Below are positions 1 to 64,000 of a DNA stretch of 64,000 nucleotides, one piece after another. The DNA comes from Bugula neritina (Eukaryota > Animalia > Bryozoa). The stretch is from assembly GCA_964035545.1 (NCBI GenBank), contig OZ037769.1, positions 16,522,633 through 16,586,632 on the forward strand, read 5' to 3'. Numbering within the stretch: position 1 is the first letter of the stretch; every line of letters begins with the position of its first letter. A program made the position numbers and the translations under genes. The notes under the pieces were generated by a model. That model was given only the letters and a program-made list of their open reading frames with translations, was not told where the DNA came from and made no database searches.

Positions 1-804
1 AGTCTATATTGTAGATACTTAGTCTATATTGTAGATACTTAGTCTATATTGTAGATACTGAGTCTATATTGTAGATACTGAGTCTATATTGTAGATACTT
101 AGTCTATATTGTAGATACTTGGTCTATATTGTAGATACTTGGTCTATATTTTAGATACTTAGTCTATATTGTAGATACTTAGTCTATATTGTAGATACTT
201 AGTCTATATTGTAGATACTGAGTCTATATTGTAGATACTGAGTCTATATTGTAGATACTGAGTCTATATTGTAGATACTGAGTCTATATTGTAGACACTT
301 AGTCTATATTGTAGATACTTAGTCTATATTGTAGATACTGAGTCTATATTTTAGATACTTAGTCTATATTGTAGATACTTAGTCTATATTGTAGATACTT
401 AGTCTATATTGTAGATACTGAGTCTATATTGTAGATACTGAGTCTATATTGTAGATACTGAGTCTATATTGTAGATACTGAGTCTATATTGTAGACACTT
501 AGTCTATATTGTAGATACTTAGTCTATATTGTAGATACTGAGTCTATATTTTAGATACTTAGTCTATATTGTAGATACTTAGTCTATATTGTAGATACTT
601 AGTCTATATTGTAGATACTGAGTCTATATTGTAGATACTGAGTATATTGTAGATACTGAGTCTATATTGTAGATACTTAGTCTATATTGTAGATACTTGG
701 TCTATATTGTAGATACTGAGTCTATATTGTAGACACTTAGTCTATATTGTAGATACTTTGTCTATATTGTAGATACTTTGTCTATATTGTAGATACTGAG
801 TCTA
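1..804. repeat. 20-bp tandem minisatellite AGTCTATATTGTAGATACT(T/G), about 40 copies, truncated by window start
   Basis: Directly visible 20-nt period with few variants; the unit is an imperfect palindrome. Confidence 0.97.
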
Positions 805-1516
805 ATGGTGACGTACTACCTGGTGATGTTACAGTTTAACCAAAGTTGAAAATAGAAGTGTCGACATTAAAACAAGTTATAGTAATTGGTTGTCCTCGAC
901 ATATTATATAACATTTCTCTATTGTGACTGAATGACTTTTTCAATTTTATTTATGCCTTTATATTAATACTATCATATGAAAATGTATATAAGCAGCAGT
1001 TTGAGGACTGCAAAAGTGCATAGTCAGTAGCAAGCTAGCGGGGTCATTAAGTGCAAAATTTGATGAAGTTTTTGTATCATTTGTAAAGCGCGAAACAGAG
1101 CCGTGATGATTTGAATGATATGTTGCAACGTGATGAATGATGAAATTAAAATAAGATAAGCAGTAAGAAACACTATTTATTTTCACAAAAAGAAATAAAA
1201 TTATGAGTATCCAAAGTAAATAAAATATTATACACTTTAATAGTTAAGTAGAAATTGAATAATGAGCTTTTTGTTTCTAAATAATACAGAATGATTGAGA
1301 AAAAATATATAAAAATATGAGCTGATGATATATAATTATTATTGACTGACATTATATTACATAGCATTGTAAATTATTATAGAATGATGTAATACATTGT
1401 ATATAATATATTATAGAATGATGTGACGTATATTATTAAGTATTTTGTATTTGGACTTAGTATGTTCGGAGATTGAGATGTGTAGTGACTTCTACAGACT
1501 ATGCAAGACCCCTTGG

Positions 1517-4500
1517 CTAGGGATATCCATTCAACTTTGTGGCATTCTTTCTCAAAATGGGCTCGCTATCCGTAAGATCGCTGTCGTCGGAGAACTCAAA
1601 CTCCTGCATCTGCATAGTGTTCCAGTTCTCTTTGGGGGCAGACGTGCGTACCGGACGGTAAGAGCTGCGAGGGGCGGAGACGAGATATTTCATGACTACA
1701 AACGTAGCGGCGCAGATTACCATGGAGATGAGGGACGTGTAAATGAGAGACAGGGGGCCTATACTATCGATTGACAAGCCCACAATTGCCGGCACAGCCA
1801 TCTCCCCTAAAGCAGACGCACAGACAAACACAGCGGCCATCTTACTTGTAACTTTGATGTAATTTTCGAGCCACAGAACACCCGTAGGAAATATGGCGGC
1901 CATTCCAACACCCAGAGTCAAAGAGAAAAACCAAACCGGTCCGTTTAAAGCTGCAAATGCAGTAGTGGCGATGGCCAGGCCAGCTGTGGAAAACACCGAA
2001 ATGACGATAGAAACAATAAGCATGGTGTTGGGTGTCAAGCATTTAGACAGAGGTATACACAGGCCTCTAGCCATGGCAAACGAACCCCAATACAGGGAGG
2101 TAAGCAATGCCGCCCGCTTCTCACTCAGATGACTCCTGTGGTGTATGCTAAAAGTAGCAATAAACTGGCCATACGCCACTTCTGTGCCAACGTAAACAAA
2201 GAAAAAGACAAATGCTGCAGACATGACCTTCACCTTGTAACGGGTAGATACGTTGGAAGCTGTGAACTTATCCACTACTTCCTGCAGATCGTTTTCAGAC
2301 TTAAACCTAGCCATTCCGGTGCGACCTGAGCAGCATCCACATTGCAGACAGCAGAACACAACTCCAAACGTGACTAATACTATAGCAATGATAAGGTAAC
2401 TGAACTGCACTTTGGAAATGGAGGAGAAAACGTCTTTGGCTTGTTCAAAAAGAGAAGGTGCATGTGTGGAGTTACCACTTGAAAAAGTCTGCGGGGGTTT
2501 GGCATTGCTGTCGCCTGAATGTGATGGCTTAGCAGCCTTTGTGGTTGCCTTGGACTTTTCTGGAGTAAGAGTCGTTTGTTCTGGAGCGGGAATTGTCTTT
2601 TCTGGCTCTGCAGTAGGAGTTGTCTTTTCTGGATTAGGAGTTGTAGCCTCAGTAGTCGACACACTTGCTATCGTAGATGCATTAGACACACTAGCAGGAG
2701 TTGAGGTGGTTATTGCAGTAGTAGTTGAGGTGGTAGTGGACCGTCCCAGCTCTGAGCTAGACGCTGAGCCAGGGGCGGCTGAAGAGGGGTTGGAGTCGGA
2801 CAGTGAGGAGGAAAGGGGGGTCGTTGGAATCGTTTTGTTTGCTAAGTACGAGGAGGGATCCAAAGAAGAGTTTGTGAAAGAAGTTTCATTGAAAGTTCCT
2901 TCTGGAGGAGTGACCGCTGTGGAATTTTCTATACCGGCAGTATTACCACTACTAGTTGTAACAGTATCAGTACTACTTGTTGTAACAGTATTACCACTAC
3001 TAGTTGTAACAGTATCAGTACTACTAGTTGTAACAGTATCAGTACTACTAGTTGTAACAGCATCAGTACTACTAGTTGTAACAGTATCAGTACTACTAGT
3101 TGTAACAGTATCAGTACTACTAGTTGTAACAGTATCACCACTATTAGTTGTGGCACCATCAGTACTACTATTTTTAGTAGTACTAGTGTTAGTAGTACTA
3201 GTGCTAGGGGTACTGGTGTTAGTGGTAATAATGTTAGTTATACTGGTGTTAGTTGTACTGGAGTTAGTACTGTCAATTGAAACAGTATCAGTGTCAACAG
3301 CTGAAGTAGAGGAATGAGGTGATGGAAAACCTGTCAAGTTATTGGCAGAGACACCTGTGTCAGGAGCAGATGGTGTGGCAGCAAGGGTGACGTTCTCAGC
3401 GGTGTCACTAGAAAGCTGCTTGAGTTGAGTCTCATTGGAGTCAGTTGAAGAGTTTTCAGACGATGTCGCAGCTCTAGTAGTAAGAGGTGTAGTAAGGGGA
3501 GTAGCAGGGGGAGTAGTAGGGGGAGTAGTAGGGGGTGTGGTAGGGGGTGTGGTAGGGGGTGTAGTAGGGGGTGTGGTAGGGGGTGTGGTAGGGGGTGTGG
3601 TAGGGGGCAAGGAGGAGGTGAATAGCTTTTGTTTATTGTCATCGATATCTTTGCCAATATTATTGCCACTCCCGTCATTTAAGTCTTTGTTTTTGCTCAC
3701 CTCCCCTCCAGTATGTGAGGGTTTCACAGGAGCTGGCACAGCACTAGTCACACTTGTTGAAGTATTCAAGGATTTCACAGTAACTGGCACAGCACTAGTC
3801 ACACTTGTTGAAGTATTCAAGGATTTCCCAGAAGTGAATTGAGTAGAGGAAGTGAAGGCAGACGGGAGACTAGAAAGTGAGTCATTAGTTGCAAGTGCTG
3901 CCCGTTTGCTCAGCACTTGAGGCACGGAGGCAGCAGGAGTAGTCAAAGTGAAGTTGTCTCCCAGCTCCATCGATGTGTTACAAGTTAGCCCTGAAACTGA
4001 ACTCAAGAATGGGGCAGCTACGAGGGGCGCAATACAAGCCCCGAGTCCAAACGCAAAGTGCAACGACTGCATGTATGGGCCACTGCTTTTCCCCCAGATC
4101 TTCAGGCATATAACATTTCCACCTGCAATAAATAGTCAACTGTGTAAGGATATGACATAGCATAGCATATATATGACATAGTATAGCCTATATATGACAT
4201 AGCATAACATATATATGACATAGCATAGTGTATATATGACATAGCATAGCGTATATATGACATAGCATAGTATATATAACACAGCATAGCGTATATATGA
4301 CACAACATAGCGTATATATGACACAGCATACCTGTGTCCAGGAATCCCATAGCTATACTAGTTAATGAGAGGAGAACACAGAGTGTGGGGAGTGAGAAAA
4401 CCCAAGGAGCTATGCAGATTGCTAGAAATAAATATATAAAATTCAATATTACCATGGTATATGTTATATGTTATACCTAAATAATCAAGGTTCTTTTTAA

Positions 4501-6435
4501 TTTTGCTTGATTTCCCATGTTTTTTCCTAATTATTCAGCTACTTTTGATTGCAGAGTGTTATGAAAAAAACCATAACTCTCCGAAATCAAAAGTAGCTGA
4601 ATAATTAGAAAAAAAACATGGGAAATCAAGCAAAATTAAGAAGAACCTTGATTATTTAGGTGTGTTCATTTATATTTTACTAGTTTTGGGCTTCATTTTG
4701 GGTTCATTAGCAGCTAAATTGTAAAAAACAGCTACAAACTGGAGATTTCCTGTGTGCACTAAATTAAGTAATATGACTCATATATTATGCATATTATACC
4801 ATGCAGTTTATATTACAAATATTATATTATACAATAATCCCATCACATGTACTATACTTTACATAAAATAAACGTACTAAATATAGAATATACATAATGC
4901 TCAGTAAATTCAGAGTTATTCTCTCTATTAAGTTTATTATTAGTATATAGTAGAGTAACCTACTGATTCCTGCTAGAATGAGTGCTAAGGCTACAAACAG
5001 CTTCTCTTTGTTTGGGAACCTGTCAAATAGAACCCCTCCCACTAAAGATCCTGTAAGAGAGAATAAGGCTATGCAAATAGCAGACAACTCCAGTAATCGC
5101 AGAATTAGAAGGACAAGATCACCTTTAACCTTCATGTCGAGAAATAATTATATAACTTGTAAGTACATGTAAATATGTGTTCCATTAGTATGAATATTAT
5201 ACATATACTATACATGTACTGATATTGAAATTTTTAAAAACAATTATTAGGAAGACAACTTCAAAGTGTTGTCATGAGATTGCATAGTAATGGAACTTAC
5301 CGACTAGATAGCCTACAGACCTTGAAGGAAATATGTAGCTAATAGACTGCAGAGTAGCACCCACCCGACACTGCAGGTAGCCTAGTGTTGGGCCAGGTAT
5401 AGCTATGGCTAAACCCTGTCAACATGGCAAAATAATATATTTTAGTGACACCTTTATGTTATATTATATTATGTGTATATTGTGCTATATCATTTTATAC
5501 TATATATATCATATTATATTATATCACATATTATATTTCATTATATTATCGCATACTATATTATATTATAATATATTATATTATGAGTATATGATATTAT
5601 ACTTTATTATATGATATTGTATTATATGCCATGTAATATTATGAGTATATAATGTTATATAATAAATTATAATATCCTTTATTACGTTTAATATGATATA
5701 ATACATCATACCATATACTATAATATTGTATCATGTTATAATATACTATAATATATTACATTATTTTATGAAGATAGTAACAAATCCTGCTGAGATACAC
5801 AACACAAGGAACTGCTATCTTGTGTAATCTTGGAACTTGGCATAAGATAGGAAAGCAAACAGCAGTTTCTAATAATAACACAATCACCATGTGAGATTGA
5901 AGGATGCAAAGTCTAAAGTGGGACGCAGTATGAACTGATGGTCAGAGTAGCTGTACTGTTTATTCACTGGATTTAGTTATTTACACTTTGACTTGCTGTC
6001 CCAGACTCATAGCAAATAGTAATATGTGATGTAGCATACAAGATGACTCTATAGTGATACTATAGTACCTATGTAGTAATATGTCTTGTAATATAGTAAT
6101 ATAGCTAGCACTAGTAGTACAGTAACATAGCATTACTAATAATACGACTATATTACTAGTAATATAGTCGTCTAGTTATACAACCAATAATATAGCAATA
6201 TAGCTATTACTAGCAATATAAACACATTATTAACAATATAGTAATACAGCTATATTACTATATTACTACTAACACAGTACTATATCTATTACTAGTAATA
6301 CAGTAATATATTACTATATTAGAAGTAATAATTATAGTAATATATATTACTAGTAATAAAGTAATATATATATTATTATATTACTAATTATATATATACA
6401 TATATATACATATATATACATATATATATACATAC

Positions 6436-6515
<80 letters not shown>

Positions 6516-6703
6516 CTAGTAATATAGCTGTATTTCTATAACTGCATACTTACTATACCGAAGAAAGCACCACATAGGGAGAACGTGTTAATAAGTTTGT
6601 TATTTCTCAAGGACACGGCGGGTCCAGGTCTCTTGGATCTCCGCTTTATGAGAGAAGTTTTGTCAAACACTGTGATATCGTCTTCATCTTCCGCTTGCAA
6701 CAT
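1517..6703 (-). CDS. MFSD4: MFSD4/NaGLT1-like major facilitator superfamily transporter with a very large Ser/Thr-rich loop; exons 6703-6554, 5415-5301, 5050-4964, 4421-4332, 4122-1517
   Basis: GT-AG junctions join in phase to give [97 protein letters not shown] and [14 protein letters not shown], all typical of the MFSD4 family. The start ATG at 6703 is the most plausible but is unproven. Confidence 0.85.
4150..4330. repeat. Intronic ~21-bp tandem repeat (GACATAGCATAGTATATATAT-like)
   Basis: Visible periodicity filling most of the intron 4123-4331. Confidence 0.85.
4475..4661. mobile_element. Foldback/MITE-like long inverted repeat (~187 bp) in an MFSD4 intron
   Basis: ACCTAAATAATCAAGGTTCTT..TTAATTTTGCTTGATTTCCCATGTTTTTT..TAATTATTCAGCTACTTTTGATT is reverse-complementary to the right arm, with a short central loop. 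No clear target-site duplication (TSD). Confidence 0.7.
6390..6513. repeat. (TA)n microsatellite
   Basis: Direct reading. Confidence 0.95.
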
Positions 6704-9700
6704 GCTTATGTTGTCTGCAGATATACCAGCAGTTTACTGAACTAACAGCAGCAGCGGCAGCAGATTACAGAGAGACGCTAAGAAAGAACAGACACAACTA
6801 CTGATTAGTAATTCGAAGTTGAGAAGAATTTTTTATAAGTTCAAATGCACCAAGAACTGACAGCAAAACTTTATTAACAACCTGAAGTACCAGCCGAGAA
6901 CTTTATTGTATGTATAAGCTACAATGAGTGGTCTACTGTATGCATAAGTTACAATGATTGGTGGATGATAAAATTTTGCAAATTTTTCCGGTATTTTTCA
7001 GATGACTATTTCAATTGTTGAGAGTAAAACTGAAAAGAGTAACTTTTAATTTGAATGCTCGCTCAGCACAGCTATTAAAACTACAATTTCTTAGTTACAG
7101 ATTACACTTGCTGATGATTTATGATATGTTGAGCCTCTGAATACGATACAATGACACTGACTGGACAAGCTATAACAAATGCAGTTTATAACTGATGGCT
7201 ATATAAATGACTTTTCACATTAAATTACAAAGTAGATCGTCTCCCTGGTGTGGTGCATGCAGGTATAAGCTGCCCTTAAATATACTTGAGTTAGCTTATT
7301 GAATCAACGCTGCAAAGTTTAAATAAACGACTTCAGCATAATACAAACCAGTAACATTAAACACATGTTTTAAATTTTAAAGATGGCTAGTTGTTTAGGT
7401 TAACAATGTAAAAATAAATTCAAGACATTTTTTGGCAAAAAATCCTTATAGCCTTAATTTTTACTAAAAACTATCAAGTAACATCAACATTGTGACTGCC
7501 ACAACGACACCAACATTAACTAAAATAGCCACTATAAATATAATTATTATCTATCAGAGTAAATGACAATTGAACTAGACAAAATCTACACTGACAATCT
7601 ACATTATCAATATGAACATCTAAGATTCCATGACCTTAGAGGCTTATAAGTTATACTATCTGTCTATTCCACAGCCATTTTGATGTTCATATTGCATAAA
7701 TAATCATTACTATTGTAATCATAGCTATACTATTATACTTATAGCTATCTTTATAACATCAACAGGAGCTTTTCGGCTAAGACTTCTAAACAATCATGCT
7801 CACTCATAACCATTGTGTGATTTAGTGCAACTCAAAAACTGAAGAAAAACTTACAAGCACTCAAATATTACTATTAGCAGTTCTACTCTGTATGAACAGA
7901 TTAGGCAAATAATTATAATGATAATCATAATGAATATGATGATAATAATAATAATTCAAACTAGATATCATAATCATATGGACTATCATATTGATTAACT
8001 TAAAGTGATAACCACTTTACGCTTCAGTTTATCATTATGATATTGATTATAATAATATTAATTATAATTAAAATAATTTTCAACCTACATTCAGTCTTAC
8101 TCTTAGTCTTACAGTTACAGTGAGTGAACTTTCACCTGCATTCAAACTTAAGGTTAATGATGACCTGAAGTTAATGCCAACTTTAGATTTATGATTAACA
8201 TAAAGTTAACCAGCTATACTTATACATACAGTTATACTTTTTGGCACAATATGAATATGAACATAATTATCAATATAAATACAATATGAATAACTATAAC
8301 TAAAGATTAGGTATTAGTATAACTCCTTAACTGTGCAAGACTAAGTATAACTATAACTGTATAACATCAATTATAAGTATAAATATAACTTAAACTATAA
8401 CTATAAGTCTAACTCTAAGTCACTATAGGTATAACTGCAAGACTAAGTGTAGGTCGAGGTGTAACACTAACAGTAGTTCAAATTGTAAATCACTCATTGG
8501 TCATTACCTTTAAGTTTAAGTCAAACTCAATGTGAATATGAATGTCATAATGATAAAATTAAATGATAATATTGATGAAATATTAATAATAATAAAAATT
8601 AGAGTTCTTACAGTATGATTAAGTGTAGCACTAACAGTAATGGGTAACAGTTAGACTTAGTGTTACAGGTTGAGGTTGTATTACTATTACTATTACTATT
8701 AGTATTACTCACAGTCACTATTAGATTTAGTATTACTATTAGTATTTAATAATAATATACTAATTAAAATTTAGTATATTATTATTAAATATTAATATTG
8801 CATCATTGTTAAAAATTTAAATAGCCCGTGATCTACTTCTAGCTAATAACCTACAATAAACAACCTGTAAATTAAAGTTTTAAAATAGCCATTAGCTCAT
8901 TTTCATTAATTAAATTACAAGTTTTATCATTACGATAAAGTGATTATGGTTATGTTTAACTTTGAGCAGTATACGACATATTTGAGCCTGAAAGCTTTAA
9001 CTGGAAACGCTATAATACTTTCCATAATGTATTTTAAACGAGTTTTGTAGCCTGTTAATAGAAACAGTCTAACTTTTCTTTTATTCCCATTTCGTACATT
9101 TGTTACAAATTATCCGCTACTTCCTTCAAGTTGTTTTTCTTGTCAAGTTCCGCTCAGTTTGAGTTTACACCGAACCTATACTATATTTCACCACCAGTGT
9201 ACTACTAGTAGTATAACTATAATATTTCAATTATTAGTAGAATAAAATGTGTTGTTTTTGCAGGCTTAAAGCTCACTCTAAGTCTAGGAGTAGCCGTAGG
9301 ACTAAGTTAATCATAATCATAATCATAATGATAATCATAATCACTTTATCATAATGATAATCATAATCACAATGACTATTTATATCACCATCGCTATGGC
9401 TATCAGTATGAGTATCACGTTCACTGTCACACTCACAGTAATTGCGAATTGAAAATTTTATGACAAGCGTAAGCTTTGTAGCTAATGATGAACTACATAA
9501 AACTAAAATGAAATGTTTTGCTTGGAAACTACAATTTACCGAACCTTTGTAGTGTCTTCCGTCTAAAAAATGTCCCAATCTATTGCATAATATATTGCGA
9601 GTATATTGTATATTATTATTCTATACACTATATAAGTTAAGGTAATGTTAACATAGCAGCAGAGACTGCAGATGTGAATTATCTGTGAAGAAACTTTTAT

Positions 9701-9762
9701 AACCAGTTAACACTAGTCTAGTGAATCTCAGTATTCAATGCTTGTGTTTTCAGTGTATTCCA

Positions 9763-12700
9763 ATGGCTGAAGCTACAGTTAAGCAGGTAGAATGTGGATT
9801 CTGTGTAACCAGACTAGAAGATCTAGAAGATTCCAGATCTCTGCCTTGTTCTCATGTACACTGCTTAAGATGTCTGCTGGGGAACTTTGAGGTCAATAAG
9901 ATAGTGAGATGTCCCTTCTGCAGGTATCATCTTCCTTTGAGATATTCTCAGTTTGAGTTCTGTTTACTAATCATTGTGAGTTCTACTGTATTGTGTGTTA
10001 TATTCTCTACTGAGTGAGATGTATTGTATACTGTGATGAGTTAGTAACTGCTTTACTGTATTGTATAGAGAAGTATTTGATGTTGACATTCACTCTCTTC
10101 CTACCTCCAACATCGGAGAAGGTCCATCTCTATATTGTGATAGTTGTACCAGGAAAGGAGTGAATAATCAGCCAGCTGTTATTTACTGTAAAACTTGTTC
10201 CACTAAACTGTGTGCTAAACACAGAGAGGTGAGTTAAACGTCAGATTTAGTATTTTAAACAATTTAATAATATGATTCATGTAACATGTTTATTATGTGA
10301 TATATTAATGGCAATCATGGTTGTACTATTATAACTTTTACTGTATTATACACAGTCACATGATGATGTGCATGGAGCCCACCCTATGATCACCATGACT
10401 GACTACAGAACGCAGGCTATGAAGCTAGCACCCAGGCTATGTACTAAACACACAGAATTGCCATACATTCTGGGATGTAGAAAGTGTTTAACTTGTGGCT
10501 GTGTGGAGTGTCTTAGTGTCCTGGGGAATTGTACAGATGGTATGTATTCTATAGAGAATTGTACAGATAATATGTATTCTATAGAGAATTGTACAGATGG
10601 TATGTATTCTATAGAGAACTGTACAGATAGTATGTATTCTATAGAGAATTGTACAGATGGTATGTATTCTATAGAGAATTGTACAGATGGTATGTATTCT
10701 ATAGAGAATTGCACAGATGGTGTGTATTCTATAGAGAATTGTACAGATGGTGTGTATTCTATAGAGAATTGTACAGATGGTATGTATTCGCTTCAAAAAT
10801 GAACATCAGTGTGTATTATTTCATAGGTTCATCTCACAAACTGATGTCACTGAAAGAGTTGGTAACTGAACTCTCCAAAGAGGTGGATGAGATGAGATCA
10901 GAAATACTGGACAGAGAAGATAAACTCTCAGATTTACTGAAACACGTGACTGGAGTATTGTGTGATTATGATAGTGAGACTAGAGATATGATAGAGACAC
11001 TCCACAGAACACGTGATGAACAGGTCATATTATATACTCTGTACTGTTATATGTTAGTTGAATATCACTGTAGTCACTAGTTTGTAAGTCGAGATATAAA
11101 TAAACTAGTAGAATCTATTTATAGATTGAGAGTATTCAACAGAAGTATAAGAAGTTGGAAGAAGAGTTGATAGAATTGAGAAGAAATACTAAATTAGAGT
11201 TGGAGAGATTCACTGAACAGGATGTTGGAGTGAAGTTGTCTGATCTGAATAGACATAGACTTCAGATTGAGGCCAGACATAAACACAATCACCAGGTCTG
11301 TGGTTTACTAGTTCCATGATATTAGCATTTAGTTCTGTTTGATTTTGATGAAGTGATATTTTCATTCTTCAGTTTCAAGAAAGTATATATCTTTAGGTGG
11401 ACATTATAAACAGACATGGGGAGACAATCAACCAGATTAAGGAGTTGTTATCAGGGAACCTTCCAACTCTGAAACTATCCAATATGGCTACTCTAGAGGT
11501 CAAAGGTTAGACTTGGATATTACTAAATAGTGATTTTTTAAAACTTTTTCAGCTTAGATGCCCTTTTTTTAGTAAGTAGTATAGTAAGTAGTAAGGCTAA
11601 ATACTTTATTACTTTAATTGGCTAAGAAATGTAGGTGCGACTTAAATATAAAAGTATGTACTGTCAAACACATTTGTTTACAAGACTTACTATAAATCAT
11701 GTGTCAGTTGAGTACTCTTATTCGATGCACCAAATTCTCTACTGTCTGACATGTGACGATTCCAATTTTGTGGTTTTAAACGCTGTTTTTCTCACTAACG
11801 GTTTAATGGTAAAAAGGGTGATTTGCTTTATATTTGAATGCATGCTTCGTGCTTTGAATAGTTGAGAGGTTATATCACTAAGCCTAGGGCCACACGGTGC
11901 GTATTTTCGCATGCGAAAATTGAAATCACAAGTAGCAAAGGTGTCCACTGTAGCGTTGAGAAAACGTTCGCACTTGTCGCTCTGCATTTTCAACGCAAGT
12001 GCGAATCGTCTCTGTCGTCGTCACCTAATTAGCTGGTAGTTATTCGGCGAGCCCAATTTCTTTATTTTAGTGCTTCATTCCAGTAAATTGCGTTTTATTG
12101 AAAGCGAGTGCGATTTAAAAATGAATGCTTTTTTTATCACGCATCACTGACGCTACAGTGGACACCTTTGCTACTTGTGATTTCAATTTTCGCATGCGAA
12201 AATACGCACCGTGTGGCCCTAGGCTAACACTATAGTGCTGCTCTCTATTTATTATCAAATACATACTGACACTGGAAGATTATATAAAGTATCATATAAT
12301 CATATAATATGACTGTTTGAGATGTAGTGCCACCTGCTAGCACCTGTTTCTTACCAATTCAGTGTTCTGTAAACTATAACAATATTTTCTACAATCTAGA
12401 AAGACATAAGTGTTTAGAAAAATATTATTGTTGCACTTCAGTCATTTGCTGTTATAAAATTCACTCTACTGATGCACATTTCTATATTTTGAGTTGATTC
12501 TGTAAATCTCAAATTGTCTAGATCACTGGTGGAGTATAATTTAGGTGAGCATTGAATCTCTTAATAACCTCTCTATGAATTTCATTGTAGGCGAGAAAAG
12601 AGAAGTTGAAGTAGAAGTTGTCACCTCAAAAAGTGTGTCTATAGACTTGGAATATGGACTGACAACTCCTGATACTCTACCTACACAGTTGTCTCTCCTG

Positions 12701-13926
12701 CATACAGTTCCTGTGTCTGGTGGCTGTACTTCAGTCTGTAGTTATCAGGGAAACACTTATGTTGGGACAGAGAGTGGTGGAGTAGATATAATAGATGAGA
12801 ATAACCAACTCAGTAGGGAGTTTGTAAGAGTAGGTAACTCTGTACTCAGTGTAGCTGTATACAAGGACAGACTGTATACTTTAGCACATGGTAACCCTTA
12901 CAGAGTCACAGTACATGATCTGACAGGGAGACTCATCACCAGCTGGACACACACTGATTATGGGTATTTTAGTAAACTAGCAGTTGTTAGTGACCAGGTT
13001 GTTATACCAGACAGACAGAACAAGAGACTAACAGTTTACTCTCTTACAGGGGAGGTAATTAAACACATTCACTGTCCTCTACTCAGTCCTAACTGGGTAT
13101 CAATGTGTGCCGTAGACAATCTCTCTGTTGTTGTGTCTCATTATCAAACTTCTAAAGTGTTTAAAGTGAATATTCCAAGTGGAGAAGTTGAATGGACGTC
13201 ACAAGATGTACCCAACCCTGAAGGTGTAACATACCACGGAGGGAGAGTGTTTGTTACTAGCGACAGTAATACCACCAGAGTCTGGATACTGGATGTGAAT
13301 ACAGGTTAGATTATATACGTACTAATCTACATTGTATACTTACTAATCTGCATTATATACTTACTAATCTACATCATATACTTACTAATCTATATTATAT
13401 ACTTACTAATCTACATTATATACTTACTAATTTACATTATATACTTACTAATCTACATTATATACTTACTATTCTACATTATATACTTACTAATCTACAT
13501 TATATACTTACTAATCTACATTATATACTTACTAATCTACATTATATACTTACTATTCTACATTATATACTTACTAATCTACATTATGTACTTACTAATC
13601 TACATTATATACTTACTAATCTACATTATATACTTACTAATCTACATTATATACTTACTAATCTACATTATGTACTTACTAATCTACATTATATACTTAC
13701 TAATCTACATTATATACTTACTAATCTACATTATATACTTACTAATCTATATTATATACTTACTAATCTACATTATATATTCATATATTCAGGTAAACTG
13801 CTGACAGAGATCTCAGATGCTGCTATAAGAAGTAACTCTAGTGTATTTGATCTGCACGTAACAGGAAATACTCTGATAGTCCCGAGATTCGATGAACATA
13901 AAGTGCTGTTCTACCAAATAGACTGA
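9763..13926 (+). CDS. TRIM-NHL-like E3 ligase (RING, two B-box-like motifs, coiled coil, C-terminal beta-propeller); exons 9763-9923, 10069-10228, 10356-10539, 10827-11023, 11125-11295, 11397-11505, 12591-13304, 13793-13926
   Basis: RING CGFC..LPCSHVHCLRC..CPFCR; B-box CDSC..YCKTCSTKLCAKH..H; CTKH..CRKC..CGCVEC; heptad-rich middle exons; NHL/YVTN-like blades. All junctions are GT-AG and in phase up to TGA at 13924-13926. Confidence 0.85.
10526..10789 (+). repeat. 30-bp tandem repeat spanning the TRIM exon3/intron3 junction (GAATTGTACAGATG|GTATGTATTCTATAGA), 9 copies
   Basis: Direct reading; each unit reproduces the exon end plus the donor site. Confidence 0.92.
11882..12224. mobile_element. 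PIF/Harbinger (Tourist-like) MITE, 343 bp, in a TRIM intron
   Basis: Terminal inverted repeats (TIRs) of ~75 bp (GCCTAGGGCCACACGGTGCGTATTTTCGCATGCGAAAATTGAAATCACAAGTAGCAAAGGTGTCCACTGTAGCGT), flanked by TAA at 11879-11881 and 12225-12227; no ORF. Confidence 0.85.
13309..13780. repeat. 21-bp intronic minisatellite (TACTTACTAATCTACATTATA)n
   Basis: Fills nearly all of the last TRIM intron, 13305-13792. Confidence 0.95.
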
Positions 13927-14398
13927 ACAGTCTGCTCTACTTTCTACTTGTCTGTCAATAGACAGGGAATTGGAATCTTGAAAATTAAATGATTCTGAAG
14001 TATAATTCACATCATATAAACTTATATTATTATCCTGAAGTTACTATATTATATCTTTCCCTGTTTGATTCCAAAATTATTTTATATTTTGATAATTGCT
14101 GTCTTACCAAATAAAATTTGCAATCCCTTCTATGTAACTTAAATGATATAAATGTTTGCTAATATCCTAAAGTCTTTACTGAATGTGATCTATGTAACTT
14201 CCTCTTCCCTAAATAATATGCTACATCTCTGCTTTGTCATTTTTTCTTTTCTATCTTGTGTAATTTTAAATGCAAAAACTTCATAAATCTGAGCAGTATC
14301 TTCACTAAAGATAAGTTACTATAACTAGTCCATAATATAAGGTTTTTTCTCTTGCTGTAATATAATATTATAATGTTTCCTATGCAGTCTTCTTAGGC

Positions 14399-14754
14399 CA
14401 GGGGTGTCCAACCTTTTCAGAGCGAGGGCTACAGAAATGCAATATTTCATGGCAAAGGCCACATTGAAAACTTTAACTCCAGTTGGGGTTACAGCATAAA
14501 TTTTTCTCAAGCGAAATTATTCAAATGCTTAAGACTATAGTTACTGCATGCTGCATGTTTTCAGCATGCGTATAACAATAAGGCATTTAAAAGGCCGTCT
14601 CCAGCTCTAATTTTTGCATTTGTGTGCAAAATAATTTTCTTTGTTGGACCCACTTTACCTGACAAGATCATATTATTTTGAGTTCATTGGTTGTGCCTCA
14701 CAAATATAGTCTGGGGCAGCATTCAGTCCTGGGGCCTCTTGTTGGACAGCCCTG
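14399..14754. mobile_element. Short non-autonomous hAT element (356 bp)
   Basis: Ends CAGGGGTGTCCAAC...GTTGGACAGCCCTG; degenerate 8-bp TSD TCTTAGGC/ACTTATGC; termini shared with the element at 17822. Confidence 0.8.
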
Positions 14755-16737
14755 ACTTATGCCAACTGTTGCTGAGATATTACGAACTGCGTTGCGCAGT
14801 AAGAGTTATTTGCTCATGAGACGTTATAAATACTAATTTTGTTTATGTTTATTCCGTCTTTTCGTTGCGAATTGTTTTATAAGCAGCTCTAATTTGGGGA
14901 TGAATAAGTGCAGTAGTTTGAAGTTAGAATACGTGACCCCAGACTATTGTACGCTTTCACCCCCAACTTGGAGCTCCTTATACAACACTTCGCTCACTGT
15001 GAAAAATCACACATTCTGTATTCACCTTGGAACGGATTATCACGGTTATAGATTAAGACCACTTAACTAGAAATTATAATATTATTAATATCTTTTCCAG
15101 TTCATTGATAAAAATCACGTATTATAAATATATGGTCTTTTGCCTTTTTAAAGAGTGATTTTTAGTAGAGTCAATATCAATATCAATATGAATATCGGAG
15201 ATTTATGATTTAATTATCGTTATGATTATGATTACCACTACCAGTTAGTGTTACTGAATTAGTATTACTAATAACTAATTCAAGTATTACTATTAGACTT
15301 ACCCTTAGTATTACTATTAGTGTATTGCTGTAAGACTAAGTGTAAGTCTAAGTGTAATTATAAGTGTATTAGTATTACTATAAGTATAACTGTATAAGTA
15401 TAACTATTAGTCTTGTATTACTATTACTTTTAGTTTTACTATTAGATTTAGTGAGTATTACTATTAGTAGGAGCTTCACAGTATCAGTATGAGTACTCAG
15501 CAGATGTTTAAATTTGATGATCCAAGCTCAACGAGTCATAGGAGTAAGTGTATGCTTTTACTTTTGCAACTTGCAGTCAGTATGAGTCAGCTTATAAGTG
15601 ATCTTTATACTTAGTCTTATTGTTATAGTTATAGTCATTGACTATAAGACTGAGTATCAGTATAACTATGACATTGAGTTTGACTATCACTATGAGTATC
15701 ACAATAAATATAATACTGATGGTTTCAATTTGATGTTGATCGACTATGGCTTTACATTTAGTTTTTTTTAAGTTGGAAGTTATGTTTAATTTTATCATAC
15801 TTGTCTTTGTACTTTTATACTTTGATACTTTGATTTGCTTTAACTGGAAAGCTTTTAATTTGAATTCACTTTCAAGTTTCAGGGTTTGATAATCGTAACA
15901 TTAACCATGCAGGTGAAAGTTAGACTTATTTAGTTGTACAGTATTAATATAAATATAGTTAATAGACTTAAAGCTATTTACTAATTAGTAATTTTAAATT
16001 ACTTAAACTAATAATAATACTCTTTTAGGGTGTGATTAGACAAATAGAGCAAAATAGTAAGCTTCAACTCTGCAGGTGATACTCCCAATTATCGTAGCCT
16101 ATGGCATTAGTTATGATAATTGATCAAAGTTGCTCATGGCGAGTTGGAGGCTGATGCTATTTTATTTATGTTAATTATTGGTATAAAGTAAGTAGAGTAG
16201 GGTAGACTGTTGTATTTTACGTAAGTAGAAGAGAAATAACAGGAAAGTATTGTGGGTAATATAATGAAGTGTTCATACAGAGAGAAGACATTTACTATCG
16301 GTAGCAATTTCCTTGCTAATAGTTCTGTGTTTTTCATCTTAGTGTCAGCTCTTTCTCACTCTAAAGGGGAAGTTGTTTGTAGTCACAGTGTTGTGGTTTA
16401 CTTTGATGATAGTTATTTGGTGCTGCCATTTTGTTGTGGGAGAAGAAAGGCTGACTGTTTCCTTACATAGGGATTCACAGACTTCATATGATATGATGGG
16501 TTCTTTAGGAGCCATTCATCAGAGATCCCGTTTTTTTCTCTTTAGTTTCTTGTGTTGAACGTGGTGCGGACATAAGCATGTCCCTAAAATTTTTGTGCAA
16601 AGCCTATTTTTCTCTTGCATAGTTTCTCGTAGATAAATGTATTATCATGTGTAATTTTCTCATTCGGTCAGCAAACACCAGGTTTTTGCACGATTGGTGT
16701 GAAGCAGTGTATCTGTAATTGTTGTTTAGGTGTAACC

Positions 16738-19700
16738 ATGGCAACTAAGGAAATTATTAAATCATTTGAGGGGGAGTGGCAATGTGACAACTCTAGAACA
16801 GAAAACTTTGAGGAGTTCCTAGCAGAAATGGGTGAGATTGTGTTCTGGAAATGCTATTAATAGTTTCATGTTTCCCAAAAACATCATAATGTTGTTTCTT
16901 GCCTAAACAAATTTACCTCAGCCTATCAAACAGCAAGAAAAGATTTGCCAGTTTTTAAGCTATACACGTGGATTAAGGGTGTTTCACTTTTTATTATCCT
17001 ACCCTTCGTGTTAATCAACTGCTTGATTTGCTTGTCTGTCTGTAATATATGGAGTTGGTGCCAAAGTTAGATCAGCTTTGTTGTACTTTGTATTAATTTG
17101 AAATTTATCACTCATTACTCTAACTACTACTATTAAATTTCCATTTACACTATCATTTATTACTGTGACCATAGCTTTTTACAATCACTCATCACAGTGA
17201 CTATCACTCATCACTGTGACTATCACTCATCACTGTGACTATTACTCATTACTTATCACTGTCACTAGGAGTCAACTTCATGATCAGGAAGCTGGCCAAG
17301 CGTAGCTCCCCCATCATGACCATCTCCTCAGACGACACTCACATCACCTTTAAGAATGAAGCAGGGTTCACCACGAAGATCACCTCCCTACCTCTAGATG
17401 GCACTGAAGTGCTAGAGGACCACCAAGGAGGGGGCAAATCCAATGTATGTGTTACATTCTAAGCTTTTCTATTCTAAGTTATTCTATTCTCATTCTAATT
17501 CTCTTAATACATGAAGTAGACTTTTCTGATGGGTGTATTTAGTTACTCTTATACTTCCTGAGAATATAAAAATAGTGAGTAAACTTTTCAATGAAGCAAC
17601 TGTAACATACGATTGTTTATACATACTGAGTGCATATTAAAAAATTGTCAAGTTCCTTTCAATTGTCAACTGGAAGGTGTGTTAGTCTGGTAAGTAGACC
17701 ATCAGATTGCTGATTGGCTGTAGCAAAGGGTTGCTGATTAGCGTATATTTACCATAGATCAGCTACTAGCTACTTTATAGCTCAGGTTCTATGAGATATA
17801 AAGTTGTGTATTACTCTACGTCAGGGGTGTCCAACCTTTTCAGACCGAGGGCCAGTCTGCAAGTTTCAGCTTGAGCTGGGGGCCACAACATTTTTTTTGT
17901 TTTTAAAATAAATTTTCAAGATTCATTAAACATCTGCAGGCCATATGCATTGTAATTATAAGCGAGGGCTAGGCTTTGCATGTTTATTAAAATCATAACA
18001 TATTTGAATAGATATATATTATTTATGTGTGTATGTGTGTATATATGCATTTAATTAAAATAGGTAAACAAGAAACATTTCATTTTTATTACTTTAATAA
18101 TCAATAATTATATATGCATTTATGTTTGTGCATAAGAAATTATACATATATATTCATACAAAGTAAATATTCATGATTGTACATGCAAATTTAAACAAGA
18201 TGTGCCAGTGCTAAGAGTCTGTACTCATATCAGTATAGTTATATTTTACAACCATCAGTGAAACACTTGTGAGTACACAGTGAGTACCGTTTGCCTTGAA
18301 CAATTCTGTTAATATCTGGTTTCATATTAAAACATATAACCCTTAGTTACTGGACTAAGTGCTGACTAGTGAGTGAAGTGTAGTATTTATTTTGTGTATT
18401 TCATTTGACTGAAAATTGAAAGCTCAGAGTTCAAGCCTTCAAGCCATCTCAGTGCAGTGCAGCATCCAACAAGCAGTCAAAGGTCAAGGCGATTACAAAT
18501 CCCAAATCATTTCACTACATACTCGCACAAAATTCATTATAAAACAAAATTGTTTAGGCATCTAACCTTAAAACAGTATGTAAATGAAAACTAACATATA
18601 CATAATAATATTTTAGTACTGCATAAATGAAGTGTGTCAGGGATTCTTCAACTACTTATCTTTCACAATACAGTCAATAAAAGTGAGATCTCAGTTATAC
18701 TTTCAAAAAAGTCTTGTCTCTATATATGACCAGTCCTGATTAAATGTCTTTGAAACATTTGTCTGCACAGGATAGCTAAGGGCAACTTTTTAGCTGCAAC
18801 TGAGGTTTGCATTGTAACTGTGTAAAAATTCAGTAGGCCTACCAGTAATAACAATCTTATTTAATTGAAGGCTACTAGAATCAAAATTTAAAAACTATGG
18901 TGTGAATCTTATTTTTTCTCAGTGCAGCTTTTTTGGAATTTTTTCATTCTTTTGAAAAGTTATAGAAAAAAACTGCACATTTTTGGCTAATTTTGCCTCA
19001 AAAGTTGATTTTTTTAGTACCAGTAAAATATCTTAGCAGGAAAACATGATATCTGAATAAAAAAGCAATAACTTTTAGAATTTATATAAATTGTGGATTT
19101 ATACACTGGAAATGGTATATTTCTTTTCAAGTAGTAAACACTGTGCATCACTTCACACTTCAGTGAACGCGTAGAGATGAGCATATAATATAGGCAGCTA
19201 CATTACTATAAGTCACAGGCTTGCTAGCTAACAGACTATAATGACTAGCTTGCTGTAATTGGTTGTAGTTTGATCTCAGGCTAAACAATGACAAGTAGGC
19301 AACACGCATGCCACCCACAGAACAATATTGTAGAAGAACTTAAACTACATTTTAATAGAAATAATTCTTAGTGGGATGCTTTCAACTATCCCATGTGCTG
19401 CTGTTTCAGGCTAGTTAGCAAATTTGATAAACAAAAATTTGTAACTTGCTATACCTTTGGGGGGCCACACAAATATAGCTGGAGGGCCGGATCCGGCCCG
19501 CGGGCCGCCTGTTGGACAGCCCTGCTCTACGTAGTTGTGTGTATTGTTGATGTTGTTGAATTTAGACTAAGTTCTGCGCTCAAGATGGTAAACTTATCAT
19601 GACTGCCATCCCAGTGAACCCCGGGATGAAGAAGACGGTTGTAACCAGGGAGCTGGTTGGCGGGGAACTCATTCAGGTGAGGGCAACTCTCAGTAGTCAC

Positions 19701-20038
19701 TCCGTCATGTTAGTCACTGGTATACTTCACTGGTGTTTCTTATCTGTGTCTCTTGGAGCTAACGTGTGAGTTAGTTTATTGAGAATTCATAGCCATGTTT
19801 GTGTAACATTCACTTAAGTGGTTGCACTTTCCCAACTTGAGGCATCTCTTAGAAGACTTAACTTAACATGACTTAACTCAAAACGTTTCTATATCTTAGG
19901 CGCTGTAGATAGAGTTGTATTGGTTGAACTGGCCCTGAGTTTTGCCTTTTCTCTACATAAAGCTTTGTTCTGTTCCAGCTGATAGACGTAGGTGATGGGA
20001 AGGTAGTCTGTAAACGTGTCTTCAAAAGGAAACAGTGA
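16738..20038 (+). CDS. FABP: Fatty acid-binding protein (intracellular lipid-binding family); exons 16738-16831, 17269-17444, 19566-19676, 19979-20038
   Basis: MATKEIIKSFEGEWQCDNSRTENFEEFLAEMGVNFMIRKLAK..VTRELVGGELIQ..VVCKRVFKRKQ; GxW motif and the canonical 4-exon FABP layout. Confidence 0.92.
17822..19524 (-). mobile_element. Non-autonomous hAT (Charlie-like) DNA transposon, 1703 bp, in FABP intron 2, with a decayed transposase C-terminus
   Basis: TIRs CAGGGGTGTCCAAC/GTTGGACAGCCCTG; perfect 8-bp TSD CTCTACGT (17814-17821 and 19525-19532). The minus strand at ~18260-18415 reads FSQMKYTK/KYYTSLTSQHLVQ*LRVICFNMKPDINRIVQGKR, resembling a hAT dimerisation-domain tail with a frameshift and a stop. 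Confidence 0.9.
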
Positions 20039-21352
20039 CGCAGGTAAATATTTCTGAAGGGCATTTTATTTTATTGAAGCTATGTTCATTTTTCAATCAG
20101 TTGATGCAACTTTGGACTTTAAATTAATTTTTTTTAAAAATTGCTATAAAATGGTTATGTAAATAGCTTTAGTGTTCTTTTCTCCAACATCCATGCTTGG
20201 AACAAATTTGTTTGTCTATGAGTCTGAAATGGCATTGGTAGATTGGCTGTTATTTATATGGCGGCCTGTGATTGGTTGGTATTTTTATAGAGACTCATGA
20301 TTGGTCGGTGTTTACAGGTGTCCATCCCACAGCTAGTCACATCAAATCAGTGTTATGCGCTCAAGAATAGACTTGATTTAGTCTTTTAGAGCTTTTTTCC
20401 TATTTATGTTTCATGATTCCTCTATAAACCTGTATTGACATGGCATAATAGTTTTAAGTTTTTTAATCAACTTATTTCATAGTTGTTTGTAATTTTCCAT
20501 ATTTCTCAATTTTAGATAAATATTGGTGATTTATTTTTATGATTTGTGATAATTGTCACTAATTGATGAAATTTCTCTATTTTTCAAAATAATATAATTA
20601 TTTATTTTTACCATTAATTTTATACTGGATTCTTGTTTTTGCACGAAGCCAGTACATTTTAAAGCCATTCATTATTCCTATTGGATTTTCTTGTACTATC
20701 AAGTCATTCTTTCCAAGTTGATTTTTTAATCATTCCATTTTAGTGTAGAATAAAATATTTGCAACAAGTTAGGTGACCTTTTCACTGCGTCAGCGATTTG
20801 TAATCAACGTAGTTTTCTAGAAAGGCGCATATTATATCTATTACCTTACAGGTAGCAGTCATTACCTTGCAGGAAGCAGCTAGCAGTATCTGACAAGTAG
20901 AAAGTTTTCTATTGATAATTACATGGATGCTTATTTGCAATTTCCTAGTATAAGTTGGCTTTTGCTGGAAAAGGAAAAGAAATATGACTTTTAATAAACT
21001 TATGGTGCCACTTGGTGTTTTAAATAGCTCCTAGTACCATTGTACTAGTCAGTCTTCAAAATGAATACATGATTCCTTCCTTTATATTAATTGTGTGTTT
21101 ACAAATCTATCCCCTTTTCTGTCTTGTAAATAAATATGCTGCATTCTGGTGGATGATAAAAAGCCCGAGTAATTGATAGTATAGCTGGTAGTTTATATCA
21201 AAAGAGAAAAACTCCATATATAATAGAAGAAAATATGTGCTTTCGTGGGAATCCTGTTATGACATTCAATTTTGACACTTAAGAAAATAATTTGCATTCT
21301 ATATAAAAACACCTCAATATTTTCGAAGTTATTTATGACTCCTAATAAAATA

Positions 21353-21571
21353 TTGCAGCAACTGCAGGTAGAGTATAACAGCAACTGCAGGTGAAATATA
21401 ACAGCAACTGCAGGTAAAGTATAACAGTAACTGCAGGTAAAGTATAACAGCACCTGCAGGTAAAGTATAACAGCACTTGCAGGTAGAGTATAACAGCACC
21501 TGCAGGTAGAGTATAACAGCACCTGCAGGTAAAGTATAACAGTAACTGCAGGTAGAGTATAACAGCACCTG
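21353..21571. repeat. 23-bp tandem repeat (AACAGCACCTGCAGGTAGAGTAT) upstream of the vanin gene
   Basis: About 9-10 copies with a palindromic CTGCAG core. Confidence 0.9.
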
Positions 21572-21780
21572 CCTATTGCCACATGTACTAGATACTGCCC
21601 TGGTTTATCTCTATTCTTGCATAACTCGCTGATAAGAACTGACAGAGGTCAAGTATTCTTGGATCTCGTAAATGATGATGCAAGGGTTGTTGACATGCAG
21701 CATCACGAGCTCAGTAGCTTATGCTAACGCACAACATAAGTCTTAAATTCAGCTACTATTAAGGTTGATTGTTTGAAGCA

Positions 21781-23728
21781 ATGAAGGCAAGACTGGTGGT
21801 AGGTGTTAGCATAGCGTTAGTAGTGGGAGTAGCAGTCACACTCGCAGTAGTCTTGACACTGAATAGGACAAAAGATAAGAAGGTAGATAGACAGTATGCT
21901 GAGACAGATCACGTGGTTGCAGTGTATGACCATGTGTACGTTAGTGGGCCAGCGACCTCTAGAGATGAAGCTCTACAAATCATGAGAGCTAATGCTGACA
22001 TATTTGGACATCAGATGAGCTTAGCGAAGTCAAAGGTATACTTGTAACAGGTGTTGGTTGATGTGTATATGTTGAGGTGAACCAGTTGCTAAATTCTACA
22101 AAGCACTAGCGCTGGGTCAGGAGAAGCTAACTTCTTATTAATCTAAAAGAAAAAGTTATATATGTGGTCCAATTACAGTGAATCAGAAGTGCTCGTAAAT
22201 AGCAGAGGAAGTCCAATAGCCCAACTTCTTTCAGTTTTAAATGAGTTTTGGTTTGGGGTTTGAAGTAGAAATTCTTTTACATTTTTATATTGAACCATCG
22301 CTCTTCTCATCTTCTCCCTTTTTTATTTGAAATACCAGCTCTATGCATGGCACACTTTATATCACAGCGACCGGCGTATTAGATTTTGTAATTTGCATTA
22401 CTAAAGTATAATATTATATATAGCCAATAGCTTCCATGCATATTATACTAGTTATTCACCCTTATAAATGAATAGAGTTTTCTTTTGCCTAGGAGGTAGA
22501 GTTAATTGTCTTCCCAGAGTATGGTCTTACAGGACACATCAACAAAACAGGAAGAGAGAGTCTATATCCATATGCGGAGAAAATTCCAGATGTCGGGACA
22601 GATGAGTCATGTATGAGCTGTGACTCATATCAGACAGGAAGTGAGACTGTGAACTACGTCTCATGTTTAGCTAGAAACTACAGCATGTATGTAGTAGTCA
22701 ACCAGCTAGAGAAGGTAGCGTGTGACAATGTGAGTGGATGTCCATATGGTGATGGCATGCTTATATATAACACTAACGTTATATTCGACCCTAAAGGATG
22801 TATTGTAGCCAAGTATCATAAATATCATATGTGGGGAAATGAGAAACATACAGTTGATAGACCCCTAAACCCCGAGTATGTTTTTATAGATACTCCGCTT
22901 GGTAGACTGGGAACTTTTATATGCTTTGATGCAGTTTTTGAAGAGCCCAGTCTTGCTCTGATTAACCGGTATAAAGTAGACGCCATTTTTTTTCCAACCA
23001 TGTGGACGATGCTAAATGCTAGCACACAGTTTTACCAGAATATTGTAGAATATTCATCCGGGTTTGCCCGCAGACACAAAGTTAATTTTCTCGCTGCAAA
23101 CATCAGAGATCATGATCAAAACTGTTACGGGAGTGCTATTTCTACACCAATCGGAATTGCTGATGCTTATTACGAGCCGAATCAGACAGAAGGAAAATTG
23201 TTATTGGCAAAAATCCCTTTCATAAAAAATAAGAAATATTCTAAAATAACGAATTCAAACCATGTTGAGGCTAGCAACTTTACGGTAGTAACCCCTCCTG
23301 ACGGCCGGAACTATCATGTCAACCCGTTGGATAAGACGAGTGACACGGTAAAAGTGTGTTATGATCAACTCTGCTGTAAAGTTGAATATGAGAATAAAAC
23401 TGGTTCAGACACAATGATCCTTGCCGCCTACAGCTGGTTTGATCCCTCGGAAAACACACCTGGAGAGGTCTGTCTACTGCAGACGTGTAAAGGTGAGTCA
23501 TATGACTCATGCTTTGACTTTCCGATATCTGAGAGTGACATCAGATTCAGTCACATCCGGGTATCTGGTCATTTCGTTTCTTCCTATGTCTACCCATTGG
23601 TGGTGAGCTCCGGGTATGAGGTGGCGGGATTTGATTGGTCATACAGGTTTTCGGGGAAATATAACGAGATCGAGATGGCGGATGCTGATTGGCCAATACA
23701 GACCGCAGCCTTACAAACATTCTATTAA
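21781..23728 (+). CDS. Vanin/biotinidase-family amidohydrolase (nitrilase superfamily); exons 21781-22035 and 22493-23728
   Basis: Catalytic triad motifs ELIVFPEYGL (E), KYHKYH (K), FICFD (C); YNTNVIFD; Cys-rich base domain VCYDQLCCKVEY; the phase-0 junction is in frame. Confidence 0.9.
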
Positions 23729-24685
23729 TATTTACACATTGCATTTAGCTATAATATGCTATATGCTGTGCTATAGTGTACTATGCTTTACTATACTTTG
23801 TTATACTATACTATGCTATTTTCTACTATGCTATACTATACTATATGCTATACCATGCTATACAGTATACTATGCTGCATGCTTTATACTATATACTATG
23901 CTTTACTATATTACGTATATTACATAATACATACTATAATGTGATATTTTATATGCAGCTGCTTTTGTGCATATTATATTATATATTTATCTTACATAAT
24001 AATAAGCCATTTACCTGTGAAACACACAACTTTTACACCAAGTTTGACTTGAGTTGAATTTTTTTGCTTTAAACCATTTGCAGTGCAGCAGGCACTTATA
24101 TTTCAAAATATGAATGTCAACCACTAGGATGACAAGTAAAGTGTATTATTTATCAGTTTCATCACATTATACAAACAGATAATTGTGGTTTACAACTTGA
24201 GATAGACAATTCACACAGCTGTTAAAGATGTGTGATAATATTTATAATATTCAATTCTCCTTGAATTATCCGCAGTAATGGCTGAGCCCAGCTACCAGAC
24301 AATCTCAAACTTACTAACCAATTATAGCATAACCTGATAAGAGTTGAAAAGAATATTTCACTCCACAACAAATAGTTGTTAGCACCCTATTGTCCAGGAG
24401 AAGTATTCTAATTGATTTTTTAATTAATAAAACAATATAAGACACGTGTCAAGCGACGTATAAAATAAATTATTAACATTTTGGGATTAGGGTCCATGCA
24501 AAACCGTTACTGTAGGAAGGTGGGCTGCTGAAATACATTAAATTTTTCGTAACGCAGCATAATTCAGTTTAATCATGATTAAATTAATAAAATATAAATT
24601 CGTGCATCAGCTGAATGTGCAGTCAATAAATATTTATTAGAGGCAAGAAATAATTAATTAGTTGTAAGTAGCTTGGTGGCTAGGA

Positions 24686-24777
24686 TATAAAAACTCTACT
24701 GCTGCTGTGATACGGCAGCAGATAGAGTGGCAGCGTACTAGACAGGCAGCATTACGACAGACAGCACTTGACAGCAG
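24686..24777 (+). promoter_or_regulatory. TATA box (TATAAAA, 24686-24692) and probable non-coding first exon ending at CAG|GTGAGT (24777)
   Basis: Consensus TATA followed by a short, relatively GC-rich segment and a consensus donor, upstream of the prepropeptide gene. Confidence 0.6.
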
Positions 24778-25197
24778 GTGAGTGTTTTACTTATTACAAA
24801 GTTGAAGATATTTACTAATCAATTATATGCACAGGATATAAAATTCATTTAATATAAATAGAAATATTAGTACATTATAATGAATCATTAAATTGTGGTG
24901 TAAAATATATAATAAACACTATTTTATGTTTCTATTTCATTATATTGCTACATATTATATTATTAATATTATGTTATGCCATCAGTTTATTACATCAATG
25001 TTATGTTATTACTACATGATATATGGTATTATATTATACTATTATTACATGATCATCAATTATATAATATTATAATATGAATGTATTTCACTACATTTTC
25101 AGAATGTACTCTGTTAATATTACAAGGTCCATAACAGGTGAAATATATGTTTTTTTTCAATTACAGCATTTCAACTTATAGCCAAGTAAAGAGAAAG

Positions 25198-25669
25198 ATG
25201 TTGATACTAATTTTAGCTACTCTCTGCATTAGTGTGACGTGTGCTCCTTTATATGACGCCGTCCCCTCTGCAACTGAGCAAGGTATGTAGAACTGAAGCT
25301 AACTTGCTGTGACCTTCATATGGCATTGTTAGTTGCCTATAATGCACTATGTCGCATATTAGTTTACAATAACCATACCTTACTACCATGTTTCTAATCT
25401 GTGCTGGGAGTTGTCTACTGTCCAGTACACTTGGAGTTATTGTATTAATAGGATCAGTGGGTGGTTTCCATGGTAACTCGGAGGTATACCAGAAACTCAT
25501 GCTGCCACCACAGGGAGTACCGGCTGCTGCCGAAACAACACTCTCACCAGAATTCTGGAGACAGGTCTATGGCCTGAATATGCTACCGTATGTCAGAAAA
25601 CGAAAAAACTCTCGCATTAGCCAATTGCTGTACAACTACAAACGAAGACCCGTTGAATGGATCGGTTAA
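25198..25669 (+). CDS. Orphan 100-aa secreted prepropeptide, candidate neuropeptide precursor; exons 25198-25282 and 25452-25669
   Basis: Spliced translation MLILILATLCISVTCAPLYDAVPSATEQ-G-SVGGFHGNSEVYQKLMLPPQGVPAAAETTLSPEFWRQVYGLNMLPYV-RKRK-NSRISQLLYNY-KRR-PVEWIG*: hydrophobic signal peptide, basic cleavage sites and terminal Gly. The AG|GTATGT donor and TAG acceptor are in phase; AATAAA at 26001. Confidence 0.75.
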
Positions 25670-26779
25670 CTGTCACATGTGAATTCATTATTATCTGTAA
25701 TGTTTTATGGACTAATGTGTAGGCTATTTGTCTTTGCCTTGACATGCATTTCCTATAGTAGACCAGTAACCGTCAAAGTATAACAATTAGCAAACTCTAG
25801 TGATGTGAATTCAACGCTACATATAATAACATATCAAGTTTTAAGGAAAATATCATCTCTGACATCTTATACACATGTATCAGTATTCATAGAATTGTAT
25901 CACAAAACTTAATATTTTAACTTTATGATGGCTAAAATTTATGGTTTTCTTATGACTTGAAACTTGCACTTTGTGTTTATTACTCAACATTTCTGTATCA
26001 AATAAACTATGTATTTCATATCATATTATCGTATTAGGTATATCATATAGCTACTTTACATATAATTCATTAATCGCTATCAGCTACGCAATATGGGGTA
26101 TTTCAAATATGCTAAAGATGTTGCAAAAAGCTGAATTAGATAAAAAAGTTATCATCAGTTGAACAACATTTACTGAGACATAATTTCCATGATTCAGATT
26201 TCTAATCTTAGTAATTACTGGAATAGAAACGGATGTCTAAATTTATTGAACCAGTAAAACATACAGTCCTTTGAGATCTGTCTAGTATAGGAACATAATA
26301 TAACCACGAGCAATCATTCTAGCATATAACAGACAATACAAATAGAGAGAGAGCTCAATGTTGAATACTACTTTGGTTAAACAGGCTATATAGCACTACT
26401 CCGTTTAATATAAGACACAAAAATGTGTAGCCAGTATAAAATTGCAGAATAGTAAAATACACTACCCAGTACCCTAGAAATATTAATAACAGTAAAATAT
26501 TATATTGCATTCTAGTTTGGAAGATTTCACGTAAAAGGAGATGAAAATTGAGAGTAACGTACTTTAAAAGTAGAGAAATAATCATGGGGTAGGAAATTGG
26601 TAAAGTTTTGTAGAAATTATGAGTGACTAGAGATTAGGTTGCGAGAAACGGAACGTTCATATTGTTCATATTTCCTACACACGATGCTGCCCGGCAGCAT
26701 TTTTCACATCTATGATACAGTTTTGATAAACAGTTAGTCTTAGCGAGGAATAGTTGTGGAATGTTGTATAGCCTTAGCA

Positions 26780-27804
26780 TCACATGAGAGTGGACTCACT
26801 GAACTGGCTGGGTGGGGGAACGGAATGATGGCGATGCCCGTGCTGCTGGCTGTGTGGGTACTGCTGGGATCTTAGTCTAGCTTTCACTTCAAACAGATCT
26901 TTCAGCAGAGCAGCTTTGTCCTTTTCTAACTGAGAGATCTTGTCCGTGCGTTGAGCCACTTCCTGTAGTATAGAGTTATAATGATAATATAGTATAACGT
27001 ACGATATAGTATAACGTATAATATAGTATAATTTAATATAGTATAACGTACAATACAATATAGTATAACGTACAGTATAGTATAATATAATATAGTACAA
27101 CGTACAATATAGTAAAACGTATAATATAGCATAATATAATGCAATAACTTATAAAATGATATAGTATAATGGAATAATATAATCTATAACATTATAACAC
27201 AATATTTTAACTTGCAACATAATTTATTACAACATAATAGAATTTAATCCAATATAACTGATAGTATGATAGAATAATATATAATATAGTACAACATACT
27301 AACTTACAACATAATAGAATAAATTAGAATATAATATAATACAATATAAAAAAATTTACTATAACACAGGAGAAGCTGATGTTAGCTGGGATACCATCTG
27401 GTCTATAATATGAAACATATTTCCTCTTCATATAAACCAACTAGCACCTGACGATACTAAAAGTCCCATTGTCCTTCATAGCCAACAAAACACAATCAAT
27501 ATTTACAAACTAAAAGAGCCCCACCAGAATTTCCCATAACAGCAACAGCCAACTAAAGTCTACCACTAAAAGTATGACAAAAACGTCCTTCACCTTGGTG
27601 AGCATTTTATTCTGAGCTCTCATCATCTGCACCACGTGGTCAGGTGCTGCCGGCTCAGTCGGCGAGGTGGGATTAGACTTAGGTTCATACGGTATTGTTT
27701 GTTGTCTCCCCTGCACTGTGGTCCTCGGTCTAGCCAGGTTCATTCTCATTAGTCCACCTTGTGTGCTTGACTCTGTGAGGGCATCAATCTGCTGGTTTAG
27801 CTGA

Positions 27805-27842
<38 letters not shown>

Positions 27843-27963
27843 CTAGTAGTAGTAGTAGTAGTAGTAGTAGTACTAGTAGCAGTAGTAGCAGTAGTAGTAG
27901 TAATAGTAGTAGTAGTAGTAGTAGTAGCAATAATAGTAGTAGTACTAGTACTAGTAGTAGTAC

Positions 27964-27999
<36 letters not shown>

Positions 28000-30017
28000 C
28001 AATAATAGTAGTAGTACTAGTACTAGTAGTAGTAGTACTAGTAGTAGTAGTAGTAGTAGTAGTAATATAGACTAGTGAGTTCACCTCCGAAATACGAAGC
28101 TGTTCAAAGGCCACCCTTTCCTGCTGCTGATCAGTATTAGAGTTGTCTGCCTCCAGCACCCCGTATCGCTGTCTGTCAGCTACTTCTGCCAACCTCTTAG
28201 TGTACCTGCAGTCACAGCTCATACTCAGACTATCATCATATAACATACACTTATACATGCTAGCGTTTCAGTACAGGCATACCTATTTAATATTTAATAT
28301 AAAAATAAAGCTGCTATCACTAGTTCTCCTTCGAGTATATGATAATGAGTAGAGTATATGATAATGAGTAGAGTATATGATAGTATATAGTATATGATAG
28401 TATATAGTATATGATAGTATATAGTATATGATAGTATAGAGTATATGATAGTATAGAGTATATGATAGAAATAGAACACATGCATTAAAGACTTTAGAGG
28501 AAGAGAAAATAAAATCGTGTACCAGTTTTTAACTTTATCTACAGATTGGAGTCCCTTCAGCAACATGCGCCTCTCCTCCTCCAGTAACTTTGACCTCCTC
28601 ACCTACAACCAGGAAACCCTTCGAGATGAGCAGAACATACGGGGTAAAGAAAAGAACAAGTAATAGCATTGATTTGTAGAGTCAAAGGGTGGAGAACATT
28701 CTAGAAGTCGTGATAATTTCATCAGCTATTTTTTGGTAATTTGAAGAGAAGTTTGAAATTGAACTTCAGCAATAGAGTGAGTTCCCGACAGCAGACTCTG
28801 ACTCACCATGCTGCCGTCCACTCCGTGCCCGAGAGTGTGACGCCTGCTGTTATCCCGCCTCTTAGGCGTCTGCTTACGGTACGCGTCACTCTCTCTGTAC
28901 GATGGGCGGTGCTGGGGGCTCGTGATTGGTTGAGCTGGTATGTCTGCTATTGACTGGGCACGCCCATTCTGCTCATCTAAAGCAGCAGTTTGATATTCAA
29001 TTGAAAAATCTAACTTCAATTATTTATCCAACTGCATGCATCAAATTGCCTCTAACAGAAATTATAACAATTATGACAATTGAAAACTAACAAAAGAGGA
29101 ACTTCCTGCTTAATTAACAAAGTGCTTACAATTTCGAGAGGAAGTGCGAGGAGGTTTCTGGTATATCGGCTCTACAGCAGCCTGTAAAAGAAGGAAACCG
29201 TAAAAACCTCTGTCCACAAACCAACACACCGGGAACAAATCTGATCACCAATGAGTCTAGTACTGAGACCTGTGAAGTGCGGAGTGGGGAGGTTGTAGTC
29301 TCAGAGCCATGTTGCTGCAGGTTAACGGGTTTGAAAGGCTTTGGCGGGGCGTCTCCACCTTGATAAGGACCTCCGGGTTTAGTTGCGGCAGCTTTCAAAG
29401 ACTGCTGCAGGCCAGAGACAAAGAGTTCAAAGGTTAGCTGACCGTTGACCGAGGAATTGCGTAGACACTCGACCACGTCTGAATGAATACAGAGAGGAGA
29501 TAACTCAGACTACAATAGGCTGCAATATACACTGTATATGTACCGAGCAATAAAAGTAGGGGGTTAGAAGCATAATGTAAATGCATATACGACTCTATAT
29601 TTTCACCATTTCGTTTGTTTGTATGAAAATATGTTCAGTACAAGAAGCTTCCAAATTTATGCAGATTATTAAATCCTAAATAACAATAAATGGCTGGTGA
29701 TTAGAATTTTTTGAACTTTGAGATATTAATTTTTATCAAATGTGATTAAATTAAAAATTGCAGTATTCAACCTGCTGCTTTATTGTATGGCTGCAAAACC
29801 TAGCTCTGATCCTAGTTATTAGGTAAACAGCAAGGGTAGACAACTAAGATTACTGTCTAAAAGTAGCCTAACCTGCAGGAAGCTTATTCGTGTTTTCCTT
29901 GTTCCACCTGGCCTCGATATCACAAAAATTCACGTACCCGAGCTTCTTAGTATCCAGAATATCAAACAGAACTCTAACAGATGTTAAGAACTGTTTTGGC
30001 ACACCATCAAATGTCAT
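26780..30017 (-). CDS. SAPCD2: Suppressor APC domain-containing protein 2; exons 30017-29873, 29478-29270, 29181-29130, 28976-28807, 28602-28523, 28205-28085, 27800-27594, 26962-26780
   Basis: GVPKQFLTSVRVLFDILD..IEARW, GQLTFELFVSGL, RRHTLGHGVD..LEEERRMLLKGL..WY and MRAQNKMLTKEVAQRTDKISQLEKDKAALLKDLFE match SAPCD2 hallmarks; junctions are in phase. Confidence 0.9.
27806..28064. repeat. (TAG)n microsatellite filling a SAPCD2 intron
   Basis: Direct reading. Confidence 0.95.
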
Positions 30018-32686
30018 GTTTACTGTGTGTGTGCTTCAGCTTTTCTATTGATTTTGATTCATTTTTCAAAGTTTAAGGACTAATACCTTTCACTTTTTAC
30101 AGTAAGACTTTACAGGTAGGAGTATCAGTAGATGAGTGTTAGCCTAATTGTCTATCACTACTGAGACAATCACTGGCTGGAGTATAGCATCAGTCTAAAC
30201 CACCCCGACCTGCAAGTAATGATAATTTGCAAACACAAGCTAAAGTAATAAAACTAAGACTGAGCCTTAGCTATAGGCATGTAAAATACAATTCATAAAG
30301 TGAAACTGGAGGACTATAAACTTAAAAGGCAACATTAATAAAATTTCACAGTGATCACTAATAACTACTCAATCACTCAATGATAATTTATAGAACTAAT
30401 TTGAAACTAGATGTCAAATCCTAACCTGAGCTAGCAATGACGATCACAGTGACAATTAGTAACATAGCTTTAATGACTAGTGAATAAATATAACATCAAC
30501 ATGAACATAGGTTATACTTAAACATATATTTTAATTTATTCAACTTTATTTCTGACTTTCTGTGTCACTAGAACATGTATTTTTAGTTACCAAAAAATGA
30601 AAATTTGAAAGTTAAATGCCTCATTTATAACACTAAAAGTAATTGGGTGTTACAGTAGCTCAGTAGGCATTAGCATGTATCAGTATAAGTTTTGACTGTT
30701 TTGTCGCTGTAATTGTCAGATTGTGCTTATTCATCTTCAATTTCATAAATAGTGAAGAAATATATAAACTATAAATTGCAAAATTTCAATTGCTACAAGT
30801 ACATTACTACTAGTACTACTAGACCTACTACTAGTAGTACTAAAGAAATATTTTTAATCACAATAAATATAAATACATATATTAATACAATTGTAATAAT
30901 TAATATGAACCTGAACATGATACAAATACAATTCGAGCTACATCAACATGGAAATGGCATCAAACATGGTAATACTAATACTAATAACTTAATACTAATA
31001 GTAATAGCTAATGCCAATGGTCATGATTATCATTATAACTAATAATAGTTGTATCATCATTAAAATTAAAATGATTTTTATTATGATAATCATACTCATA
31101 CAGTCATAGTGAGTGAATCAATCAATATAGTCTTACTCTTACTGATAATCATAATGATAATCATTATCATAATCATAACGTTATTGTTAATGTAAATCTA
31201 AAAGTAAAAGTAAAACTAAATGTAAATGATTTATTTATATTATGTTCTTAATGATATTGAGATAGCCCTTCACATTGATATTGCTGGGTCATTAGCGTTA
31301 TCATTATAAATATTATTAAAGTTACTGTTATCAGTTAATATTATGCGTTATTGCTAACAGTTGTCGTAATTGGTCTTGGAGTACATAAAAATAACACGGT
31401 ACAAAACAGAAATATTTTAAAACACAGCTACGCCTATAGGAGTTTTATAGTCTACAATGTATGCGATGCAGGTAAATTATAGATATTTCGTTCAAGCGTC
31501 ATCACGCTCAATGAGTTTTTAAATCTACGTGCAAAAGACGCTTTGCCGCAAATAAAGCAAAAGGCACAATTTCAAACTTTCCGTGTCTCACCAACAAGAT
31601 CAACACTGAAATTCAATATAGCCTACACTTGATAAGTATAAATTACAATTATTTTTCTCTGAAATTTATTAAAACTTTGGCTAACATTGTGAATGAATCT
31701 GCAATTCCAATTAATAGTTGTAGACCGAATAACAAGGTTCGGTCGGTTGAAACTGAAACTGAAAAACAGAAAGTGAAACTGAAAGTGAAGTCAAAGTGAA
31801 AATAAAATGGATTAGGATTATAATCATTTACATTATCACTATGATTATGATTTTATTTATGCTTTTCAATATGAATATATTGTTATTACTACAACTATTA
31901 GTCTTTATGAAATACAAATGGTAAATAACTAAATTGTGTTGACTTACTTTTTTTAGTTTTAGATGGTTAAGGCTAGCCCTAAGGCTAAGGCTAAAGCTTG
32001 ATATTTTTATTTATCATTTATGGTTTAAGCTACTAACACTAACAGCCAAGTGAGTGTAGGTGTAAGTGTAGCAGAAAGTATAAAAATAAGTGTAGCAGTA
32101 ATAGTATACGTATAGTAATAGGTATACGCATCATTTTTGATTTCTCTAGACAGTATACTGTATGCTAACGTCTAATGCATATTAACATGATAATCATAAT
32201 AATATTGTAATTGAGTCTAATGCATTATTTTTACTAGTAAAACACTATTGTTATTACGAACAGTTGATGTTATATTAAGGGTAATACTCATTGATTATAA
32301 TATATCTTTTCTTTTCTTCCACCTAAGGTTTAACTTTATGTTATATTTTGACCATTAATGCTTGCAAATTAATATAAATTGACTTTTAATATAGGTAAGT
32401 GATTGGCTAACATTATTTGTATTTAGTGTAAATACCTTTTGTCTGGGCCACCCTTGTTTAAATAGAAAAGGATATTTGATTGAGCTAGAAGTTTTGTAAT
32501 ATAGTTTATTGCAGAATCATATTGAATGTTATTTTTTTTAAATACTCATTTTTCGATCACAAACTAAAGCAACTATTTTCACATTGAAGTTGAGTAATAT
32601 GTTGGAATGCTTACCAAGCTCATGATGTGATAATGAAACTTCTATTAATACAGCTTAACCTGCTGCTACCACTTTTAGCTGTTAAA

Positions 32687-48757
<16,071 letters not shown>

Positions 48758-49682
48758 CCACAGTATCCACAGTATCGGCTTACTGACTAGAATACTACGC
48801 TTTTTCCAACAGAATCTGTATATATTATTTTTCATTACAAATTTCTATATAGTAACTTGATTATTATCTATATAAATACAAGCCTTGTATTCTGTATCAG
48901 CTAGTTGTTAGCTCACGTCATGCCGAAAGTTACGTAATATATTGTCATTTGCTAATTATTGGGTATTTCATTTGCGCATTTTTGAACGTAGTTCTTTTTT
49001 GTAGAATCGTTGGATAGTTTGATGAGATTTATAAATAAAACAAGTTTGATAAATTCACTATTGTTGATTCACAAGTTCATATTTATTAATAAGCAGTTAT
49101 TTTCCCCATTATGTAAAGAGCACAACTCTCCATTAAGTCAATTTACAGTATTTTAAAGTATGGTGTAAGTGTAGCCTGTGGGATGATTATAACCGATATG
49201 GTTGGTATATAAGAGAGTGAGCACATAACTAGTACATAGACAAAGAATTGATATCTTATGTTGGCTAAAATATTACAAGTATTGGCAAATTTGAAATTGC
49301 GATCCAATAAAAAATGGCCAGTTAGAAAACACTTTTGAGTTGTCTTTTCAATAAATGAAACAAGTCAGGACATGTATGTAGAGTTTATTAGTACGAACGC
49401 AGGTATAAACAAACATTAAAACTCTCCCAAGAATAACTTCCTGCTGTATACCCAACTTGAATAAACAAAAGAATCTGCTTCCGGTGCCAATAATAAGCAA
49501 GGGCACGTGTGATTTTAAGAGGTTATCATAATTATAAATCATAATATTAATAATTCAAGCTGATCACTCAATGACAACAGTTAATAGGGTTCATGCATCA
49601 ACATCTATTTTAAGTTTCAATCTTTGGATTTAAGTTTATATATATATCAACATCCTAACCCAGCTCTAATTTCGAAATCAAA

Positions 49683-52600
49683 ATGACAAATTATGACATG
49701 GAAATTCAAGAACAACCTAATGAAATTGAAGACAAACACATACTTGTTCAATTCAAAAATGAAAATGGAGACACTTTGGGGAGCTCGTTCGACATGCCTA
49801 TTAATTTATCAAAGAAAAAATTGCAGCTTTTATGCGATGCCCTGCTACAAAAAGTAAGTAGGCTAACAGATACAGTCATTGATTCAAACTCAAAGTGATA
49901 GTTAATGTCATGAGTTAAGCTGATGCTGTTTGCTAAACTTAAAGGAAATTATTGACAATATAAAGTTCAATTTGTATTTAGTTTTTTTACTTTTAAAGTC
50001 AAATGAGTAAATCTAGTTTGTATTTTTGAGTATCATTATAGTGATACTGATAGTAATTTCAATAATTATAATATAACTCACGCGTTATAAGACTATTTAA
50101 AATATATTCATAATATTGTTGATATTCCGCCATATATGCAAATTTTCAATTGTTGATACCAATTCAATATTGAAAGGCCTCTGCAATGATACCATCATTT
50201 TGATTCTTCATTAGAGCTTTACATCAGCTATTTTTTCAGGATGAGAAAACACCATACAAATTCTTTGTTGACAACTGCGAAGTAACTTCTACACTTGCAG
50301 ACTCTCTAGACAAAGAGAAACTTGATGCTAGTGAAAAAGTCTTAGACATAATCTATCAGCCTCAGGCAGTATTCAAAGTGCGGGCAGTCACCAGATGCAC
50401 CAGTACCATTGAAGGTCATGCTGAGGCTGTGCTATCAGTAGCATTTAGTTCTGACGGCAGGTGGGTGTGTGCTCACTGACCAGTTCATAGCGATTTGTGT
50501 TCTCTTTGCAATCTCCTAAGCTTTCTTGTGTATAGATGTCTGTGGCAGTTGAATAATTAATTTTGTAAATTTTTTCAGCTGTGTGTCATAAGTTAGAAAG
50601 AAAAGTTGTGTAAAATTATAAAATGCTTGAATGTGTCAAATTTTCTTGTAAATTGTAAGTATTGAGTTACTATTTCATAAGCTGTGAACTGATTCACTCG
50701 ATGCAGTTATTGTTCTGTTATTTTCTGTTACTATGTTCAAATTATGTTGCCACAGCTACTCTGTTTCCATAGCTACTCTATAGTTACTCTGTTGCTATAA
50801 TGACTTTATTGCTACAGTTACCCTGTTGCTATAGTTACTCTGTTGCTATGGTTACTCTGTTGTTATAGATACTTAGCCAGTGGTTCTGGTGACACAACTG
50901 TTCGATTCTGGGACCTGCAAACTGAAACCCCACATCATACGTGTAAAGGTACTTGTCTATTTCCGTTCTATATACTGATTGGTTATATGTTATATCAGAT
51001 ACAAGAAATAATGTTGAATGTATTGTAATACTCAGGGTTATGACACTGTTTACTAAGTCTAACCTTGTCTCTAGGTCACAGTCACTGGATTCTATGTATA
51101 GCCTGGTCTCCCAATGGTCTAAGGCTAGCTTCTGCTTGTATGAAGGGGCAGGTAGGCTTTTCTCACTACAACTGACAAATAATTTAAGCTGAGGTAATGG
51201 TCTAAAGGGGGAAAATTTTCAGTTGAACTTGAATTGTTATCATTAGAGAGAGAGAGTCACTGGTGTGATTGCAATTCATGTTTGGTTAGTTTTTAAGTCG
51301 TAATAAGTTACTGATACCCTGAGACACCCCCATAGTATGATTATATTTTGCAGATCTGCATTTGGGATCCTAATACAGGTAAACAGGTTGGCAGGGCCTT
51401 GCAAGGCCACAAACAGTGGATAACCTCGTTGTCATGGAAACCTCTGCATCTGTAAGTATGTTTGACTGTAAGTTGAGGAATCCAGACACTTTGCTAATGT
51501 TGTTGACACCTGTCAGTATTTGCTGACACCTGTCAGTGTTTGCTGACACCTGTCAGTTTGTTGACACTTCTCTGTGTTGTTTCAGGGATGGAGAATGTAG
51601 ACTCTTTGCCAGTGCGTCTAAGGTGAGTGTTGCTAATTTCTCAGTCTGGGTGGATGGAGACGGCCGCACCTCATATCCGGTTGTTATATTCATATAGTTG
51701 TGCCTTTTTTATTTTTTACATCAACTGATTTCTGCAGTATGATAAAGGGAGGCTAGTATCAGAGAACTCAGGCTAGTATTCTCCTGTAACTCAGGCTAAT
51801 AGTCTGAAACTTAAACTAGCTGCAAGTGCAGACAACTACCACTCTGTTCATCAACCTTAAGGTCTGCTGCAGATACATGAGCATTAGGTAAGTTGCTAAT
51901 GGAGTAACATGTGTATGTTTTACTGTATGACTCACCTGTGTGCTGATTGTTAGGACGGCTCGGTGAGGATATGGGACACCACGCTGTCGCAGTGTAAGCT
52001 AGTGCTGACGAGCCACTCGGACTCCGTTACCTGCCTCAGGTGGGGCGGGTCTAATCTCCTCTACACCGGCTCTAGAGACAAGACCGTGAAGGTGTGGCGC
52101 GCAGACGACGTGAGTTGCTTTACTTACTTCCTCTTTGGTGTGTGTAAAGTGTAATCTGCATACATTGTGATATACATACAGGGTGTACTCTGCATACATC
52201 TAGACTCGTGATATTCTTACAGGGTGTTCTATGCCAAACTTTGCAAGGCCATGCACATCGGGTCAACACATTAGCTCTTAATACAGACTACGTTATGAGA
52301 ACTGGAGCTTTCAACCCTGCTAAGGCAACTATTGTACCTCTTGAAGACAAGAGCTCAAGTATGTCAAATCTCCTTTCTGTATACATCAAAGTAATTCCGT
52401 CAGCCGGAAAAGTAAATTATACTAAATGATTCTTTGTTTCACTTTTAGTGGTTGAGAAGCAGCAACAGGCATTGGACAGATACAACAAGGTCAAGGTGAA
52501 ATTATCTCACTAACACTAGTAACTACTCTCTCTCACTAACACTAGTAACTACACTCTCACTAACACTAGTAACTGTATACTCTCACTAACACTAGTAACT

Positions 52601-54209
52601 ACTCTCTCACTAACACTAGTAACTACTCTCTCACTAACACTAGTAACTACTCTCTCACTAACACTAGTAACTACTCTCTCACTAACACTAGTAACTACTC
52701 TCTCACTAGCACTAGTAACTACTCTCTCACTAATACTAGTAACTACTCTCTCACTACTAACTACACTGTCTTCTACTGTCTCTCTCACAGTCGTATTCTG
52801 AGTTTCACTCTCGCACCCGCATTGAAACCTCTCACTCACTCACAGTAACACTCAATTAAACAGTTGTACTCTCAGTTTTATCTTCAGTCTTTCTTTATTA
52901 CTCAAACTCACACTAACTCACAGTCACACTAACTCACAGTCACACTAACTCACAGTCACACTAACTCACAGTCACACTAACTCACAGTCACACTAACTCA
53001 CAGTCACACTAACTCACAGTGGTATATACTGTATTCAGGGAAGTAGTCCAGAGGTGCTAGTGTCAGGGTCAGACGACTTCACGCTGTTCATGTGGCACCC
53101 CGAGACGGAGAAGAAAAAGCCGATGGCCAGAATGACGAAGCAGGAGGAGGGGACGAGAATGACGGGACACATGCAGCTCATCAACTCCGTAGTTTTCTCC
53201 CCTGACACCAGATTCATTGCCAGCGCCTCCTTCGACAAGTCAGTGAAACTCTGGGACGGGCGAACCGGAAAGTAGGTTTCTTATTGTTGAGCAATCCTTA
53301 CTTTTATTTGTTAAAGGTAGCTACTAGCCAGGTTCTCAAATTCTCTGTAGAGCTCATTGGATACTTTCATTAGCTCTTTGCAACTAGTAACATCTATGGA
53401 TAAATTAATTTGATCTCTACCACTACTTCTAGGAGCATCAAACTAGAGTACATCCACTCTAACTGTGTCTACAGTTTATGTCGTTATGCACAGTTACTGC
53501 TATGACACTGCTATGACATTGCTATGATACTGCTATGACACTACTATGACACTGCTATGACATTGCTATGATACTGCTATGACACTGCTATGACACTGCT
53601 ATGACACTGCTATGACACTGATATGACACCGCTATGACACTGCTTTAACATAACTATGACACTGCTATGACTCTGTTCTGCAGGTACTTGGCGTCACTCA
53701 GAGGCCATGTTAGTCGTGTCTACCAAGTAGCCTGGTCAGCTGACAGCAGGTTGCTGTGTAGCGGCAGCAGTGACTCTACTCTCAAAATCTGGAACATGGA
53801 GACAAGGAGGATTCACAATGACCTCCCCGGTCACGCCGATGAGGTGGGTGTGCTCTCATGTTTAGATGTCATTTTCCATTTACTTATCCCAGATGCCCGG
53901 TATGGCTAGAGATGAGGCATGCAGTATATATGTAAGCTAGCTGCTGATTGGTCAATATTTTAGAATAAACTAGTACAGCTCAGCAGTGAAATAATGTGAA
54001 CTAATATTTCAGGTTTATGCTGTGGACTGGAGTCCAGATGGCCAGAAGGTGGCCAGTGGAGGGAAAGATAAAGTTCTTAAGATGTAAGTTTCACTTCAGT
54101 CTATGTTAGTGACATGTTCCTCTGTACTTGAAGTTGTCTTGTCATACTGTAACTCTTTGAGTTGTCCTCCCCACGTCATGACTGAATATGTTACAGATGG
54201 AGGCAGTGA
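49683..54209 (+). CDS. NLE1: Notchless homolog 1 (Rsa4), copy A; open frame but divergent
   Basis: NLE/UBL domain, [93 protein letters not shown]. Confidence 0.92.
52505..52760. repeat. 24-bp intronic minisatellite (CTCTCTCACTAACACTAGTAACTA), present only in NLE1 copy A
   Basis: Direct reading; the paralogous intron at ~59910-59940 has one partial unit. Confidence 0.9.
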
Positions 54210-55221
54210 GCTGGAGAAGAGATCAGAGTGTATTGGAGAAATTAGGCTATTAGCTGGAAAGGGTGGAGACTGCAGGCCCCGCCTATTCAACCTTTCAAAC
54301 AAAAGTGTAGACTTTTGACAACTTTTAACACTTATACTACTTCCTGTTTAAAGCCATTCGCTAGCTCTTTGGTGTTTGAGGTACCCTCAGCTGATCAGTT
54401 GACACCTCAGAGCAGGTGCCTCTGATGAGTCATAGATTTTATGTATCATGATAGTTTATTTATTCTAATACGCCCTCTACTGGAGTATTATTCTGCTCAG
54501 CATATTGCTTATAAGTGTAACGGAATACATCAAATAACTTTCTTTGTTGACAAACAGGTTTCTTAACGTTTATATAAAGATGCTTCTTATTGGCAATATT
54601 ATAATGTAATACTTGATCTTGTATATAATATATAATATATAGATATAATAAACTAAATGGTGTTTCTAACTTCTGAATGTTTCTCTATCTTCCACCTTCA
54701 CTGAGCTGCATGTTCCTCTCTCTACGCAGTGTTGTTTGCTTGTCGCCATTGCTACTCGGTAACCACACCCACAATAATAGTTGCCATATTTTAATCAAAT
54801 TGGGAATCTCCATAGTGTGGCCATGTGTAGTATTTATTATAAGTACTGGTAACTATTAATGAATAATAAAATACTTAATATTTATTGAATTTTGAAAATT
54901 AATTCCACTGTAATATTTTATCTTTGGAGTATTTAAGCTCAAAGCATAGAAAAACCTCTAGCAGTAGTAGCAGTACTGGTAGTACCAGCAGTACTAGCAG
55001 TTGTAGCAGTACTAGCAGTAGTAGCTGTACTAGCAGTAGTAGCAGTACTAGCAGCAGTAGTTATTTCTGTGTTGGTTCCCCTCGTAAAGTCATGTGACTG
55101 TATGATAAGTACTGTGTGACTCATTGTATGACTCATACTTTCTGTTTAATTAACCTGCGTTCCAACCCCGCTTAGCCTTAGCCCTCCTCCCCACTCTGTT
55201 ACATGATATTCTCTTACACAG

Positions 55222-56020
55222 GCTCAGCTGGAGCGTCTCGTAGCTATGAAAAATTACGAAGGAGCATTCAAACAGGCACTGACGCTGTCAACTTGTCTAT
55301 ACTCATCTACTCACTTGGCAAGCTGCCAGACAGCTCTCTTGTCTTTGCTGACCCTTGCCCGCTGTCTCAACCACTCCTGCTGTCGCTGATACAGCAGCTT
55401 TCAGTTGGACTTCTTTCTCCAAACTCTCTACTGGACCTTCTATTCGAGTGAGTCGAGTTTGTATGACTGTATACTCTGTCTATATGACTGTATACTCTGT
55501 CTATATGACTGTATACTCTGTCTATATGACTGTATACTCTGTCTATATGACTGTATATTCTGTCTATATGACTGTATACTCTGTCTATATGACTGTATAC
55601 TCTGTCTATATGACTGTATACTGTGTCTATATGACTGTATACTCTGTCTATATGACTGTATATTCTGTCTATATGACTTTATACTCTCTCTATATGGCTG
55701 TGTGCTCTGTCTATATGACTGTATACTCTGTCTATATGGCTGTGTGCTCTGTCTATATGACTGTGTACTCTGTCTATATGACTGTGTACTCTCTCTATAT
55801 GACTGTGTACTCTCTATATATTTCATTTAGTTATCTTTCTGATGCTATAATGAACCTTGACCCCCACGACCCTGTCACCATCCAGAACCTGGGTATCGTA
55901 ACAGATGTCAAGGACAAACTCTCAGAGTTTATGCTAAAGAATCCCAAGTCCGAACACAGTAGAACTGTGGCAGCTATTGAGAAATCTATAAAGTTACTCA
56001 TCAGATATGCAAGCCCCTAG
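55222..56020 (+). pseudogene. EDC4: Duplicated last two exons of EDC4 (55222-55447, 55831-56020), promoterless and frameshifted
   Basis: Near-identical to 48021-48757, but CAGGCACTCGAC has become CAGGCACTGAC (1-nt deletion at ~55280), plus D>N, L>S and Q>L changes. Confidence 0.88.
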
Positions 56021-56946
56021 CCACAGTATCCACAGTATCGGCTTACTGACTAGAATACTACGCTTTTTCCAACAGAATCTGTATATATTATTTTTCATTA
56101 CAAATTTCTATATAGTAACTTGATTATTATCTATATAAATACAAGCCTTGTATTCTGTATCAGCTAGTTGTTAGCTCACATCATGCCGAAAGTTACGTAA
56201 TATATTGTCATTTGCTAATTATTGGGTATTTCATTTGCGCATTTTTGAACGTAGTTCTTTTTTGTAGAATTGTTGGATAGTTTGATGAGATTTATAAATA
56301 AAACAAGTTTGATAAATTCACTATTGTTGATTCACAAGTTCATAATTATTGATAAGCAGTCATTTTCCCCATTATGTAAAGAGCACAACTCTCAATTAAG
56401 TCAATTTACAGTATTCTAAAGTACGGTATAGGTGTAGCCTGTAGAATGATTATAACTAATATGGTTGGTATATAAGAGAGTGAGCACATTACTAGTACAT
56501 AGACAAAGAATTGATATTTTATGTTGGGTAAAATATTACAAGTATTGGCAATTTTGCAATTGCAGTCCAATGAAAAAAAGGTCATTTAGAAACTATTTTT
56601 GAGTTGTCTTTTCAATAAATGAAACAAGTCAGGACATGTATGTAGAGTTTATTAGTACGAACGCAGGTATAAACTAACATTAAAACTCTTCAAAGAATAA
56701 CTTCCTGCTGTATAACCAACTTGAATAAACAAAATAATCAGCTTCCGGTGCCAGTAATAAGCAAGGGCACGTGTGATTTTAAGAGGTTATCATAATTATA
56801 AATTATAATATTAATATTTCAAGTCAATCACTCAATGACAACAGTTAATAGGGTTCACGCATAAACATCTATTTTAATCTCCAATCTTTGGATCTAAGTT
56901 TTTGTATATATCAACATCCTAACCCAGCTCTTATTTCGAAATCAAA

Positions 56947-59900
56947 ATGACAAATGATCATGATGAAATGGAAATTCAAGAACAACCTAATGAAATTGAA
57001 GACAAACACATACTTGTTCAATTCAAAAATGAAAATGGAGACACTTTGGGAAGCTCGTTCGACATGCCTATTAATTTATCAAAGGAAAAATTGCAGCTTT
57101 TATGCGATGCCCTGCTACAAAAAGTGAGTAACGGACACAAACTCAAAGTGAAAGTCAAACTCAATGTCATGAGTTAAGCTGATGCTGTTTGTTAAACTTA
57201 AGGGAAATCATTGACAAGTTAAGGTTCAATTTGTATTTATTTATTTTTTACTTTTAAATGTCAAATGAGTAAATATAGTTTGTATTTATGAGTATAGTTA
57301 TAGTGTTGATACTGATGGTGATAGTAGCCTAATTCCAATAATATAACTCACGAGTTATAAGACCAATTTAAAATATATTCATAATATTGTTGATATTTTG
57401 CCATATATGCAAATTTTCAATTGTTGATACCAATTCAATATTGAAAGGCCTCTGCAATGATACCACCATTTTGATTCTTCATTAGAGCTTTTCATCAACT
57501 ATTTTTTCAGGATGAGAAAACACCATACAAATTCTTTGTTGACAACTGCGAAGTAACCTCTACACTTGCAGACTCTCTAGACAAAGAGAAACTTGATGCT
57601 AGTGAGAAAGTCTTAGACATAATCTATCAGCCTCAGGCAGTATTCAAAGTGCGGGCAGTCACCAGATGTACCAGTACCATTGAAGGCCATGCTGAGGCTG
57701 TGATTTCAGTAGCATTTAGTCCTGATGGCAGGTGGGTGTGTGCTCACTGACCAGTTCATAGCGATTTGTGTTCTGCTAAACTTTCTATGGCAGTAAGAAA
57801 ATTCAATTTAATAATTTTTTTTCAGTCACACGAAACGGTGTGTCTGACTGGTTGTAAGTTGGAGAATTTCTTTTTGTAAAATTAAGAATGTTTTAATGTG
57901 TATTTTTCTTCCGGTGAACTTTATTGTAAAATGTGTTGTTGAGTTACTAAGGGGTAAACTCATTCACCGTTTTTCTACATGATCGAAGCTGCTTTAACGT
58001 CAATCATGGAATTGATTAGCTGAAATTGATTTTGCAATGATTGTTCTGTTATTTTCTCCTACTATGTTTAAATTATGTTACCATAGCTACTTTATAGTTT
58101 CTATAGTTACTCTGTTGCTATATATACTTTATTGCTATAGTTACTTCATTGCTGTGGTTACTCTGTTGCTATGGTTACTTTGTTATAGATACTTAGCCAG
58201 TGGTTCTGGCGACACAACTGTTCGATTCTGGGACCTGCAGACTGAAACCCCACATCATACGTGTAAAGGTACTTTTCTATTTCCGTTCTATATTCTGATG
58301 GGTTATATGTTATATCAGATACAAGAAATAATGTTGAATGTATTGTAATACTCAGGGTTATGACACTGTTTACTAAGACTAACCTTGTCTCTAGGTCACA
58401 GTCACTGGATTCTCTGTATAGCCTGGTCTCCCAATGGTCTAAGGCTAGCTTCTGCTTGTAAGAAGGGGCAGGTAGGCTTTTCTCACTACAACTGACAAGT
58501 AATTTAAGCTGAGGTTAATGATCTAAAGGGGAAAATTCTTCAGATGAACTTGTATTGTTATCATTAGAGAGAGTCACTGGTGTGATTGCAACTCATTTTT
58601 GGTTAGTTTTTAAGTTGCAATAAGTTATTGATACCCTGAGACACCCCCATAGTATGATTATATTTTGCAGATCTGCATTTGGGATCCTAATACAGGTAAA
58701 CAGGTTGGCAGGGCCTTGCAGGGCCACAAACAGTGGATAACCTCGTTGTCATGGAAACCGCTGCATCTGTAAGTATGTTTGACTGTAAGTTGAAGAATCC
58801 AGACACTTTGCTAATGTTGCTGACACCTGTCAGTGTTTGTTGACACCTGTCAGTGTTTGCTGACACCAGTCAGTTTGTTGACACCTGTCAGTGTTTGTTG
58901 ACACCTATCAGTGTTTGTTGACACTTCTCTCTGTGTTGTTTCAGGGATGGAGAATGTAGACTCCTTGCCAGTGCGTCTAAGGTGAGTGTTGCTAATTTCT
59001 CAGTCTGGGGTGGATGGAGACAGCCGCACCTCATATCTAGTTGTTATATTCATACATTTGACTAATTGTGCCTTTTTAAATTATAAATAAGTATAGACTG
59101 TTGAAATACATGACTTGCTTTTCTTTTTATTTCTTACATCAACTCATCAATCCGATAAAGGGAGGTTAGTATCGGAGAACTCAGGCTAGTATTCTCCTGT
59201 ATTCTCCTGAAACTTAAACTAGCTGCAAGTGCAGACAACTACCACTGTGTTCATGAACCTTAACGTCTGCTGTAGATATATGAGCATTAGGTAAGTTGCT
59301 AACGGAGTAACATGTGTACGTTTTACTGTATGACTCACCTGTGTGCTGATTGTTAGGACGGCTCGGTGAGGATCTGGGACACCACGCTGTCGCAGTGCAA
59401 GCTGGTGCTAACGAGTCACTCGCAGTCCGTTACCTGCCTCAGGTGGGGCGGGTCTAATCTCCTCTACACCGGCTCTCAGGACAGGACCGTGAAGGTGTGG
59501 CGCGCAGACGACGTGAGTTGCTTTACCTACTTCCTGTTTGGTGTGCGCTAGGTGTAATCTGCATACATTGTGATATACATACAGGGTGTAGTCTGCATAC
59601 ATCTAGACTCGTGATATAAATACAGGGTGTTCTATGCCGAACTTTGCAAGGCCACGCACATTGGGTTAACACCCTAGCTCTGAATACAGACTACGTTATG
59701 AGAACTGGAGCTTTCAACCCTGCTAAAGCAACTATCGTACCTCTTGAAGACAAGAGCTTCAGTATGTTAAATCTCCTTTCTGTATACATCAAAGTAGTTC
59801 CGTCAGCCAGAAGAGTAAATTAAACTGAAGGATTCTTTGTTTCACTTTTAGTGGCTGAGAAGCAGCAGCAGGCATTGGACAGATACAACAAAGTCAAGGT

Positions 59901-61521
59901 GAAATTATCTCGCTGACCTAGTAACTACGCTCTCTCCTGCTGTCTCTCTCACAGTCGTATTCTGAGTTTCACTCTCGCACCCGCATTATAACTCTCTTTC
60001 TCACTCACTCACAGTAACACTCAATCAAACAGTTGTACTCTCAGTGATATCTTCAGTATTTCTTTATCACTCAAAGTCACACTAACTCACAGTCACACTA
60101 ACTCTCACTAACACACAGTCACACTAACTCACAGTCACACTAACTCACAGTTACACTAACTTACAGTGGTATATACTGTATTCAGGGAAGTACTCCAGAG
60201 GTGCTAGTATCAGGGTCAGACGACTTCACGCTGATCATGTGGCACCCCGAGACGGAGAAGAAGCAGATGGCCAGAATGACAGGACACATGCAGCTCATCA
60301 ACTCAGTAGTTTTCTCCCCTGACACCAGATTCATTGCCAGTGCTTCCTTCGACAAGTCAGTCAAACTCTGGGACGGACGAACCGGAAAGTAGGTTTATTG
60401 TTGTTGAGCAATCCCTTTCTTTATTGCTTAGAGGTAGCTACTAGTCAGGTTATCAAATTCACAGTTACTGCTATGACACTGCTATGACACTGCTATGACA
60501 CCGCTATGACACTGCTATGACACTGCTATGACACAGCTATGACACCGCTATGACACTGCTATGACACAACTATGACACCGCTATGACACTGCTATGACAC
60601 CGCTATGACACCGCTATGACACAGCTATGACACTGCTATGACACTGCTATGACACTGCTATGACACTGCTATGACACTGCTATGACACAGCTATGACACC
60701 GCTATGACACTGCTATGACACAACTATGACACCGCTATGACACCGCTATGACACCGCTATGACACAGCTATGACACTGCTATGACACTGCTATGACACTG
60801 CTATGACACTGCTATGACGCTGCTATGACACAGCTATGACACCGCTATGACACCGCTATGACACTGCTATGACGCTGTTATGACACTGCTATGACACCGC
60901 CATGATACTGCTATGACACTGCTATGACACAGCTATAACACTGCTATGGCATTGCTATGATACCGCTATGACACTGCTATGACTCTGTTCTGCAGGTACT
61001 TGGCGTCACTCAGAGGCCATGTTAGTCCTGTCTACCAAATAGCCTGGTCAGCTGACAGCAGGTTGCTGTGTAGTGGCAGCAGTGACTCTACTCTCAAAGT
61101 CTGGAACATGGAGACAAGGAGGATTCACAATGACCTCCCCGGTCACGCCGATGAGGTGGGTGTGCTTTCATGTTTAGATGTCATTTTCCATTTACTTATC
61201 ACAGGTGCCCTGTATGGCTAGAGATGAGGCATACAGTATATATGTAAGCTAGCTGCTGATTGGTGGAATACTCTAGAATAAACTAGTACAGCTCAGCAGT
61301 GAATAGTGTGAACTAATATTTCAGGTTTATGCTGTGGACTGGAGTCCAGATGGCCAGAAGGTGGCCAGTGGAGGGAAAGATAAAGTTCTTAAGATGTAAG
61401 TTTCACTTCAGTCTATGTTAGTGACATGTTCCTCTGTACTTGAAGTTGTCTTATCATACTGTAACTCTTTGAGTTGTCCTCCCCACGTCATGACTGAATA
61501 TATTACAGATGGAGGCAGTGA
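56947..61521 (+). CDS. NLE1: Notchless homolog 1 (Rsa4), copy B; canonical
   Basis: Same exon structure as copy A; retains EAVISVAFSP, QSVTCLRWGG..SQDRT, LCRTLQGH.HWVN, RMTGH, VYQIAWSADSRLL; stop TGA at 61519-61521. Confidence 0.94.
60468..60983. repeat. 11-bp minisatellite (GCTATGACACT)n in an NLE1 copy B intron; shorter paralogous array at 53498-53690
   Basis: Direct reading. Confidence 0.93.
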
Positions 61522-62371
61522 GCTGTAGGAGAGATCAGAGTGTATTGGAGAAATTAGGCTATTAGCTGGAAGGGGTGGAGACTGCAGGCCCCGCCCATTC
61601 AACCTTTCAAACAGAAGTGTAGACTTTTGACAACTTTTAACACTTATACTACTTTCTGTTTTAAGCCATTCGCTAGCTCTCTGGTGTTTGAGGTACCTTC
61701 AGCTGATCATTTGACACCTCAGAGTCATAGATTTTATGTATCATGATAGTTTATTTATTCTAATACGCCCTCTAGTGGAGTATTATTCTACTCAGCATGT
61801 TGCTTATAAGTGTAACGGAATACATCAAATAACTTTCTTTGTTGACAAACAGGTTTCCTAATGTTTATATAAAGATGCTTCTTATTGGCAATATTATAAT
61901 GTAATACTTGATCTTGTATATAATAAACTAAATGGTGTTTCAAACTTCTGAATGTTTCTCTATCTTCCACCTTCACTGAGCTGCATGTTCCTCTCTCTAC
62001 ACAGTGTTGTTTGCTTGTCACCATTGCTACTCGGTAACCACACCCACAATAACAGTGGGTGTGGTTTAACAATAGTTGCCATATTTTAATCAAATTGGGA
62101 ACCTCCATAGTGCGGCCATGTGTAGTATTTATTATAAGTACTGGTGACTATTAATGAATAATAAAATACTTAATGTTTATTGAATTTTGAAAATTATTTC
62201 CACTGTAATATTTTACCTTTGGAGTATTTAAGCTCGAAGTAGAAAAAACTCTTAGAAATAAAATAAGTTATAAATTGTAATGAAAGATACAAAACATTGG
62301 TTGTAGTATTATGAAAGAAGATGCTAGGATTGAGTTTATAAATTGTTGCTGGAAGTTGCCTTCTCATGCAT

Positions 62372-63842
62372 CTAATCAGTGAATTTGGTTTCCTTTTCTT
62401 CAAGCTTTGTGAGATCAGCTTTCGAGTTTGTCGTGCTTTCACCATACTTGTCTCTGTCGTGACTGCAAAGTAATGTTTTAGCCGTCACGTCACATCATCT
62501 CACATGCATGCATATTACACGCACATCACATATTTGCATCATGTCCCATAATTCTGTCACAAGTTAAATGTATATACCTCTCATACAGGTGTATATCCAA
62601 CACATGTCACACGCATGCATCACATGTCCACTCATTGTATGCCTAGTATAATTGTAAACTAATATTATATAGAGTTGTGTTCTCTTACTTGGGAAATTTA
62701 TTTGCCTCCTCGATATTCTCTGGCAATGATAGCCCAGAAGTTTCTGGTAAGAGGATAGACAGGAGACCTCCCACTATGACAGTAGCACCAAATATGGAGG
62801 CTGGCAGCACTCTCTTGTACCTCTCCGGGACATACAGACCCTGGCAGCATGTTTATAACAATATATACTCTTTGGCTACTAGTATAACGTACAGTATATA
62901 CTCTTTGGTTACTAGTATAATGTACAGTATATACTCTTTGGTTACTAGTATAATGTACAGTATATACTCTTTGACTATTAGTATAATATATCTACAAAAG
63001 TACATCAGACGTCAGCCTATATTACAATGCAGCACTACCTGCCGTAATATAACCCAAATTAGTATTTCTATCATTGAAAAATTCAGTTCTTTGTGATGAA
63101 GTTTTCTTTTAGAAGAAATAACAATACTGAACACTCCCGTCACTTACTAAGTCAGCTATGAAGGGTGCGGCTATCGACCCCACCCGGGCGAATGTTGAGC
63201 TCATACCCATAAGGCTATTACGTAGCGATGTGGGGTAAAGCTCCGCGGACCAGAGGTAGATGATACAGAAACCCATCGTCAATCCGAATTTTCCCACCAT
63301 GTTGAGCACCACAAAGTATGTTGTGAGAGTTGTCTCGCTTACACCTGCAAGTAGGAAAACATTTCCTGTGTGTGATTGTGACGTCTCAACACTAAAACTT
63401 GCAACTTCAGATTGTAATATTAAAGCTTGTGTGTGTGAATGTCAGGGAATACTAGTATTGTTGGCAGAAAATAACAATTGCACTTTATAAAATATTTAGT
63501 AAATTCGGATGAAAATGGCTTTTAACAAAATTTAGAAAGTATAATAGTTCGATAAAAATTTTTGATTAAAGTTTCTTATTGATAATTTTGCTATAAATAG
63601 CGCAAGGATATCTTCGACCACCTTTGACGTAGAGGTCAACAAAGACAGTGCCGAGACAGGCAAGACCTCCGACCATCATCCCGAACACGTGCATCCACTT
63701 CCTGCCGAGTTTGTTGCAGAGAGCGCACATGGCGTAGGCGGGGAACTCCACCAAACCTCCCAGCATGAAGTTTATGTAGATATCTCCCCCCAAGGAGCCG
63801 CTGTTTAGAGAGAGTCCATAGTAACCCATGGAGACTACACAC
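62372..63842 (-). CDS. SLC22-family organic cation transporter, 3' part (exons 63842-63622, 63344-63148, 62840-62689, 62462-62372); continues beyond the window
   Basis: VSMGYYGLSLN..LGGDIYINF..GLVEFPAY, GKFG..F.IIYLWSAELYPTSLRN..G.SSTFARVGSI.APF and LLPETSGLSLPENIEE are SLC22 signatures. Confidence 0.92.
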
Positions 63843-64000
63843 CTGCATGCAACAATACGGGTTGTTAGTGAAATAGCCTGTAATACTGTCTTATTATTCA
63901 ATGGAATAGTTTGTGTATTACTACTTAAGTTTTCTCATGTCATACGGCACAATTCTGACTTAAAGTTATTTAATAGCAATTTATTCCTTATACGTTATGT

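Follow-up and report, generated by a model that had tools for sequence, protein, structure and literature searches.

Bryozoan neuropeptides are almost uncharted, with only 11 peptide-hormone precursors published, all from Bugula neritina and including insulin-like, pedal/FDSIG-like, vasopressin-like, NPF and GPB5 precursors (Wong et al. 2016, PMC4990251). Neither the gene described here nor anything similar appears in that list, which is the only published Bugula neuropeptide set, and the genome we used encodes its vasopressin-like peptide, CYIRTCDLGIL, exactly. The lophotrochozoan PDF/cerebrin hormones (phoronid, brachiopod, nemertean, annelid and mollusc) come from a short precursor with one C-terminal peptide after KR, followed by Gly and then a basic residue or the stop. 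Phoronid and brachiopod precursors end with KR-NAGIRDMLYNLPDFTKI-GK or KR-NQWTVDSLYNLPDLTAV-GR, and the Platynereis precursor has KR-NPGTLDAVLDMPDLMSL-GRK. The amphipathic helix motif of the PDF-associated peptide, ..EIxxxAxxIxRIAL.., is found in annelid, nemertean and brachiopod PDF precursors and is not obvious in those of phoronids.

Within the window (the whole 64,000-nucleotide stretch analysed), the original prediction had proposed a three-exon gene with in-phase coding exons and a 100-residue product, of which the list of open reading frames held only the last exon, as a 93-residue frame starting at an intronic ATG (25388). The features of this gene, together with those predicted in its product, are as follows.

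24612 to 24777, + strand: exon 1, non-coding, extending at least from 24612 in one spliced X2 contig
24686 to 24692, + strand: candidate TATA box TATAAAA, shared by the window and the sibling locus L001
24778 to 25166, + strand: intron 1, GT..AG, skipped in X1 and X2 contigs
25167 to 25282, + strand: exon 2, with 31 nt of 5' UTR, codons 1-28 and the first base of codon 29
25198 to 25242, + strand: predicted signal peptide MLILILATLCISVTC, rule-based, with cleavage predicted before Ala16
25283 to 25451, + strand: intron 2, 169 nt, GT..AG, phase 1, spliced out across 25282/25452 in a single X1 contig and a single X2 contig
25452 to 25669, + strand: coding part of exon 3, codons 29-100 and the TAA stop; transcript contigs reach 25563 and 25576
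25595 to 25606, + strand: RKRK, predicted convertase site, RKRE in the sibling lineage with RKR kept
25607 to 25639, + strand: NSRISQLLYNY, predicted to be an 11-mer of its own or to form the N-terminal half of a 19-mer, identical in the protein P0001
25640 to 25648, + strand: KRR followed by Pro, a possible cleavage site read from the translation
25649 to 25666, + strand: PVEWIG, predicted C-terminal peptide with its Gly amide donor directly before the stop; protein identical in P0001, one synonymous change
26001 to 26006, + strand: candidate poly(A) signal AATAAA, the sole canonical hexamer within ~830 nt of the stop

Splicing of this gene is documented by contigs from two sequencing runs, X1 and X2, which belong to another study than the DNA source X3. 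We presumed these runs to be RNA, and the lack of introns in their contigs argues for cDNA. In the contigs, 24777 is followed by about 25167, and 25282 by 25452, the predicted coding junction; no X1 or X2 contig lies inside either intron or downstream of the gene. These joints confirm that the two introns are real and, from their GT..AG ends, that the gene is on the + strand; they also confirm the in-phase junction that had been singled out for an RNA check, and the three-exon model therefore stands. Intron 1 has its GT donor at 24778 and a CAG acceptor ending at 25166; the five letters after this joint differ between the contigs and the window, as they might if the contigs come from a diverged lineage with its acceptor at 25166/25167. 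For intron 2, the donor GT is at 25283 and the acceptor AG at 25450-25451. We conclude that the locus, predicted to encode an orphan amidated-peptide precursor, is a real spliced gene of the bryozoan Bugula neritina group, present as a single copy in the genome.

The ends of the transcript are less sharply defined. One spliced X2 contig covers 24612-24777 before jumping to exon 2, and one unspliced contig begins at 24528; both have their 5' ends ahead of the candidate TATA box, so the transcription start can be placed only tentatively. Exon 1 contains no ATG in 24716-24777 and one four-codon uORF at 24615. The start ATG at 25198 has A at -3 and is the first ATG 3' of the TATA region, and the TAA stop occupies 25667-25669. 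The contigs reach neither the final 30 codons nor the 3' end of the gene and stop 5' of the candidate poly(A) hexamer, which reads AATATA in the sibling loci L001 and L002. Contig depth is 2-4x, in keeping with published data in which Bugula neuropeptide transcripts are of low abundance (PMC4990251).

Translation of the spliced frame gives, in order, a 15-residue leader, a spacer of ~60 residues, RKRK, NSRISQLLYNY, KRR and PVEWIG-stop, with basic clusters at about residues 76-79 and 91-93 and Gly as the final residue. The proposed signal peptide was supported by a rule-based check: mean Kyte-Doolittle hydropathy is 2.63 over residues 1-15 compared with -0.24 over the next 13, Val at -3 and Cys at -1 fit the -3/-1 rule, and the variants L6I and C10F found in other lineages retain hydrophobicity. 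The basic sites, dibasic and tribasic, are likewise present as predicted, as is the Gly at the end of the frame, and the sibling lineage has RKRE, KRR and Gly-stop. AlphaFold returned no confident fold (mean pLDDT 56), a result more in keeping with a propeptide than with a domain protein; it predicted NSRISQLLYNY to be helical with low confidence and placed a helix over residues 54-64 of the exon-3 product.

From this architecture, the leader would take the precursor into the secretory pathway, subtilisin-like prohormone convertases would cut after RKR(K) and probably also within KR|R-Pro, a carboxypeptidase E-like enzyme would remove the basic residues, and peptidylglycine alpha-amidating monooxygenase would convert the terminal Gly into an amide. 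Many Cu2_monooxygenase (PHM/DBH-type) exons score above the Pfam cut-off in the genome, indicating that amidating-type enzymes are available. The expected products would be RPVEWI-NH2 (or PVEWI-NH2) and NSRISQLLYNY or, if KRR-Pro is spared, a single 19-20-residue Ile-amide, and the peptide or peptides would serve as neuropeptide or hormone ligand of a putative receptor. The calculated monoisotopic m/z values are 798.462 for RPVEWI-NH2 and 642.361 for PVEWI-NH2 (both [M+H]+), 685.857 for NSRISQLLYNY ([M+2H]2+) and 812.120 for the 19-mer amide ([M+3H]3+). Proline at P1' disfavours a cut after the second Arg, and Arg-Arg-Pro is a poor convertase site; by analogy, RPVEWI-amide or the uncut 19-mer would thus be a likelier product than PVEWI-amide. 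Taken as a whole, this three-exon, single-copy gene probably encodes a 100-residue prohormone-type precursor whose products would act as a neuropeptide or hormone; its family is either confined to bryozoans or has diverged too far to be placed.

Homology was sought one exon at a time throughout. No homologue more distant than a 92%-identical sibling came from the protein searches, from two metagenome scans or from the ESM Atlas, and no described family was recovered by Pfam, by two very large protein searches, by the ESM Atlas or by motif look-up in annelid, nemertean, brachiopod and phoronid neuropeptide catalogues. A literature search on PVEWI, EWIamide, WIamide and NSRISQLLYNY found nothing relevant. 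The sole other match of the exhaustive protein search, P0005 (E = 2e-4, three stretches), is spurious, being a 262-aa internally repeated protein that aligns with the spacer only. A candidate paralogue at a paralogous vanin-like locus (L014 and L015), which lies on this chromosome at a distance of 860 kb, was also rejected as a chance match with a frame full of stops; its best tblastn scores were 21.2 bits at L014 and 18.9 at L015, compared with 13-18.9 bits for unrelated 3-kb loci. The original prediction had called the peptides orphan. Its statement that they match no RFamide, MIP/Wamide, APGWamide, tachykinin or luqin motif stood, but it had missed a likeness to PDF/cerebrin, and because the uncut 19-mer resembles the lophophorate members of that family in its first 10 residues and its end, the label is not certain.

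If KRR-Pro is mostly spared, the gene could be a diverged bryozoan orthologue of PDF/cerebrin, and its product, the uncut 19-20-residue (K/E)NSRISQLLYNYKRRPVEWI-NH2, would act on a PDF-type family-B GPCR. With that site uncut, 19 residues follow RKRK before Gly-stop, as in the PDF/cerebrin layout, and the peptide falls into the 17-20-residue PDF/cerebrin length class. In Bugula as in the family, a single copy lies at the very C-terminal end of a precursor ~100 residues long. Asn1 directly follows the basic site in both, Ile4 and Leu8-Tyr9-Asn10 are shared, and the last residue before Gly is aliphatic. When the first 10 residues were compared with six family members (N-anchored, ungapped), their score was reached by 4 in 100,000 shuffles, and that of 13 residues by 8 in 10,000. 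However, the scores themselves, 14 over 10 residues and 10.3 over 13, fall far below the 19-29 and 33-44 seen among true members, and since the likeness was picked by eye among many families (~70 are described), the corrected significance is ~0.003-0.06.

The positions that best define the family also differ. Asp6 is replaced by Gln and Leu11-Pro12-Asp13 by Tyr-Lys-Arg, such that the PDF core D-[SMA]-[LMV]-[YWFIL]-N-L-P-D reads Q-L-L-Y-N-Y-K-R in Bugula, with only L-Y-N kept. The Bugula peptide is two residues longer than PDF members and has a tribasic site inside, and its spacer is missing the amphipathic PDF-associated-peptide motif described above. Pfam PF06324 (Pigment_DH), an arthropod-based model and hence a weak test, gave no match to the exon-3 product at E <= 10. 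On the other side, no other PDF-like gene was recovered from the 216-Mb genome by strict patterns ([YWF]NLPD[LF]xx[IV]G[KR]; DxxxNLPD). Sought at the DNA level, the canonical lophophorate PDF motif had 0 matches with a strict pattern and 4 with a loose one, compared with 2 in a control, and none of the 4 is a peptide gene. A whole-genome scan with the Pfam PDH model returned two sub-threshold matches, both at chance level: L004 contains stops, and L005, which reads NSDFINYYFSLPKRCISKGK, has no preceding basic site or plausible exon and its frame continues. Because Asp6 and the Leu-Pro-Asp core are lacking, membership of PDF/cerebrin is not established, and we consider this descent unlikely.

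Sibling lineages provided a separate view of the gene. One sibling-lineage locus is 93-95% identical in DNA and retains all 20 C-terminal residues. Intron 1 is poorly conserved, with a ~240-bp insertion in L001 whose 3' portion is also found in L002 (part covered); the tRNA-like insertion in L001 intron 1 was not called as a tRNA by ARAGORN. Between the window and L001, pS is 0.17 and pN 0.047 in the spacer, and the last 20 codons carry one synonymous and no non-synonymous change, which together indicate that the frame is under purifying selection. Over the whole frame, pN/pS is ~0.27 (7 non-synonymous, 8 synonymous changes). Compared with the 92%-identical sibling, 0 of the 20 C-terminal residues and 6 of the other 51 are changed, a difference that is not significant (Fisher p = 0.17); from these comparisons, the C-terminus appears at least as constrained as the rest of the precursor. 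In a third lineage, represented by X1 and X2, the frame is kept over codons 1-69, with only conservative or shared changes and no coding indels. Across the parts that each covers, all three lineages retain the open frame, free of stops and indels.

A secreted peptide need not be neural, and small cationic secreted peptides with an amide donor occur also as antimicrobial or defence peptides. The Bugula product might accordingly be a cationic defence peptide, or a larval or colony secretion, freed from an anionic pro-region by furin-type cleavage. The net charges of the 19-mer (+3) and the spacer (-3) would suit such a role, as would the helix predicted in the exon-3 product and the lack of a family membership linking the gene to neuropeptides. 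The 19-mer is weakly amphipathic (hydrophobic moment 0.49, compared with 0.27 for shuffles), but this value is reached by 6.7% of shuffles and is not significant, and a helix-breaking Pro and the internal tribasic site fall mid-peptide. Defence peptides usually form expanding, fast-evolving families, whereas this gene is single-copy and its C-terminal 20 residues are unchanged between lineages at a synonymous divergence of 0.08-0.17. The very low transcript depth also speaks against a defence role, and we regard a non-neural secretion as quite improbable. That the transcript is a real but non-coding spliced RNA whose frame, either young or mere noise, yields no functional product is very improbable: the failure to find homologues outside the species complex and the low depth would fit, but the whole-frame pN/pS, the frame free of stops and indels in three lineages, the good context and leading position of the ATG, and the combination of signal peptide, two basic clusters and terminal Gly, unlikely by chance, all argue otherwise.

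We therefore return to the neuropeptide or hormone precursor as the favoured reading. It is possible, and we put this forward tentatively, that the gene founds a bryozoan-restricted peptide family in which RPVEWI-amide or the 19-mer Ile-amide signals through its own putative receptor. If so, it would represent a lineage-specific peptide-receptor system. A rarer variant of this reading would derive the gene from PDF/cerebrin and have a new Lys-Arg-Arg-Pro site split one ancestral hormone into two peptides. Should the PDF/cerebrin link prove true instead, the gene would offer a measure of how far a conserved bilaterian hormone has drifted in bryozoans. Larval settlement of Bugula is both a fouling and an ecological problem and is believed to be controlled by the nervous system. 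An amidated peptide, once validated, would provide a probe (antibody, in situ marker or bath-applied peptide) with which to study that system in the larva, where it is small. Orphan lineage-restricted precursors turn up in most new neuropeptidomes, so the gene is a useful annotation more than a surprise.

Three further described systems invite comparison with the Bugula precursor. The first is the 'WI peptide' precursor of Platynereis and Capitella, a relative of MIP/Wamide, whose Trp-Ile ending also occurs in the Bugula peptide. WI peptides, however, are non-amidated, have two Trp residues (W-x6-7-W-[I/L]) and are present in ~26 copies, whereas the Bugula precursor carries a single copy, which has one Trp and an amide donor; with the two-Trp, multi-copy pattern absent, we rejected the Platynereis WI peptide as a relative. 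In leucokinin-type peptides (F-x-x-W-x-amide), Trp is second-last in an amidated C-terminus, as is predicted in Bugula, and some insect kinins start with Asn-Ser and hold internal basic pairs. Bugula nevertheless has Pro (P-V-E-W-I-Gly) where these peptides have their defining Phe, five residues from the end, and lophotrochozoan leucokinin precursors are multi-copy, as in Platynereis, whereas the Bugula precursor has a single peptide copy. Finally, mammalian substance P and neurotensin share with the Bugula precursor basic-basic-Pro processing only, without any sequence relationship: Arg-Arg-Pro stays intact in neurotensin, as it would in the uncut 19-mer, and substance P is cut between its two Arg residues and keeps an Arg-Pro N-terminus, as RPVEWI-amide would.

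Inspecting the sequence between 24600 and 26010 of the window, we confirmed the original observation and found every element that had been listed for the peptide gene, which is previously undescribed.

Elements of the peptide gene, read from the sequence
24686-24692, + strand, candidate TATA box (TATAAAA)
24778, + strand, intron 1 donor (GT)
25166, + strand, last base of the intron 1 acceptor (CAG)
25198, + strand, start codon (ATG, with A at -3)
25283, + strand, intron 2 donor (GT)
25450-25451, + strand, intron 2 acceptor (AG)
25667-25669, + strand, stop codon (TAA)
26001-26006, + strand, candidate poly(A) signal (AATAAA)

Exon 2 translates as MLILILATLCISVTCAPLYDAVPSATEQ and exon 3 as 71 residues with the C-terminal end VRKRKNSRISQLLYNYKRRPVEWIG-stop; because the codon split across these exons is GGA (Gly), the product has 100 residues. 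As originally noted, the ORF list of the window contains only a 93-aa frame, which shows just the last exon and whose ATG lies within intron 2. The start of P0001, the sibling-lineage protein predicted for exon 3, is also intronic, because a prokaryotic gene caller made this mistake on the related metagenome contig. AATAAA is the sole canonical hexamer within ~830 nt of the stop and reads AATATA in the sibling lineage.

Three public runs contain the stretch: X1, X2 and X3. The last, which holds the entire stretch in a single contig at ~70x, is probably the DNA source. X1 and X2 are from a separate study, with only 37-39 Mb of contigs in total, and their short contigs (2-4x depth) run from 24612 or 24757 to 24777, then from ~25167-25172 to 25282, and then from 25452. 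The second joint is GT..AG and identical to the in-phase coding junction predicted at 25282/25452, confirming the junction. The first joint, which has five letters unlike the window, fits an acceptor at 25166/25167 in a diverged lineage. Since these contigs are spliced and none from X1 or X2 falls within intron 1, intron 2 or the region 3' of the gene, the material behaves as cDNA, although its identification as RNA is a guess. The contigs end at 25563 and 25576, so transcript support stops short of the final 30 codons and of the 3' UTR. One spliced contig begins 74 nt 5' of the candidate TATA box, though contigs do not mark transcript ends, and an unspliced X1 contig (24528-24772) begins 158 nt 5' of it; the latter may stem from a vanin/biotinidase-like gene, either by read-through or as its 3' UTR.

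That gene (22613-23728, +) is an open frame of 371 codons encoding CN_hydrolase and Vanin_C domains, and the peptide gene lies 1.5 kb 3' of it in the same orientation. The chromosome carries a paralogue of it with 78% protein identity ~860 kb from the window gene (G000:C5, close to 17.405 Mb); similarity to the peptide exon was only at chance level there, and we rejected a peptide-exon paralogue at that locus. A tandem repeat of ~40 bp (units like CTAGCTGTAACGTACATCTA) lies 3' of the paralogous vanin-like gene (L014:2056-2426) and also matches window 2949-3151, inside an 851-codon open frame (1517-4072, -) with no Pfam domain. Exons for the WD40 and C-terminal domains of EDC4 (Ge-1) occur at 33502-34893, 48155-48757 and 55355-56020 (+); EDC4_C matched at two places separated by 7 kb, a pattern suggesting that the terminal exon is duplicated or that the gene has a tandem copy.

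The gene exists in three versions, 5-7% apart in DNA: that of the window, that of the JGI metagenome contigs L001 and L002, and that of the X1 and X2 contigs. B. neritina is a complex of sibling species, which would explain this divergence. The coding part carries no indels or stops in any lineage compared. Between the window and L001, pS and pN were 0.174 and 0.047 in the spacer part of exon 3, and 0.077 and 0 over the last 20 codons; exon 2 had no synonymous change (pS 0) and one replacement, Cys10 to Phe in the hydrophobic core. All amino-acid changes in the exon-3 product (S/P, K/R, G/R, S/L, V/A, K/E) precede Asn52, and the contrast of 6/51 residues with 0/20 at the C-terminal end is in the expected direction and not significant (Fisher p = 0.17). 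Intron 1 of the sibling lineage also holds an insertion of ~240 bp (L001:173-415, L002:1-190) that the window lacks at 24807/24808. It contains a tRNA-like B-box (GGTTCGAACC) in antisense and looks like a SINE polymorphic between Bugula lineages; ARAGORN called no tRNA in it.

The leader has a mean hydropathy of 2.63, against -0.24 in the following 13 residues, and conforms to the -3/-1 rule. AlphaFold gave no confident fold (mean pLDDT 56), with a low-confidence helix across RISQLLYNYKR, and exons of copper monooxygenases (PHM/DBH-type) are numerous in the genome. Together with the conserved frame, these features support a small secreted, processed pro-protein. Judged from sequence, the architecture is that of a putative amidated neuropeptide or hormone precursor. 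This part of the original prediction stands, as does the gene's undescribed status; we infer, rather than show, that the product is neural, that it is processed and amidated, and that it has a receptor. Arg-Arg-Pro is a poor convertase site, left intact in neurotensin and cut between the two Arg in substance P, which keeps an Arg-Pro N-terminus. Thus, the gene may yield RPVEWI-NH2 or a single 19-residue Ile-amide, NSRISQLLYNYKRRPVEWI-NH2. Validation by peptidomics, in situ hybridisation and comparison with other bryozoan genomes would make the gene a useful one for the neurobiology of bryozoans.

Two further observations concern peptide-related genes elsewhere in the genome. Cu2_monooxygenase (PHM/DBH/MOXD type) has 24 exon-level matches, on chromosomes C3, C4, C5, C8 and C9, partly in tandem clusters (e.g. 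C4:5716422-5730349, C9:5516342-5544697, C3:32009414-32022322), which is high for an animal with a genome this size. The exact B. neritina vasopressin-like peptide, CYIRTCDLGIL, which assigns the window to B. neritina or a very close relative, is encoded twice in tandem in the 216-Mb assembly, on the window's chromosome, in identical exon copies 7 kb apart (G000:C5:7281489-7281520 and 7288522-7288553, -; L012, L013), which implies a putative tandem duplication of the vasopressin-type gene; a single such gene was listed in 2016 (PMC4990251).

Homology searches used the exons as separate queries. Among 5.8 billion clustered proteins the exon-3 product matched only P0001 (92% identity), and HMMER over 1.84 billion representatives added one other protein, a repeat protein that we dismissed as spurious. 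There were no Pfam matches at E <= 10, no ESM Atlas neighbours and no relatives in two metagenome scans; against its own genome the product matched only itself. The gene is absent from the published bryozoan list of 11 precursors (PMC4990251), and our literature search found no newer bryozoan catalogue. Motif look-ups in the Platynereis, nemertean, brachiopod and phoronid supplementary catalogues returned no EWIG ending and no C-terminal WIG. Annelid 'WI peptides' were ruled out as relatives, being non-amidated, two-Trp, multi-copy relatives of MIP. In these searches no described family matched.

The description of the gene as an orphan has to be weighed against descent of the uncut 19-mer from PDF/cerebrin, a reading that the original prediction did not raise and that we consider unlikely. 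Both have Asn1 immediately after the basic site, Ile4, Leu8-Tyr9-Asn10 and a terminal aliphatic residue plus Gly, in single copy at the extreme C-terminal end of a short precursor. In N-anchored ungapped comparison with six family members, 4/100,000 shuffles reached the score of the first 10 residues and 8/10,000 that of 13 residues. However, these scores (14 and 10.3) are well under those between members (19-29 and 33-44), and the family was picked after by-eye comparison of many, which, with ~70 described, gives a corrected significance of roughly 0.003-0.06. The best-kept positions are also absent (Gln for Asp6, Tyr-Lys-Arg for Leu-Pro-Asp), as is the PDF-associated-peptide helix motif. Strict motif patterns and the Pfam model found no canonical PDF gene elsewhere in the genome, a result compatible with a diverged orthologue but weak as negative evidence. 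We conclude that 'orphan' is the best current label, qualified by a weak resemblance to the PDF/cerebrin of the nearest phyla, whose precursors end in KR-NAGIRDMLYNLPDFTKI-GK in a phoronid, KR-NQWTVDSLYNLPDLTAV-GR in a brachiopod and KR-NPGTLDAVLDMPDLMSL-GRK in an annelid.
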